64,000 nucleotides of DNA, from contig JBDKRC010000027.1 in the NCBI GenBank assembly GCA_039683575.1, forward strand, positions 27,698-91,697. The letters are read 5' to 3'. Source of the DNA: Armatimonadia bacterium. Lineage in GTDB: Bacteria > Armatimonadota > Zipacnadia > Zipacnadales > UBA11051. The position numbers and the translations under genes were made by a program. The stretch's first letter is position 1. Every line of letters begins with the position of its first letter. Positions 1 to 64,000 of the stretch are shown piece after piece. The notes beneath the pieces were generated by a model. That model made no database searches, was not told where the DNA came from, and saw nothing but the letters and a program-made list of their open reading frames with translations.

Positions 1-1206
1 GCCGTCGGCGGCGATGTTCAGAAGGCTGTAGCAGACGATCAGGCGGCCGTCAGGCGTGATCTGGAAGCGCGGTTTGCCCTGCGGAATGTCTGGGGAGCCG
101 AGCTGGCCCTGGAGCAGCGGTTTCTTCAGGAGCACACGGCCGTCGCGAACCTGGGCGTACATGATGGAGTGCAGGCGGGTCTTTATGTCCGGGAAGTACT
201 TGTCGCGCAGGCGCAGGTCCACCGGGGCCTCAAACCACAGAATGTGGGCTGTGCCGTCGGGAGCGACGTAGAGATCGCCGGGGAAGAGCCAGCCGCCGGT
301 GGCCATGGTGTTGCTGAGTTCGATCCAGGGGGCGAAGTCCTGCTTGCTGAGGTCCGGGGTCCAGGTGTAGTACAGGCGCCGCCAGCGATTGCCCCACTGA
401 CGGCCCATCTTCTCCTTGTCGGCGACGGGGTCTCTGACGCGGTCCCAGTTGTCGAAGGCGGCCGCTCCGCAGAAGTGGACGGCGCGGCCCTGCAGGGCGA
501 CGGTGGGGTAGTTGGCGCGGCAATGTACGGCGCCGTAGGGCTCCACGTCGCCGGCGGCAAGGTCAGGCCAGGAAAGGTAGCCGCTGCGCAGGGTGGCACC
601 GGTGCGGTCGAGCAGGGCCCAGTGCGAGCCGTCGTTGCCGAGGTTATTGAGCAGCAGGCAGTCGCCGGAAGGGCCGTCCGCTGTGAAAGTGCGGTAGGAG
701 TGCTCGGTGAAAGCGGGTTGACCGGACCACTGCGGCGCGATGGTGACGAAGGGGGCGGCCGGGTCTGAGGCTTTGAACCGGAGGATCTCCGGGCGCGCGG
801 GGCCGCCGCCCTGCTGCTGCGGGTCGGTGAGAAGCGTGGGGTTGACCGACATCAGCAGGCGGCCATCCGGGAAGGCGGCGAGGGGACAAGGCTCGCGCGT
901 GCGGTCCTTCGGGTCGGTCTGCACGAGCTTCCAGCCGGTGGGAGTGCGGCGGTAGAGCGTCCAGCGGACGTTGTTGAGCGGTTTGACGTTCGGGAGGGTT
1001 TCAAGGCCGCTGGCGAAGACCTCGTCGCCCGAGCGGGCGAGGCAGGTGGAACTCCAGCACCACATCGGGTCGGAGCCGTTGTCAGCGGGGGTGTAGGTGA
1101 AGACCTCTTCCTCGGCCTCGACGACAGGGGCGAGCGGGGCGCGCGAGGGCTGAGCGGCGGCGCAGGAGGCGAGCACGAGCAGCGCAAGGAGGAGGGTGGT
1201 TGGCAT
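1..1206 (-). CDS. Secreted hypothetical protein, runs off the window start (partial)
   Basis: Not in the ORF track. ATG at 1206 reads MPTTLLLALLVLASCAAAQPSRAPLAPVVEAEEEVFTYTPADNGSDPMWCWSSTC..., with a signal-peptide-like N-terminus. The frame appears open to base 1. Confidence 0.75.
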   Translation of the reverse strand, partial: MPTTLLLALLVLASCAAAQPSRAPLAPVVEAEEEVFTYTPADNGSDPMWCWSSTCLARSGDEVFASGLETLPNVKPLNNVRWTLYRRTPTGWKLVQTDPKDRTREPCPLAAFPDGRLLMSVNPTLLTDPQQQGGGPARPEILRFKASDPAAPFVTIAPQWSGQPAFTEHSYRTFTADGPSGDCLLLNNLGNDGSHWALLDRTGATLRSGYLSWPDLAAGDVEPYGAVHCRANYPTVALQGRAVHFCGAAAFDNWDRVRDPVADKEKMGRQWGNRWRRLYYTWTPDLSKQDFAPWIELSNTMATGGWLFPGDLYVAPDGTAHILWFEAPVDLRLRDKYFPDIKTRLHSIMYAQVRDGRVLLKKPLLQGQLGSPDIPQGKPRFQITPDGRLIVCYSLLNIAADG

Positions 1207-1377
1207 GGGGGGATGGTTCGTCGGGGAGGGAGCGGGGACCTGCGTGGACAGCCCGACAGGAATGTCGGGCGTACACCGGAGGGGAGGCGGAGGCATGGCG
1301 GGGCACCTCTGGGGCAGGGGCGGGAGTTGGAGGCGGTGCTGGCAGAGCGGGCGGTAGACACGCGAGAGGTCGCGCTT

Positions 1378-1395
1378 GGGGGAGCGCTCCTACGG
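1378..1395. repeat. GTAG-type REP-like unit (ggagcgctcctac)
   Basis: Same motif as the palindrome at 7692-7719. Both lie just downstream of DUF1559 genes. Confidence 0.45.
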
Positions 1396-1420
1396 AATGA
1401 AAAGGCAACGCGAGCAGGCG

Positions 1421-2053
1421 TTAGCCGAAGTGGCCCCACATGTCGTTGCCGCTGACGGGGGTTTGCCTGATCAGGTTCGTTTTCAGCCACTTGACGTGAC
1501 CATCCACGAAAGCGCAGTTAGTACCGTCGTTGTGCATCATGCCCACCGAGTACGTGCCGCTGAAGCGCCCTGGCACTTCAATGGGACAGTAGACGCTGGG
1601 GCAGACCTGCGTGCCTGTGGTGGCGGAATCCGCAAGCAGGAGCACCTGTGCGGGATATTGGTAGCTGTCCAGCGGCACGGTGTTGGCGCCGCCGCCATCG
1701 ACCGTGACGTGAGGGTCGTTGACGCCATAGTTGCCCTTGACGGTTCCCACGCCGCCGGCGACGTATTGGTTGGACGGGCAGCGCAGAACCTGGGTGTTCT
1801 TCATATACGGAACCAGAAGGTCGGGCCAGCAGTAGTAGACGCTGGGATGGGTCCACTGCGACGAGAACCTGCCATCGTAGTCCTGACAGTACATCAGGAT
1901 GCTGAGAGCAATCTGTTTCTCATTGGACTGGCAACTGGCCTGGCGGGCTTTCTCGCGGGCCTTAGCGAAGACGGGAAAGAGGATGGCCGCCAGGATCGCA
2001 ATGATGGCAATAACGACCAGCAACTCAATCAGTGTGAAGCCGCGTCTCATCAT
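1421..2053 (-). CDS. DUF1559 family protein (prepilin-type N-terminal cleavage/methylation plus H-X9-DG motif)
   Basis: [35 protein letters not shown]-terminus; [14 protein letters not shown]-terminal motif. Confidence 0.92.
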
Positions 2054-2082
2054 CAGCCCTCCTCAGGGGACTATGTGAATGC

Positions 2083-3357
2083 CTACTCCATGACCTCAGA
2101 AGCGAATGTACTGCGGTAGACCTGCTTGCCCCAGTCAAGGTCTTCAGGGAAGATCACTGCGCCGCTGCCGCGTAGGTGACCTCCCTGTAGCTCAAAGTCA
2201 ATGACCGCGCGGCGGAGGCTCGTGTCGCGGGGGGCGTTGGCCCAGTCGGGCTTGCTGCCGCCGAAGAGGTCGAAGATGCGCTCCCAGGTCTGCTGGTCGC
2301 GAGCACCCTCGGCTGGATGCAGATACCATTCGGCGAGGCAGGCCGCGATGTTGGGCGGGCGGGGGTCGAGGTGCTCGAACTGGGGGTCAAGCAGCCATGA
2401 GGTGCAGGTGAAGGCGCGGTACTTCAGGTCCGGGAAGTGCTTGGCGTAGAAGTCGCGGGCGTGGACGAAGGACTCGCCGCACAGGGCGTAGTCCATCGAG
2501 CCCTTGGCCGGAATGTGGACAGTGACGACCGGGTCGCCCTTGCGCAGGACCTCGCGCCATTCGGAGGTATCGAGGGTAACGGTCCTGGGAAGGACGTGGC
2601 CGAGCGGCGAGACCGGGTTGCCGCTGATGGTCTCAACTGATTCGATCAGGCGGGATTTCCAGAGGTTGTCCCACACCTCTCCCCCATCGGCGCTCGCGAA
2701 CTGGCCGTCGGGCCGGAAGAGGCAGCCGTCCTCGGCGAGAGCGATGACCCGGCCGCTGGCAGTGTGGCGGTACCAGCGGAAATTGTGGTAGTAAGAGCCG
2801 GGGAGGTACTCCAGGCGGCTGAGCTTGTGGAGATTGCCGCGGACGTGGTGCTGCAGCCAACCCATGCGCGGGAAGCGCCAGACGCCCTGGAGGCGCTTGA
2901 AGTCGAGAATCCAGGTTTCGAGGCTCGCCAGGCTCTCGATGGTGTCCTCGAGCTCAATGCCGCGCCCGGCGTGGATCGCCAGCATGTGCGGGTAAGCCGA
3001 GAGGGTCAAGAGGCCATAGAAGAGCAGCCCAGCCGGGCCCATGGCATCGGGGAACTCGGGCCATTCACCGACCTTGGGTTCGTACCCGGAATCGCAGATG
3101 AGCCAGCGGCAGTGCCATAGCAGGCGCTCGAGGGGGAGGTTGCCGAGTGTGGCGACGGAGGCTTCGGCGAGGACGTCAGTGACGCCGGGGTCGAAGCGGA
3201 GGGTCTGGCAGGTCTGACGGACCCAGTCTTCTTTAAGATAGAAGGCCCCGGGAGTGAAGGTGCGAGCAGACTGGGGCCAGGTGGCGCGGATGATGTCGGC
3301 GCAGTTGACGCCGAAGGCAGCGCAGACGGCGATGGGATCGCGGAGGTCGGTGGTCAT
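2083..3357 (-). CDS. Acyltransferase-domain (GNAT-like C-terminal) protein
   Basis: Motifs LSRLEY, VHIPAKG and CTSWLLDPQ. Start moved to MTTDLRDP (3357) because the track's extension runs through a simple-repeat intergenic stretch. Confidence 0.65.
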   Translation of the reverse strand: MTTDLRDPIAVCAAFGVNCADIIRATWPQSARTFTPGAFYLKEDWVRQTCQTLRFDPGVTDVLAEASVATLGNLPLERLLWHCRWLICDSGYEPKVGEWPEFPDAMGPAGLLFYGLLTLSAYPHMLAIHAGRGIELEDTIESLASLETWILDFKRLQGVWRFPRMGWLQHHVRGNLHKLSRLEYLPGSYYHNFRWYRHTASGRVIALAEDGCLFRPDGQFASADGGEVWDNLWKSRLIESVETISGNPVSPLGHVLPRTVTLDTSEWREVLRKGDPVVTVHIPAKGSMDYALCGESFVHARDFYAKHFPDLKYRAFTCTSWLLDPQFEHLDPRPPNIAACLAEWYLHPAEGARDQQTWERIFDLFGGSKPDWANAPRDTSLRRAVIDFELQGGHLRGSGAVIFPEDLDWGKQVYRSTFASEVME

Positions 3358-3584
3358 GGTGATAGGGACTCTACAGGATGTACAGGATAGGGACTGATGG
3401 GCAGGATACGGCAGGTCACATTCGCCGTCCTGCGGGACGCCATTCGCCATTCGGCCCATTTTGCCCTCCATGTGCTGTCGGGAAGTGGAAAAGAGGTGGC
3501 CACGGTTGAGCATGATGACGCGGAGCAGCGTCAAGTATAGGGGGATCATCCCGGGGGAGGCTCAACTGGAAGGAAGCGATCACT

Positions 3585-4790
3585 ATGTACCGTGTCCCCA
3601 GGTTATCTGCGCTACTTGCTTTGTGTTTGCTGCTGGCATTGATGCTAAGCGGCAGCGGGCCATCTGCGACTGCACCCGTGGTGCAGGGGTCCGCGGCTGT
3701 GGCGAGCGAGACGGCGGCTGGCGGGTCCAATGCCGGTGGTCTGCTACCGGTGCTGATCGGCTTTACAAAGGCACCCGGAGCGGCCGAACAGGGCCTTGTC
3801 AGGGGAGCCTCCGGCAAGATCAAGTACACCTACCACATCATCCCCGCAATCGCCGCACGCCTGCCTGCGCAGGCGGTCGCGGCGCTGGCGCACAATCCCA
3901 GGGTGGCCTACATCGAAGAGGATCCCATCGCCATGGCGAGCGCCGACACAGTGCCGTGGGGGATTACGCGGGTCAAGGCTGACCTGCTCTGGGCAGGCAA
4001 CACCGCCTCCGGCGTGAAGGTGGCGGTCATCGACACGGGCCTTGACTACCGCCACCCCGACCTGGCGCCGAACTACAAGGGCGGGTATGACTATGTCAAC
4101 CGGGATACTGACCCGATGGATGACAACGGGCACGGTACCCATTGCTCAGGGACGGTGGCTGCGGCGGTAGAGGGGACGAATGTTGTGGGCGCTGGCCCCG
4201 GCATCGCCCTGTATGGGGTAAAGGTGCTCAACTGGGCCGGTTCGGGCAGCTACAGTGACATCATTGCCGCGCTCCAGTGGTGCGTGACGAATGGCATGCA
4301 GGTGGCGTCAATGAGCTTCGGCGGCAGCAAGGGCTCGACTTCCCTGCAGAACGCCTGTGCCGCCGCGTATAGCGCCAACGTGGTGCTGGTTGCCGCGGCG
4401 GGTAACTCGGGCAAGGCTAACGGCAGGGGCAACACGGTTCAGTACCCGGCCAAGTATTCGAGTGTGATCGCCGTCGCCGCCATCGACAGCAACAACTTCC
4501 GCGCGTCATGGTCTTCATCTGGCGCTGAGGTTGAGATCGCCGCGCCTGGGGTGAGCATCGTGTCGGACAGGCTTGGTGGCGGACTTATCACCTACAGCGG
4601 CACGTCAATGGCGTGCCCGCATGTAGCGGGTTGCGCTGCACTGACCATTGCTTCGGGAGTTACAAAGGCAGCCACCGTGCGCAACCGACTGGACGCTACG
4701 GCACTGGACCTGGGCGCGGTGGGGCGAGACGCACTGTATGGGTATGGATTGGTGGACGCGCAGCGCGCGGTGCTGCAGGCTTCGCCGTAG
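3585..4790 (+). CDS. Secreted S8 subtilisin-like serine protease with I9-type propeptide
   Basis: Signal peptide; catalytic motifs VIDTG, HGTHCSG and SGTSMACPHVAG. Confidence 0.95.
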   Translation: MYRVPRLSALLALCLLLALMLSGSGPSATAPVVQGSAAVASETAAGGSNAGGLLPVLIGFTKAPGAAEQGLVRGASGKIKYTYHIIPAIAARLPAQAVAALAHNPRVAYIEEDPIAMASADTVPWGITRVKADLLWAGNTASGVKVAVIDTGLDYRHPDLAPNYKGGYDYVNRDTDPMDDNGHGTHCSGTVAAAVEGTNVVGAGPGIALYGVKVLNWAGSGSYSDIIAALQWCVTNGMQVASMSFGGSKGSTSLQNACAAAYSANVVLVAAAGNSGKANGRGNTVQYPAKYSSVIAVAAIDSNNFRASWSSSGAEVEIAAPGVSIVSDRLGGGLITYSGTSMACPHVAGCAALTIASGVTKAATVRNRLDATALDLGAVGRDALYGYGLVDAQRAVLQASP

Positions 4791-4893
4791 TGGGCTGAGG
4801 TTGGGGGAAAGCACTGAGCCATAGCGTGCCTGTGCCGGCGTGGAGCCGGCGCAGGCACTGTGGGCTATAGCGGGTAAGCTAGCAAGGGGTGGC

Positions 4894-5124
4894 ATGGAGA
4901 TGCGACTGTCCGACATAGAGGTGGTTAGCGCGGGGAACCATTGCGAGCTGCGCGCGCAGGTTACCTGCGATCCGACCGTTGCGGCCCACCCAAATGTCTC
5001 AGAGTGGTTCGCCGGCGGGAAGCCGTGTGAGCTATGGTATCGCTTCCCAAAGGAAATGCAGCAAAAGGCTATACGCGAGCGTTTGGCGACCGCTGAGCGC
5101 AGCCATGCGTTATCAGGCACCTAG
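4894..5124 (+). pseudogene. Short ORF (76 aa), probably a truncated gene fragment
   Basis: RBS AAGGGG then ATG. Reads protein-like up to ...LWYRFPKEMQ, then ends next to the repeat array. Confidence 0.35.
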
Positions 5125-5190
5125 CCGTGATGCCGCCGCCAGAATGGTTGCAGATCGTCGTCGGCGGTAGCCCAAGCAGCTTGCAGTATC

Positions 5191-5272
5191 CCTCAGATAT
5201 GCAACCCACCCCAAAGCCTCGGCAGCCGCTGCTCCACCGGCAGTAGCGTCACGCAGTGATCGTGCGGCTCGG
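5191..5272 (-). repeat. Copy C: 82-bp copy of the GH172 gene 3' end
   Basis: About 74/82 identical to 6636-6717 (manual count). Encodes EPHDHCVTLLPVEQRLPRLWGGLHI* versus EPHCHCVELLPVEKRLPRLWGGLHI*. Confidence 0.95.
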
Positions 5273-5620
5273 CTATTGCTGCTCTCTCGGCTGGGCACTC
5301 TTCCGCCGTGCTTCGCGGCGTAGCCTCAACTCCAACAACTCGATGCCGAGGGACATCCCCAGAGGCACGCCCCAGATTCCGCCGCTGACGGCGCCAAGCA
5401 GAAGAGCCTGATGGAATTCACGCGGAGAGAGACTACCGGGACTCGGCCCTTCGTAGACGATTGCCGGGAATAGGAACCCGACCATCACAAAGCCCACAAG
5501 CGCCCCTTTGAGCAGCGAGAGCACGTAACGTCGGCGCGGGTGCTTGAGCATGACAGATGCGACGCTCCATGCTGCCAGGAGAGCGCTTGGAGCCAATACA
5601 TTGATGTCGCCGCGTGTCAT
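5273..5620 (-). CDS. Small membrane protein (about 3 TM helices), cargo gene 2
   Basis: ATG 18 nt after the copy-B stop, with a purine-rich RBS. Three hydrophobic segments. Its stop codon directly abuts copy C. Confidence 0.7.
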   Translation of the reverse strand: MTRGDINVLAPSALLAAWSVASVMLKHPRRRYVLSLLKGALVGFVMVGFLFPAIVYEGPSPGSLSPREFHQALLLGAVSGGIWGVPLGMSLGIELLELRLRREARRKSAQPREQQ

Positions 5621-5636
5621 GGCGTCTTTCTCTTCC

Positions 5637-5930
5637 CCTCAGATATGCAACCCGCCCCACAGTCTCGGCAGCCGCTTCTCCACCGGCAGTAGCTCCACAC
5701 AGTGGCAGTGCGGCTCCGTCTGGTACCAGTACGCCGTGCTGCTGTAGTCGTGGAACATGTTGTTGGCATGGCCGTGCTCGATGGAAAAGAGCAGGCTCTC
5801 CTGGAACGGGATCGGGTCCTGAATGTGGTAGCGGTACTGGCTACGCTTGCCCGTGTAGTCGGCGTTGGTTTTGAAATGGTAGCCGTAGTACGGGGTGCAG
5901 AAGGTCTCCTTGAGGCGGTTGTAGTTCCAC
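5637..5930 (-). repeat. Copy B: 294-bp copy of the GH172 gene 3' end (start-less gene fragment)
   Basis: About 15 mismatches versus 6636-6929 (manual count, about 95%), no indels, only two amino-acid changes (H>R, S>F). Confidence 0.97.
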
Positions 5931-6032
5931 AACCGTCGCGAAATAAGTAGACTCACCCGAATATAGAGGTGGACAAGCCCCACCTGCTGCGTCGCCATCG
6001 ATCAGAACTCCGTGCATGTGAGGTAGACTGCT

Positions 6033-6617
6033 CTATGGCGTCTCACCCAGCGCCACAATCACCTTCGCATTCAGATCGTGCAAGTGGATGATGAACTTGA
6101 GGTACGTGCCAAGGATTATTACTAGTTGATTCCAGTGAATTTCGGAGAGGCTGCCCAGGGATATCCATTCGTCGTATTGCTGCTTGTACCTTACATTGGC
6201 ATGTGCTAGCCCGCCCCACATGAACGTGTCCAGAATCTGACCATGAGTGAGACAGGTATTCTCTGTGCGAAACGGTGACGGCGAAGCTAGATAGTCACTC
6301 AGGCATCGTTGCGTCTCAAAGAATGCCTGTCGAAGCTCCTGACGAATCAGTGCCTGGCTGTATGCTTCGGTCACCTTGTGCAAAGAACAGAGATCCGACT
6401 TATTCACGAACAACCTGAAAGTGAGTACAAACGCCTCGATAGATTCTTGGGGCGGGCCTCGCCTCTCGACGACGGCCGGTTCGCCTACCTTGGCGTGAGT
6501 CGACCAGCCGGTGCTCTCGAACAGCACCGTCCGACTGAAACTCGTTTGCGCCAGCTTCTCAGCCTTTTCGTTGAAAAGCCTTAGGGACTGGAGTATTTGT
6601 TCTCTAGTCACTTCCAC
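6033..6617 (-). CDS. Hypothetical protein (194 aa), lower GC, cargo gene 1
   Basis: RBS AAGGGGG then GTG at 6617, 20 nt after the GH172 stop. Reads MEVTREQILQSLRLFNEKAEKL...WGGLAHAN... Visibly more AT-rich than the flanks. Confidence 0.8.
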   Translation of the reverse strand: MEVTREQILQSLRLFNEKAEKLAQTSFSRTVLFESTGWSTHAKVGEPAVVERRGPPQESIEAFVLTFRLFVNKSDLCSLHKVTEAYSQALIRQELRQAFFETQRCLSDYLASPSPFRTENTCLTHGQILDTFMWGGLAHANVRYKQQYDEWISLGSLSEIHWNQLVIILGTYLKFIIHLHDLNAKVIVALGETP

Positions 6618-6637
6618 GTTCCCCCTTCGGTGTCGCC

Positions 6638-7660
6638 TCAGATATGCAACCCGCCCCAAAGCCTCGGCAGCCGCTTCTCCACCGGCAATAGCTCCACGCA
6701 GTGGCAGTGCGGCTCGGTCTGGTACCAGTACGCCGTGCTGCTGTAGTCGTGGGACATGTTGTTGGCATGGCCGTGCTCGATGGAAAAGAGCAGGCTCTCC
6801 TGGAACGGGATCGGGTCCTGGATGTGGTAGCGGTACTGGCTGTGCTTGCCTGTGTAGTCCGCGTTGGTCTTGAAGTGGTAGCCGTAATACGGGGTGCAGA
6901 AGGTCTCTTTGAGGCGGTTGTAGTTCCACGCGCCGCAGAAGTAGTCTTCGGTGCCCGTGCCGTGCAGCGACGGGGGCCACTTTTCGCCATCAATGAAGAA
7001 CATGTCGTCGCCCTCACCCCACCAGCCGGGAGTCTCGGCGTCGATGTCGAGGTGGCAGCCGACGTAGTGGCCGCGGCCCTTGGCCTCGAGAATCACGTAG
7101 TTCCCCGCCCCGCCGATGTTCCTCTCCTCGGCCAGTTGCTCAGCCTCGCACCATTCGCGGCGCCACTGGGCGTGGAAGCGGCCTACGTTGTCGGGGGCGG
7201 AGGTGTACTGCTCGTAGTCAATGTAGAAGTAGTAGACGGTGTCGCTGGTGTCGCACTCGCTGGTGACTTCCACGCGGGCGCCGTTAGCGAAGGGCATGGG
7301 GAAGTAGCAGTTGAAAGCGCGGTCCCACATGGAAAGGGCGGCGGAGGAGAAGTAGGTGGTGGCGGCGTGGCCGAGGCCGAAGAAGTCCCCGACGGGGCAC
7401 TCGACCGACGGGTTCTCCTCACCGTCCCAGTAGATGCGCAGTACGAGCTTGCGCAGGTAGTCACGCTCGCCGCAGGAGATTGTGGTCCAGAGATGGGTCA
7501 GGCACCCCGGGCCGGAGAGGTCGGCAAGGACACGGGTTTGGCCGGGCTCGACGACCCAATAGTCCTTGTTGCCGCCGGTCTGATCCCAGCTTGAGGAGCG
7601 CAGGGCGCGGTAGTCGCGGAGAGTGGCGAGGTCGCGGAGGGAGCTGCCGGGCATGATCAT
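6638..7660 (-). CDS. Glycoside hydrolase family 172 / DUF2961 protein
   Basis: Motifs SSWDQTGGNKD, PVGDFFG, WWGEGDD, HGTGTEDYF and IEHGHAN. Confidence 0.92.
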   Translation of the reverse strand: MIMPGSSLRDLATLRDYRALRSSSWDQTGGNKDYWVVEPGQTRVLADLSGPGCLTHLWTTISCGERDYLRKLVLRIYWDGEENPSVECPVGDFFGLGHAATTYFSSAALSMWDRAFNCYFPMPFANGARVEVTSECDTSDTVYYFYIDYEQYTSAPDNVGRFHAQWRREWCEAEQLAEERNIGGAGNYVILEAKGRGHYVGCHLDIDAETPGWWGEGDDMFFIDGEKWPPSLHGTGTEDYFCGAWNYNRLKETFCTPYYGYHFKTNADYTGKHSQYRYHIQDPIPFQESLLFSIEHGHANNMSHDYSSTAYWYQTEPHCHCVELLPVEKRLPRLWGGLHI

Positions 7661-7691
7661 GGGGTGAGGCCTCCAGGTAGGAGAAGTGAGC

Positions 7692-7765
7692 GTAGGAGCG
7701 CTCTGGGGAGCGCTCCTACCGGTTGGTAAGCGGACGGAAGCGGGCGGACCACGGTCCGCCCTTAC
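7692..7765. repeat. Cluster of GTAG-type REP-like palindromes
   Basis: gtaggagcgctc-tggg-gagcgctcctac and gggcggacc-ac-ggtccgccc-ttac. Confidence 0.6.
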
Positions 7766-7789
7766 GCGTTTGAGGTTGCGCGGCTGAAG

Positions 7790-8446
7790 CTACTCTTGCT
7801 CGATGCTCAGCAGCGAGTCGGCGGTGGCGCTGTCTATCGCCGCGGGCTTGAGCCACTTGGCGTGACCGTCGCAGAAGGCGTAGTTGCAGCCGTCGTTGTG
7901 GCGCTTGAAGCTGGCCCCGGTCGGGACCCAGCCGCGCGGGTTGGTCGATTCGCAGATGTCGTCCTCGTTGCCATCACTTTCCATGAGGAAGATGATGCTG
8001 GAGGAGTCCTCGAGGGACGCGAGCCACTGGCCGGTTGGCGGGGTCGGGGCGCCTGCGTCCTGGTGGGCGTCGTTGATGGCATAGCTGGCCTCGAGGCCGT
8101 CATCATCGTAGCGCCCGTCGAACTTGGTGCCGGTGGGACGATGGCTGGGGCAGAAGAAGATCTGGGCGTTCTTGCAGTACGGCATGAGGACGCCGCGCCA
8201 ACTGCCGTCGCCGGGATCGTTGCCAGTGCCCACGTAGGCGTAGTCCTCGGCTGGCAACGCCTCGTCGCAGTCCTGCGCGTAGCTGAGGGCGGCCGTCATG
8301 AGCTGCTTGATGTTCGAGAGGCAGCTTGACTGGCGGGCCTTTTCACGGGCCTTGGCGAAGACGGGAAAGAGGATGGAGGCCAGAATCGCGATAATCGCGA
8401 TTACCACCAGAAGCTCGATCAGCGTGAACCCGCGCCTGCTGCGCAT
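7790..8446 (-). CDS. DUF1559 family protein (prepilin N-terminus, H-X9-DG)
   Basis: [62 protein letters not shown] before 8446. Confidence 0.92.
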
Positions 8447-8516
8447 GATTGACGCCTCCTTTGGTTGCCCCAAACAGGGCGATTCGGGATATGTGCGACC
8501 CGCGGAAGCGGGGTTG

Positions 8517-8954
8517 CTACTCCAATTCGAAGCAATACGGCTCATGCTGCTCGTCAAGGGCGAGCAACTCCATGCACCTGGTCTTGAACTGGATGATCCC
8601 CATGTCGGGGTCGTCAGGACCGCTGTAGTACTTGTCCATCATTGGAATGCCCTTCCACAGCAGGCTGCGGAGTTCGGCCGTGTCTACGACCGTGGCGGTG
8701 CCGGAAAGAGTCGCGACTTGCCAGTCGTCTTGTTTAGAGAAGAGCATCTGGGCGTGATTGTTCGCACTAATCTGGTGCATTTTTCGCGAATCTTTGCCAC
8801 AGACCAGGTAGAAAGTCCAGGGGGCCTTGGGGTCTTCATAGAGTGCGCCCATCCACCGCATCCGAGGCTTGCCTTCGGAGTCCACGGTGGCCAGGACGTG
8901 TACGTTACTGACGGCTTGCATGACGCTACGGACGCGGTCAGGAAGGTCTGCCAT
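8517..8954 (-). CDS. Pyridoxamine 5'-phosphate oxidase-like FMN-binding split-barrel protein
   Basis: [24 protein letters not shown] and Y..GPDDPD pattern. Confidence 0.8.
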
Positions 8955-9095
8955 CTCTCCACCTCGAGTTCGTGATACCAGTCATCTTCGCCACTTGCAC
9001 AGGAAGTCCTTCTCAGGGCATGGAATCGCGTGAACCGTCGTGCGGCCGTCCCCGTCGCTAAAGATGAAGATGGCGCACAAGAGGAGGAGAGAGCG

Positions 9096-9428
9096 ATGAG
9101 GCTTAGCGAGGAGCGCATCATGGCGCCGGTGGAAGGCAGTGAGCCGCTGAAGGTGTTTGAGGCCCAGAAGCTGGGCATGGAGGTGCCGGAGTGGACGCTG
9201 CACCGCGACCGGCTGGAGCGAATGTGGCGTTTTCCGACCTTCGAGGCGGCGCTGAGCTTCGTCATCGATGTGGCGCAGCTGGCGGCGAGGGCCAATCATC
9301 ACCCGGATATGCACATCTCGTACAAGACAGTGCGACTGGAGTTGTCTACGCACAAGATCGGCGGACTGTCCCGCAACGACTTCATCATGGCGGCGCAGAT
9401 CAACGAGATGGCGATGCAGCCGGCGTGA
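9096..9428 (+). CDS. phhB: Pterin-4-alpha-carbinolamine dehydratase (PCD/PhhB family)
   Basis: NHHPD and STHKIGGLSRNDF motifs; strong RBS GAGGAGG. Confidence 0.88.
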   Translation: MRLSEERIMAPVEGSEPLKVFEAQKLGMEVPEWTLHRDRLERMWRFPTFEAALSFVIDVAQLAARANHHPDMHISYKTVRLELSTHKIGGLSRNDFIMAAQINEMAMQPA

Positions 9429-9444
9429 CGAGGGGAGGCAGCTG

Positions 9445-10209
9445 ATGGCGGAGCGGGAGTTACGGGGGCAGGTGGCGCTGGTGACCGGCGCAGCGCGGCG
9501 CATCGGCAGGCATATCGCGCTGGCACTGGCCGCCGAGGGGATGGATATCGTCATCCACTATAACCGGTCAGAGGCGCAGGCGCGCGAACTACAGGAGACC
9601 ATTCAGGAGTGGGGCTCAACGGCATGGACGCTGCAGGCGAACTTCCGGGATGAGGGGCGCGCCCACAGGGTGATCGAACGGGCGGCGGACATGGCAGGAC
9701 GGCTGGACCTGCTGGTTAACAATGCGGCGAGCTTCGACGCCGAGCAAGTGCCGGAGTTGACGTTCGAGACCATGGTCGACGCCCTGGCGGTGGATGCGTG
9801 GGCGCCATTTGCGTTAAGCCGGGATTTCTGCGAACGAATCGGGCACGGGATGGTTATCAACCTGATCGACTCACGTGTTACCGACTACGATTTCAGCCAC
9901 ACGGGCTACATCCTGGCCAAACACGTACTGCTGAAGATGACAGAGATGCTGGCGCTGCAGTATGCGCCGCAGGTGCAGGTTAACGGCATTCTGCCGGGAC
10001 TGATCCTGCCCCCGCCGCATGAGGACGCGGCCTATCTCGACGCGCTGACGGATACGGTGCCCTTGAAGCGGCATGGCGATCCGGACGATGTGGCGGCAGC
10101 AGCGGTGTTTCTGGCCAAGAGCACGTTCATGACCGGAGCGATGATTCATGTGGACGGTGGGAGACGGCTCAAGGAATACGGGCACGGCAGCAGTTATCCA
10201 CATCAATGA
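9445..10209 (+). CDS. SDR of the pteridine reductase / FolM type
   Basis: TGAARRIG, IHYNRS, NNAASF, YILAK and VDGG motifs; pterin-operon context. Confidence 0.85.
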   Translation: MAERELRGQVALVTGAARRIGRHIALALAAEGMDIVIHYNRSEAQARELQETIQEWGSTAWTLQANFRDEGRAHRVIERAADMAGRLDLLVNNAASFDAEQVPELTFETMVDALAVDAWAPFALSRDFCERIGHGMVINLIDSRVTDYDFSHTGYILAKHVLLKMTEMLALQYAPQVQVNGILPGLILPPPHEDAAYLDALTDTVPLKRHGDPDDVAAAAVFLAKSTFMTGAMIHVDGGRRLKEYGHGSSYPHQ

Positions 10210-10549
10210 TCTGCTGGCCAGATGCGTGCTGGGGGTGTCGGCGGAGGAGCGGCGCGAGAAGCAGGACGTGGTGATTAACATGTCCGTGACCGCCGACGTG
10301 CTCGCCGCGGCTGCTGCGGATGACTTCGCCCAGACTCTGGACTACAGCGCGCTGAAGAAGCGGGTGTTTGAGTTTGTGGAGGCGTCGGAGTTCGTGCTGC
10401 TGGAGACGCTGACCGAGCGGGTAGCGACGCTTTGCCTGGAGTTTCCGCAGGCGTCCGGAGTGACGGTGCGCATAGAGAAGCCCTCGGCCCTGCGCTTTGC
10501 GCGAAGTGTGGCGGTCGAGATCACGAAGGAGCGGGAAGCAGCCTGGTAG
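10148..10549 (+). CDS. FolB/FolX-family tunnel-fold protein (dihydroneopterin aldolase/epimerase)
   Basis: GV..EER..KQDVVIN, DYS, LLETLT and KPSALRFARSV motifs. Start is either ATG 10148 or ACG 10184. Confidence 0.85.
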   Translation: MWTVGDGSRNTGTAAVIHINDLLARCVLGVSAEERREKQDVVINMSVTADVLAAAAADDFAQTLDYSALKKRVFEFVEASEFVLLETLTERVATLCLEFPQASGVTVRIEKPSALRFARSVAVEITKEREAAW

Positions 10550-11040
10550 CCACGCGCGCATACATCAGCTTTGGGTCTAATATCGCGCCGGAGGAGAATG
10601 TCCGGCGCGCACTGTTGCTGCTAACAAGGGAAATGCGGGTGGTTGGGCTGGCGACGGTGTACCGCACGAAGCCGGTGGGACGGCCGGAGCAAGGTGATTA
10701 TCTCAATGGTATCGTGGCGGTGGAGACTGAACTTGGCGAGGGGGAATTGCGGGCAGCGCTGCGGGAGATTGAGAGAAGACTGGGTCGGGTGCGGAGTGAG
10801 GACCGCTACGCCGCGCGGACGATGGACCTGGATCTGGTCGGATACGGGAAGACAGTGGCACAGGAGGCGAGCGAGCGGGCGTTTGTGGGGGTACCGCTGG
10901 CTGAGCTGGCGCCGGGGCTTTGTGTAAGTGGCGGAGAGGAGACCGTGGAAGAAGCGGCGGGACGGATGAGCCGTGAGGAGATGGTGGCGCTGCCGGAGTT
11001 GACGCGGCGGCTGCGAGAGGAGTTGGGCCTTGAACACTGA
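10543..11040 (+). CDS. folK: 6-hydroxymethyl-7,8-dihydropterin pyrophosphokinase (HPPK)-like protein
   Basis: [22 protein letters not shown] and RTMDLDL motifs. Start uncertain; CTG 10543 inferred. Confidence 0.82.
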
Positions 11041-11596
11041 GCGGGTTAAGAAGCTGGTGCAGGAGCTGTTGGCGGAGTTGGGCGAAGACCCTGAGCGGGA
11101 GGGACTGCGGGATACCCCACGCCGGGTAGCGGAGTCGCTTCACTTCCTGACCCAGGGCTACCATGAGACCGTGGAAGAGACAATAAGCGGTGCGATGTTC
11201 ACGCAACAGACGCACAACATGGTGCTCCTGCGCAATATCGAGCTATACAGCCTGTGCGAACACCACCTGCTACCGTTCTTCGGACAGGTGCACATTGGCT
11301 ATATCGCACGCGACCAGGTTGTGGGGATCAGCAAGTTGGCGCGCCTGGTGGACCTGTACGCGCGGCGGCTGCAGCTACAGGAGCGGCTCACGGAGCAGAT
11401 CGCACATGCGATGATGGAAATGGGAGTGGAGGGCGTGGGCGTGGTTGTTGAGGCACAGCACCTGTGCATGATGATGCGAGGAGTGCAGAAGCAGAATTCG
11501 GTGATGATCACGTCGGCGGTGCTGGGGGCATTTCGCGACAATGCCGTTACGCGCAACGAGTTCCTGAACCTGATTGGGCACAGTCTCGGGGCGTAA
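11030..11596 (+). CDS. folE: GTP cyclohydrolase I
   Basis: [28 protein letters not shown] and HLCMMMRGV motifs; TTG start after GAGGAG. Confidence 0.96.
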
Positions 11597-11621
11597 CGGA
11601 TTGCGCGACTGAGGGACGCAC

Positions 11622-11692
11622 AAAAGGGAGCGTAAGCGCTCTCTCCCGCTGGTCCCGTAGTGGGAGAGAAGCCTACGCTCCCGAAACGTTTG
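11622..11692 (-). terminator. Long imperfect hairpin between convergent folE and moaA-like genes
   Basis: gggagcgtaagc-gctctctcccgct...agtgggagagaa-gcctacgctccc, followed by a T-run on the minus strand. Confidence 0.55.
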
Positions 11693-11747
11693 TGAGGATC
11701 ACCACCGGTCCGGCCTCTGGAGAGTCCTCCCACCTACTTGAGGTAGG

Positions 11748-12698
11748 TTAGCCGCCGAGACGACGGCGGGATGGTTGGGTCAGTGGCAACACCGGGCAGT
11801 GCGCTGGTTTGGCTGCGACGGCTTGGCGCAGGAGAGCCTGCAGGCGCTGCGGATGGTGCAGGGCCGGTCGCAGGTCTACTACGATGGGATCGATGGCGCA
11901 GCCGTGTGCGCGGCCGTCCACCGTCACAGGGACGCGGTGGCAGCGGGTACAGCCGGGGGCACGCTGCCAGCCGAGGAGGCCTACCGTGCCGAGGGCCAGC
12001 GGGATGTGGTATAGATCGGTGATGCCGGGGCTGGTCACAGGATGCAATTCACCCAGCCGCCACAGTTCCTGCGCGACCTCGGCCAGCGGTACGTGAAGCG
12101 CCTGGTAATCAGGGCCCACAGGAGGGTACTCCAGGAAGCGGACTTGCCAACGGTTGCGAGTAGTCAGGTCGGCAAGCTCCCCTATTTCTCCATCATTGAG
12201 GCCGCGACTGATTACGGCGTTGAGCCTGATGGGGCCCAATCCGGCTGCTTCGGCGGCGGCGAGGCCTTCCCAGACGGCGGGGAGGCAGTCTGAGCCGGTC
12301 AGGAGGCGATAGGTCCTGGGGTTGCGGCTGTCCAGGCGCACGTTGAGGCGCTGGAGGCCGGCGAGTGCCAGCGGCCGGGCCTGATCGGCGAGAAGCGTAC
12401 CGTTGGTGGTCAGCGCCACCTCCGAGATGCCGGGCACCGTGGCGACGACGTGCACAAGGTCAATGATATCAGGCCGCAGGAGCGGATCGCCACCGGTGAG
12501 ACGGACGCGGGTGAAGCCGAGGTGGGCGGCTGCGGTCACGATTGCGCGCAAGTCTTCGAGAGCGGGAGCGGGAGGTGAGGCTGGGGAGGTGCAGCAGAGG
12601 CAGCGCACGTTGCAGGCGCCCCAGACGGACAGGTGCAGGCTGTCTACGCGCCTGCCCCTCCTGTCCGACACGCACTGCCCCTGCCCTGCTCTGTCCAT
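11748..12698 (-). CDS. Divergent MoaA-like radical SAM protein
   Basis: CNVRCLCC, RLTGGDPLLR, C-terminal CxxC-x13-C and terminal GG. Several conserved residues are substituted. Confidence 0.8.
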   Translation of the reverse strand: MDRAGQGQCVSDRRGRRVDSLHLSVWGACNVRCLCCTSPASPPAPALEDLRAIVTAAAHLGFTRVRLTGGDPLLRPDIIDLVHVVATVPGISEVALTTNGTLLADQARPLALAGLQRLNVRLDSRNPRTYRLLTGSDCLPAVWEGLAAAEAAGLGPIRLNAVISRGLNDGEIGELADLTTRNRWQVRFLEYPPVGPDYQALHVPLAEVAQELWRLGELHPVTSPGITDLYHIPLALGTVGLLGWQRAPGCTRCHRVPVTVDGRAHGCAIDPIVVDLRPALHHPQRLQALLRQAVAAKPAHCPVLPLTQPSRRRLGG

Positions 12699-12765
12699 GA
12701 TTGCTCCTGGGCTGAAGGACGGACGGGGAGGAGCGGGGGTTCAAGACGGAGGCGACGCGGTAGTC

Positions 12766-12781
12766 GCGATCAATTGATCGC
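12766..12781. promoter_or_regulatory. Perfect 16-bp palindrome, candidate operator upstream of the moaA-like gene
   Basis: GCGATCAATTGATCGC in the intergenic region. Confidence 0.35.
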
Positions 12782-12813
12782 TCGTACACGGGAGATTCAT
12801 CTGGTGGGTCGGG

Positions 12814-13947
12814 CTATTTCAGCCAGCGGTCGAGCCAGTCGAAGGCCTTCTCCTGCATCGGGACGTTGAACTCGTGCGGACCGTCGTAGGTGACGCCCTG
12901 GAAGCGGTCGGGGACGCCGGCCTTGGCGTAGACCTTGCTGATCTTGTCGTACGCCTGCTGCACGCCCTCGTTGGTGAAGAGGCCGTCCTGGGTGCCCTGG
13001 ATGCACATCAGGCCAGCGGGCGCGGCCATGCTGACGACGTCTGGGAGGTCTTGATACTGCCACAGTCCGGGAATCAGGCCCCAGTAGCCGATGCTGGTGA
13101 GTTTGGCCTTGAGCATGGCCTCGTAGGAGCACATCCAGCCGCAGACGACGGCGGCCTTGACGCGGGGGTGCAGGCCCGCCAGATGGGCCGAGCGGAAGCC
13201 GCCGACCGAGAGACCGCAGCAGCCGAGACGGTCGGGGTCAACCTCGGGGCGGGTCGCGAGATAGTCCATGGTGCGGTAATCGTCCATGAACATCACGCCG
13301 GCCCAGGTGACGCCGGCTTCGAACAGGCCGACGGCGGTGCGGCCGGTGAAGTCGCCACTGCGGCGGTGGAAGGCTCCGATCTCCTCCTCGCTCATCTTCT
13401 CGGGATCGCGCCAGGACGGGGGATCTTCGTCGAGGACGAGGCGGCGCTCGCCCCAGTAGAACATGTCAATGACCAGGACGACATAGCCCCGCCGCGCGAG
13501 TTCGCTGGCCCAGCTTCGTCCGCCGTACCCCATCTTCTTGAAGCCCGTCAGTGCCGGGTGCTCGTTTTCCACCTCGACGATCTTCTCTTTGCCCCACGCG
13601 AAGAAGGCGCCATGGTCGTGCAGGCCGACGATGCCTGGACAGGGGCGCGGGGCGTTGTCGGGGATAAGCAGAAAGGCGGGCACGCGGATGTGAGACGTAG
13701 TGTTGAAGTAGAGCTTCTCACGGACGTAGCCACGGCACTGGACGCGCTCCACGACCTCTGGGGCCGGGGCGACAGGCGGGGGATCGTAGTGCAGAAGCCC
13801 CCGGAGGTTGGCGCGGGCCTCGGTCTTCCAGGCTTCGAGGTCGGTGAAGCCGGGGTTGAGGTAGGATAGCGATAGCGACGAGTCATCGAGGAGTTGGCGG
13901 GTGAAGGGGTACAGAGTGCCGAGTTGGGCGCCGGGGGTGATTTCCAT
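12814..13947 (-). CDS. Alpha/beta hydrolase (dienelactone hydrolase-like)
   Basis: HDHG, GLSVGG nucleophile elbow, QD..F and GPHEF motifs. Confidence 0.85.
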   Translation of the reverse strand: MEITPGAQLGTLYPFTRQLLDDSSLSLSYLNPGFTDLEAWKTEARANLRGLLHYDPPPVAPAPEVVERVQCRGYVREKLYFNTTSHIRVPAFLLIPDNAPRPCPGIVGLHDHGAFFAWGKEKIVEVENEHPALTGFKKMGYGGRSWASELARRGYVVLVIDMFYWGERRLVLDEDPPSWRDPEKMSEEEIGAFHRRSGDFTGRTAVGLFEAGVTWAGVMFMDDYRTMDYLATRPEVDPDRLGCCGLSVGGFRSAHLAGLHPRVKAAVVCGWMCSYEAMLKAKLTSIGYWGLIPGLWQYQDLPDVVSMAAPAGLMCIQGTQDGLFTNEGVQQAYDKISKVYAKAGVPDRFQGVTYDGPHEFNVPMQEKAFDWLDRWLK

Positions 13948-14048
13948 AGCAGATGAGCCTCCGCGGGAGATGGTGGAGTATTCGACGTGTTGGGTGGTAG
14001 TGCCTTCTGGGAGGACGAGAGCTGATAGGCGGGGAACTTTCTCCCGCT

Positions 14049-16265
14049 ATGAAGAAGCATTCCCACATCCTGCTGCCCCTCGCAGTGTTCGTGCTCGCGC
14101 TGGGCGTGCGGCTGGTCTACCTGCTGCAGCTTCGCCACTCGCCCGGGTTCGCGTGCCCGATCATGGACGCGGCGTACCATGACCAGTGGGCGCGACAGAT
14201 TGCGGCGGGTGACTGGGTGGGTCGCGAGGCATTCTTTCGCGCTCCGCTATACCCTTACTTCCTGGGGACGATGTACGCCGTCTTTGGGACGAATTACCTG
14301 GCAGTGCGGGTGGTACAGTTTGTGCTGGGGGCGCTGACGTGTGTGCTCATCTACTGGCTGGGGCTCAGCACGCGCGGGCGCGCAGTTGGCTTGCTTGCAG
14401 GGCTGGGCGCGGCGCTCTATGGGCCGATGATCTACTACGTGGGGGAACTGCAGCTACCGGTGCTGGAAACGCTGTTTGCGGCAGGTCTGCTGCTGTCAGT
14501 GGCGGTGGCGATGAAGCGGCCGGAGCGGATGGGGCCGTGGGCTATGGCGGGCTTGAGCGTAGGGCTGTTTGCGCTCACGCGGCCCAATGTGCTGGTGTTT
14601 GTGCCGGTGCTGGCGATCTATATGCTGCTGAGGCTGGAGCGGAAGGCGGCCTGGAGGGGGATTGGGGTTCTGGCGCTGGTGACTGCGGTTTGTATCGCTC
14701 CGGCGACGATACGGAACTATGTGGTCAGTCATGACTTTGTGCTGATCTCGTCGCAGGCGGGCGTGAACCTGTATATCGGCAACAACCCGCAGTCGGACGG
14801 GGTGACGGCGGTGGTGCCGGGGACGCGGGCGACGTGGTGGGGAGGGTACCGGGACACCATCAACATCGCCGAGCGGGCGGCGGGGCGGGCTCTGAAGCCT
14901 TCCGAGGTATCGGGGTACTGGATGAGGCAGGCGCTGGGGTTCATCGCGTCCCAGCCGGTCGAGGCCCTGCGGCTGACGCTGAAGAAGACGTTCCTGTTCT
15001 GGTATGGGCATGAGCTTGGCAACAATGAGGTGGTATATGCGGCGACGTGGCACTCGCCGCTGCTGGGGGCGCTAATGTGGCGGTGGGGGCCGTGGCGGTT
15101 CCCGTTTGGGTTGCTGGGACCGGTGGCGCTGGTCGGGATGGGACTGGTGCTGTTCCGGCGTGAGCAGTCGCTGATGCCCTCGGCCCTCTTTGTGCTGGCA
15201 TACAGCGCGTCGGTGATCGCGTTCTTTGTCTGCTCACGGTATCGCATTCCATGTATGCCGGCGCTGCTCGTGTTGGCGGCGTATGCGGTGGTGGAAGCGG
15301 TGCAGGGGGCGCGAGGGAAGCAGTACCGGCTCCTGCTGGGGATGGTCGTGGTGGCGACAGGGCTGATCCTGCTGTTGAATCATGACTTCTATGGCGCGGG
15401 GGGCCTTGATCTGGAGAAGGCGCACCTGGACGATGCGTTCCGTTACGGGCAGATCGGGAAGGTCGCTGAGGCGGAGCGGGAGTACAGGCTGGCGATTGCA
15501 GCGGAGCCGACGCGGATTGAGCCGCGGTTCGGGCTGGCGCGGCTGCTGTACAAGCAGCAGCGCCTCGATGAAGCCAAAGAGCTATACCGTGGGGTGCTGA
15601 GCCAGGACCCGAACCGGTGGGAGGCGCTGGTGGGGATGGCGGAGGTGCTGGGGGCGGAGAAACGGCCCGGAGAGGCCATTCCGCTGCTGCGGCGGGCGAT
15701 TGCACTGGACCCGGCGGGCACGGAGGCATACGGGGTGCTGGCGGGGTGCCTGCAGGCGATGGGGCGCAAGGCCGAGGCGGAGCAGACGCTCCTGAGCGCA
15801 CCGCGCGACGAGGCTGGTGGGGAACTGATTGACCGTCAGCTCGCGCAGGCGGCCTTTGAGAAGGGGGACTATGCAGGGGCGGAGGAGCTTTACCGGAAGG
15901 CGCTGGCACGCCAGCCGGGGGATGCAGCGACGCTATTGCTGCTCGCGCAGAGCCTGCTGAGCCAGAGCAAGCTGGCAGAAGCGGAGGAGGCGGCTCGAAA
16001 GTCCCTGGATGCAAGGCAGAGCGCCGAGGCGTGGCAAGTTGTGGCGATTTGCCGGATCAGCCAGAATGATGCACAGGGGGCCATGGTAGCAGCGACGCGG
16101 GCGGTGGAGTTGGACCCGGCGGCGCTGCAGGCGCGGTTCATCCTGGCGGGATGCCTGTACGAGCGAGGACAGCGGGAGGCTGCGGCCAAGCACTGTAAGG
16201 AGATCCTGCGCCAGCAGCCGGGCTTCAAGCCGGCAAAGGACTTGCTGGAGCATTTGGGACAATAG
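14049..16265 (+). CDS. GT-C (PMT_2/ArnT-like) membrane glycosyltransferase with C-terminal TPR repeats
   Basis: D...Y...A, PLYPYFL, LTRPN, NLYIGNNP and RYRIP motifs, many TM segments, then TPR-like repeats. Confidence 0.85.
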   Translation: MKKHSHILLPLAVFVLALGVRLVYLLQLRHSPGFACPIMDAAYHDQWARQIAAGDWVGREAFFRAPLYPYFLGTMYAVFGTNYLAVRVVQFVLGALTCVLIYWLGLSTRGRAVGLLAGLGAALYGPMIYYVGELQLPVLETLFAAGLLLSVAVAMKRPERMGPWAMAGLSVGLFALTRPNVLVFVPVLAIYMLLRLERKAAWRGIGVLALVTAVCIAPATIRNYVVSHDFVLISSQAGVNLYIGNNPQSDGVTAVVPGTRATWWGGYRDTINIAERAAGRALKPSEVSGYWMRQALGFIASQPVEALRLTLKKTFLFWYGHELGNNEVVYAATWHSPLLGALMWRWGPWRFPFGLLGPVALVGMGLVLFRREQSLMPSALFVLAYSASVIAFFVCSRYRIPCMPALLVLAAYAVVEAVQGARGKQYRLLLGMVVVATGLILLLNHDFYGAGGLDLEKAHLDDAFRYGQIGKVAEAEREYRLAIAAEPTRIEPRFGLARLLYKQQRLDEAKELYRGVLSQDPNRWEALVGMAEVLGAEKRPGEAIPLLRRAIALDPAGTEAYGVLAGCLQAMGRKAEAEQTLLSAPRDEAGGELIDRQLAQAAFEKGDYAGAEELYRKALARQPGDAATLLLLAQSLLSQSKLAEAEEAARKSLDARQSAEAWQVVAICRISQNDAQGAMVAATRAVELDPAALQARFILAGCLYERGQREAAAKHCKEILRQQPGFKPAKDLLEHLGQ

Positions 16266-16333
16266 AGCCGGAGGTTTGCCACGAGCCTACGCCGAAGCAG
16301 TCAACATCACGCCGCATCTGCAGGAGGTCTGTC

Positions 16334-17920
16334 ATGTACCGACTCACCATTCCGTTGCTGTTGCTGTGTGCTGCTCTCGCGAGCGCACAAACTGTGTGGG
16401 TGGCATCGCCGTGGGAGCACGTTCTGAAGACGTCCGAGCCGGGGACGGTGACGGCGGCGACACTGCAGTCTGCTGCCAATGAGTACGAGCCTTTCCGCGT
16501 GATCGTGCGGGCGGGCGAGACGGCGTTGCCGAACGTAACCCTCAAGGCCTCGGCTCTCAATGGACCGAAGGGAAGCATTGCGGCCAGGGACCTGACACTC
16601 TTCAGGGAGTACTATCTGAACGTATCCGCGCCCAGCCTGCGCTCGACCGCGCCGACGGGATGGTACCCGGACGCGTTGATCCCGTTTGTGGACCCCATCA
16701 CGGGCAAAGATATCGAAGGCGCGAAGTATGACGCCACGCCGTACACCATCGAGCCCAGCAGCAATCAGGGGTACTGGATCGACGTCCATGTGCCGAAGGG
16801 GACGGCGCCCGGGGACTACAGGGGCACGGTGACCGTGACCTCGGCGGGCAAGACAGTCGCGACGGTGCCGGTGTCGCTGACGGTTTGGGGCTTTGAACTC
16901 CCCGAGACCATTGCCATGCAGTCGAACTTCGGTAGCCTGGGCAGCCGGCTGGCCAAGAAGAACAACCTGCAGCCCAACTCACCCGAACTGGCAGCGACCG
17001 AGGACTTGTACATCGATGAGTTCCTGGCGCACCGCGCCGTGCCGGGGAGCCTCGGCAACATCTGGCCTACGGTCAAGGATGACGGAACTGTCGATGACAG
17101 CCAGACGGGGGCGCGACTACGGGACCTCGTAGTGAACAAGCACGTGAACGCGCTGAAGCTGCCGTTCTCGATGAGTGATCCCGAGAAGTGCAAGCGGGAC
17201 CTGCGGGCGTATGCGAAGTACCTGCGTGAGAAGGGTTGGCTCAAGCTGGCGTATGTATACATGCGGGATGAGCCTAACAATGCAGAGGACTATGAGACGG
17301 TACGCAAGCAGGGGGCGTTGATCAAGAAGGCCGACCCGGAAATTGGGCGGATGTGCACCGAGCAGACGATCAGCTCGAACCCTGAGTGGGGCAACCTGTA
17401 CGGCGCAGTCAACATCTGGTGCCCACTGTGGGGGCTTTGGGACGAGCCGACAGCCAAAGAGCGGTTGGCAGCAGGCGAGCGGCTGTGGAGTTACACAGCG
17501 CTCTGCCAGGGCAATGCGCCATTTTGGCAGGTAGACTTCGCACCGGTGAGTTTCCGCGCGCCGTTCTGGATTAGCTGGCGCTATGACATCGAGGGCTTCC
17601 TGTACTGGTCAAGCATCTACTGGGACGCGTATGAGGACGTGTGGAACAACCCGCACTTCCGCGACAAGTACTGGGGCGAGGGCATGCTGGTCTACCCGGG
17701 CCTTGAAGCCGGGATCAAGGGACCGGTAACGTCCATACGGCTCAAGCTCGTGCGCGAGGCGCTCGAGGACTTTGAGTACATGACGCTGGCGGCGAAGCAG
17801 GGCAAGGGCGAGCGCGTGGACCACATCGTCAACAGCGTGGTGCAGTCGTTCCAGGTGTGGGATCACAATCCAGAGGAGTATGCGAAGGCACGAGAGAGGC
17901 TGGCGCGGCTCATCCAGTAG
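16334..17920 (+). CDS. Secreted DUF4091 / GH123-like glycoside hydrolase domain protein
   Basis: Signal peptide; NEYEPF, YPDALIP, DEP, GFLYW, G.LVYPG and SIRLKL.RE..ED.EY motifs. Confidence 0.8.
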   Translation: MYRLTIPLLLLCAALASAQTVWVASPWEHVLKTSEPGTVTAATLQSAANEYEPFRVIVRAGETALPNVTLKASALNGPKGSIAARDLTLFREYYLNVSAPSLRSTAPTGWYPDALIPFVDPITGKDIEGAKYDATPYTIEPSSNQGYWIDVHVPKGTAPGDYRGTVTVTSAGKTVATVPVSLTVWGFELPETIAMQSNFGSLGSRLAKKNNLQPNSPELAATEDLYIDEFLAHRAVPGSLGNIWPTVKDDGTVDDSQTGARLRDLVVNKHVNALKLPFSMSDPEKCKRDLRAYAKYLREKGWLKLAYVYMRDEPNNAEDYETVRKQGALIKKADPEIGRMCTEQTISSNPEWGNLYGAVNIWCPLWGLWDEPTAKERLAAGERLWSYTALCQGNAPFWQVDFAPVSFRAPFWISWRYDIEGFLYWSSIYWDAYEDVWNNPHFRDKYWGEGMLVYPGLEAGIKGPVTSIRLKLVREALEDFEYMTLAAKQGKGERVDHIVNSVVQSFQVWDHNPEEYAKARERLARLIQ

Positions 17921-17953
17921 CGGACGGCGTTGATAGCTGATAGCAAAGGCAAG

Positions 17954-17993
17954 AAAGCGGGGACCGACACTGTGTCGGTCCCCGCTTTGTTTT
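17954..17993. terminator. Bidirectional intrinsic terminator
   Basis: aaagcggggaccgacac/gtgtcggtccccgcttt perfect stem between convergent genes. Confidence 0.8.
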
Positions 17994-18011
17994 GGGTGGG
18001 TTCCCTCTGCC

Positions 18012-19355
18012 CTACTTCGCTGGGAAGACGCCCATCAGGGCTTCTACGAAGAGTTCGTGGCCGCGAGCGTCGGGGTGGTTGATCCAGTTGGCTTCGTAAG
18101 TGATGTATGGGATGCCCTGGCGCCAGAGGCGGCACCATAGCGCTGAGCCGTCGGCGAGGGCGATGTTGTTTTCGCGGGCGAAGGCTTTCAGGTCGCGGAC
18201 ATACGGGCGGGGGTCCTCGTCGAAGCGCGCTTCGGTGACCTTCATCCAGTCCGGGCGCGTGAGGTGGGGGGCGATGAGGATGACTTCGGCTCCGGTGCCG
18301 GTGATCTGGGCCATGATCTCTGTGTACTGCTTATTGAGAGCGTCGCCATTGAGCCAGGCGTCATTGACGAACTCAATCGTGACCAGGTCGGGCTTGGGCT
18401 CTAGCACGTCGCGCACAAAGTCCTTTTCGCTGCCGCGGGGCTGGGCCATGTAGGTACGGCTGTCCCGGCCGCCCCAGCCTGCGGTGCGAAGCTCGATCTG
18501 CGCCTGCGGGAAGCGCTTGCGAAGCTCGGCAGCGAAGCGGTTCTGGTACCACAACTCGGTCTGGTTGCCGACGCCGCCGCCACAGGTGACGCTGTCGCCC
18601 CAGGCGATGATGAGCACCTTCTCGCCCTTGCGCAGCTTGGCGAGGGTCTTGGGCAGCAGCTTCTCGGCCTGCGCCTCGGCGGTCACTGGCACCGTCGGCT
18701 CGATCGGATAGAGATTCGCGTCGGCGAGCTTAGTGGTCGGTCCGGACAGCCAGACGTTGGCGATGGCGGTTTCGCCGGCGGACGGCGTGGGCGGCTTGGC
18801 AAGGTTGGCGGCAGGGGTGCCTGGGACGACCTTTAGCTGGCCGTTGGCCTCTACCACGATGCTATCGAGGCGACAGGGGACGTAGTCGTAGTCGAGATAT
18901 ACCTTCTGCTTCTCGGCGATGCGGCTGCCTTCGATGCGGCCGAGGGCGGTCCAGTAGCTCTCCAGACCGTAGTCTTTGTCGAGTACGAAGGCCTCGGCGT
19001 CTCCGGGACCGGACTTCACCTTCAAGCTGCCTTCCACCAGCAACCCGGTGCAGACGCACTCCTGGGCGGCGAGGGGGCGCGGGTGCAGGCCGCGGCGATA
19101 CGGGGCGGCTTTGGGGTCGAACATCGGCAGGCTGGCGTACTCCTCGTCGCGTACGGAAACGGCCTGCGGGGGAGCTATGGTCACTACGACGGGTTGGGCG
19201 ACGTTGATGGCACGTCCGCCGAGGTTGACCTGTCCAGGGCCGACGCGCACCTGCCAATCACCGGATACCTCAATAGGCATGCCTTTGTGGGCGGGCATGG
19301 CGGAGACGAGAGTTGCGGCCAGGAGGGTAAGGGCGAGGGTTGTCCAGAGGTGCAT
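18012..19355 (-). CDS. Secreted SGNH/GDSL hydrolase
   Basis: Signal peptide; GDSVT, EFVND and NHPD..GH blocks. Confidence 0.85.
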   Translation of the reverse strand: MHLWTTLALTLLAATLVSAMPAHKGMPIEVSGDWQVRVGPGQVNLGGRAINVAQPVVVTIAPPQAVSVRDEEYASLPMFDPKAAPYRRGLHPRPLAAQECVCTGLLVEGSLKVKSGPGDAEAFVLDKDYGLESYWTALGRIEGSRIAEKQKVYLDYDYVPCRLDSIVVEANGQLKVVPGTPAANLAKPPTPSAGETAIANVWLSGPTTKLADANLYPIEPTVPVTAEAQAEKLLPKTLAKLRKGEKVLIIAWGDSVTCGGGVGNQTELWYQNRFAAELRKRFPQAQIELRTAGWGGRDSRTYMAQPRGSEKDFVRDVLEPKPDLVTIEFVNDAWLNGDALNKQYTEIMAQITGTGAEVILIAPHLTRPDWMKVTEARFDEDPRPYVRDLKAFARENNIALADGSALWCRLWRQGIPYITYEANWINHPDARGHELFVEALMGVFPAK

Positions 19356-19411
19356 AATGGGGCTCCTGTGACGGTGGTGTGGGTTCGAGACGCACCCAAC
19401 TACGCGTTAAG

Positions 19412-20365
19412 CTAGAGCGGAGTGACCTGGGCCGCCTCGACGCCGCCATGTTCCTTGAGGAAGCGTTCTACTTCGCGGCGGCGCGGGAGACTTGGCTGGG
19501 CACCGAATTGCGTGCAGGCAAGCGCCCCGCAGGCGTTGCCGAAAGCGAGAGCGTGGTTGACGGGCAGGCCCTCCGCCAGGGCTACTCCAAGCCCGGCGGC
19601 AAAGGCGTCGCCGGCACCGGTGGTGTCTACTACGCACACCGAGTAGCCGGACACGAGGCGGCAGCCGTCGGGGTCGCAGACGATGCAGCCATCCGGGCCG
19701 CGCTTGACGATGGCGATTTTCACGCCCTGCGCGTGGATCTCGCGGGCGGCTTTGGCGGCGGTGGCGTGATCGGTTACTTCGTACCCGAGCACGGCCTCGG
19801 CCTCAGTCTCGTTGGGCGTGAGGATAGTCGCCTTGTTCCAGTTCTTCGGGAGCTTGCCCATGGCGGGCGTGGGGTCCATCAGGACTGGCGTCTGGCCACT
19901 GATCGCAATTTCGACGAACAGCTCCACGCTCTCCAGCGGAACGGCGAACTGGACCAGAGCGATATCTGCCTGACGGATAACCGGTGTGGCATCATCAACG
20001 TAGCGCGGGGCACACTCGAGATTGGCGCCGCCGACCGAGAGAATGCTGTTCTGGCCGTCAGGCGAGAGCGCGATAAAGGCCGAACCGGTGGCCACATCAT
20101 CGTCGGAGCCGATGTACCGGGTCTCGACGCCCTCCCGGCGGAGATTGTCGAGGAGTTGCGGGCCGAAGCAATCCTGCCCGACGCGGCCGATGAGAGTGGT
20201 CTGTGCGCCCAGACGGGCGGCCGTAACGGCCTGGTTGGCACCTTTGCCGCCGGCCACGAACTTGAGGTCCGTGCCCAGCAGGGTCTCGCCGGGACGCGGC
20301 ATGCGCTCGGCGCGCATGACGAAGTCCTGGTTGATGTTGCCTAGTACCGCCACTTTGGGAGCCAT
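19412..20365 (-). CDS. rbsK: Ribokinase
   Basis: GGKGANQA, PNETEA and DTTGAGDAF motifs; start MAPKVAVLG. Confidence 0.92.
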   Translation of the reverse strand: MAPKVAVLGNINQDFVMRAERMPRPGETLLGTDLKFVAGGKGANQAVTAARLGAQTTLIGRVGQDCFGPQLLDNLRREGVETRYIGSDDDVATGSAFIALSPDGQNSILSVGGANLECAPRYVDDATPVIRQADIALVQFAVPLESVELFVEIAISGQTPVLMDPTPAMGKLPKNWNKATILTPNETEAEAVLGYEVTDHATAAKAAREIHAQGVKIAIVKRGPDGCIVCDPDGCRLVSGYSVCVVDTTGAGDAFAAGLGVALAEGLPVNHALAFGNACGALACTQFGAQPSLPRRREVERFLKEHGGVEAAQVTPL

Positions 20366-20380
20366 ACTGCCCTCGCCTGA

Positions 20381-20435
20381 TGCAGGAATGATCACATTGG
20401 TGAGCGTTCCTGCAGGAGTGGTCACATTGGTGAGC
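20381..20435. repeat. 25-bp direct repeat x2 (period 30) upstream of rbsK
   Basis: tgcaggaatgatcacattggtgagc and tgcaggagtggtcacattggtgagc. Confidence 0.85.
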
Positions 20436-21212
20436 CTACAGGCCCGTGCGGGTGAGCGTGAGGCCGACGTTGATGCGATCCCAATCTACTACGCCCAGCA
20501 TGCCGATGAGGTGGAACTGTTCGCCACTGTGCCACAGATCGTACGCGGTGCCGAAGTTGGGGTTCCAGCCGTCATATTCGCCAAAGAGCTTCCAGCGGGG
20601 CTGTGGCTGGTAGCTAACGCCGCCAAAGGGGCGGTTGTGGAAGCGGCCGTTGCCGTAGCCCAGGGTGTAGTACATGGGCTTTTCCTCGGTTCCGGCTTCG
20701 CGGGTGGCGACGATGAAGAATGACTTCCCGGCGCCTTCGCCAGGCCGCGCCACGGTGGCAGAGCGCTCGTTGAACAGATCTACGACGCCGACGGAGATGC
20801 CAGGGTGATTGGCAGTTTCGCGCTTGACCTGGAACTGCACGTTGTAGGCGGATTCGAGGCTGCCGCCGTTGCCGGTGCCCATATCCATGAGCCAGAGAGC
20901 GTGCTCGCCGAAGAGGCCCAGGCCCCAGGCAAACGTGCCGTTGACGTCGTCGCCTTCCCAATCTGTGGGGAAGTTGCCGGTGAAGTCCGCGACGGAAGCG
21001 GCAAAGCTGTAGTTGCCCGCGCCGGGGGTATAGCCGACGGGGATATTCATCTGGAAGGCGCCATCGAAGCCGGCATGGCCGGCAGGATCCACTCCGTAGC
21101 CGCCGCCGGGCAGCCCGGAGGAGTAGCGGAACTCGGGAAATTCTCTGAATTCATCGGCCCAGACGGGGGCAGAGAGGGCTGCGACTACGGTAACGATGAG
21201 AAAATAACGCAT
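20436..21212 (-). CDS. Secreted, probable outer-membrane beta-barrel-like protein (YjbH-like)
   Basis: Signal peptide; amphipathic beta strands; EYDGWNPNFG. Confidence 0.55.
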   Translation of the reverse strand: MRYFLIVTVVAALSAPVWADEFREFPEFRYSSGLPGGGYGVDPAGHAGFDGAFQMNIPVGYTPGAGNYSFAASVADFTGNFPTDWEGDDVNGTFAWGLGLFGEHALWLMDMGTGNGGSLESAYNVQFQVKRETANHPGISVGVVDLFNERSATVARPGEGAGKSFFIVATREAGTEEKPMYYTLGYGNGRFHNRPFGGVSYQPQPRWKLFGEYDGWNPNFGTAYDLWHSGEQFHLIGMLGVVDWDRINVGLTLTRTGL

Positions 21213-21263
21213 GGGGGGACTTCCTCCTGAATCGATGGTGGTAGCTTAATGCGGGGGCAGGTG

Positions 21264-22220
21264 TCAGTCAACATCTTCTATGACTACCCGCTCCAGGGCG
21301 TGAATAAGCTCGGCCTCGAGATCACGTATGTCACCGAGATCATCCCGGCGCTGGTCAAGCCAGTCACGATCCTCCGGGAGGCCGGCCGGTTCGATGATCT
21401 CGGGGGCGACTTGTAGGGCTTCGAGGCGAGTGACGATGCGCTGGGCCAGGGCGGCGGTCTCTTCGAGAGGCTCGGTGGCGTGCTGAACCAGCTCAGAGGT
21501 GTCGGCAAGGAAGGCCGCGGCGGCGTCACGGGCTTCGATCAAGCCAGAGAGCAGTAGCTGTTCAGCCAGAAAGCGCTCAAGACGGGTCAGAGGCGGGCCA
21601 TACGGCTCCTCGGCCGCCAGAATACCGGACCAATGGGCGTACTGAACCTGGGCGTGGTGCAGAAGAGGCAGAGCGCGGACTAGCGTTGCCAGTGCCAGCG
21701 CGTCCGGGGGAGACCCCGGCGCTGGATCACCCAGCAGGAGAAGCAGATCGACCTGCGGAGGGTGGCGGTCGAGACGGCGGCCCTCGTAGGCGTAACCGAG
21801 GAGGTCTTCACCCTGCGCGCCGGCGAGGAGGGACCAGGCGGTGGGGTTGGCGCCCCAGCCGAGAGCGAGGACGGGACGACCGGCAGTGATCTCGGCGCGC
21901 ACGCAGTCTTCGACCACGGCGGGAGTGGGCGAGACGAGTAGCGTGGAGCGGTGGCCAAGAGCCTCAAGGGCCTCCACGAGCGGCAGAGAGGGGTCGAGTG
22001 ACGGGAGAAAGCCGTCAGTGAGGTCGAGAGTGAAGGCCGCGCCGGTGACGGCCATGAGGGCGTCGTAGGTGACGGTCTGCTTGAGGTGGTTGAGGGCCAG
22101 ACACAGGGCGGCAACCAGCGACGAGCGGCCGTCGGCGCGAGTGGGGGCGCGGAGGCCGTCGAGGAGTTGAAGGTTGTCGTTGAGGCCCTGGTCGGGGCCG
22201 TCAAAGAGGCGTCTGAGCAT
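21264..22220 (-). CDS. Hypothetical protein
   Basis: Long ORF co-oriented with its neighbours; YDALMAVTGAAF segment. Confidence 0.65.
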   Translation of the reverse strand: MLRRLFDGPDQGLNDNLQLLDGLRAPTRADGRSSLVAALCLALNHLKQTVTYDALMAVTGAAFTLDLTDGFLPSLDPSLPLVEALEALGHRSTLLVSPTPAVVEDCVRAEITAGRPVLALGWGANPTAWSLLAGAQGEDLLGYAYEGRRLDRHPPQVDLLLLLGDPAPGSPPDALALATLVRALPLLHHAQVQYAHWSGILAAEEPYGPPLTRLERFLAEQLLLSGLIEARDAAAAFLADTSELVQHATEPLEETAALAQRIVTRLEALQVAPEIIEPAGLPEDRDWLDQRRDDLGDIRDLEAELIHALERVVIEDVD

Positions 22221-22273
22221 CGAGGACCTCAGGCGTGGCGTTAGCGGGCGCAGGTACAGAACGCACCGTACGG

Positions 22274-23455
22274 TTAGAAAGTGAACTCGTAGGTGACTTT
22301 GTCCACAGCCCCGGGCAGGCTCAGGATGCCGTCGGCAACAGTGTAACTCGTTGAAGGCTGCCCTCCACAGGTGGCGCTCTTGATGTTGGAGAGATTCAAG
22401 GCGCCAAGGTTGAGGCGGACATCTTTGGCTTGCTCGACGGTAACTGTCAGTCTGGCGGGCTGAGCGGGTTCGTTGTCCTTGGCCGGGGTAGCCGGAGCGA
22501 GGACCGCGTCACACCTGGCGAAGGTGTTGGGCGCGCCGGGGGCAACGTAGAGCCAGAAGTACCACTTGGCCTCGTCGGTGACGAGGTGCTGAGCCAGGGG
22601 GGCTGTACTGGGCTTGACCTGGCGAGAGAGCCATTCGAAGCCGCGCTCGGTGAGCATATCATGCCCGCCGGTCCAACTGTAGAACTCCGCCCGGTGCTTT
22701 AGAGGGCGCAAGACCTCATAGGTTTTCCATGATTGTGTAACCCAGATGGTCTGGTCCTTGTCGCCGTGACAGATCTGAAGGTTGGTGTTCGCCGCGTTGG
22801 TCAGGAAGGTGCGGGGGCTGCGGCGCAGGTACTCGAAGTCGACCTCAGCGCTGTCACCGGGCTTGCCACCCGCCACGGCCTCGATATGCGGGGCGTAGCC
22901 GTTTTGCTGGGCGTGCCAGTCTGAAAGGCTGCTGACAGGGCACCAGGCGGAGACGCCGGCCCAGATATCGGGGTACTTGCCGGCCATCATCAGTGACATG
23001 TGGCCGCCGCCGGAGCCGCCGATGATGTAGATGCGGCTCTCATCAACGCGGTAGGTGGACTTCATGTGGTTGACCGCATCGAGGATATCGTGCTGGGCCG
23101 GTAGCGACGCACCGGCCTCGCGCGGGGCGGGGTTGGTGGTGACATTCGCACCGCGGAAGTTTGGAAGGATCATCAGCCAGCCGTACCTGGCGCATAGTGG
23201 AGCCATGGCGGCAGTTTGCTGGCGGTAGTCGGCGGACCAGGTGTGGATGCCGACGAGTAGAGGCGTCGGTTTGGTCGCGTCGAGGTTTTCGGGGACACCG
23301 ACTATGACAGGCTGCTGCTTGCCATCTAGCGAGGACGTGAGAGTGACTTCGGTGAGAGCCATCCCCTTGACAGGGGGTAGATTTTGGGCGGAGGAATCCA
23401 CTATGAGACCGAGGGAAAAGATGACGACGAAGGCACTGAGAAGGTACGGGAGCAT
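22274..23455 (-). CDS. Secreted S9-like alpha/beta hydrolase
   Basis: Signal peptide; GGSGGG, HGDKD and GGHDM motifs. Confidence 0.8.
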   Translation of the reverse strand: MLPYLLSAFVVIFSLGLIVDSSAQNLPPVKGMALTEVTLTSSLDGKQQPVIVGVPENLDATKPTPLLVGIHTWSADYRQQTAAMAPLCARYGWLMILPNFRGANVTTNPAPREAGASLPAQHDILDAVNHMKSTYRVDESRIYIIGGSGGGHMSLMMAGKYPDIWAGVSAWCPVSSLSDWHAQQNGYAPHIEAVAGGKPGDSAEVDFEYLRRSPRTFLTNAANTNLQICHGDKDQTIWVTQSWKTYEVLRPLKHRAEFYSWTGGHDMLTERGFEWLSRQVKPSTAPLAQHLVTDEAKWYFWLYVAPGAPNTFARCDAVLAPATPAKDNEPAQPARLTVTVEQAKDVRLNLGALNLSNIKSATCGGQPSTSYTVADGILSLPGAVDKVTYEFTF

Positions 23456-23532
23456 GATTCTGGTCCTGAGATCGGGATTTTGGCACTATTTCAGGCAAAG
23501 GTATTAGGCATCGGGGGCTCTGTGGCCTCCCC

Positions 23533-23561
23533 TTGAAACGGATTTTCCGGTATACTATGTT
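23533..23561 (+). promoter_or_regulatory. Sigma70-type promoter of the GreA-domain gene
   Basis: TTGAAA-17 nt-TATGTT. Confidence 0.5.
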
Positions 23562-23630
23562 ACGTACGAAGGGACTCATGCCCCGAAAGAGGAATCATCC
23601 CCCCCGTCATCTGCCACCAAGGAGTCGTTT

Positions 23631-26291
23631 ATGTCTGATTTCCCCGAACTGTCCGCGCGCCTGCAAGCGCTCTTGCAGCAGGAAACTGAAGCACCCTCGA
23701 CCCTCAGCGCCGAGCAACGCCAGCAAATCACAGCGATCTTTGCCGAGGCCTGCGAGGACGACCGCCTCGAACTGGCGGCCGTCGTGCAGCGAGCCCTCGA
23801 CGAGCAACCCGGGCACCTACTCGCGCTTTACGCACGTGCGACCGCTGAGGAACTGGCGGAGGAGAAGGAATCCGCCGGGAACCTGTACCTGCAGATTGTG
23901 CAGGCTCTCGCCTCCCAGAAGGACTGGGAAGGCGTCTTGGCAGTTGCGGTGCAAGCCATGCCCATGAGCGGCGACTACCGCCTGGTACGGCTGGTGCGGC
24001 GTGCCGGGGAGAAGGGGAACCTTGACATCACGGCGGCGATGCAGGTGGCGCAGGAGGAGTGCGCGGACTCGCCGGATCTGCTGTGGGAGCAAAGTAGGGA
24101 AGCCGATGAACGGGGAGATATCGACGAGGGGCTGAAGCTGGCCCTGGCGGCCCTGGAGGGGTATGTGGGGCTGAAAGAGCCGGAACATGCCGAGGACCCG
24201 CTGCTGCGAGCGCTCGAGGCCAATGACGTGGCGACCTACGAGCGGCTGCTGGCGGTCATGCGCCGGATGGCGGCGGCCGGGCAGGTGGAACTGCTGAGCA
24301 CCGCGTTTGAGCTGGCCGAGGAGAAGCTGTTCGACCTGGACATGGCGGAGGACCTGGCCGACGCGCTGGTCTACATACTGGAGAAGCGGCCGGAGCTGGC
24401 GGAACTGCGGAAGCTGTACGCCCGGGCAATCATCAAGCCGCTCGGCGGCTATGACGCACTGCAGCAGGTGGCGGCAGAGACCGGGCTGGACAACCCCGCG
24501 GTGCCGATCGAGGATGCGCTGGCGGCGTTCCAGGAGGCGGCAGCCTTCAGCCCCGGGGCCTACGTAAGCCACCGCAGCTGGGGCGTGGGACGGATCACGC
24601 GGCACGAAGACGACGAGTTGACGATTGACTTTGAAGAGAAGCCACAGCACAAGATGGCCGCCCAGATGGCGAAGTCCGTGCTGCTGCCGCTATCGCGTGA
24701 TTCGCTGCAGGTTCAGCGGGCCACCGGCCTGGACGCGCTCAAGCGCGAGGCGGATGACAACCCCGCGAATATCGTATACCGGCTGATGATGGAGAGTGGC
24801 GGCGAGATCGTGACCCCGGACATCAAGATGCGACTCACGCCGTGGCTGGTGCGCGAGGAAGGGTGGTCAACCTGGTGGCGCAAGGCCCGCAAGGCCATTG
24901 AAGAGGACCGGCGGATCGACTCTTCGCAGGCCTTCCGGCATCTTTACCGCGAGGCGCAGCGGGGTGGGGAACCGGAAGTGCCGCTGCTCAACCTTGACCC
25001 GCGCAAGGGGATCAAGGGCGCCATTTCGATGATTCATAAGCTGCTATCGCAGCACCCGCAGACCAATGAGCGGGCTAAGATGCACTATGGCCGAACTCTG
25101 CGCGACTGGCTCAAGGATACCCACAAGCTTGAAGACTGGGTACGGGCGCTGCCGCTGATGGAGCGCTGGTACCCCGAGCGTGAGGCGGAGTGGCTGGTAG
25201 AGGCTGAGAAGGCGCTGCCGAGCGTGCCACTGACGCTGGCAGGCGAAGAACCCGACCAGATGGTGCTCCTGGAACTGGGCCTCAAGAGCAGGGCATGGAA
25301 GGATGCAGCTTTCTCCGCCTTGTCCTCGCGGTTTGACTCAGTCAAGGAGAAAGGCCTGCAGGTCCTTGGCGAGCGGGCGCGGGACACTTTGTGGGAGGAT
25401 TTCACTGATCTTCTGACCACCGCGGGGCACTACCAGCAGAAGATGGCCGTGGCGGAGATGATCCTGAATAAGGAACTCACGCGCGATGACACTGGCGACG
25501 AACTGCCCATTGATCCGTGGATTCTGCTTCATGCGACGCTGTCGGTGGTTGCCAGCAAGTCAGCGCATGCCGGCCGCGGCATGGCAAACAGGCTGCTGAA
25601 GGCGGCGGGACCGCTGGTGGAGGCGTTGAAGGGCCGCGAGCTGTCGGAGGAGATGAACGAGATCTTCAACACCTTCCGGCGCCGGCCACTCGAGGGTGAG
25701 GTGCAACTGGCGGTGGAGGCGCTCTTGCAGGCGGTCGAAAAGGCAGAACTGGCGCATGACATCCTCAGAATTCACCAGCCGTACCAGGAAGATGAGGCGA
25801 AGCCGCCGGAACTGGACCCGCGTCTCACGCTGATGACTCGGCAGACGCTCGAAACACAGACTGAGCGGATGCGCGAGATGGAACACCAACTGGCCGTCGA
25901 GATCCCGCAGGAGATTGCCAAGGCGCGGGCCCTGGGCGACCTGAGCGAGAACGCCGAGTACCATGCGGCGCGCGAGCGGCAGGGCATTACCAAGGCGCTG
26001 TACGACAACCTGCTGGCGCAGATGGAAACGGCACTGGCGATTGAGGACGTACACCGTGCACCGGGCGTGGCCGGAGTAGGCAAAGAGGTGCGGCTGCGTG
26101 AGGTGGAGAGCGGCGAGGAGCAGTCGGTATGGGTACTCGGTGAAGGCGACACGCAGTATGGCCACGAGGTAGTGTCCTACAAGGCTCCTCTAGGCCAGGC
26201 GCTCGTGGGCAAGAAGGTTGGGGACGTGGCGCAGGTTGGCGAGGACGGGCCGCAGTACGAGGTTCTGGCGATTGAGGAGAAGATGCCGTAA
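23631..26291 (+). CDS. greA: Large (886 aa) GreA/GreB-domain transcription elongation factor
   Basis: C-terminal ARALGDLSENAEYHAAR and SYKAPLGQALVGKKVGD; central HRSWGVG and W..WW.KARK motifs. Confidence 0.8.
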   Translation: MSDFPELSARLQALLQQETEAPSTLSAEQRQQITAIFAEACEDDRLELAAVVQRALDEQPGHLLALYARATAEELAEEKESAGNLYLQIVQALASQKDWEGVLAVAVQAMPMSGDYRLVRLVRRAGEKGNLDITAAMQVAQEECADSPDLLWEQSREADERGDIDEGLKLALAALEGYVGLKEPEHAEDPLLRALEANDVATYERLLAVMRRMAAAGQVELLSTAFELAEEKLFDLDMAEDLADALVYILEKRPELAELRKLYARAIIKPLGGYDALQQVAAETGLDNPAVPIEDALAAFQEAAAFSPGAYVSHRSWGVGRITRHEDDELTIDFEEKPQHKMAAQMAKSVLLPLSRDSLQVQRATGLDALKREADDNPANIVYRLMMESGGEIVTPDIKMRLTPWLVREEGWSTWWRKARKAIEEDRRIDSSQAFRHLYREAQRGGEPEVPLLNLDPRKGIKGAISMIHKLLSQHPQTNERAKMHYGRTLRDWLKDTHKLEDWVRALPLMERWYPEREAEWLVEAEKALPSVPLTLAGEEPDQMVLLELGLKSRAWKDAAFSALSSRFDSVKEKGLQVLGERARDTLWEDFTDLLTTAGHYQQKMAVAEMILNKELTRDDTGDELPIDPWILLHATLSVVASKSAHAGRGMANRLLKAAGPLVEALKGRELSEEMNEIFNTFRRRPLEGEVQLAVEALLQAVEKAELAHDILRIHQPYQEDEAKPPELDPRLTLMTRQTLETQTERMREMEHQLAVEIPQEIAKARALGDLSENAEYHAARERQGITKALYDNLLAQMETALAIEDVHRAPGVAGVGKEVRLREVESGEEQSVWVLGEGDTQYGHEVVSYKAPLGQALVGKKVGDVAQVGEDGPQYEVLAIEEKMP

Positions 26292-26333
26292 GGCAGGGCG
26301 TAGGGATCAGGGTCAGGAACGGATCAGACCGTC

Positions 26334-26406
26334 TGTCATCCTGAAGCCGCACGTCCGCGTGCGCAAAGTGAAGGATCTCGGTTAGCCACCCGGGATCCTT
26401 CGTCGC
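26334..26406. repeat. TGTCAT-type palindromic element (partial)
   Basis: tgtcatcctgaa...gtgaaggatc...gatccttcg; related to 37940-38004. Confidence 0.5.
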
Positions 26407-26475
26407 ATACGGGGCCTCTCGGGCTGACAGGCGGACGACTGGTAACACGGAATATCGAGACGGCTGGAGGGTGTC

Positions 26476-28653
26476 ATGCTCAGGCAGACTGCCGCGCCGC
26501 TGGTGATGCCGTATCCGCGGGAAATGAGTGTCGGGCGGGGAAAGGTCGGGCTTGAGGGGGTGATGATACTCGCGGAAGGAGCGGCGGCGAAACGGGCTGG
26601 CAAGGCGCTCGCGGCGGGGCTGAAGGACCTGGGGGTGCCCGTGTGGGATGACGGGTATCCGGTCTCTCTCGTTGTGCTCGAAGAGGCGGACATGCGGGTC
26701 AGCCATGAGATGTATGACCTGCAGGTGAAGCGCGAGGGGACGATCATCGCGGCGCCGGCGTATGAGGGGCTGTACTACGGAGTGCAGACGCTGCTGCAGT
26801 TGGTTGAGCCCTCGGCCCCCGAGAAGGCCACAGGCGACGCCGCACCCACGCGGGGCCTCCTGCCGCTGTGCAGCGTCACAGACTGGCCGCTGAAGCAGAT
26901 TCGGGGTATTCACACCTACCTGCCCTCGCGGGAGAATCTGCCCTTCTTCAAGCGCTTCATCGAGTGGATGGGGCGGCACAAGCTGAACACGATCTTCCTG
27001 GAAGTCGGCGGGGGAATGGAGTACCAGCGGCATCCGGAAGTGAACAAGGCCTGGAAGCGCTTCTGCAAGGAAGCCATGGCCTACCCCGGGGGGCCGGACG
27101 CGCTGCAAGACTCACAGTGGTTCTTCAAGAATTCCACCCACACAGAGTTGGCCGGCGGCAGCTACCTGACACAGAAGGAATGCCGCGAGATCGTCAAATG
27201 GTGCCGCGACAACGGCATCGAGGTCATGCCCGAGGTGCAGTCGCTCAGCCACTCCTACTACCTCACCATGGCCCACCCGGAGATCGCCGAGGTGGCCGAG
27301 GACCCCTGGCCGGACAACTACTGCCCCAGCAATCCCCGCAGCTATGAACTGTACTTTGAGATCCTCGAGGAAATCATCGAGGTCTTCGAGCCGCGCCTGA
27401 TCCACATCGGGCACGACGAGGCGTATATCTTCAAGTTCTGCCCAAAGTGCAAAGACCGCGAGGCAGCGGAGATATATGCCACCGACATCACGAAGGTGCA
27501 TGACTGGCTGGCGGAGCGGGGGATCAAGACTGCAATCTGGGGCGACAAGCTGCTGGAGATCCACCACCCCAACGGTACGACCTATGGCGGCGTGGAACGC
27601 AACATTACGCGCTATGGCAAGCAGTTCCACCTGCCGGCTACCAACCGCTGCGTGGACCTGATCCCCAGGGACGTCCTCATCTTCGACTGGTACTGGAGCC
27701 TGAGCTACGAGTCGGCCAAGATGCTCGCCGACAAGGGCTTCCAGATGATCTACGGCAACTTCCACGGCCCCAGCTTCCAGGATTGGGCCAAGCACCGCCA
27801 GAACCCGGCGCTGCTCGGTGGTGAGACTTCGCTGTGGTGCGAGGTGGACGAGTATTCGATAGGGCGCAACGGGACCTTCCACAACATCCTGTGGGGCGCC
27901 AATGACCTCTGGTCGGACTTTGATCCCGATGCGGACCGGGCGAAGATCGTGAGCGACATAGCGGCGGTCATGCGGCGGGACCGCCAGAGGCTGGGGAAGC
28001 ACAAGTCGGTAGTCCTCTCCCCCACTCCCAAGCAGTTCCGGCCGGTTGACATGACGACCGCCGGCGCGCGGGGGATGTACCCCGGCGACAGCCCCGAAGG
28101 CGGCCTGAGCTGCCTGCCACGCGGCAAGCAGAAGCTCGGCGGCGTGGAATTCCTCATTCCCAAGGACGGCAAGCAGAAGGCGACGGTGCCGGCGGTAGAC
28201 TGGCATGTGCGGTCGTGCCCGCCGATACCGGTGGACGGCAAGGCCGAGGCGCTGGCCTTCCTGCACACCACGACGGTGCCGCGCGTCCATGCGCCGACGT
28301 ACTACAGCCTGAACCTGGGCCCGAACCTGATCGGGGCCTATCTGGTGGAGTATGAGGACGGCAAGACGGTCGAGGTGCCGCTGGAGTATGGCTGGAACAT
28401 AGACAGCTTCAACAGCGGCTACATGATCGGCAAGGGCGGCGACCAGACCGACGTCATCGGCGCGTATGACTATGCCGCCGACCCGGTGCTGGCGGGCGAG
28501 ACGCCCGAGGGGCGCAGGTACACAATCTTCATGTACGAATGGGTGAACCCACGACCGAAGGTACCAATCCGCAACATTCGGCTCACGTGGCAGGCTGGGT
28601 ACAGCGGCGGGGTGATTGCGCTTTTGGCGGTGACGGTTGTTGAGCGGCTGTAA
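26476..28653 (+). CDS. GH20 family glycoside hydrolase (beta-N-acetylhexosaminidase-like)
   Basis: DWP...RG, PEVQSLSH, HIGHDEA catalytic DE pair, WGD; no signal peptide. Confidence 0.85.
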   Translation: MLRQTAAPLVMPYPREMSVGRGKVGLEGVMILAEGAAAKRAGKALAAGLKDLGVPVWDDGYPVSLVVLEEADMRVSHEMYDLQVKREGTIIAAPAYEGLYYGVQTLLQLVEPSAPEKATGDAAPTRGLLPLCSVTDWPLKQIRGIHTYLPSRENLPFFKRFIEWMGRHKLNTIFLEVGGGMEYQRHPEVNKAWKRFCKEAMAYPGGPDALQDSQWFFKNSTHTELAGGSYLTQKECREIVKWCRDNGIEVMPEVQSLSHSYYLTMAHPEIAEVAEDPWPDNYCPSNPRSYELYFEILEEIIEVFEPRLIHIGHDEAYIFKFCPKCKDREAAEIYATDITKVHDWLAERGIKTAIWGDKLLEIHHPNGTTYGGVERNITRYGKQFHLPATNRCVDLIPRDVLIFDWYWSLSYESAKMLADKGFQMIYGNFHGPSFQDWAKHRQNPALLGGETSLWCEVDEYSIGRNGTFHNILWGANDLWSDFDPDADRAKIVSDIAAVMRRDRQRLGKHKSVVLSPTPKQFRPVDMTTAGARGMYPGDSPEGGLSCLPRGKQKLGGVEFLIPKDGKQKATVPAVDWHVRSCPPIPVDGKAEALAFLHTTTVPRVHAPTYYSLNLGPNLIGAYLVEYEDGKTVEVPLEYGWNIDSFNSGYMIGKGGDQTDVIGAYDYAADPVLAGETPEGRRYTIFMYEWVNPRPKVPIRNIRLTWQAGYSGGVIALLAVTVVERL

Positions 28654-28695
28654 AGCCGCCCGGACAGTTTGACTATCGGAAGGCAGGAGCAGACA

Positions 28696-29493
28696 ATGAA
28701 ACTTGGTGCGAATTCGGTTCTGTTTGGCGGCTATGACATGGACACCGCCTTCAAGTACACGGCCATGGCGGGCTATGACGGTATTGAACTGTCGGCCATC
28801 GGCGGCATGAGCGAGCATCTCGTGATTGACCGCTGGCAGGAGCTCGTGCAGCCGATCAAGGACCTGGCCGAGAAGTACGGACTTGAGCTTCTGGCGATGG
28901 AGCAGCCCTCGCAGGACCGCGCGATCATGGAGCAGGCCTTCGCCGCCGCGGCGGAGATCGGCATCCCCATCATCAACTGCGGCCCCGGCGGCAAGAGCGA
29001 TGACGAGGAGACGCTGAAGGCCTCCATCGAGTCGCTCAACTCGCTCGCGGACCTGGCCGGGACCTATGGCGTGACACTGTGCGTGAAGGCCCATGTCGGC
29101 GCCTCCATCTACAACACGCCGACGACACTGAAAGCCATGGAGCAGATCACCAGCCCCCATTTCGGCATCGACATGGACCCCTCGCACATCTGGCGCGCGG
29201 GCGAAAACCCGGTAGAAGCCATCGCCGCGGTAGTCTCCCGCGTCAAACACGTCCACATCCGCGACTGCAAGGGCCGCCAGCAAAGCCCCGGCACCCCGGA
29301 AATGCAAGCCAACGGCCGCGGCGACATAGACCTGGTAGGCTACATCCGCGTCCTGCACGAAGCCGGCTACGATGGTCCGCTGAACCTCGAGATCATCGGC
29401 GCGAAGGAATACACGCTGGAGCAATGCTGTGTGATAGCGGCGGAGAGCCGCGGGCACATGCAGGCGTGTCTGCAGGCTTGTGGGGCGAGGTAG
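28696..29493 (+). CDS. Sugar phosphate isomerase/epimerase (xylose isomerase-like TIM barrel)
   Basis: GYDGIEL, DPSH, HVHIRD and GYDGPLNLE motifs. Confidence 0.85.
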   Translation: MKLGANSVLFGGYDMDTAFKYTAMAGYDGIELSAIGGMSEHLVIDRWQELVQPIKDLAEKYGLELLAMEQPSQDRAIMEQAFAAAAEIGIPIINCGPGGKSDDEETLKASIESLNSLADLAGTYGVTLCVKAHVGASIYNTPTTLKAMEQITSPHFGIDMDPSHIWRAGENPVEAIAAVVSRVKHVHIRDCKGRQQSPGTPEMQANGRGDIDLVGYIRVLHEAGYDGPLNLEIIGAKEYTLEQCCVIAAESRGHMQACLQACGAR

Positions 29494-29590
29494 GGCCGAC
29501 CGCCGAAGAGGTGCATTGCTGAGCGGGCGCCGCGACGGCATGAGTGGGAAAGCCACCACGTTTGCCGTTAACTCAAGAAGGGGGAATACC

Positions 29591-31945
29591 ATGCCAGACG
29601 ACGCTGAGCCGCACGTTGAGGCGAGGAGCGGCCCAGACGGGCCGGGGGACCAGCCAGCCATAGACTATGACTGGCTGGGCTTCAGCCGTAACGTCAAGGG
29701 CTTGTGCCAACTGCTCACCGAAGTCGAGACGCCCTTTGTTCTGGGCATCTACGGCGATTGGGGTACCGGCAAGACTAGCCTGATGCGGCACCTTCAGAAG
29801 GCGCTACGGGATGCAGGACATCTCACCGTCTGGTTCAACCCATGGAAATATGACAACCGGGAGGAAGTCTGGAAGGCCTTCGTTCGGGCCGTATACACAG
29901 ATGTCAGGCACCAACAGACATTCCTGAAGTTCGGCTTGCAGCACGTAAAAGATACCATAGAAGATGGTGCGCGCCAGATCGCCAACATGGTTGGAAGAAT
30001 GGCGGGCGTAGGCGATACTGGCAATGAAGTGCACGACCTGCTCAATCTTGACAAACAGTTTCTCAATGCCTTCGAGGACGAGTTTGAAAGACTTCTGCGA
30101 GAGGCGCTCTGCCTGGCAAGTCAGCACAACAAGGACCACGGAAAGGAAGCCGTCGCTCCGCGCCTGACCGTCTTCGTAGATGACCTTGATAGGTGCAGTC
30201 CTGAGGCCGTCCTTGAAGTGATCGAGGCGCTCAAGCTCTATCTCGAGGTGCCGAATTGCCTCTTCGTTCTGGGGATAAATCAGGAAGTGGTTAGCCAGGC
30301 CGTACACCAGAAATATGGATTGCCAACGATGCGAGGCGCTGATGGCGACGCGGAGACTGCCGAGGCAGTCGCCTATCCGCTGGGTCTACGGTATCTGGAG
30401 AAGATCGTTCAGCTTCCCTTCCATCTTCCGCCTACTGACGACGCCGACCTCAAGACATTCTTGTCCGAGGTGAACAGGCTGACACCACCACCGGAAGGGG
30501 TTCGCGAGGCGCAGTGGGTGGAGTACCTCACACTGGTGGCCAATGCCACCAACCGCAACCCACGCCAGATCAAGCGCTTCGCTCTGACGTTGCGGCTTTT
30601 GAGCGGTATCGCGCCAAGCACAATCCGCGTAACCGGCTCCGCCCTGGAGACACCGTTTGACAGACTGAAGCTGGCGAAAATCGTTTTGGTACAGTTCGTG
30701 GACTACCAACTGTACAAGCTAATCCGCAATGTGCCCGAGGCGCTGCTCGATAGGCAGACAAGGGCACAAGAGCGGTTGGGAGCGACTGCTGCAGAGAGTC
30801 CGACCGCTCCGAGGGAGACCCGTCACGTCAGTCCCAAACTGGATGAGATTCTGTCGCGACGGCCACTGTTCAGCAATGCGGAGGAGGTATCCTGCTACGT
30901 AAGGCACTCCGCCGGAAGCCCCTCCGAGCGCGGCAGCCATGAAGCGCAACCGGAACTCGAGTTGGCACTGGAGCGGTACTACAAAGTTGACAGCGTACCT
31001 TCTGACTACCTGTTGAACCTTCTAGCGGATCTTGATACCAATGCTCTGAGCGAACATGTGGAGGCACTGGCGAGGACTATGAACGAACCTGACGACCCGC
31101 GTAATTTCAAGGTTGCGCTGCTCCTCGGGTGTATCGGTCGGCGTGCGAAAGCAGGAGTGCCCTCACTCGAGCGAGCCGCCGCTATGCCGTCGTCACTAAC
31201 GACAACCGCTGCCCAGGTAGCCCTGACGTTGCTGACAGACAACGACACCGCGGTGAGAGACTCCATTGCGAACTGGGCGGTTCACGACCATCCTGCTATT
31301 CGGTGGATGAGCATGTACGCGCTGGCGCGGACGCCTGCCCTCCGACAGTTGGCTGTACCCCTTGCGGCTAATGCGCTGGAAGATAGTGACGACATAGTGC
31401 GGTATCAGGCGGTAGATACACTCCGGATGATTGGCACCAAAGAGGCAGGTGTCGTCCCCGCGCTCGTGCGAGCCGTGGATGTCCCCAGCACCAGCGCTAG
31501 TTACTGGGCCCAACTTGACCTCGACTACACTCATCGGGTACTGAAGGACGACGTTCCCGAACTTGCAGCACTTCTGTCCCACGAATCAGCGCTGGTGGTT
31601 GAGTACGCTGCCAAGGCATTGGGACGGGTCGGAAGAGGAGCGGCAAGCGCCTCGCCCGGGCTGAAAGCGGTTGCCCTAACTAACGAGAGGCCTAAGACGC
31701 GGACGGCGGCAGTCAGGGCCATGGGGCTGATTGCGGAACCCGTCCCCGAGAATGTGGAGGCGCTTCTGCAGGCGGCCCACGACAGATCTGTGTCTGTCCA
31801 GGCGGCGGTTGCAGTAGCCCTGGGCCGGATTGGTGCGAAATCTGGCGCTGTGACCGACGCACTACGCCATCTCGCTGCTGCTACGCACGCGCCCCTTGTC
31901 TCTAGGTCAGCGCAGAAAGCACTTGATCGCCTGACGCAGCTATAG
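29591..31945 (+). CDS. KAP-family P-loop NTPase with C-terminal HEAT-like repeats
   Basis: Walker A GDWGTGKTS, WFNPWKY, Walker B VFVDDLDRC, YLEKIVQLPFHLP and NPRQIKR; repeated V...AA.ALG.IG units. Confidence 0.88.
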   Translation: MPDDAEPHVEARSGPDGPGDQPAIDYDWLGFSRNVKGLCQLLTEVETPFVLGIYGDWGTGKTSLMRHLQKALRDAGHLTVWFNPWKYDNREEVWKAFVRAVYTDVRHQQTFLKFGLQHVKDTIEDGARQIANMVGRMAGVGDTGNEVHDLLNLDKQFLNAFEDEFERLLREALCLASQHNKDHGKEAVAPRLTVFVDDLDRCSPEAVLEVIEALKLYLEVPNCLFVLGINQEVVSQAVHQKYGLPTMRGADGDAETAEAVAYPLGLRYLEKIVQLPFHLPPTDDADLKTFLSEVNRLTPPPEGVREAQWVEYLTLVANATNRNPRQIKRFALTLRLLSGIAPSTIRVTGSALETPFDRLKLAKIVLVQFVDYQLYKLIRNVPEALLDRQTRAQERLGATAAESPTAPRETRHVSPKLDEILSRRPLFSNAEEVSCYVRHSAGSPSERGSHEAQPELELALERYYKVDSVPSDYLLNLLADLDTNALSEHVEALARTMNEPDDPRNFKVALLLGCIGRRAKAGVPSLERAAAMPSSLTTTAAQVALTLLTDNDTAVRDSIANWAVHDHPAIRWMSMYALARTPALRQLAVPLAANALEDSDDIVRYQAVDTLRMIGTKEAGVVPALVRAVDVPSTSASYWAQLDLDYTHRVLKDDVPELAALLSHESALVVEYAAKALGRVGRGAASASPGLKAVALTNERPKTRTAAVRAMGLIAEPVPENVEALLQAAHDRSVSVQAAVAVALGRIGAKSGAVTDALRHLAAATHAPLVSRSAQKALDRLTQL

Positions 31946-31987
31946 CGCTATATAGGCGGCGCGACGACTACTGCCGTCGCGAAGCTC

Positions 31988-33148
31988 ATGAGCACCATCG
32001 AGGAGCTAACCATGCTATCCAACCTAACCACAATCCATAGCCGTCGCACCGGACGCTTCTCCTCCTGGGACACCTCGGGCCGCAATGCCGATGCCTGGAC
32101 GATTGCGCCCGGGGAGACGCGTGTTCTCGCCGACATCTCCGGCCCTGCCCAGATCACCCACCTGTGGATGACGCAGGCGAACCACTATCGCGAGTGCCTG
32201 CTGAAGATCACATGGGACAATGCCGCCTATCCCAGCGTGGTCGCGCCGCTCGGGGACTTCTTTGGCCTGGGGCATGGGCTGGTTAGCTCGTACCAGTCGG
32301 CGCTCTTCACGGCCTCGACGGCCAGGCCGAATCAGTTCAACCAGGGCTGCGCGCTGAACTGCTATGCGCCGATGCCCTTTCGCGAGCGGTGCGTGGTGGA
32401 GCTTATGAACGAAAGCGACCAGCCGCACCGGCAGTACTTCTATGTGGACTATGAGACGCTGGAGGAGGTGCCGGAGGACGCGGGGTACTTCCACGCGGAG
32501 TTCCGGCGCGCGAACCCCTTCGGCGGCTGGGGGCATGAGATTACCGTCAATACCCCGCTGGCCAACGCGGTCAATGTCGAGCGGCAGGCGTGGGCGAGCA
32601 ACTATGTCATCATGGAGAGTCGCGGGCGGGGGCATTACCTCGGGTGCAACCTGTCGGTGACGAACTTCCAGGGCACCTGGTGGGGCGAGGGGGATGACAT
32701 GATCTGGGTGGACGGGTACAAGTGGCCGCCGGACCTGCACGGGACGGGTAGCGAGGACTATCTCAACCAGGCGTGGGGGATGCAGGACAACGCGTTCATG
32801 CGCAACGGTTCTTCGATCTTCGAGGGCAACACGAAGGGCTATCAGACGAGCTATGTCTTCCATCTGGAAAACCCGGTGCGCTTCCAGAAGGAGATCAAGG
32901 TAACCATCGAGCACGGGCATGCCAACCATCTCGCCAACGAGATGAGCAGCGTGGGCTACTGGTACCTCGACAAGCCGGGGAAGGTAGCCGAACCGCCGCC
33001 GGTGGCGCAGAGATTGCCGGTGCTGCGCGACAACCAGGGCCACTGGCTGCACGACCCAGAGCGGCAGTGCCCCGGCAAGCCGGTGAAGCTCACTGACGAG
33101 ATGCGGCAGAATAAGAAAGAATGGAAGCGTCGCGCCAATCCCGCGTAG
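31988..33148 (+). CDS. Glycoside hydrolase family 172 / DUF2961 protein (second paralog)
   Basis: SSWDTSGRNAD, PLGDFFG, WWGEGDD, HGTGSEDY and IEHGHAN motifs. Confidence 0.92.
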   Translation: MSTIEELTMLSNLTTIHSRRTGRFSSWDTSGRNADAWTIAPGETRVLADISGPAQITHLWMTQANHYRECLLKITWDNAAYPSVVAPLGDFFGLGHGLVSSYQSALFTASTARPNQFNQGCALNCYAPMPFRERCVVELMNESDQPHRQYFYVDYETLEEVPEDAGYFHAEFRRANPFGGWGHEITVNTPLANAVNVERQAWASNYVIMESRGRGHYLGCNLSVTNFQGTWWGEGDDMIWVDGYKWPPDLHGTGSEDYLNQAWGMQDNAFMRNGSSIFEGNTKGYQTSYVFHLENPVRFQKEIKVTIEHGHANHLANEMSSVGYWYLDKPGKVAEPPPVAQRLPVLRDNQGHWLHDPERQCPGKPVKLTDEMRQNKKEWKRRANPA

Positions 33149-33190
33149 TGCGGACGTCTCGCCCGCATCCGGCATAACGGAGGACGTCAT

Positions 33191-33877
33191 ATGATCGCAG
33201 TCATCAGCATGGACCAACAGGGCACCTACGACCAGAACGACGGCGGGACCGGGATGAAGCGCAAGTTTGAGAAGCTGACCGGCGCGCCGGTGGTCACCTT
33301 GCATTACTCGCAGGCCTCGCCGGAGTACATGGCGCGGATCAACCCGCAGGCGGTCTTCATCGGCGGCTTCGGGTATGGCTGGCGTACCATCAAAGTGCCG
33401 GACCTGTACCCGATCAGCGATTTCCTGCACGAGACCGAGATCCCCGTATACGCGGCGTGCGGCGGGCATCAACTGGTCGGCTACTGCTTCAACCACGATC
33501 TGCGCAAGGTCAAGCAGCTTCAGGACCAGCCGATGCGCAAGCTCCGCGCTGATGAGCCGGACTATGGGCCGAGGTCGTATTGCTCGGGGTTCTACATGGC
33601 GACCGGCTACGCGGTAGTGGAGACGCTGAAGCGCGATCCGCTGTTTGCGGGCCTGAAGAAGAAGATCCGCGTGCGCGAGTCGCACTACTGCGAAGTCAAG
33701 AAGCTGCCGAAGGGGTTTGAGCTACTCGCCACGAGCCCTGAGTGCAAGATCGAGGCCATGAAGCACGTGGACAAGCCATTGTACGGCTGCCAGTTCCACG
33801 CGGAGACGTGGCTGGAACCGTACCTGGACGGGCGCAAGGTGATGGAGAACTTCTTCCGGATAGCCGGCTTGATGTAG
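33191..33877 (+). CDS. Class I glutamine amidotransferase-like protein
   Basis: ACGGHQ nucleophile elbow; QFHAE. Confidence 0.85.
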   Translation: MIAVISMDQQGTYDQNDGGTGMKRKFEKLTGAPVVTLHYSQASPEYMARINPQAVFIGGFGYGWRTIKVPDLYPISDFLHETEIPVYAACGGHQLVGYCFNHDLRKVKQLQDQPMRKLRADEPDYGPRSYCSGFYMATGYAVVETLKRDPLFAGLKKKIRVRESHYCEVKKLPKGFELLATSPECKIEAMKHVDKPLYGCQFHAETWLEPYLDGRKVMENFFRIAGLM

Positions 33878-33887
33878 GGATACTAAC

Positions 33888-33980
33888 GAAAACAGAAGGA
33901 CAGAAGACGGAAAACAGTTCGGACAAGACCGGTCTCCGGCTGTTTTCTGTTTTCCGTTTCCCGTTTTCGCCTCTTCTGAT
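33888..33980. repeat. Inverted blocks of heptamer tandem repeats
   Basis: acagaag/acagaag/acggaaa facing ctgtttt/ctgtttt/ccgtttc/ccgtttt. Confidence 0.65.
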
Positions 33981-33991
33981 CGGAGATCGTT

Positions 33992-35212
33992 GTGTCTGAC
34001 AACCCCGAACGCGAACAATCCTCACTGACCCAGATCGTGCTACTCTGCGCTTCATTCTTCTTCCTGTTCTTTGGCGTGGGGGCCGTGCAGCAGTTCCTGG
34101 TGCCCATTCTCGTGACGCGTACCCACGTGTCCAATACCGCGGCGGCGGCAACCTTCTCACTGGTGTATTTCGGCGGCCCGGTGTGGTTGTGGCTATATAG
34201 CTACTACTTCCGCGTGCTGCGGGAGAGGTGGAGCATCATCCTCGCGGGGCTGACGTACACCCTGTTTGGGGTGCTCGTATACCTGGCGCATGACTGGAAG
34301 CTCGCGGTGCTCGCGGCGCTGATATGGGGCTGGGGAGGAGAGACGTTGTGGGCGACGGGGCCGGCGCAGGTTATCAACGTCAGCGATCCCAAACGGCGCG
34401 GAAGCGTGTCGGGGCTGTTCCAGAGCTCGACGTACTCCGGGCAGATGCTCGGTGTCATCCTGCTCGGATACCTCCTGAGCCGCTCCGCGACGCCCGAGGC
34501 CGGCCACGACGCAGTACTGCTGACTGCCATCGGGATTAGCGCCATTGGCAATGTCCTGTCGCTGTTCCTGCGGGTCAAGCCCAAGGAACTGCCGCCCGCG
34601 AAGCTGTCGGACGCCATACTGGCGATGAAGCGGACAGCAGGACGGTACCTGGTGCTGCTGTCAGTGGCCAACTACCTCGGATGGGGACTGGTACTGACGA
34701 GCTTCACGATTCTGGTGGCACGGGACATGGGCGAGGGCGCGAAGCTGCACTGGATCATCCTGCCCTACTACGTGGGACGCCTGATCGTGGCATGGATCGC
34801 TGGCCATACCTCCGACAAGGTCGGGAGAGAGAAGGTCATGATCGCCGGGTTTGCGCTGGGCGCAGTCAGCCTGTGCATGGTAGCGATTGCGCAATCGGTG
34901 CCTGTGGTCGCGGGGGCGTCGCTGGTGTTGGGGATGCAGTCCGCGATGGTCAGTGTGGCGATGACGGCTGCGGTGGGCGACTACATCAAGCCCGACGAGC
35001 GTCACCTGGTGTTCGCCGGGACGAATGCGTGGGGTTACCTGACAGCAGGCACGACGATGATCCTGTCGCCGCTGCTGCGGGACCTTGTGGGCAACTTCTC
35101 TCTCTCATTCTTCGTTTTCGCCGGGTTCTACGGCATCTGCGCGGTAATCGCGGCGAAGATGCGGGAGCGGCTGGCGGCGGAGAACCTGGACGGCGACGCG
35201 GCGGCTGTGTAG
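33992..35212 (+). CDS. MFS transporter
   Basis: About 12 hydrophobic segments; GHTSDKVGRE MFS loop motif. Confidence 0.88.
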   Translation: MSDNPEREQSSLTQIVLLCASFFFLFFGVGAVQQFLVPILVTRTHVSNTAAAATFSLVYFGGPVWLWLYSYYFRVLRERWSIILAGLTYTLFGVLVYLAHDWKLAVLAALIWGWGGETLWATGPAQVINVSDPKRRGSVSGLFQSSTYSGQMLGVILLGYLLSRSATPEAGHDAVLLTAIGISAIGNVLSLFLRVKPKELPPAKLSDAILAMKRTAGRYLVLLSVANYLGWGLVLTSFTILVARDMGEGAKLHWIILPYYVGRLIVAWIAGHTSDKVGREKVMIAGFALGAVSLCMVAIAQSVPVVAGASLVLGMQSAMVSVAMTAAVGDYIKPDERHLVFAGTNAWGYLTAGTTMILSPLLRDLVGNFSLSFFVFAGFYGICAVIAAKMRERLAAENLDGDAAAV

Positions 35213-35281
35213 TCATCGGTGCGGAACAACATTGTCGGACATCTGTTGTGAAGTCGTAGCATGATGAAACGGGGAGCAACC

Positions 35282-36526
35282 ATGATACGGCATATGCTCG
35301 TCCTGGTACTGTGCCTCTCTGCACTGGCAGCAGCGGCCCAGCCCGCCGCTGACGCCGCGAAGCCGTGGGAGACGTGGCAGCCGCCCCAGGTGGTGCTGCC
35401 GCAGCCAAATGCCTTCGACACTTACCTCAAGGCCATCGACCTCAAACTGCGCATAGACCAGCAGCAGGGCCTGGGCGGTAATCCCCCACCGCCTCCACCG
35501 GATGGAGCACGAGACCGCTGGGGCGAGGGCCCACAGGGGGTGCCGCTTCCGGAGCGGGTGGCACTGTACGCCGAGGTCCTGACTCTAGTGCGCCAGGCTT
35601 TGCGCCAGGAGTGCCGAATCCCGCTTCCGACCGCCTTTGATGAGATGTTGCCCTATCTGGCGGATTTCAGGGGCCTGGTGCGGCTCCTGGCGATGGAAGC
35701 GGAGGTCAAGCGCATTGAGGGCGACTATGGGGCTGCGGCGGAAAGTGCACTTGATGCGCTGCGGGTTGGTCAAGCCGCCTCCACGCAGCGGATTCTGATC
35801 TCGGGACTGGTAGGCATCGCCTCCGAGGCGATAGCGTTTGCGTCCCTGGATGAGACGATACCCGGGCTCTCGGCTGCGGAGTGCAAGACGGTGCTGGCGC
35901 AGTTGCTTGAGATTGAGCGAACGCGGGTGCCAGTGGCGGAGTGGCTGACAGGCGAGGAGGTCTTGACGCGGGGCTACTTCAAGCAGATAGTCATCGACCC
36001 GAAGAAGCACGAGCAATTCCTGGCGGAGGCTAAGGATCTGGGCCCGGAGGCAGACAAGGTATTGGCGGAGCTTGGCCCCAAGGGCTGGGAGTATATTGGC
36101 GAGACGTACGAAGCCCTGCAGCAGTATGCGGCCTTGCCGGGCGCGAAGCGGCCAGCCGAGCCCGCCGTGCCCGACAGCACCTTCATGAAGATGATCGTGC
36201 CTGCCATGACCAGGGTTGTCTTCAAGGCGGATCAATCGTTGACGGCTTTCCGGCTGCATGAGGCGGAGTTGGCGGTGCGGGCGTACCTGCTGGAGACTGG
36301 ACGTCTTCCTGAGAGCCTGACCGCGCTGGTGCCCGGCTATCTCCCTGCAGTCCCGGCTGATCCGTTCGGCGAGGGGCCTCTGCGGGCCAAGGCGGCGACC
36401 AACTCACTGCTCATCTATAGCGTCGGGCCTGATGGCGTGGATGATGGTGGCAAGCCGCACAAGGAGCAGTTCACGAGTCGCGAAAGCAAGGGTGACATCG
36501 TTGTCACTGTCGCAATACCACGATAG
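35282..36526 (+). CDS. Secreted hypothetical protein with GspG-C-like terminal motif
   Basis: Signal peptide; LVPGYLPAVPADPF...IYSVGPDGVDDGG. Confidence 0.7.
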   Translation: MIRHMLVLVLCLSALAAAAQPAADAAKPWETWQPPQVVLPQPNAFDTYLKAIDLKLRIDQQQGLGGNPPPPPPDGARDRWGEGPQGVPLPERVALYAEVLTLVRQALRQECRIPLPTAFDEMLPYLADFRGLVRLLAMEAEVKRIEGDYGAAAESALDALRVGQAASTQRILISGLVGIASEAIAFASLDETIPGLSAAECKTVLAQLLEIERTRVPVAEWLTGEEVLTRGYFKQIVIDPKKHEQFLAEAKDLGPEADKVLAELGPKGWEYIGETYEALQQYAALPGAKRPAEPAVPDSTFMKMIVPAMTRVVFKADQSLTAFRLHEAELAVRAYLLETGRLPESLTALVPGYLPAVPADPFGEGPLRAKAATNSLLIYSVGPDGVDDGGKPHKEQFTSRESKGDIVVTVAIPR

Positions 36527-36528
36527 TC

Positions 36529-36607
36529 TCGCGTGGCAGGCATGCTCCGCATGCCGGAAGCCCATAGCGAGACGAGTTCCGGCATGCGGAGCATGCCTAC
36601 CACGCGA
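36529..36607. repeat. REP-doublet-like long inverted repeat
   Basis: 31-bp arms tcgcgtggcaggcatgctccgcatgccggaa / ttccggcatgcggagcatgcctaccacgcga, one mismatch. Confidence 0.85.
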
Positions 36608-36625
36608 TCTGGGATGGGAGCCCAC

Positions 36626-37924
36626 ATGGAACATGGCAAGATCGTCCTCATCGGCGCAGGCAGCGCCTCATTCACAGTCGGGCTCGTGGCCGACCTGCTG
36701 ATCTCGGATATCGCGGATGAGTGGACCGTCGGGCTGGTGGACATTGACGAGCGGGCCCTGGGCGTGGCGCGGGGCCTCGTGGAGCGAATGGTGCAGGTCA
36801 AGCAGGCGCCTGTGACCGTCGAGGCGTCGCTGGACCGGACGGCAGTGCTGCCGGGCGCTGACATCGTGGTCACCACCATCGCAGTCGGCGGACGACCGGC
36901 ATGGGAAGCCGATGTGGTGGTGCCCCAGAAGCATGGTATCTACCAGCCTGTCGGCGACACGGTCTGCGCCGGGGGCATTTCGAGGGCGCTGCGGCAGATT
37001 CCACCCATGCTGGACATCGCGCGGGACGTGGCGCGCCTCTGCCCCACTGCGTACTTCTTCAACTATGGCAACCCGATGGCGGCGATCACGCGGGCGGTCA
37101 ACAAGGCCACCGACGCCACCCTGACCGGCCTCTGCCACGGCGTGCAGGGGACGCTGCGGCACCTGTGCAACTTCATCGGCGTGTCCTACAGCGAGATCAG
37201 CTCGCTGTACTTCGGCATGAACCACCTGACATGGATCACGCACTTCACGCGGCATGGCGAGGACCTCTGGCCGCTGGTGGATGCGAAGCTGGCAAGCGAG
37301 CCGCCGTCGGACAATCCCTTCTCATGGGAGCTATACCGCACCTACGGGGCCTTCCCCGCGGTGCTGGACCGGCATATCACCGAATTCTACTCGGAGCGAT
37401 TTGCCCGGGGCGGGTACTACGGCAAGCGACTGGGCGTGGACGAGTTTGACATCCTGGGCTGCATCCACGGCGGTGACGAGCGGTATGAGAAGATGGCCGC
37501 GCAGGCAGAGGGACGCGAGCCGCTCGAGGAGAGCCTGTTTCAGCGCACGCTCGGGGAGCACGAGGCGCTGATCCCGATCCTCGAGTCGATGTTCTCCGAC
37601 CGGCAGCGCATTTTCCCGATGAATGTGCCGAACCGAACGGTGGCGGGCGTGCCTGAGGGGTTTGTGCTGGAGATGCCGGTAGTGGCGGCGCGGGCGGGGT
37701 GTCTCCCGACGGCGCTCCCGCCGGTGCCGACGTCCTTGCTGGCGATCACGAATGAGGCGCTGTACGGGGTGGAACTCACGGTCGAGACAGCGCTGACGGG
37801 GGACCGCAAGGCCTTCGTCGAAGCGCTGCTGTATGACGGGTGCGTGCAGGAGCTAAGCGCGGCGGAGGCGCTGGCGGATGACCTACTGGCCGCACACAAG
37901 GCGCATTTGCCTCAGTTTGCCTAG
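36626..37924 (+). CDS. GH4 family NAD-dependent glycoside hydrolase
   Basis: KIVLIGAGSASF, NYGNP, GLCHG and GMNHLTW motifs. Confidence 0.92.
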   Translation: MEHGKIVLIGAGSASFTVGLVADLLISDIADEWTVGLVDIDERALGVARGLVERMVQVKQAPVTVEASLDRTAVLPGADIVVTTIAVGGRPAWEADVVVPQKHGIYQPVGDTVCAGGISRALRQIPPMLDIARDVARLCPTAYFFNYGNPMAAITRAVNKATDATLTGLCHGVQGTLRHLCNFIGVSYSEISSLYFGMNHLTWITHFTRHGEDLWPLVDAKLASEPPSDNPFSWELYRTYGAFPAVLDRHITEFYSERFARGGYYGKRLGVDEFDILGCIHGGDERYEKMAAQAEGREPLEESLFQRTLGEHEALIPILESMFSDRQRIFPMNVPNRTVAGVPEGFVLEMPVVAARAGCLPTALPPVPTSLLAITNEALYGVELTVETALTGDRKAFVEALLYDGCVQELSAAEALADDLLAAHKAHLPQFA

Positions 37925-37939
37925 GCATTGCAGCACGGC

Positions 37940-38004
37940 TGTCATGCTGAACGAAGTGAAGCATCCCCCGGCCGCGGGGATTCTTCGCTGCGCTCAGAAT
38001 GACA
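37940..38004. repeat. TGTCAT...ATGACA palindromic element
   Basis: tgtcatgctgaacgaagtgaagcatcc...ggattcttcgctgcgctcagaatgaca. Confidence 0.75.
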
Positions 38005-38026
38005 AAAGTGATTCGAAGAGACTTCC

Positions 38027-38081
38027 ACACATAAGCAAGAGGAGCGCCAGGATAGCCCTGGCGCTCTTCTTGTTTGTGTGT
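38027..38081. terminator. Bidirectional terminator-like hairpin
   Basis: acacataagcaagaggagcgccagg / cctggcgctcttcttgtttgtgtgt between convergent genes. Confidence 0.7.
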
Positions 38082-38092
38082 CGAGGAGTGGG

Positions 38093-40609
38093 CTAACGCA
38101 GCTTCGTGATCCACTGCACCATCTCTTCGCGAGTTTCGTCGGGGTCGGCGCTGGAGGGGTCAAGGGCGTCCAGCCACGCCTGGGCCTGCTTCGCAACCGC
38201 CGCGCGGGCGGGCTTGGCCTGTTTGATAGCCTTCTCGAGCGTCGTCACATACCGCACGTCGTCCACGGCCTCGCGGAACCCTTCCCAGGCGATGGTCGGG
38301 ATGACCCCGCTGACAGTCGGGTAGGTGAAGTTGTGGTCGCGGTAGGTTCGGTCGTCGAAGTCGTTCCAGACGTGATGAAAGGCATGCTGGTACGCGTAGT
38401 CCATCGCGCCGTCGAAGCCCGCCTTCCATAGCACGAGGCCGAAGTTGCGCCGGTAGACCGTCGGGTCCTCGACGCCGACCTGCGGGTTAGCATAGCAGAA
38501 GGCCTGCGAGCCGACCGAATGCCACTTCTTCGCTTCCTCGGGATCGGGCGGACCGGCGAGGACGGCAGTGTTCAGCAGGCTTCCCATCGCCTCGAACGTC
38601 CCCTTGTAACCCGCGACGAAGGTCTTGCCCCCGGCCTGCTGCACCGCCTTCCACGTCGCCTTCTGCGAGATCAGCGCCTCGCCTGTCGCCTCGTCGGTGC
38701 CGTAGAAGTACACGTCCGTGTAGCCGTAGGGCTTCAGGAACGTGATCCACTTCATGACTTCCTGTTGGGTCTGTGGCAACTGGGCCTCCGGACGAGGGCC
38801 TACGCCGTAACCGAGGTTGTAGAAGGGGCCGCCGGGCATTCCGGCTGCTTTGCGGAGGTCGAGAAGGCGTGGCAGGCGCTGCTCGTCCCAGCCGAGGTAG
38901 TTGGTTGGGTAGAGCACCCCGTGGGCCTTCAGGTCGTCCATCTCGGCCCGGTACTGCTGCTCTGACTTGCCCTCGGAGCCAATGGTGGGCTTGCCGTCGG
39001 CAGAGAGCACGCCACGGTAGTAGATCGAGTAGATCAGCCGCGAGGGCTGCAGTTCGAAGGGATTGACCGTGAGCTTCACAGGCAGGCTTGCCGTACCCGC
39101 GCTGGAGGTCAAAGTGAGGTTGCCCTCATAGACGCCGGCCGCGAGCTTCTCCGGCAGGTGGACTGTGACCCAGAATTCGCGGGTCTCACCGGCGGCAAGG
39201 TCCACGGGCTGCAGCTTCTCCGCGTCAATGGGGCGCACGTTGGCCAGATTGGCGCTGTCGGGGCCGCTGCAGAGCAGGTACTCTTCTTTGCCGTCTTCAC
39301 CGGTGCTACGCAGGTAGTTGTCCTGCTTCTCCAGGTCCACGCGGACCAGCTTGTCGTCTTTGAGCAGAAGCTCTGGGATCAGCCACTTCTGCGGCGTGAA
39401 GCCGATGTTGTTGCTGGCGCCCTGGAACCAGGACTTGAGCAGGCGAATGTCGATCGCGCTGGCCGGAATGGAGCCGCTCTTGCCCTTGAGCCCAGTGCAG
39501 GAAGCGCTCATGCCTCGCACGTCCTGCAGCGCGTATACCATCGCGGAGACCGACTCGTACTCCCCAGGGCAGGCGGAGATCGCCAGCGCCGTGTCGGCGG
39601 TAGTGGTCAGCATACTCTCGATGCCTCCGCGGCGCACGGCTGAGACGGCATGGCTGCGGGGATAGACCAGGAACTTGCGACCCGCCGCGCGGGCTGCTTT
39701 GACGATCGCGAGGTTGCGCGGCCCCTGCTCCAACACGGCCAGGTGTCCCTTGAGCTCGGTCACCTGCGCCGGTGAGGCGGCGTTGGACTTGGCAAACTGG
39801 CCCAGCAACTCCTGCGCGCGCTCGTGGCTCTTCTTGATGGAGGCGACAAGCGCGGGGGCATCGGCCACGAAGGCCTCAGCAGCGTTCACGTTTGGCGCGG
39901 CGGCCGCAAACTGCTGCTGCCACGCCTGGACCTGCTGCTTGAACTTCGCCTGCACGGCGTCGAAGGTCGCAGTCGCCTGCGCCAGGTACGCCTTCTCCTC
40001 GGGGACCTCGCCCTCAATCCGCACGTCGTCGAGATACACGACCACGTGCGCTCCGGGCGTGCCGCCGCTGAGGAAGATGGCCCAGCGGTCGAGCATCACG
40101 CCGACGCTCTTGCCGTCCGCTCCGGCAACATAGTGGCTGATCACGCCGGCAGCGGATTTCTCGCCGAATTCCACGAGGTCAGCCTGCGCCAGCTTCCATT
40201 CCCCGGTCGGCTTGTTGTAGCTCTCGAAGGTGCTGCAGCCGGATTGAGTCGTCGGCGGGAAGAAGACGTTGGCGCCAAAGCCGGCGTGTCCCTTAACTTC
40301 CTGGACCCACATACGCGCCGACATCTTCAGCTTGCCCGCCGCTGGTACGCGCACGGGCAGGCCGAAGTAGTAGTAGGGACTGTCACCATAGGTGACGTCG
40401 AGCTTGAGAGACTGCTTGCCTTCGAAGGCCTTCTCGTCAGTCGGGCCAAGGAAGTTGATGGTTGGCGCATTGCCGCGGCTGGCCCAAAGCGAGACTTTGG
40501 GAGCACCGGCTTCGAAGCCCTCATGGTAGCTGAAGGGCTGCAGCGGCAGATCCGCGGCAAAGGCACCGACCGCCAGGGTGATCAGCAGCAGACAGATTAA
40601 GGCACGCAT
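38093..40609 (-). CDS. Large secreted protein, DUF4091/GH123-like C-terminus
   Basis: Signal peptide; PGEYE, YGTDEA and WEGFREAVDDVRY motifs. Confidence 0.7.
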   Translation of the reverse strand: MRALICLLLITLAVGAFAADLPLQPFSYHEGFEAGAPKVSLWASRGNAPTINFLGPTDEKAFEGKQSLKLDVTYGDSPYYYFGLPVRVPAAGKLKMSARMWVQEVKGHAGFGANVFFPPTTQSGCSTFESYNKPTGEWKLAQADLVEFGEKSAAGVISHYVAGADGKSVGVMLDRWAIFLSGGTPGAHVVVYLDDVRIEGEVPEEKAYLAQATATFDAVQAKFKQQVQAWQQQFAAAAPNVNAAEAFVADAPALVASIKKSHERAQELLGQFAKSNAASPAQVTELKGHLAVLEQGPRNLAIVKAARAAGRKFLVYPRSHAVSAVRRGGIESMLTTTADTALAISACPGEYESVSAMVYALQDVRGMSASCTGLKGKSGSIPASAIDIRLLKSWFQGASNNIGFTPQKWLIPELLLKDDKLVRVDLEKQDNYLRSTGEDGKEEYLLCSGPDSANLANVRPIDAEKLQPVDLAAGETREFWVTVHLPEKLAAGVYEGNLTLTSSAGTASLPVKLTVNPFELQPSRLIYSIYYRGVLSADGKPTIGSEGKSEQQYRAEMDDLKAHGVLYPTNYLGWDEQRLPRLLDLRKAAGMPGGPFYNLGYGVGPRPEAQLPQTQQEVMKWITFLKPYGYTDVYFYGTDEATGEALISQKATWKAVQQAGGKTFVAGYKGTFEAMGSLLNTAVLAGPPDPEEAKKWHSVGSQAFCYANPQVGVEDPTVYRRNFGLVLWKAGFDGAMDYAYQHAFHHVWNDFDDRTYRDHNFTYPTVSGVIPTIAWEGFREAVDDVRYVTTLEKAIKQAKPARAAVAKQAQAWLDALDPSSADPDETREEMVQWITKLR

Positions 40610-40628
40610 GGGTGATCCTTTCCGATAG

Positions 40629-42419
40629 CTACCTCAGAATCCACGTTCCGAAGTTCTCGCTCTCCATGAAGCCACGGACGGTCTGCGACCAGCAGGACTG
40701 CTCTTTCCCGGGAATCCGCTGGCGGCAGAGGTTGGCGCGCAGCTTCAAGCCGGGCTGGGGGCCGATCTTCAGGTCTTTCCAGGGAATGGCCATCTCCGCG
40801 ACCCACTCTTTGTCACCGATGCGGGTGGCGCTGCGCCAGTTGGGGTTGAAGTCCATGTTGTTGTCGGTGTCGAAGACCGCATCCCACTGGACGTTTTTGG
40901 GGTTCAGGATGAAGTGATAGTACGGCAGACCGTCTGCCGCAGCGCTGAGGAAGATATCGAAGGTGTCGCCATTCCATACCGCGTCATCATGGTTCGCGCC
41001 CACAATCGCCAGCTTGTCTGGTGTTGGTTCCTGGGCACTGATCGCGATATAGAGGTTGATCGCGTCGTAGGTTACCAGCGCGCGGGTTTTGGCTTTGATG
41101 TCACCTTCGGTGGCACCGAAGTAGCCGACGAAGTTCGGCAGCGGGGCAGCGGATTTCCATGCTTCGTCATCGAGAACGCCATCGATCTTCGGCGGCATGG
41201 CTTTGAGAATGGGGAGGTCGGCCGTGCGGCGGATCAGCTTGTCGCGGATCTCGGCCTGCTTGCGGGCTTCGATCTCCTTCATGCGGTCGCGCAGGTCGTA
41301 GCCGAGGCTCTGGCCAGCCGCGATCTTGGCCCGCGCGCTAACAATGGCCTCTTCCATGCCTGCCGGGATGTCCTTGTTCTTCCACCAGTCCATCTTCTCG
41401 CTGTAGAGCCACACGAACTCGTCAGTGGTCTTCAGCGCCCAATAGACGTTGTGCTCAAACCACTTGGCGCGCTCGTCGTCCTTCATCCACAGCGCCGGGA
41501 TGCCCTTCCAGGGCACGCGGGCGAAGACGTAATCCATGTACAGGGCCTGCGAGACCTGCGCCTGCGTCTGGTGCTTCACCACGTCTTCTTGCGGGATGAG
41601 GTTTAGCGCGCGCTGGCGCATCATGTGGAAGGCGTCGAGGAACTTCTCGGAGTTCTCGTAGTAGTACGACGGCTCGTTGCCGTCGGTGATGCTCATACGG
41701 GAGCCGATTTCGTCCAGCATGCCATTTAGGAACGAGTGGTACAGGCCATAGCCGTGCTGTGCCAGAGCCTGATCACGCTTCGCCGGGTCCTGGATAGCCA
41801 TCTCGCCGGGGAAGATGCTGTAGGTGAAGAAGGTCAGCAACACGTTGTCGGGCAGGTGGCGGCCAATCACCTTGATGAACTGCTGGCCACGCTGCCGGGC
41901 TTTGGCCTGGTACTCGGCGAAGGTCTTGTCCTTGGCATGCTTCTGCCCTGCGTAGGACCACGGATTCGTGCCATAGGGCTCCGCATCGAAGGCGAGGTAG
42001 CAGCCACCGGCCTTCGCAGCGCGGGCCATGAGGTCCACATTGCTCAGGACAGCCTGCCAGTCGGCGTCACTGAACCAGTCCTGCTGTGAGGCCGAGTACA
42101 TCATGATGAAGTTGTGCTTGAACTTGCCCCACTTGATCGCGCGCAGGGCAGCGAAATCTTCCTGGTAGTCAGCGACATCCCACTTGCCGCCACTGAAGAT
42201 ATTGCCGCGTCCCTTGCCATTCAGGCGCAGAATCAAGCCATCAAAGGGACGCTTCTCCATCTCGCGGATGTTGTCCCGCACGAAGGCGGGCGTCGGTACG
42301 TCCCAGCCGTACTCAATGAGTTTCTTCGTTGCCGGCAACCGCCCTGGTTGGGCGATGGCGAGACTCGCCAGCACCAGCATCGCCACAGCAATCCACACTA
42401 CCTTGCGCATCTGCATCAT
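40629..42419 (-). CDS. Secreted protein with C-terminal CBM9-like sugar-binding domain
   Basis: Signal peptide; PKIDGVLDDEAW, YD..NLY and W.AE.AIPW motifs. Confidence 0.75.
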   Translation of the reverse strand: MMQMRKVVWIAVAMLVLASLAIAQPGRLPATKKLIEYGWDVPTPAFVRDNIREMEKRPFDGLILRLNGKGRGNIFSGGKWDVADYQEDFAALRAIKWGKFKHNFIMMYSASQQDWFSDADWQAVLSNVDLMARAAKAGGCYLAFDAEPYGTNPWSYAGQKHAKDKTFAEYQAKARQRGQQFIKVIGRHLPDNVLLTFFTYSIFPGEMAIQDPAKRDQALAQHGYGLYHSFLNGMLDEIGSRMSITDGNEPSYYYENSEKFLDAFHMMRQRALNLIPQEDVVKHQTQAQVSQALYMDYVFARVPWKGIPALWMKDDERAKWFEHNVYWALKTTDEFVWLYSEKMDWWKNKDIPAGMEEAIVSARAKIAAGQSLGYDLRDRMKEIEARKQAEIRDKLIRRTADLPILKAMPPKIDGVLDDEAWKSAAPLPNFVGYFGATEGDIKAKTRALVTYDAINLYIAISAQEPTPDKLAIVGANHDDAVWNGDTFDIFLSAAADGLPYYHFILNPKNVQWDAVFDTDNNMDFNPNWRSATRIGDKEWVAEMAIPWKDLKIGPQPGLKLRANLCRQRIPGKEQSCWSQTVRGFMESENFGTWILR

Positions 42420-42441
42420 CCTTTACCCTTTCGCGTGTTCG

Positions 42442-44997
42442 CTAGTTCTCGAAGTACGGCTTGAGCATGACGTAGTTGAGCGCGGTCTGCGTCCCCGGCG
42501 CGGCCTCGGCGTCGGTGAAGGTCACCGTGAACGAAGGCGCGGTGGCGCGGAAGCGAATGTGGTGCAGGTTGATCCGCACCTTGCCATCGTCCGCCTTCTT
42601 GCCGGTGGTGCGCTCGTCAACGTAGACATAGGACTTCTCCGGGATGACCTCCGCGCCGGCGCCGAGGGTCGCGCTCAGTTTATGCTGCTTGGGAGCGACC
42701 TTCTTCGCGACCATGTCCTTATAGTCGGCGGTGATGAACTGGAGCGTGTAGACCTTGCCGGGCGTCAGGCCCGTAGCGGTCTGGCTGAGCGTGTTCGGAC
42801 GCGCCTGGCCGCGGGTGAAGACGGCGAAGGTGTCGCCCGTCCCCCCGGAGGCGCCCCAGCGCGCCTGGCTGCCGCTCCCGTACCCGGCGAAGCTCTCGAC
42901 CTTGAGGCCGTCCGCGGGGTCCGCGGTCCAGCCCTTGAGCCCGTCAACGAAGTCGCAGTTGCTCAGGTGCCCCGGCGAGTAGCGATACCCGGAGGCCTTG
43001 GAGAGCATCTCCGTCTTGCCCTCGACACAGTAGTGCCGCAGCAGCGCAAACGACCAGCGGTACAGCTCCTCGTCGTCGTAGTAGCTGCCCCAGTACCCGG
43101 TCATGGCCATGTTCTTGAAGGCGGGATTGTTGGCGAGCAGATTGAGCTGCATGTCGAGGTAGTACTTGTAGTCCACCTCCGGATTGCCATCCAGAGAGAT
43201 GATAGGGATCTGGTTGAAGTTGCCGAGTATCATGCCCGTGCCCGAGCCGGCGTTCGGGAGATACTCGTTGAACTGCTTCATCGTGTCCACGAGGCGGTCG
43301 TTGAGGTAGTTGACCGCATCCTCTTCACTCGGGCGGCTGTGGCAGTAGGCCTCGACGAGCAGCCGTCCCTTGCCCCGCGACGCGTTCAGCGACGCGCTCA
43401 TGAAGTCGCTGTGCGTGCCAGGCAGCCCCGGCTTGCCGACGATCCACGTGTAGACCAGCCGGTTCTCAGGGTTTGGCAGAAGCCGCATCGCCTCGGCGTA
43501 GTACGACAGAGCGGGGCTGTAGAAGAACTGCTCGTCGGCGGTGAACCCGTCATACCAGGGCTCGGTCATGCCCGGGCTCTTCGACATGCGCTCGACGAGG
43601 TCAGCGGCATCCTTGGGGCTGGTTGTGCCGACGTTCGCCAGCCACTTCAGCCCCCACTGGCGCACCTCCGCGCGGTGTTCCTCCGGCACGTTCCCGCCGT
43701 TGAGGGTGGTCACCGCCGGGAAGATGTGCTTGACGTGGAAATCCCAGTCATATTTCCCGTTCTGCGGGACCTGGCTGTTGGCGCAGGCCGGATAGTTGAA
43801 GATCTCGGCGATGGACCGCACCACGATCCGCCCGCCCGAGGGGGCGCCGCTGACCGCGATCCGATGCGTGCCCGCAGGCAACTCCCGGAACGCTTCGTGG
43901 CGGTCGGTAGCGGCGGTGATAGCGGTGTCATCGGTCCCGAGGATGACCTTCACCCCCGGCTCCTCGGCCTTTGTCTCAACCTTGACAAACACCCAGCCGT
44001 CGCGGACGGTGCTGAACTCGAAGCGCTGCGGCGCGGCGGTGGCCTTTAGGGGCTGCGCCAGCACCTCGGTCACGAGATTGTTCAGACGCCGGTGCGCGGA
44101 GGTATCCACCTTCGGAATCGCGACAAGCGTGATGACGTGCGAGATGCTGAACAGCTTCTCCTGTGAGGCGCGTTGAACGAGGGCGACGTCGAGCTTGTGG
44201 TCGCCCTTGCCAACCCCGGTCAGGTCCACGGTGTTGCGTTCGCGCGTCAGGGGGTATTTGCGGACAGTCTTGCCGTCGATGGCGTAGACGCAGTCGTAAT
44301 CGCCGACGGGGCGCTCCGTCGCGCCGAAGAAGGCGAAGGTCAGCTTGGGGTTGGTCAGCGGGATCTTATTGAGCAGCGGCTCCCACGCGACGAGCCGGGG
44401 GCGGGTCTGCTCGACGAGGGCCCGCGAAGGGGAACTCCCGGCCAGCGCACCCGCGCTGATGGCCTCCAGCTTGACCTGGGCGAACTGGACCTCGCCGACG
44501 TAGTTGACGACGAAGATGGCCGCGCCATAGACGTCGTCCTTGCTCTCCGGCATTTCAAATGTCTGCTCAAGGAGCTGCCAGCCGTCGGTGGTCTCCGGCA
44601 GCGACTTGAGGCCGCCCTCTTTGAACCAGCCGTTGTTGTGGACGATGACGCCGCAATGAGGGCTCTTGAAGCCTTTGGTCTTGACGTAGGCGCTCATCTT
44701 GTACGTCTCGCCGGCGACGAGCCGCAGGTCGTGCTGGCGGCAACTCGCGTTAAGCCCCTTGAGCCCCTCCGGGTTGCCGAACACCACCGCCCCGGTGTTG
44801 CCCGGCCCGCCGGTCGGGTTGAAGCTGACGTTCGTCCCGGCCTTCTCCCAGAACATCGGGAAGGTGAGTTGCTCCGCCTCGAACGCGCCATTGATCAGGA
44901 GATTCTCACCGGGCTTCACCGCAGCAGCAGCAAGGCTCGCCACAGCGACGACGCTCACCGCAACAAGCAGGATCCCAAGGATGAGTCGCTTCAACAT
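42442..44997 (-). CDS. Large secreted hypothetical protein with carbohydrate-binding-like domains
   Basis: Signal peptide; NLLINGAFE CBM4/9-like start. Confidence 0.7.
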   Translation of the reverse strand: MLKRLILGILLVAVSVVAVASLAAAAVKPGENLLINGAFEAEQLTFPMFWEKAGTNVSFNPTGGPGNTGAVVFGNPEGLKGLNASCRQHDLRLVAGETYKMSAYVKTKGFKSPHCGVIVHNNGWFKEGGLKSLPETTDGWQLLEQTFEMPESKDDVYGAAIFVVNYVGEVQFAQVKLEAISAGALAGSSPSRALVEQTRPRLVAWEPLLNKIPLTNPKLTFAFFGATERPVGDYDCVYAIDGKTVRKYPLTRERNTVDLTGVGKGDHKLDVALVQRASQEKLFSISHVITLVAIPKVDTSAHRRLNNLVTEVLAQPLKATAAPQRFEFSTVRDGWVFVKVETKAEEPGVKVILGTDDTAITAATDRHEAFRELPAGTHRIAVSGAPSGGRIVVRSIAEIFNYPACANSQVPQNGKYDWDFHVKHIFPAVTTLNGGNVPEEHRAEVRQWGLKWLANVGTTSPKDAADLVERMSKSPGMTEPWYDGFTADEQFFYSPALSYYAEAMRLLPNPENRLVYTWIVGKPGLPGTHSDFMSASLNASRGKGRLLVEAYCHSRPSEEDAVNYLNDRLVDTMKQFNEYLPNAGSGTGMILGNFNQIPIISLDGNPEVDYKYYLDMQLNLLANNPAFKNMAMTGYWGSYYDDEELYRWSFALLRHYCVEGKTEMLSKASGYRYSPGHLSNCDFVDGLKGWTADPADGLKVESFAGYGSGSQARWGASGGTGDTFAVFTRGQARPNTLSQTATGLTPGKVYTLQFITADYKDMVAKKVAPKQHKLSATLGAGAEVIPEKSYVYVDERTTGKKADDGKVRINLHHIRFRATAPSFTVTFTDAEAAPGTQTALNYVMLKPYFEN

Positions 44998-45039
44998 GTT
45001 CCTTCTCCTTCTGTGCGACAGATGAGTTGTGACACCCGG

Positions 45040-45978
45040 CTATACGCCGAGTTCGCGTCGCTCTTCAGTCGTCAACTGCCCGAGGGCCTGCCCCGCCACA
45101 TCCACGCCGGTCAGTTCTCGCCAGCCTTCCAGAATCCTCCGTGTCACCGGCCCCACTTTCCCCTCCCCCACCGGCAGCCCGTTGAACTTCGTCGCGGGCA
45201 TGACGCAGTAGGGCGTGCTGGTGAAGAAAGCCTCCTCCGCCGTATAGACGTCATATGGCTGCAAATCGCACTCTTCGGTGGGGATACCCTTTGCGGCGGC
45301 AATCTCCAGGCACGTTTCGCGCGTGATGCCTGCCAGCGCCTGGTTGGTGCGCGGCGTCTTCAGCACCCCGTCGCTGACCAGGAAGAAGTTGCCACCCTTG
45401 TTCTCGGCCAGATAGCCATTCACATCAAGCAGAATCCCCTGCCCCATCGGGTCCACGAGCTTGACTTCAAGCTCTGCGAGGGTATAGGCCATGCGGCTGC
45501 GGTTCTTGACCTTGGGGTCGAGCGCCTGAGCGGACATCATCCGGCTGGGCGGCGTGACGGCATGGCAGCCCCTGACGTAGAAGGGCGCCCAGTACCGCAG
45601 GTCCATCGGCGCGGTGTGGATTATGATGGTCGGCTTACGTTTGGTGGATTGGTCGCCGGTGGGAGGGTAGGCGCCGCGAGAGAGGTTGTGGACGATCCAG
45701 AGGTCCATGTCGTCGGCATACGCCGGAAGATTGCGCTCCATGACCTCCAGGCTCAGTGCCTCCATCTCGTCCATGCTCATCCCGGCGTCGAAGCGGGAGA
45801 TCTTCAGGGACTTGTAGAGCCGCTCGACGTGCTCGCGGAGCTTGAAAGGCTTGTGGGCGAAGGTGCGGGTTGACTCGGTGACGCAGTCGCCCAGCATGAC
45901 GGCTGAATCGAAGATCGATATCTTCGCGTCAGCTTCCGGGTAGTACTCGCCGCTGATGTAGACCAGTCGTTCCGCCAT
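45040..45978 (-). CDS. Aminotransferase class IV (IlvE-like)
   Basis: ISIFD, EHVERL..S, AL.GITR and EAFFTST motifs. Confidence 0.88.
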   Translation of the reverse strand: MAERLVYISGEYYPEADAKISIFDSAVMLGDCVTESTRTFAHKPFKLREHVERLYKSLKISRFDAGMSMDEMEALSLEVMERNLPAYADDMDLWIVHNLSRGAYPPTGDQSTKRKPTIIIHTAPMDLRYWAPFYVRGCHAVTPPSRMMSAQALDPKVKNRSRMAYTLAELEVKLVDPMGQGILLDVNGYLAENKGGNFFLVSDGVLKTPRTNQALAGITRETCLEIAAAKGIPTEECDLQPYDVYTAEEAFFTSTPYCVMPATKFNGLPVGEGKVGPVTRRILEGWRELTGVDVAGQALGQLTTEERRELGV

Positions 45979-46005
45979 GTGTCCCTCCCTGCCGATCCTA
46001 TAGTT

Positions 46006-46278
46006 CTACAGCTTTCTTGCCAGGATCCAGTCGCGCCGGGCACCACTCCGGTCGAGATAGATGACATACGTCTCGCCATCGTCCGCCTTCACCCGGTAGT
46101 AGTTGCGATGGCGGCGGTTATACCACGTCCGCGTCTTCTCCCCCGCGCCAAAGCCTGCGTCCACCCACGCTTCCAGTATCTCGCTGACCTCGTAACGTTG
46201 GCCGCGCCAGGTGAAGGCCACCGGCTCGCGCACCCCGCCCGCCGGAGCCTCCGCCTCCACCTTGATCCGCTCGTTCAC
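46006..46278 (-). CDS. DUF6504-like small protein
   Basis: P.AF.WRG..Y.V..I...W and YYRV motifs; GTG start at 46278 inferred. Confidence 0.7.
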   Translation of the reverse strand: MNERIKVEAEAPAGGVREPVAFTWRGQRYEVSEILEAWVDAGFGAGEKTRTWYNRRHRNYYRVKADDGETYVIYLDRSGARRDWILARKL

Positions 46279-46414
46279 AAGCTCCGTCGCCCTCACCCTC
46301 TTCGTGTCCCGTTTGAAGCTATTCCACACCAGACCGCAAAACTCTTCTATCCCGAGACGATTTTTGTCTATACAGAGGTTGCCGCTTCCCCTTGCGGAAT
46401 TACTTGGCTCCACC

Positions 46415-46891
46415 ATGGCCACACCCACCATCCGCAACTCCATCAAGGCGATCATCATCCGCGACGGCAGCGTCCTGTTCACCACCAACCAGGACCATCT
46501 AGGCGAGTTCCTGCTGCTGCCGGGCGGCGGCCAGCACCACGGCGAGAGCATGGTGGAGACCCTCCAGCGCGAATGCGACGAGGAGTTGGGCTGCCGCATC
46601 ATAGTCCACGACCTCCTCGGGGTGCGGGACTACATCGGCGCCCATCATGAGTGGGCCAGCGCAGAAAACCAGATTCACCGGGTCGAGATGATGTTTCGTT
46701 GCGACCTCGCCCCCGGATCAGAGCCCACTTTCGGCGACAGCCCCGACCATGCCGGCGACTGGATGCAGACCGGCACCGCCTGGGTCCCGCTAATCGAACT
46801 GCCCAACCACCGCATTTACCCCTCGGTACTGCGCGAATGGCTTTTGACGCTGCCAGAGCCCGTGCGCCGGTATCTCGGAGATGTGAACTGA
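46415..46891 (+). CDS. NUDIX hydrolase
   Basis: PGGGQHHGESMVETLQRECDEELG Nudix box. Confidence 0.9.
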   Translation: MATPTIRNSIKAIIIRDGSVLFTTNQDHLGEFLLLPGGGQHHGESMVETLQRECDEELGCRIIVHDLLGVRDYIGAHHEWASAENQIHRVEMMFRCDLAPGSEPTFGDSPDHAGDWMQTGTAWVPLIELPNHRIYPSVLREWLLTLPEPVRRYLGDVN

Positions 46892-46918
46892 CTCGGCCAT
46901 GCCACTAGGAGCCCTGAT

Positions 46919-47236
46919 ATGGGACGCCAACCCGACAACCACCTGATTCCCGCAGAACCCACCCACCCCGGTGAGGTGCTCAGAGAAGAGCTGGCTGCCC
47001 GCGGCATGACCCAGACCGACCTCGCAAGCGCAATGGGACGGCCGCTGCAGACCATCAACATGATCGTCAAGGGCCGCAAGAGCATCTCGGCCGAAACCGC
47101 ACTCGATCTGGAGAAAGCCTTGCCGGGCATTCCTGCAGACTTCTGGCTTCAACTCGACATGCGGTACCGCCTGAACGTCGAGCGCCTGCGGCGCACGGCA
47201 GCAGGCTCAGCACCGGCGGCCGTGGCCAACGCATAG
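46919..47236 (+). CDS. higA: HigA-family antitoxin (XRE HTH)
   Basis: PTHPGEVLREEL, MTQ.DLA, IS.ETAL.L and FWL.L..Y motifs. Confidence 0.85.
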   Translation: MGRQPDNHLIPAEPTHPGEVLREELAARGMTQTDLASAMGRPLQTINMIVKGRKSISAETALDLEKALPGIPADFWLQLDMRYRLNVERLRRTAAGSAPAAVANA

Positions 47237-47241
47237 GGGGA

Positions 47242-47288
47242 CCTCTGTCCTCTGATCCGTGACCTCTGATTCCTGATCCCAGACCTCC
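47242..47288. repeat. Heptamer tandem repeat (cctctga-like)
   Basis: cctctgt cctctga tccgtga cctctga ttcctga tcccaga cctc. Confidence 0.7.
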
Positions 47289-47303
47289 AAGGAGATGATA
47301 CTT

Positions 47304-48380
47304 TTGTCCGAACCTCGCAAAGCCAAAGTCGCCTTCGTCGGCTGTGGCGGCTTCACCAACGCATCAATCTTCCCCTGCCTCCCCATGGTCCCGCAGCTCG
47401 AGGTCGTCGCCGTGTGCGACCTCATGGAAGAGAAGGCCAAAGCCGCCTCCCGCCTCTTCAACGCCTGCCCGGTCTACACCGACATGCACAAGATGCTGGA
47501 TGAGATCGAGGTGGACGGGGTATTCTCCATTGGCCCCGCGCCGACGCAGCACGAGGTCGCCCCGCAGATCATGAAGCGAGGGCTCCCGGTCTACGTCGAG
47601 AAGCCCTCCGCCAACAACTCCACCGATGCGATGGAAATGGTCAAGATCGCCGAGGACAACGGCGTCTGGGGCCAGGTCGGCTTCATGAAGCGCTTCGCTC
47701 CCGCCTACCGGATGGCCCAGAACATCATGGCCAAGCCTGAGTTCGGGCAACTCAACATGGTCCACTGCAAGTGGGGCCAGGGCGCCTATCCCCAAATCTG
47801 GGGCATCGACAGCGCCCAGCGCGCGTTCCTGATCGGCCAGTGCTGCCATCTGATGGACCTCATCCGCTACTTCGGCGGCGACATCGCCACCGTGCAGACC
47901 ATCTACCGCGAGGCCCCGCAGAACCCCGAGGATCCGAAGGTGTCCACCCGCATCGCGTATCTGACCAACGTCACCTTCCAGAACGGGGCTATCGGCCAGT
48001 TCGAACTCAGTTGCATGGAAACCGGCTCGTTCCGTGACCTGGACGAGAAGCTGGAACTGATCAGCATGGAGAATGTCGTCATCGTCCACCGCGTCTCGCA
48101 CGTCAACTGGCGCCGGGCGCAGGACTGGGACGACACCCCCACCAATTCCGGTTGGTACTCGTATGACTACGACTCCCGTGGCATGAGCGTCCGCAGCTCG
48201 CACGCGGCCAATGGCTACGTCGGCGAGGTCGAGCACTTTGCCAAGCGACTGCTCGGCGAAGTCGACAAGGGCATCTCCGGCGATCTCATGGATAGCGTCA
48301 AGAGCCTGCAGATCGGCGAGGCGATCTATGAGAGCGCCATGAACGGCGGCAAGACCGTCGAAGTGAAACATGGCAGGTAG
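47304..48380 (+). CDS. Gfo/Idh/MocA oxidoreductase
   Basis: VAFVGCGG, VEKP and VGFMKRFAP motifs; TTG start after AAGGAG. Confidence 0.9.
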   Translation: MSEPRKAKVAFVGCGGFTNASIFPCLPMVPQLEVVAVCDLMEEKAKAASRLFNACPVYTDMHKMLDEIEVDGVFSIGPAPTQHEVAPQIMKRGLPVYVEKPSANNSTDAMEMVKIAEDNGVWGQVGFMKRFAPAYRMAQNIMAKPEFGQLNMVHCKWGQGAYPQIWGIDSAQRAFLIGQCCHLMDLIRYFGGDIATVQTIYREAPQNPEDPKVSTRIAYLTNVTFQNGAIGQFELSCMETGSFRDLDEKLELISMENVVIVHRVSHVNWRRAQDWDDTPTNSGWYSYDYDSRGMSVRSSHAANGYVGEVEHFAKRLLGEVDKGISGDLMDSVKSLQIGEAIYESAMNGGKTVEVKHGR

Positions 48381-48407
48381 CCCAGCCTGCCTGGAAGGTA
48401 GGAACAC

Positions 48408-48914
48408 GTGATCATCCGAACAGAGAGGCCGGAAGACTTTCCCGGCATTTACGAGCTAGTAAAGCGCGCCTTCGAGACGGCCGCCGTTTCAAGTGGCGAC
48501 GAGCAGAACTTCGTCAACCGCCTGCGCGACAGCGATGCCTACATCCCAGAGCTGGCGCTGGTTGCCGAGGAGAACGGTGAACTGATCGGGCACATAATGA
48601 TCAGCCACAAGACCATCGAGGCTGACAGCCAGCAGTTCCCGATCCTGTACGTGGCGCCGCTCTCCGTGGCTCTGGAGCATCGCAAGAAGGGCATAGGCTC
48701 ACAACTGATGCGCGAGGGACTGCGCCTGGGGCGGGAACTAGGGCACAAGTCGGTGGTGCTGGTGGGCGACCCCGCCTACTACCACCGCTTTGGCTTCAAG
48801 ACCGCCGCACACTTCGGGATACACGACACACATGGCATCCCGGAGGAGAACGTGATGGTGTGCGAGCTGATTCCGGGAGCCCTGGACGGCGTCAGCGGAA
48901 CCATTGAGTTCTGA
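48408..48914 (+). CDS. GNAT N-acetyltransferase (YhbS-like)
   Basis: PLSV..EHRKKGIGSQL and LVGDPAYYHRFGF motifs. Confidence 0.9.
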   Translation: MIIRTERPEDFPGIYELVKRAFETAAVSSGDEQNFVNRLRDSDAYIPELALVAEENGELIGHIMISHKTIEADSQQFPILYVAPLSVALEHRKKGIGSQLMREGLRLGRELGHKSVVLVGDPAYYHRFGFKTAAHFGIHDTHGIPEENVMVCELIPGALDGVSGTIEF

Positions 48915-48998
48915 AGCCACAAAGCAGGAAGAGCGGAGCATGATGGGGAAGCAGCCCCTGTAGTCCACAAATCCAATAGCATTTCCCTGGAGGAAATC

Positions 48999-49823
48999 AT
49001 GTCTGACATCAAGTTCTCAATCCGCGAGGGAATGGTCCCCGGCCGGAACGTCATGGAGCGGTTCGAACTGCTCGCCAAGGTCGGCATCGCCGGCTGCGAG
49101 GTAACCAACACCATCAGTTGGGAGACGCTGGACGAGGTCAAGGCTGCTGCGAAGGCCACCGGCGTGCAGCCCAACATCTGGTCATCAAGCAATCTGGCAG
49201 TCATCCAGGCCGATGCCGGCGCCCGCCGTGAAGCCGTCGAGGCCTGCAAGGCCGCTCTGAAGATGTCCGGCGAAGTCGGCGCCATCGGCTTCATCCTGCC
49301 CCCGACCATCATCTGCAAGATGGCGAACCTGCCGCGCGTGAACGACCTCTCGCCGCTGATGAGCACCAGCGAACTCGAGCGCAAGCTCACCGCTGCTATC
49401 ATCATCAACGACCTCGCCCCCGTGGCCAAGGAAGCCGGCGCGGAGATCGTGATCGAGCCCCTGAACCGCTACGAGCAGTGGTGGCCGTGCAGCCTGCAGC
49501 ATGGCATTGACATCGTCAACGACGCTGGCGGCCCCGGCCACGGCGTGTGCATCATGGCCGACTTCTTCCACATGAACATCGAGGATGCGAGCTACTACGA
49601 CAGCATCAAGGCCGGCGGCGCGCTCATCAAGAACGTGCATCTCGCCGACAGCCAGCGCCTGCTGCCGGGCTACGGCCACACCGACTTCCACCCCGGCTTC
49701 AAGGCCCTCAAGGAGATCGGCTACAGCCAATACCTCGGCTTCGAGTGCGGGATTCCCGGCAAGTTCGAAGAGGAACTGCCCAAGTCCATGGACTACATGC
49801 GCAAGATTTGGGACGAAGCGTAG
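48999..49823 (+). CDS. Sugar phosphate isomerase/epimerase
   Basis: IEPLNRYE, DFFHMNIE and HLADSQR..PG.GH motifs. Confidence 0.9.
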   Translation: MSDIKFSIREGMVPGRNVMERFELLAKVGIAGCEVTNTISWETLDEVKAAAKATGVQPNIWSSSNLAVIQADAGARREAVEACKAALKMSGEVGAIGFILPPTIICKMANLPRVNDLSPLMSTSELERKLTAAIIINDLAPVAKEAGAEIVIEPLNRYEQWWPCSLQHGIDIVNDAGGPGHGVCIMADFFHMNIEDASYYDSIKAGGALIKNVHLADSQRLLPGYGHTDFHPGFKALKEIGYSQYLGFECGIPGKFEEELPKSMDYMRKIWDEA

Positions 49824-49858
49824 TTCGCAACCCTGACGATCAGCCCAGAATCGCAAAC

Positions 49859-49900
49859 AGGGGCGTCTCAAGCCAACAGGCTGGGACGCCCCTTTCATTT
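49859..49900 (+). terminator. Intrinsic terminator
   Basis: aggggcgtctca...tgggacgcccct followed by ttcattt. Confidence 0.65.
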
Positions 49901-49931
49901 CGCCCTTGGGCCTTCGCCCGGCGCGCTGGGC

Positions 49932-50213
49932 CTAGCTTGTTGCCGCGGCTTCCGCCGACTCGCTCGTCAGCGACCGCAGAGCTGCGCTCGCAGCCAGCCA
50001 CACCCGATGGCACTCGGGACAGACGACGAGCAGATCGCCAACTTCATCCTCCTCGTTGGTGGAGGCGATGCGAACGACTGCCTCATGCGCTTGCGCCGAT
50101 GCTGGGGCCAGGCACCGGCCGCGGTGGCCGCAGACGGACAGGCGGCATTCGCACCGCCCTCTCGACCGCTCCATGGCTAACTTTGCTTTTGCGGGTGTAA
50201 CCACGCTGTCCAC
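49932..50213 (-). CDS. Small Cys-rich HNH-like (zinc-binding) protein
   Basis: GRCEC....CGH.GRC ... DLLVVCPECH; AGGAG RBS and its own promoter; exact GTG start uncertain. Confidence 0.6.
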   Translation of the reverse strand: MDSVVTPAKAKLAMERSRGRCECRLSVCGHRGRCLAPASAQAHEAVVRIASTNEEDEVGDLLVVCPECHRVWLAASAALRSLTSESAEAAATS

Positions 50214-50250
50214 CACTCCTGTCCCACTAGACGCTCCCCAAGTGGCATAC

Positions 50251-50279
50251 AGTCTAGCCTGCTGCAACACCGATGTAAA
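50251..50279 (-). promoter_or_regulatory. Sigma70-type promoter
   Basis: TTTACA-17 nt-TAGACT on the minus strand. Confidence 0.55.
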
Positions 50280-50324
50280 TGCGTAGTAGTACGTATTTGT
50301 TCGACATGCCATTGCCAGCAGCGC

Positions 50325-50350
50325 AAAAGCCCGGCACTATCACCGGGCCT
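50325..50350 (-). terminator. Intrinsic terminator of the amrS-DUF362 transcript
   Basis: aggcccggtgatagtgccgggctttt on the minus strand. Confidence 0.65.
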
Positions 50351-50376
50351 GTCATGTCGGTACGGTCTATCGCTTT

Positions 50377-51360
50377 CTACCCGTCCCTCACCACCAACTG
50401 TATCGCGTTCGGGTCGCCACAGCCAAGCTTGTACTCGGCGGCGGTCTTGATGTGTTTTGGGGGTCGCTCCACCTCGTCCAGCGGCGGCAGGTTGTGCGCT
50501 TTGCGGTACAGGTCCAGCAGAATGTGAACTTGCGTGTCGAGCGCCACCGGGTCGGTACCTGCCATGATCGCGCCATAGAAGGCAACGTCCTTGGCGCTGT
50601 AGGCTGGGCCGTTGTCGTACTGCAGCCAGATGGCATCCACGACGCACAGCCGCTGCTTTTGCCGGATGGCCGTGGCCAGGTTCACATCCGCCACTGCCGG
50701 GTTGCAGCCGTCTATGTAGTGGAAGTCCTCCGGGTTGTGAATGCTGCCGAAGTGGTTCTTGAGAGCGCAGGTCATGCCCGCGAAGCAGTGCTGCTTGATC
50801 ACTGGCACGTTGACGATGGCGGTGCACTCGCGAGTCACGATCTTGCTCAAGCAGAAAGACGTCTTATTGATCTCCGTGAAGCGCTCCTCATACCCCGGGT
50901 TTTTGGTCGCTCCAACGGTACCATAGACCATCGGCCCCTCGCCGGTGGCCGTGCAGGTGAACCCCGCGCCCGCGAGGTCGCGGTCTTCCTTGTCGAAGAT
51001 GATGATGTTCTTATTGTCTACTCCAGCGAAGGTCAGCGCCTCCACCACCGCAGACACAACCTCCGGCTGTGTGCCCATCTGCGGGGCAATGCAGTTGACC
51101 TTGATGGCGACACGATCCTCCGGCTTGAAGAGCTGCTTCATCGCCTCGACGACGTTTGAGGCGCCAACTGCGTCCGCGATGGCAATGAAGGTCAGCGCCC
51201 GGATGCCAGCCGCGTACTGTTGCCCCTCCATCGTCTCCAGCGCGGCGCTGCGGGCCACAGACACACGCGGAGCCCCGTCTGCCTGCGCCGGAGACCACAG
51301 ACCTGAGGCGGCCGCGCCGGCGGCGAGTGCGGAGGCTTTGAGAAAATCTCTTCGGTCCAA
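50377..51360 (-). CDS. DUF362 protein with Tat signal
   Basis: DRRDFLK; VAIKVN, NVPVIKQH, ALKN.FG and DPVALD motifs; TTG start. Confidence 0.85.
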   Translation of the reverse strand: MDRRDFLKASALAAGAAASGLWSPAQADGAPRVSVARSAALETMEGQQYAAGIRALTFIAIADAVGASNVVEAMKQLFKPEDRVAIKVNCIAPQMGTQPEVVSAVVEALTFAGVDNKNIIIFDKEDRDLAGAGFTCTATGEGPMVYGTVGATKNPGYEERFTEINKTSFCLSKIVTRECTAIVNVPVIKQHCFAGMTCALKNHFGSIHNPEDFHYIDGCNPAVADVNLATAIRQKQRLCVVDAIWLQYDNGPAYSAKDVAFYGAIMAGTDPVALDTQVHILLDLYRKAHNLPPLDEVERPPKHIKTAAEYKLGCGDPNAIQLVVRDG

Positions 51361-51383
51361 ATCAGTGCCTCGTGAGTCGGTGG

Positions 51384-52538
51384 TTACTTCCAGATCCCTG
51401 GGATTCTCAGGCCGCACTTGGTGCACTTGCCCGTATTGACGTTGAGGCCGGTATTCTGCACCTCAAACCCTACACGCCTGATTACCTGAACCCCACACTT
51501 GGGGCAATACGTGCTCTCGGCGGGGTCACCGGCCATGTTCCCCAAGTAGACGTACTGCAGCCCGTTGTCATAGGCCAACTTGCGCAGGTCCCGCATCGTG
51601 TCTACTGGTGTGGCCGCCACATTGCGCAGGCGGTACTGTGGGAAGAACCTCGAAACGTGCAGCGGGACGTACGCGCCGGCGGCATACGCAATGAACTTGC
51701 ACATGTCGCCGAACAGCTTGCGGTCGTCGTTGTATCCCGGTATGACCAGATTGGTCAGTTCGAGCCACACATCAGATTCCGCGACAAGCTTGATGTTCTC
51801 AAGCACCGCATCAATCTTGCAGCCGACCACGTCCTCGTAGAAACTCCTGGAGTATGCCTTGAGGTCGATGTTGACGGCGTCCACGAGCTTGCAGATGTCG
51901 CTGAGGGGCTCCGGATTACATCCGGCCGACGTGTGCATCAGCGTTCTGATGCCCGCTTTCCGCGCCTCTTTGGCCGTGTCGGCGAGGTACTCGACTGCGA
52001 TCATTGGCTCACTGTAGGTGAATGTGATGGTCTTCAGGCCATACTTCTTCACCTGTGCTACGAGGTCCTCAGGCATCAGCGTCTCGTTGTCGGTCTGCTC
52101 GGGGCGCTTCTGGGCGAACTGCCAGCTCTGGCAGTACAGGCAGGTAAGGTTGCAGCCGGCAGTTCCGAGGGCGAGCGTCTTCGTGGCCGGGAGGAAGTGG
52201 AAGAACGGGCCCTTCTCCATCGGGTCGCCCTTCACCGCGTCCCCAACGGGACGCCCATATACCTTGGTAACGTAGACCCCGCCGACATTCTCCCGCACGC
52301 CGCACAGGCCCCGCTCACCTTCCTTGATCTCACAGTGCCGCGGGCAGAGCTGGCACTTTACGGTCTTCCCCTCGAGTTGCTTGAAGTACCGCGCCGGGAC
52401 GTTGGAGACGTTGCCTACCTTGCCCATTACAGGCCCTGGCAGGTCCAGCGCGACGTTGCCAAGCAGGGGCATCGCACCAGCGGCCAGACACGCCCGTCCG
52501 CACTTACCCAGAAACTCGCGACGATCCATCTTGCTCAT
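51384..52538 (-). CDS. amrS: AmmeMemoRadiSam-system radical SAM enzyme with Tat-like signal
   Basis: CQLCPRHC, DPMEK.PFFHF.P, GCNLTCLYCQ, FTYSEP and TYCPKCG motifs; N-terminus MSKMDRREFLG. Confidence 0.85.
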   Translation of the reverse strand: MSKMDRREFLGKCGRACLAAGAMPLLGNVALDLPGPVMGKVGNVSNVPARYFKQLEGKTVKCQLCPRHCEIKEGERGLCGVRENVGGVYVTKVYGRPVGDAVKGDPMEKGPFFHFLPATKTLALGTAGCNLTCLYCQSWQFAQKRPEQTDNETLMPEDLVAQVKKYGLKTITFTYSEPMIAVEYLADTAKEARKAGIRTLMHTSAGCNPEPLSDICKLVDAVNIDLKAYSRSFYEDVVGCKIDAVLENIKLVAESDVWLELTNLVIPGYNDDRKLFGDMCKFIAYAAGAYVPLHVSRFFPQYRLRNVAATPVDTMRDLRKLAYDNGLQYVYLGNMAGDPAESTYCPKCGVQVIRRVGFEVQNTGLNVNTGKCTKCGLRIPGIWK

Positions 52539-52556
52539 GTTCCGAAACCTGATCTC

Positions 52557-52636
52557 CTGTGGGGCGGGGGCTCGTACCCCGCCGCTCGGGTGGTCGTAGA
52601 ACAAAGGCCGGCGGGGTACGAGCCCCCGCCCTACAG
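52557..52636. repeat. GTAG-type REP doublet (REPIN-like)
   Basis: ctgtggggcgggggctcgtaccccgccg...cggcggggtacgagcccccgccctacag. Confidence 0.85.
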
Positions 52637-52723
52637 CGGACGAACAAAGGGCGCCTGCCTCTGCGCCACCTACCGCGCACCCGCAGACGCCCTGCTTATT
52701 GCTTACATCTGCGATTCTGTGGA

Positions 52724-55402
52724 CTAACGCTGGGTCATACGGTCCCCGCCGCACAGGTTCCACTTGCGCAGCAGGTCCTCGCACCCGCCCCCAAGACAGC
52801 TATTCAACGCCACCATCAGCGGCTCCGGACCACTGTTGGGGCTCTGTTTGAGGTTCACGAACAGGTCACGATACGGCTCGCGGTCCACCAGCTTGCTCTT
52901 GGAGAACCCGCGGGTGTCGAGCAGCGAGAACAACATACCACAAGTGGTCTCGGCATTGAGGTCTTTGCTCGACTTCTGTTCGCGCACGTAGTTCGCCAGT
53001 GCCGCCAGTGATCCCTCGCGGGTGCGGATGACTTCCTCCTGCGGTAGGGCCACGGCCTCGGCGCTGCCGATGGCGTCGCGCGTCTCGGTCACGAGGTCAT
53101 ACTGCAGGCTCGCAGCGGCAAAGCGCGCGAGCCCGGAGCAGAACACGCCTTCTACCTCACCGAGCTTGCCCTTGCAGGCCTCGGCGACAAACCCGCCGGC
53201 GAGCGGCTCAAGGCCAATCGACCACTGTGGCGGGTCAGCGATGCCACTCGCAGCGACCTGGATGACGCCCGGAGCGGCCTTCCCACCCTCACCGACGCAG
53301 ATCGCTACCCTGCCATCCCGCGTGACGCCGGTCCAGTCGGCCATCAGTCGCGCGCCATTCTCCCAGATATTCGGCATGTTGTACTGCCGCATCTTCGCTG
53401 AGACGAGGTGCGGGGCGAAAACCACGATCTGCTGACCGTAGTAGCAGTCCAGCTTGCTGACATCACGCCCGGTCTGTTTGCTGATGTCTGCCACGAGGGT
53501 TGCGATCTCCTCGTTCCCGCCTGCGGTTCTCTCAAGCTCCATCTTGGCGTCATCGGCAAGGCCTGACCAGCTATAGTCGTCCACGATCCGCTTGTAGTAG
53601 TTGGTCGCCGTTCCACTATGCCCCAATTGCTCGTTCGCTCTTGCCGCGAGCCACAGCGCGGGGGCACAGAAGTCGTTCGTCTGCATGCTCAAGATCGGCT
53701 TGAGGCGCTTCAGGGCTTCCTGCCCCTGCCCCAGCGACAGCAGCATCGCCGCGATATTGAAGTCGGCGTCCGTGCCGAGGTCGTCGACGCTGAAATCATA
53801 CGGGATGTGGTGGTCGAAGGACTCGAACCACGCGAAGTTGAGGTGGCGGGAGTAAGCCCCCATCAGTGTATAGAAGGCATCCTTGTTACGCACCAGCGAG
53901 GCCGGGAAGATGTTCGGGAAGGCCTTGGCGAGGCCGGGGTAGATGCCCTGCGCCTTCTCCCAGTTCTGCGGGTCTGCATACCACTTGAGCATCCGCCACA
54001 GGGCCTCGAACTCCTTGTCGCTGCCCGGGAACGTGATGATGAGTTCCTGGTATGTCAGCGCCTCATCGGCGGGCTTGTTGGAGTCCTCGAAGGACTTGGC
54101 GATCTCATAGAGCGCATCGTCGCGCAAGGGGCTACCTGGCAGCCGGTCCACGACCACACTGAAGGCATCGCTCGCGCTCTTGATCGCGGCAAGTCCGGAC
54201 GAGGGTAGTGCGCCCTGCGCGCCCGTAGCATCCTCGAAGTCAGTCTTGTACTTGAACAGGTCCTCTGGGCCCTTGGCTTTGCTCAAGTCCTCGAAAAGAA
54301 TATTCATCTGCTGGTAGCAAAAGCCGATGTTATAGAGGGCATCGTCGTAGTTGTCGCTGCCGGGGAAGCGGTTGGAGAACTCACGGTAGGTCTTGATCGC
54401 CGCGGCGTACTCCCGGTAATTCTGGTGGTGCATCGCCACGTCATACAGCTCGGCGGCTTCCTTGCCGGGATCGTCCTCGCCGGGGTCATAGAACTCGCCG
54501 TTGATGCGCCCGCCAGACTTGCGGACATTAGTCAGCAGCGTGTTGTACTCCCGCATCGCCTGATTGGTCAGTGAGCTACCATGCATCGTATCAATCAGCC
54601 GGCAGTACGCATCCATGGCTTCACGGATACGCCCCTGGTGGCGCAGAGCGTCGGCGATGCGCATGTACGCCTCATCAACGCAGTCAGCGCAGGGATACCT
54701 GCGGATGAGATCATCTGAGGCGCGAATTGCAGCGTCATAGTCTTCTTCAGCCGCGTAGCTGATCGCCAGGGCATTCAGCGCGCTGGCGCAATTGTCACTC
54801 GCCGGGTACTTGTATGCCAGATCGCGTAGCGCGCGTACCGCCTCGGGCTCGTCCCCGACCTCGCGCAGCTCCTTTGTGATGGCAAAGAGGCCATCATCCG
54901 CCCAAGTGCTTCCGGGGTACTGCGTGATCAGGATGTTCAGCACTTCGATGGCGGCGGGATGGTCTTTGTCCTGCATATAGCACTGGGCCAGCCGCCACGC
55001 GGCATCATCGGCGAGGTCGCTGTCCGGGAACTGGTTGAGCAGCAGTTCCAGAGCATCCACTTGGTAGCGGAAGTTCTTGCGCACGGAATTCACGCGCGCG
55101 TTGTGCATGCAGGTGTCATCAGAGTAGTCAGTGTTGGGGAATCGTTCGAGGAAGGCCGCGTTGGCTGCGAGAGCCTTGCGGATCTGCTCTTCCTGCGACG
55201 GTTTGCAGCACGTGTAGGTCGCGCGCGCGGAGTCGTCATGCAGGTTGTAGTAAGTCAAACGCGTGGGCAGAAGCGCGATATCAGAGAAAGACGGGGCGAG
55301 AGCCTTACCGATATCGAAACCCTGGGCCGAAGCTCCCCCGCAGCACAACAGGCCGGTCACCACCACCAACAGCAGCACTATCCGAGAAAGCGGGTGTCGC
55401 AC
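52724..55402 (-). CDS. Secreted TPR protein (BamD/YfiO-like repeats)
   Basis: Signal peptide; repeated (Y/F)P.S..ADDA units. Confidence 0.8.
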   Translation of the reverse strand: MRHPLSRIVLLLVVVTGLLCCGGASAQGFDIGKALAPSFSDIALLPTRLTYYNLHDDSARATYTCCKPSQEEQIRKALAANAAFLERFPNTDYSDDTCMHNARVNSVRKNFRYQVDALELLLNQFPDSDLADDAAWRLAQCYMQDKDHPAAIEVLNILITQYPGSTWADDGLFAITKELREVGDEPEAVRALRDLAYKYPASDNCASALNALAISYAAEEDYDAAIRASDDLIRRYPCADCVDEAYMRIADALRHQGRIREAMDAYCRLIDTMHGSSLTNQAMREYNTLLTNVRKSGGRINGEFYDPGEDDPGKEAAELYDVAMHHQNYREYAAAIKTYREFSNRFPGSDNYDDALYNIGFCYQQMNILFEDLSKAKGPEDLFKYKTDFEDATGAQGALPSSGLAAIKSASDAFSVVVDRLPGSPLRDDALYEIAKSFEDSNKPADEALTYQELIITFPGSDKEFEALWRMLKWYADPQNWEKAQGIYPGLAKAFPNIFPASLVRNKDAFYTLMGAYSRHLNFAWFESFDHHIPYDFSVDDLGTDADFNIAAMLLSLGQGQEALKRLKPILSMQTNDFCAPALWLAARANEQLGHSGTATNYYKRIVDDYSWSGLADDAKMELERTAGGNEEIATLVADISKQTGRDVSKLDCYYGQQIVVFAPHLVSAKMRQYNMPNIWENGARLMADWTGVTRDGRVAICVGEGGKAAPGVIQVAASGIADPPQWSIGLEPLAGGFVAEACKGKLGEVEGVFCSGLARFAAASLQYDLVTETRDAIGSAEAVALPQEEVIRTREGSLAALANYVREQKSSKDLNAETTCGMLFSLLDTRGFSKSKLVDREPYRDLFVNLKQSPNSGPEPLMVALNSCLGGGCEDLLRKWNLCGGDRMTQR

Positions 55403-55537
55403 TTACACCACTCTCCTTACATACGGCGACTGTCTGGCTCGGCCCCCAGCTCCAATAACGCAAAAATAGCATAGCACTGCATAATGCCCGAGACAAGACG
55501 ATCCTGCGCATTTGGCGGATGTTTTTTGCGTCAAAAA

Positions 55538-55551
55538 TGTGAACGCTCAAA
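55538..55551. promoter_or_regulatory. LacI-family / cre-like operator candidate
   Basis: TGTGAACGCTCAAA, 13/14 match to TGWNANCGNTNWCA, in a divergent promoter region. Confidence 0.4.
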
Positions 55552-55632
55552 CTCAGGGGAGGTTGAGAGGGTTCCGCAGGGAATTACTCTCGTGCGCCAC
55601 AATGGCAAATGCAAGCTCTCCGGAGGACGAAT

Positions 55633-56673
55633 ATGGCCCCAGCTAAGAAAAAAGCGGCGGTCGCCAAGAAGTCGACTAGAAAGGCCGCTGTGAAGAAAGT
55701 CCGCCTCGCGCTGATCGGTGCGGGCGGCATGGCAAACGGCATGCACTACCCGTCGCTGGCCGAGATGCCTGACGTCGAGATGGCGGCAATCTGCGATCTC
55801 GTCCCAGACAAGCTCAATGCCACCGCCGACAAGTTCGGTATCGAGAAACGCTACTGCGACTACAAGAAGATGATCGAAGAGGTCGCCCCGGACGCCGTCT
55901 ACGTCCTCATGCCCCCCCATCATCTCTTCGACATCGTCATCCACATCCTGAACCAGAAGCTCCACTGCTACATCGAGAAGCCGCCGGGTGTCACCAGCGA
56001 GCAGACCCGCCAGATGGCCAAGCTCGCCGAGAAGCAGGGCGTCATCGGCATGGCCGCCTTCAACCGCCGCTACATCCCCCTCATGCGGCAGTGCAAGGAA
56101 AAGGTACAGGCTAGCGGCGAGATCAACCAGGTCGTCTCCACGTTCTACAAGCAGCATGACGCTGGGGCATACTATGGCGGCGCCATTGACATCCTCAGTT
56201 GCGACGCCGTGCACGCCGTGGACGCCCTGCGCTTCATGGGCGGGGACGTGGTCGATTGCGTAAGCTCCGTCCGCAGCCTCGGCAAGGACTTCGATACCAG
56301 CTTCACCGCCATGGTCGAGTTCGAGAGCGGCGCCATCGGCGTGCTTTTGGCCAACTGGCAGACTGGGGGCCGCGTGCACCAGTTTGAGATGCACTCCCAC
56401 GGCGCCAGCGCCTTTATTGACCCCGACGAGAAGGCGATCCTGCACCTGGGCGGCAAGCTCAACGCGGAGACGATCACTGCAATCGAGGCCGCCGGCGGGC
56501 GCGAGGAGAAGTACTACAACTACGGCTTCTACGGCGAGAACCGGCACTTCATAGACTGCCTCAAGTCAGGCAAGCAGCCTGAGACCAGTTTCGCCGACGC
56601 CGTGAAGACCATGGAACTCGTGGACCTGATCTACGCCACTTCCATGACCTCGAACAGCAACCGCCAGATGTAG
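55633..56673 (+). CDS. Gfo/Idh/MocA oxidoreductase
   Basis: LALIGAGG, IEKPPG and FNRRY motifs; GGAGG RBS. Confidence 0.9.
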   Translation: MAPAKKKAAVAKKSTRKAAVKKVRLALIGAGGMANGMHYPSLAEMPDVEMAAICDLVPDKLNATADKFGIEKRYCDYKKMIEEVAPDAVYVLMPPHHLFDIVIHILNQKLHCYIEKPPGVTSEQTRQMAKLAEKQGVIGMAAFNRRYIPLMRQCKEKVQASGEINQVVSTFYKQHDAGAYYGGAIDILSCDAVHAVDALRFMGGDVVDCVSSVRSLGKDFDTSFTAMVEFESGAIGVLLANWQTGGRVHQFEMHSHGASAFIDPDEKAILHLGGKLNAETITAIEAAGGREEKYYNYGFYGENRHFIDCLKSGKQPETSFADAVKTMELVDLIYATSMTSNSNRQM

Positions 56674-56686
56674 GCGTTGCCGCTGA

Positions 56687-56732
56687 AACACACGGTGGAG
56701 GCCCGCATGTGTACGGGCCTCCACCGTGTGTT
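56687..56732. terminator. Perfect 19-bp hairpin, probable bidirectional terminator
   Basis: aacacacggtggaggcccg / cgggcctccaccgtgtgtt. Confidence 0.75.
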
Positions 56733-56830
56733 GGCTTCTATCGCAAAACAGTCCGTTTCCTCCTCCAATGGCCCATACTTGTTGGCCCTACATTATCTCG
56801 ACTGTTCGCACCCTCGATCCTCCACGGGCA

Positions 56831-57709
56831 TCACACAACGCGCAGGCCCCGCAATCCGACAAGACAATCGTATATCCAGTACTTGAGACTACGATCAACG
56901 TTGGCATGCGTCTCGAAGACAGCGGCCCTGGCCTCCTCCTTGCGCTCTGCTCGCGCCCTCATCCATGGCGGGTACGAAAGCTCAGGATACGCCCCTAACC
57001 AGACGAACCCGAACGCTGTCATGTAAGAATGAGCCTCTTCTCTACTTCCAAGACAAATCTGGCTAGGTCTCTTGCGCGTCAGGCTCCTCACTCCAAGCAG
57101 ATATGCCGGAAGATGCGGGTTTGAGGCAATGGCAAGCTGAAGTGCAGTATCCGCCTCAGGGCAGGGTCCATTACTCAGGTAAGCCCAAAGCGCCAGTGGG
57201 TACAACGCTGCCGCTGTCTGGTCCACGGCAAGTTGTTCTTTCTTCAACTTGTCGATTCGTAGAGCGTCCCGCAGCGCAACAAGATAATGCAGGAGATAGT
57301 ATCTTACCCTTTGGTTATCGTCCGGGTTCATAGCGAGAAGTTGCTCACAGTCCGCTATTGCTTCCCGATGACGCCCAGCATCCCATTTTGATCGCGCAAG
57401 ACCAAAAAGGGCATGCATATACGGGTGCATCTCCGGTTCGCTCCACCAGCGGATAGCATCGCCACCTTTTGGAAGGTACTTCAACTTCCGCTTACCAGCC
57501 TCCACGGCAGTCAGGTACATCTGGAGCTTTCCATCAGCATCACTTGAGGCATCTTCAGCTAGCAGCATAAGAGCATCTACATTGTCCGGACATATCTTGA
57601 GGGCTTTCTTGGCCAGAGCTATTCGATCACGCTTGGCACCGAGCACGCAAGCATTGCTCATCATGTCTTGTGCGAGACCGGCCAGAGCATCTTCCTGTAT
57701 TTTGCTCAT
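56831..57709 (-). CDS. TPR-like hypothetical protein (ST7-like), lower GC
   Basis: AKKALKICPDNVDA..LLAE, HPYM.A..GLA and LLAMNPDDNQRVRY motifs; GAGGTG RBS. Confidence 0.75.
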   Translation of the reverse strand: MSKIQEDALAGLAQDMMSNACVLGAKRDRIALAKKALKICPDNVDALMLLAEDASSDADGKLQMYLTAVEAGKRKLKYLPKGGDAIRWWSEPEMHPYMHALFGLARSKWDAGRHREAIADCEQLLAMNPDDNQRVRYYLLHYLVALRDALRIDKLKKEQLAVDQTAAALYPLALWAYLSNGPCPEADTALQLAIASNPHLPAYLLGVRSLTRKRPSQICLGSREEAHSYMTAFGFVWLGAYPELSYPPWMRARAERKEEARAAVFETHANVDRSLKYWIYDCLVGLRGLRVV

Positions 57710-57935
57710 TTCACACCTCAAGAATCCTGTTTGACAGGATCACCACTTCTTCATCCGCCAATATTGACCTGCAATCAGGCACATGGAGTGATCCGGTCAG
57801 ATCTTCGCCAAGTGAAGAACAGCCGCCACGGGGCGGCGTTTGCATTCTGCACATCATTTGCCTGAAACTTGATAGGGACTCGGTGGAGGCACAGCGAATA
57901 ATAGGAGCAAGCTCGGATCATCAGGAGGTGGCCAC

Positions 57936-58526
57936 ATGTCCAGACGCGGTTTCACACTGATCGAACTGCTGGTCGTGATCGCGATCATCGCGATCCTCGC
58001 TGCTATCCTGTTCCCCGTCTTCGCCAAGGCCCGTGAGAAGGCTCGCCAGTCCAGCTGCCTGTCAAACGTCAAGCAAATCTCGCTCGCTTTCCTTGGCTAT
58101 ATCTCTGACTACGATGAACGGACGCCGCATGGCTATTGGCTCCCCACCGGCGGCCCCAATGTGGCCGGCTGGAGCACTCGCTATCACTGCGCCATGACCT
58201 GCACCCAGCCGTACATAAAGAACATCCAGATCTTCCAGTGCCCAAGCGCCACGGGCATCTGGAACTGCTACTCGACCAACGTGAACTTCTGGAACTCCGC
58301 ACATTCCCTCGCCGAGTTCACCAAGCCGGCCGAGACCATCATGTTCGGCTGCTCCATCTACCTCGCGCCCTCGCAGGGCAACTGGTGCCTCAAGCCCCAG
58401 ATGCCCACACCCGTGTGTGGCGGTTGGCCTGCGGACCGTCACAACGACGGCACCAACTTCAGCTTTATGGACGGCCACGCCAAGTGGCTGCGCTCCCAGA
58501 ATGCGCTGAACCTGTACAGCCTGTAG
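57936..58526 (+). CDS. DUF1559 family protein (prepilin N-terminus, H-X9-DG)
   Basis: [47 protein letters not shown]. Confidence 0.92.
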
Positions 58527-58535
58527 CCCAAAAGA

Positions 58536-58583
58536 AAAAGCCCCTCTGAAGTCCAGTGCTGAGCTTCAGAGGGGCTGGCTTTC
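58536..58583. terminator. Bidirectional terminator-like hairpin
   Basis: aaaagcccctctgaag...cttcagaggggct. Confidence 0.7.
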
Positions 58584-58594
58584 GATTGTTGTCG

Positions 58595-59221
58595 CTACGG
58601 TCTCCGCCCCACCGTCAGCAGCACCGCGTACTCCCGCATCTGCCCATTCCTCGGCTTGGGGATGCGCGTTACCTCGACCGTCCGCACCTCCACCAGCCCC
58701 GCCTGCGCGAACATCGCGTCCCTCTCCCCTACCCCGAACCCGTAATGCTCAACACCAGTGTTGTCATCGTGGAAGTCCTCACTGCCACCGTCCAGGTCGG
58801 CGACCGCCGCAAAGCCGCCTGCCGCCAGCCCGTTCGCCAGCTTGCGCAGCACCAGCGCGGGGTCGTGCAGGTGGTGGAAGGTCATGTTGCTGGCTACCAG
58901 GTCAAGTTCGCCCTCCGGCAACTCCTCGCGCTCCAGATCCAGCCGCACCGGACGAACGTTGGCAATCCCCGCGGCCTGCAGCTTCTGCTGCAGTTGCTCC
59001 AGCATCCCCTCCGCGCTGTCGGCGGCTATGATCTCTCGCAGGTGTGGCTGCAGGGCCAGCGTCACCAGCCCCGTCCCGCAACCGTAATCGAGTGCGCACA
59101 TGTCGCTACGCGCCGGCACTTCCCGCAAGATAGCCCCGGCGACCGCCCAGGCCAGCTTTACCCGGAAGGGGTTGTCATCCCACGTTGCCGCGGCCGCGCT
59201 GAAATCACGCTGTCCACTCAT
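58595..59221 (-). CDS. Class I SAM-dependent methyltransferase
   Basis: LDYGCGTG, MTFHH and FH....GVEHYGF motifs. Confidence 0.9.
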   Translation of the reverse strand: MSGQRDFSAAAATWDDNPFRVKLAWAVAGAILREVPARSDMCALDYGCGTGLVTLALQPHLREIIAADSAEGMLEQLQQKLQAAGIANVRPVRLDLEREELPEGELDLVASNMTFHHLHDPALVLRKLANGLAAGGFAAVADLDGGSEDFHDDNTGVEHYGFGVGERDAMFAQAGLVEVRTVEVTRIPKPRNGQMREYAVLLTVGRRP

Positions 59222-59225
59222 GCCG

Positions 59226-60518
<1,293 letters not shown>

Positions 60519-60586
60519 AGACACTACTTTCTGCAGTATTACAAGCCGCCAACGGCCTCACTATAGAACATAGACCCCCAAATGCA

Positions 60587-60615
60587 AAGACCGACCTCAG
60601 TTTGAGATCGGTCTC
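60587..60615 (-). terminator. Hairpin after dapL
   Basis: agagaccgatctcaaactgaggtcggtcttt on the minus strand. Confidence 0.5.
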
Positions 60616-60656
60616 TGACACACGCGCAGTGACGAAATGTTGTGCGGTAAGCGCCC

Positions 60657-61847
60657 TTACCACTCCAGCTTAAGGTTTTCCCGCATGGCCGCAATGGCCT
60701 CGGCGATCTGGGCCTGCTTGTCCTTGCCCTTGATCGTCAGCGAGAAGCGTACGAAGCCCTCGCCATAGTCGCCGTACACCGCGCCGGGGATCGCCAGCAC
60801 CTTGCAGTCGCGCAGCAGAGCCGTCGCGAAGCTCGCGCTGTCATAGCCCGGGGGCACCGGCACCCACACGTAGAACGTCGCCTTGGGCATATCCAGCTTC
60901 CAGCCGAGGCTGTTGAGGCCGCCGACGAACGCGTCGCGCCGGGCCTGGTACTCGCTCTGCAGCTTCGGCACCCACTCATCATACCGGTCGAGGGCCGCAA
61001 TCGCCGCCCGCTGGATCGCCATGAAGGTCCCGCTATCCACATTGCTCTTGCAGCGCGAGAGGGCCTCGACGAACGGCTTGCCGCCCATCGCCCAACCAAC
61101 GCGCCAGCCGGTCATGTTGAAAGTCTTGGACAGGGAGTGCATCTCGATGGCGACATCCTTGGCGCCGGGGATCTCGAGGATGCTGGCAGGCTTCACGCCA
61201 TCGTAGGCGACTTCGGAGTACGCACAGTCGTTGACGAGGATGATGTTGTTATCCTTCGCGAACGCGACTGCCTTCTCCAGAAACGCCAGGTCCGCGACGG
61301 CGCCCGTGGGATTGTTCGGGTAGTTCAGGAACATCAGCTTCGCGGCTTTGGCCACGCTCTTGGGCACCGCGTCGAAGTCCGGCAGGAAGCCGTTCTCGGG
61401 CAACAGCGGCATCGGGAACGCCGCGCCGCCGCACCACGTGGTCTGGACCTTGTAGACTGAATACGCCGGGTCCGGCACGAGCACGACGTCACTGGGGTCG
61501 ATATAGGCCCAGATGATGTGTACCAGGGCTTCCTTGGAGCCGATGATGCTCTGGATCTCGCCGTCAGGCGAGACTTCCACGCCAAAGCGCCGCTTGGCAA
61601 ACCGCGCGACTGCATCCTTGTATTCCGGAATCCCGAACCCGGTCTCGTCGTACGGGTGGGTCTCGGGGTCCTTGGCCGCCTCGGCCAGCGCTTCGATGAC
61701 GAAGTCCGGAGTCGGCATGTCCGGGTCGCCGATACCGAAGTCAATCGGCGTCTGCCCCTCGGCGATCATCTTCTGCTTGAGCATGTTGATCTCACGGAAG
61801 GGATACGGGGGGATGCGCTGGAGTCGTTGCGCCTGCGGAATGTCCAC
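60657..61847 (-). CDS. dapL: LL-diaminopimelate aminotransferase (class I/II)
   Basis: IPPYPF, GIGDPD, NYPNNPTG and SLSKTFNMTGWRVG motifs; adjacent to dapF. Confidence 0.85.
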   Translation of the reverse strand: MDIPQAQRLQRIPPYPFREINMLKQKMIAEGQTPIDFGIGDPDMPTPDFVIEALAEAAKDPETHPYDETGFGIPEYKDAVARFAKRRFGVEVSPDGEIQSIIGSKEALVHIIWAYIDPSDVVLVPDPAYSVYKVQTTWCGGAAFPMPLLPENGFLPDFDAVPKSVAKAAKLMFLNYPNNPTGAVADLAFLEKAVAFAKDNNIILVNDCAYSEVAYDGVKPASILEIPGAKDVAIEMHSLSKTFNMTGWRVGWAMGGKPFVEALSRCKSNVDSGTFMAIQRAAIAALDRYDEWVPKLQSEYQARRDAFVGGLNSLGWKLDMPKATFYVWVPVPPGYDSASFATALLRDCKVLAIPGAVYGDYGEGFVRFSLTIKGKDKQAQIAEAIAAMRENLKLEW

Positions 61848-61884
61848 GATTATGCCTCCTGAATCGCTTATGCGTCATTCACTG

Positions 61885-61978
61885 CCATCTGCTGCGGGGG
61901 CTCCGTACCCCGCCGGATCGTTACCCACGACTACCATGGCCCCGAGCGGCGGGGTACGGAGCCCCCTACAGCAGATGG
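61885..61978. repeat. GTAG-type REP doublet, same family as 52557-52636
   Basis: ccatctgctgcgggggctccgtaccccgccg...cggcggggtacggagccccctacagcagatgg. Confidence 0.85.
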
Positions 61979-61987
61979 GTCCTTGCC

Positions 61988-62854
61988 TTAGAGCCGCGCC
62001 CCCACGATGAACTCTTCGGCCACTTCGCCGTTGAAAGCCTCGGTGGCCGGTCCAGTCATGTAGATGTGATTGTCTGCCTCAGACCACTCGATCTCCAGGT
62101 CGCCGCCGAGCAGATGAACTGTGACCTTGCGGCCGCAATGACCGCCGAGGATGGAAGCGGTGGTGGTGGCGCAAGCCCCTGTGCCACAGGCCATCGTCTC
62201 CCCTGCCCCACGCTCCCAGACCCTCATCCGAACCTCGCTGTCGCTCAGCACCTGCACGAATTCCACGTTCGTCTTGCGCGGGAAAAGCTCATGGACCTCG
62301 ATCAGTGGCCCGTGGCCCAGCACCATGTCATCGGTGATCTCATCCACGAAGATGACGCAGTGTGGGTTACCCATCGAGACGCAGTTGGCCTCATAGGCAA
62401 TATCCGCCACCGGGATCACAACCTGCTGGGCAACGGCCTCGGGGTCGCCATTCATGGGTATCTGCCCCCGCGTCAGGCGCGGCTCGCCCATGTCCACTCG
62501 CACCGACTGCACTTTGCCGTCCTCCACCGTCAGCACCGGCTTGATGAGCCCGGCGCCAGTCTCCACCTCAAGCTCGGTCCTATCGGTCAGCCCGTGCTCG
62601 TATACGTACTTGGCAAAGCAGCGCACGCCGTTGCCGCACATCTCGGCTTCGGAACCATCGCTATTCAGGATCCGCATGCGGAAATCGGCCTGCTCGGATG
62701 GCAGGATCAGGATGATTCCGTCCCCGCCGACCGCAAAATGCCGGTCGGACAGAATACGCGACAACTCGGGCAGGTCATACAGCGACAGGTTCTCGGCCAG
62801 ACCATTGATGTAGATGTAGTCATTGCCAAGGCCGTGCATCTTGGTGAATCGCAT
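61988..62854 (-). CDS. dapF: Diaminopimelate epimerase
   Basis: FTKMHGLGNDY, EMCGNG, SMGNPH and ERGAGETMACGTG motifs. Confidence 0.97.
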   Translation of the reverse strand: MRFTKMHGLGNDYIYINGLAENLSLYDLPELSRILSDRHFAVGGDGIILILPSEQADFRMRILNSDGSEAEMCGNGVRCFAKYVYEHGLTDRTELEVETGAGLIKPVLTVEDGKVQSVRVDMGEPRLTRGQIPMNGDPEAVAQQVVIPVADIAYEANCVSMGNPHCVIFVDEITDDMVLGHGPLIEVHELFPRKTNVEFVQVLSDSEVRMRVWERGAGETMACGTGACATTTASILGGHCGRKVTVHLLGGDLEIEWSEADNHIYMTGPATEAFNGEVAEEFIVGARL

Positions 62855-62985
62855 GATCAGCTCCCAAACCTCACTAGAGGGGCGGGGCAGCCAGGCCCCT
62901 GCACACCTTCCGGGAGGTGCAGCCTGCCCCGAAGCCGAGCGGCTACGGGGCAGGCAAATACTCTACACAAGATCCCAGAGAGTCT

Positions 62986-63210
62986 CTACTCGTTCGCCCG
63001 GGACTGTGGCCCCAGCACCGCGATCGCGCTCTTGTAGACCAGCAGTTCGACGCTGCCCACGTCAAGCAGGATGGTGAAAGCGTCGCAGCTCTTGATGAAG
63101 CCCCGCAGGTCCTTGCCGTTGGTCAACACGACGCGAACAGCCGAACGGTTGGCAATCAGCTTCTTCAGGTACTCGTCTTGAATGCTAGCTTTGGCCGCCA
63201 TTGACGCCAT
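62986..63210 (-). CDS. hfq: RNA chaperone Hfq (divergent)
   Basis: IQD.YL, L.NG..L.G.I..D.FTILL and LVYKSAI motifs; directly after miaA. Confidence 0.85.
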   Translation of the reverse strand: MASMAAKASIQDEYLKKLIANRSAVRVVLTNGKDLRGFIKSCDAFTILLDVGSVELLVYKSAIAVLGPQSRANE

Positions 63211-64000
63211 CACCCTCCCAGAATCGAGACGTTACTCATGAGCCGCACCGCCGCGGCGAAGTCCTCGGGAGTAGTCCATTCGACCCACTGCATCTCTTCC
63301 CGACGAAACCACGTCAGTTGGCGCTTGGCGAAGCGCCGCGTGTCGCGTTTGATCTGCGCCACAACTTCGGAGAAATCACCATCATCCGCGCGCGTGCCGC
63401 GCGACTGGAGGAAACCGTAGAGGTGCCGGTAGCCGATGGCCTGCATCGCTTGATGCTCCAGCGTCAGCCCCAGGTCCCTGAGTCTGCCAACCTCCTCCAG
63501 CCACCCCGCCGCCAGCATGTCGTCCACACGCCGCTCAATCCGCTCGTAGAGCAGCTCTCGTGGGCATGTCAGGACAAAAGTCGCAGCATTATAGTTTAGT
63601 TTCTCCGCCTCGTCAACGCGGCTCAGCGCCGAAAACGGCTCTCCCGTATGCTCATGGACCTCCAGAGCCCGGATGATCCGTTTGGCATCAGCCGGCGCCA
63701 CCCTCGCGGCAGTGACCGGGTCAACCTCCGCCAACCGCCGATGCAGTGGCTCCAGCCCGCGCTCCCGAGCCTCCGCTTCCAGCCGCTGCCGTATCTCCCG
63801 CGTCTCGGGCATTGCGCCCGGCGGGAAACTCAGCCCGCGTAGCACCGAACGTACGTACAGCCCCGTCCCGCCACACAGGATCGGCAGCTTGCCGCGGCCG
63901 TGGACCTCCGCAATGGTGGTCCAGGCATCGCGCTGGTAATCCGCCACCGTGTACGGATCGTGCGGGTCCACGAAGTCTACGAGATGAAACGGAGCCCGCT
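63210..64000 (-). CDS. miaA: tRNA dimethylallyltransferase (5' end outside window)
   Basis: GGTGLY, RIIRALEV, QAIGY and TRRFAKRQLTWFR motifs. Confidence 0.95.
   Translation of the reverse strand, partial: RAPFHLVDFVDPHDPYTVADYQRDAWTTIAEVHGRGKLPILCGGTGLYVRSVLRGLSFPPGAMPETREIRQRLEAEARERGLEPLHRRLAEVDPVTAARVAPADAKRIIRALEVHEHTGEPFSALSRVDEAEKLNYNAATFVLTCPRELLYERIERRVDDMLAAGWLEEVGRLRDLGLTLEHQAMQAIGYRHLYGFLQSRGTRADDGDFSEVVAQIKRDTRRFAKRQLTWFRREEMQWVEWTTPEDFAAAVRLMSNVSILGG

Follow-up and report, generated by a model that had tools for sequence, protein, structure and literature searches.

Organization of the locus

The window analyzed here (64,000 nt of contig JBDKRC010000027.1 of an Armatimonadia bacterium; all positions are those of the window) carries on its minus strand an intact GH172/DUF2961 gene. 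Behind this gene come, in order, cargo 1, a copy (294 nt) of its 3' end, cargo 2, and a shorter copy (82 nt) of the same end. The host gene (6638..7660; 340 amino acids; stop codon TGA at 6640-6638) matches the full length of the Pfam profile PF11175 (positions 1 to 235 of 235; E value of 1.7e-88), and its orthologs show 88% amino acid identity in the related genomes G002 and G003 and 91% in L042. A repeat search of the window revealed a 297-nt direct repeat (5634-5930 versus 6633-6929; 95% identity; spacing of 999 nt) and an 82-nt family of three copies (5191-5272, 5637-5718, and 6636-6717; 87 to 90% identity; spacings of 446 and 999 nt). All three gene-end copies finish in ...CATATCTGAGG (TGA-GG) and diverge beyond that point. 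With the 297-nt repeat as query against the whole 6.2-Mb assembly, the further copies in the array were recovered (E values of 3.9e-131 and 3.6e-22); no GH172-end copy was found outside the array, the sole extra match being 63 nt (75% identity) in a paralogous GH172 gene. A chance origin of the repeats is excluded. The array of GH172 3'-end copies and cargo genes described in an earlier note on this sequence is real, its repeats, ORFs, and shared TGA-GG all being confirmed.

The active end of the host gene (R1; 6636..6929, minus strand), delimited by the repeat search and the genome-wide comparison, is followed by cargo 1 (6033..6617, minus strand), a 194-amino-acid ORF with a GTG start codon 20 nt past the host TGA. 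A spacer of 102 nt (5931..6032, minus strand) separates the cargo 1 stop codon from R2, an orphan host-gene end of 294 nt (5637..5930, minus strand) that retains an intact frame, ends in TGA-GG, and is 95% identical to R1. Cargo 2 (5273..5620, minus strand), a hydrophobic ORF of 115 amino acids, has its ATG start codon 18 nt past the R2 stop, and its own stop codon is directly abutted by the second orphan end, R3 (5191..5272, minus strand; 82 nt, consisting of the last 26 codons, TGA, and GG). Beyond R3 lies flank B (4791..5190), the resident DNA downstream of the putatively oldest gene end, with a convergent 94-amino-acid ORF (4840-5124, plus strand). Purine-rich, ribosome-binding-like stretches precede the start codons of cargo 1 and cargo 2, in line with the claim that each cargo starts 18 to 20 nt past a stop codon with its own ribosome-binding site. 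A search of the host-to-cargo intervals for minus-strand terminator-like sites found none, and transcription of both cargos probably proceeds from the host gene.

The window was said to lack an integrase, a transposase, and a reverse transcriptase, and this holds: no integrase, transposase, resolvase, or reverse transcriptase family was detected by Pfam in 54 ORF translations from it, and the genome's 12 PF00589 matches are all on contigs other than the one that carries the window (C27). Integron cassettes are each followed by an attC site, an imperfect palindrome with RYYYAAC...GTTRRRY cores. A search for these cores combined with a fold test gave no site in 5101-6700 on either strand (the same test was positive for 0 of 40 shuffled sequences and for 3 of 40 cargo 1 loci). 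The reading of the repeats as attC sites or hairpins was rejected, since z values of +0.41 to +1.20 were obtained when either strand of R1 and the 102-nt spacer were folded. The spacer itself (z values of +0.8 and +1.2) folds no better than its shuffles and contains neither a hairpin nor attC cores.

Cargo proteins

Neither cargo 1 nor cargo 2 could be assigned to a Pfam, NCBIfam, or PADLOC family, the NCBIfam matches of cargo 2 being noise. Among 32 candidates, the only homolog of cargo 2 is cargo 2 itself. Cargo 1 has 40 homologs, the closest with 52 to 65% identity, which are unannotated except for one weak match carrying PF13358. Because its GC content is 52% (63% in the window) and its relatives were found only in other phyla, cargo 1 was not originally a native neighbor of GH172. 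Consequently, at least one earlier, unexplained insertion directly behind a stop codon is needed.

The AF2 model of cargo 1 has a pLDDT of 94.2. A profile search against the PDB gave a best E value of only 0.79, Foldseek returned no PDB match at an E value of 0.001 or lower, and the ESM Atlas yielded no usable match. With VIA-align, the best score (Z of 8.4) was to the integron cassette protein 3jrt, and HEPN toxins scored Z of 7.7 and 6.5, all within a range common for helical proteins. The cargo 1 family is found elsewhere in attC-bounded arrays at the 3 loci that pass the strict test, and at 2 more by repeat similarity. A gene family of the integron cassette pool is now fixed behind an ordinary gene.

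Divergence of the gene-end copies

R1 and R2 differ in 97 codons by 12 synonymous and 2 replacement codon differences (dS of 0.27 and dN of 0.017); R1 and R3 show 8 differences, including 3 replacement codons. If R2 had arisen by local duplication and then decayed in place, about 60% of the changed codons would be expected to carry replacements, and observing 2 or fewer among 14 has a binomial probability of about 6e-4. Since the R1/R2 differences are mostly synonymous, R2 acquired them while it belonged to a functional gene of another lineage, and R1 and R2 both diverged under coding constraint. The orphans begin at various distances before the stop codon (294, 82, and, including an orphan in a relative described below, about 46 to 60 nt), and homology invariably stops at the stop codon.

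Synonymous divergence is lower in the gene end in 6 of 6 pairs, which are not independent of one another. A sliding window shows broad conservation over the last ~470 nt of the gene, with no step at the 294-nt boundary; thus, the lower divergence of the end does not prove that it has been replaced repeatedly.

Illegitimate joints often produce tandem duplications in which the second copy is truncated. The array might accordingly be of local origin: the gene end would have been duplicated along with the DNA downstream of it, after which the copies diverged and genes were replaced, nothing being imported. We consider this extremely unlikely: the three copies have unrelated genes behind them, R2 has diverged in the manner of a coding sequence (replacements in 2 of 14 changed codons), and in G002 (see below) the foreign-looking end is the active one, not the orphan.

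The same locus in related organisms

The earlier note suggested comparing relatives for variable cargo behind a constant GH172 stop codon, and the cargo does vary. L039 represents an empty site. In G002, a peptidase S26 (signal peptidase) gene and an orphan end lie behind GH172; in G003/L037, a convergent GT87 gene occupies this place; and L042 has a different downstream sequence that opens with a short lipoprotein-like leader. Two sequencing runs add further forms. In run X2, a 367-nt contig joins the GH172 end straight to flank B, skipping from 5243 to 6689 and hence both cassettes; because this flank B is only 88% identical, the contig represents another lineage and is not an excision product. 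In run X4, a contig has the GH172 end followed, at identical spacing, by a cargo-2-like stretch. The run comparison was based on Logan contigs, with a best share of sampled words in any run of 0.18; the parts not covered are uninformative. Of the 11 metagenome loci, 7 are not orthologous loci. Two candidates were dismissed: a degenerate orphan directly behind the L042 stop is not significant (94 of 500 shuffles score equally well), and two pattern matches 300 nt apart in L040 belong to an unrelated Cys-rich repeat protein.

In G002, the orphan end and ~45 nt past the orphan's stop codon match the gene end and intergenic sequence of L039, and the active end with the downstream sequence resembles L043, in which a signal-peptidase gene is naturally the next gene after GH172 (peptidase 63% identical). 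The last 45 nt of the orphan differ at 2 positions from L039 and at 4 from the active end of G002. Because the G002 orphan and its flank equal the arrangement of the empty site, this locus directly shows a resident end displaced by an insertion. The claim that the host ORF is regenerated with every addition, the old end being left behind, is borne out.

Direct repeats of a gene 3' end next to a restored gene are also the classic signature of site-specific insertion. Small islets might have been inserted, with the GH172 end as attB and an element-borne replacement end, by an integrase that acted in trans or has been lost by deletion. The 12 PF00589 recombinases encoded elsewhere in the genome could supply such an activity, and in L071 a cargo 1 homolog is bordered by a tRNA-Ala gene on one side and by an orphan copy of that gene's 3' half on the other. 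Against this explanation, no recombinase is found among the window ORFs or on the contig, the orphans with their different starting points have no single core, and the units of 446 and 999 nt are far below the size of known integrative elements. In addition, the G002 insertion has syntenic genes on both sides and a single housekeeping-type gene inside, leaving no room for an integrase, and this lone signal-peptidase gene is an ordinary GH172 neighbor in L043. Site-specific accretion is therefore unlikely.

The source of the array is a short-read metagenome-assembled genome (MAG; 352 contigs, 6.2 Mb), and an assembly artifact has to be considered, in which strain variants with GH172 followed by cargo 1, cargo 2, or flank B were strung into one contig. 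Two such forms do exist in other samples (GH172-flank B in X2 and GH172-cargo-2-like in X4). However, at the spacer/R2 and cargo 2/R3 joints no k-mer is common to the array and the corresponding position of the full gene, so that a de Bruijn graph would have no path for a false join, and the same architecture is present in the independent genome G002. An artifact is thus very unlikely.

The same scar elsewhere in the genome

A genome-wide scan for genes whose 3' ends recur downstream, suggested by the earlier note, found two more. Among 312 local direct-repeat pairs, only those at thrS and at a gene for an Eco57I-type methylase stood up on inspection as further cases; scan row C252 was dropped (two tandem paralogs, one cut by a contig end), and rows C206 and C276, with short repeats and small contigs, were left out of the count. 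Behind thrS there is an orphan end of ~130 nt with 87% identity and two ORFs in between; the orphan retains the TAA stop codon seen in G002, together with a hairpin and a T-run. The orphan end of the methylase gene is about 115 to 129 nt long, and two TIR genes and one other ORF lie between it and the intact gene. In G001 to G003, the sequence downstream of thrS is not conserved and the methylase locus was not found. Both orphans carry indels, which indicates that they are decaying rather than maintained and that they are not strain alleles, a further argument against an assembly artifact.

Formation of the array

The array is probably a stratified scar, left by two successive additive recombination events at the GH172 3' end with diverged relatives as donors. 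Additive integration calls for one homologous anchor and a diverged donor; both are seen here, in the coding-type divergence of R1 and R2 and in the active end of G002 as opposed to its resident-type orphan. In each event, DNA from a diverged relative would have brought its own copy of the gene end together with whatever lay downstream there. The incoming piece would have paired with the resident gene via the homologous end, and the exchange would have given the host gene a new functional 3' end with a foreign gene directly behind its stop codon. If the other end of the piece became attached at a point upstream of the resident stop codon, the resident end would have been pushed downstream as an orphan instead of being replaced. 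This join may have been (i) illegitimate (homology-facilitated illegitimate recombination), (ii) the result of a Campbell-type insertion of a circularized fragment, or (iii) a second homologous exchange, provided that the donor already had the arrangement of gene end, cargo, and orphan end. We infer both the route of DNA entry and the type of the right-hand joint. Flank B would be the oldest part of the array, cargo 2 would have arrived next, leaving R3, and cargo 1 last, leaving R2, in line with the earlier proposal of units of a gene 3' end and one gene that were added successively. Host recombination would suffice, and an element-encoded enzyme would be unnecessary. Of the proposed accretion by single crossover, recombination-driven addition stands, with circle integration as merely one of several routes to the same product.

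Two features fit the stratified scar less well: oddly, each insert is one whole sense-oriented gene, and cargo 2 ends with its stop codon precisely at R3. Both would be accounted for more neatly by a dedicated cassette mechanism.

In such a dedicated, integrase-free system, the end copies would be portable homology arms, the units would be excised as circles, reinserted, reordered, and exchanged, and the arrangement would be under selection. The single whole genes in sense orientation 18 to 20 nt past a stop codon with ribosome-binding-like stretches, the two stacked units, and the presence of the cargo 1 family in integron cassettes agree with it. With 294 nt at 95% identity, the repeat has sufficient length for RecA-type exchange, and contigs of another sample (run X6) cross the spacer/R2 joint, by 25 and 29 nt only (under the 31-nt threshold). 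Nevertheless, this explanation is quite unlikely: the cassette-free X2 form comes from another lineage, only 3 such loci occur in 6.2 Mb, and the thrS and methylase orphans are decaying. The excision, reordering, and active integron-like machinery envisaged in the earlier note were not borne out either, as no circles, excision junctions, or reordered arrays were seen and the repeats lack an attC fold. The locus is best read as the legible scar of gene gain through recombination rather than as a new integron-like machine.

Comparison with known systems

The pattern is not unprecedented. As far as the available portions of the respective reports describe them, it appears to match both the C-terminal displacement of rhs/CDI/T6SS loci and the WHO/FBA1 arrays of yeasts. 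[quoted passage not shown] 2017, PMC5361080); orphan arrays of rhs and cdiA-CT/cdiI are cited there from Jackson et al. 2009 and Poole et al. 2011. Like these orphans, the GH172 orphans keep a conserved piece of the gene and are stacked downstream without a recombinase. In contrast to the systems in that account, the hosts here are not toxins (a glycoside hydrolase with a full-length family match, thrS, and a methylase), the genuine ORF end with its stop codon is what is repeated, and the variable part is a separate gene past the stop instead of a fused toxin tip with an immunity gene. The GH172 copies encode nearly identical C termini, with 2 and 3 amino acid changes.

In Torulaspora and Lachancea, cargo genes are interleaved with 3'-end fragments of the housekeeping gene FBA1; a WHO insertion replaces the 3' end and pushes the old one downstream, the newest unit is nearest to the gene, and a downstream fragment can provide the other arm of homology (Coughlan et al. 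2020, PMC7282813). According to the same account, WHO elements encode an endonuclease by which the target is cut, and the starts of many fragments fall near one position, the likely cleavage site. The GH172 locus shares with these arrays, as described there, a host gene followed by cargos alternating with its own 3'-end fragments. It differs from this description in that cargos 1 and 2 have no nuclease family match, the G002 cargo is a signal peptidase, and the fragments start at different positions. No description of such arrays at GH172/DUF2961 or at ordinary genes was found in the literature searched.

Our findings, from a lineage so far represented by metagenomes alone, provide a dated and readable record of single-gene addition without a mobile-element enzyme, in which the orphan ends would reveal the order of arrival and point to diverged relatives as donors. 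A mechanism proposed for toxin loci would act here at genes for a sugar hydrolase and a tRNA synthetase, as well as at that for a restriction-modification methylase (with TIR cargo). Because these are not toxin genes, it may be a general and undercounted route of gene gain, one that a simple genome scan can detect. A broader idea, unlikely but by no means far-fetched, is that many bacteria exchange cassettes without an integrase, with gene-end copies as the portable homology arms. If true, units of gene end, cargo, and orphan end would let ordinary recombination move, stack, delete, and reinsert promoterless genes behind conserved genes across related lineages, with cargo including genes of the integron cassette pool. 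Expression driven by the host gene would then make this a recombination-only counterpart of the integron.

The array resembles integron arrays in having promoterless single genes behind one entry point, with the newest first. Unlike integrons, it has no intI, and its repeats are the coding sequence of a neighbor, lacking the attC fold and R''/R' cores. Integrase-driven insertion into gene 3' ends is known from phage 21/e14 at icd, ICESt1/3 and CIMEs at fda, and SCC composites at rlmH; there the gene is restored by an element-borne end, and arrays may include units without an integrase of their own. The GH172 direct repeats are likewise made of a gene end. They differ from these elements by the lack of a recombinase on the contig and of a fixed core, and by one-gene units of 0.45 to 1 kb. 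In the minimal mobile elements of Neisseria, whole genes are exchanged by homologous recombination in a slot between conserved genes, and replacement via two flanking homologies leaves no duplicated gene end, whereas the GH172 insertions are additive and leave orphans. As in Neisseria, the slot at this locus, flanked by conserved GH172 and GNAT_C genes, holds different whole genes in different lineages.

Architecture of the array

The earlier note had proposed an array of GH172 gene ends interleaved with cargo genes, and this arrangement is confirmed by repeat search and whole-assembly comparison. On the minus strand, a full-length GH172/DUF2961 gene of 340 aa (6638-7660; Pfam E value of 1.7e-88, whole profile), the active end of which we call R1, is followed by a 194-aa ORF (cargo 1, 6033-6617), a 102-nt spacer, a 294-nt copy of the last 97 codons of the gene with its TGA-GG (R2, 5637-5930), a 115-aa ORF (cargo 2, 5273-5620), and an 82-nt copy of the last 26 codons, also with TGA-GG, that abuts the cargo 2 stop (R3, 5191-5272). 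The repeats are 95% identical over 297 nt and 87 to 90% identical over 82 nt, and they lie 999 and 446 nt apart. Because the 6.2-Mb, 352-contig assembly contains no further copies of this end, and because the R2 and R3 matches have E values of 3.9e-131 and 3.6e-22, chance is ruled out; the sole additional match is a weak one to a paralogous GH172 gene (~32012-33025). An assembly chimera is very improbable, since the joints have no k-mer in common with the full gene and a second genome of the genus (G002) has the same design.

The GH172/DUF2961 paralog (32012-33025, plus strand) is 45% identical and sits among carbohydrate-active genes (GH4, GH20, GH123-like, and CBM9). No orphan end was found beside it.

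A variable slot behind the GH172 stop

The C-terminal pattern TGGGGNGGNYTGCAYATCTGA is present in 3 of the 67 genomes of the order, all from the genus of the window (three occurrences in the source genome, two in G002, and one in G003), and a reversed-pattern control gave 0 matches. Eleven metagenome stretches also carry the pattern, 4 of them being orthologous loci and 7 unrelated. The syntenic order is a GNAT_C gene, a variable slot, GH172, and a PNPOx-like gene. Variable cargo behind a constant GH172 stop, as anticipated earlier, is indeed observed. The slot is empty in one metagenome contig, L039, in which about 100 nt separate the GH172 stop from the GNAT_C gene. In G002 it holds a peptidase S26 gene and a short orphan end, and in L043 a related peptidase (63% at the amino acid level) but no orphan. 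G003 and L037 have a convergent GT87 gene there, and L042 has a different downstream sequence, the start of which is a short lipoprotein-like leader.

Two Logan contigs from sequencing runs of other samples add further states. In a 367-nt contig (run X2), the GH172 end is joined straight to the resident sequence beyond R3 (flank B), with 5243->6689 skipped and both cassettes missing; its flank B is only 88% identical, and the contig therefore comes from another lineage. In a 641-nt contig (run X4), a cargo-2-like sequence follows the GH172 end at the exact R2-to-cargo-2 spacing, so that cargo 1 is absent there.

Displacement is seen directly in G002. Its orphan end and post-stop sequence align with the gene end and intergenic sequence of the empty site in L039 (in the last 45 nt, the orphan has 2 differences from L039 and 4 from the G002 active end). 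The active end differs from both the orphan and L039 and runs into a leader resembling that of L043, in which the peptidase is an ordinary GH172 neighbor. Thus, the orphan is the displaced resident end, and the active end was imported with the cargo.

Two other differences surround the array. Between flank B and GNAT_C, the slot is occupied by a subtilase S8 gene and an ORF of 94 aa (3585-5124, plus strand), convergent with GH172; both are missing in G002 and L039, where GNAT_C lies directly behind GH172 or its orphan. On its opposite flank, GH172 is separated from the PNPOx-like gene by a DUF1559/N-methyl (type IV pilin-like) gene (7790-8557, minus strand). This pilin-like gene is not at that position in G002, G003, L037, and L042, in which about 100 nt lie between GH172 and the PNPOx-like gene, and it represents a second indel, with no flanking repeat of at least 20 nt.

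Origin of the displaced ends

R1 and R2 differ at 15 nt in 14 of 97 codons, 12 of these being synonymous and 2 replacement changes (Nei-Gojobori dS of 0.27 and dN of 0.017, the slice taking in one boundary codon). Pseudogene drift after local duplication predicts about 60% replacements, and at most 2 of 14 would then be expected with a probability of about 6e-4. The excess of synonymous changes therefore indicates that most of the divergence built up while both ends belonged to working genes in separate lineages. Local duplication can hardly account for the array, given this coding-type divergence and the unrelatedness of the cargos. R1, R2, and the end of L042, the closest metagenome ortholog, are roughly equidistant (93 to 95% and 92%). 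R3, which is shorter and more altered than R2, has 8 differences from R1, 3 of them in replacement codons.

Among GH172 orthologs, divergence between lineages is much lower over the last ~470 nt of the gene than over its first half (dS of 0.22 to 0.49 in the last 97 codons versus 0.47 to 0.73 upstream, in each of 6 pairs). Constraint could be responsible, as could repeated exchange of the gene end.

We consider it probable that the stack reflects two rounds of recombination with DNA of diverged relatives, the resident gene end being displaced each time. DNA from a diverged relative, carrying its own gene end and following sequence, would pair with the resident gene via that end, and exchange would put the imported end and cargo in place. 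The other end of the fragment would be joined upstream of the resident stop, whether illegitimately (HFIR), by Campbell insertion of a circularized fragment, or, if the donor already had an end-cargo-orphan arrangement, by a second homologous exchange. In all three cases the resident end would persist downstream, and two rounds would yield the observed stack with the newest unit closest to the gene.

An integrase acting in trans or since lost is an unlikely alternative source of the units: orphan starts vary, no recombinase was found, and the G002 insert, a single housekeeping-type gene with syntenic genes on both sides, has no space for an integrase. The reported lack of integrase, transposase, and reverse transcriptase genes in the window holds for its 54 ORF translations, which gave 0 Pfam matches to these families or to resolvases; PF00589 has 12 matches genome-wide and 0 on the window's contig. 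On neither strand do the last 82 nt of GH172 or the spacer that follows cargo 1 fold better than shuffles (z of +0.41 to +1.20). A test for attC-like sites that combined the core consensus with pairing and fold energy gave none in 5101-6700, while detecting them in 3 of 40 control loci and 0 of 40 shuffles. The earlier proposal of a maintained, active cassette system is improbable as well, and excision or reordering is not borne out: no circles or reordering were seen, and other orphans are decaying.

Displacement by recombination is already of a known kind. By Kirchberger et al. (PMC5361080), the same route is proposed for T6SS effector-immunity arrays and cited for rhs "C-terminal displacement," and likeness to and difference from integrons are pointed out. 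Yeast FBA1 WHO elements have the same topology, but there, according to Coughlan et al. (PMC7282813), it is driven by a cargo-encoded endonuclease. The variant here lies in the action at ordinary, non-toxin genes, a variable part that is a separate downstream gene, the double stack, and an orphan that is still an intact 97-codon frame. The literature searched contained no description of such a scar for GH172 or for bacterial housekeeping genes. The GH172 locus is a good, well-supported example of a displaced-end scar, not a new system.

Similar scars elsewhere in the genome

Comparison of the source genome with itself yielded 312 pairs of direct repeats within 6 kb, and 7 rows passed a filter requiring the end of a long ORF and, downstream, a truncated copy ending at the same stop. 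Two rows are the GH172 array, and two are real parallels, thrS and an Eco57I-type methylase, as the suggested genome-wide scan for recurring gene 3' ends had sought. The row on contig C252 was dropped as a tandem paralog pair at a contig end; those on C206 and C276, two small contigs, consist of short repeats and were left out of the scar count.

At both parallels the homology ends at the stop codon, and both orphans have indels. The thrS gene (contig C26:18216-21594; L084) encodes TGS, SAD, class II core, and anticodon-binding domains (Pfam). Its 130-nt orphan (87%) lies 1.4 kb downstream, behind two ORFs of 243 and 154 aa that belong to no Pfam family, and has a TAA stop as in G002, followed by a hairpin and T-run; the stop of the active gene is TAG. 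Behind the methylase gene (1,072 aa; contig C39:22066-28191; L085) come two TIR-domain genes, both with DUF5679 tails, then a 277-aa ORF, and, 2.9 kb downstream, the orphan end, in which 14 nt are deleted. This locus did not turn up in G001 to G003, and its insert looks like defense-type cargo brought in by the same route as the GH172 cargos.

Cargo genes

No homologs of cargo 2 were found in the protein collection; the ORF and the cargo-2-like stretch in X4 suggest that it is a gene. Since no minus-strand terminator-like or promoter-like sites were found between host and cargos, their expression by read-through from GH172 is plausible.

Cargo 1 is a real gene, as indicated by 40 homologs of about 190 to 200 aa and a confident predicted structure (pLDDT of 94.2). 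Its GC content is 52%, versus 63% in the window. Profile, family, and structure comparisons gave no assignable function, and none of the homologs is annotated save for one weak match with PF13358. Relatives are spread over many phyla. By the strict test, attC-type repeats flank homologs in arrays at 3 of 40 loci (L058, L067, and L083), and repeat similarity adds two more (L046 and L057). Cargo 1 thus belongs to a family of integron-cassette proteins that lacks annotation and has a confidently predicted fold. In a Solirubrobacterales MAG (L071:4297-6600), a homolog lies in a 2.2-kb islet running from a tRNA-Ala gene to a 46-nt orphan of its 3' half. Together, these homologs mark cargo 1 as a typical mobilome passenger that ended fixed behind GH172. 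The repeats at the five attC-type loci read GCCTAAC...GTTAGGC, and their hosts are Methylobacter, Gemmatimonadales, Bacteroidota, Clostridia, and Alteromonas.
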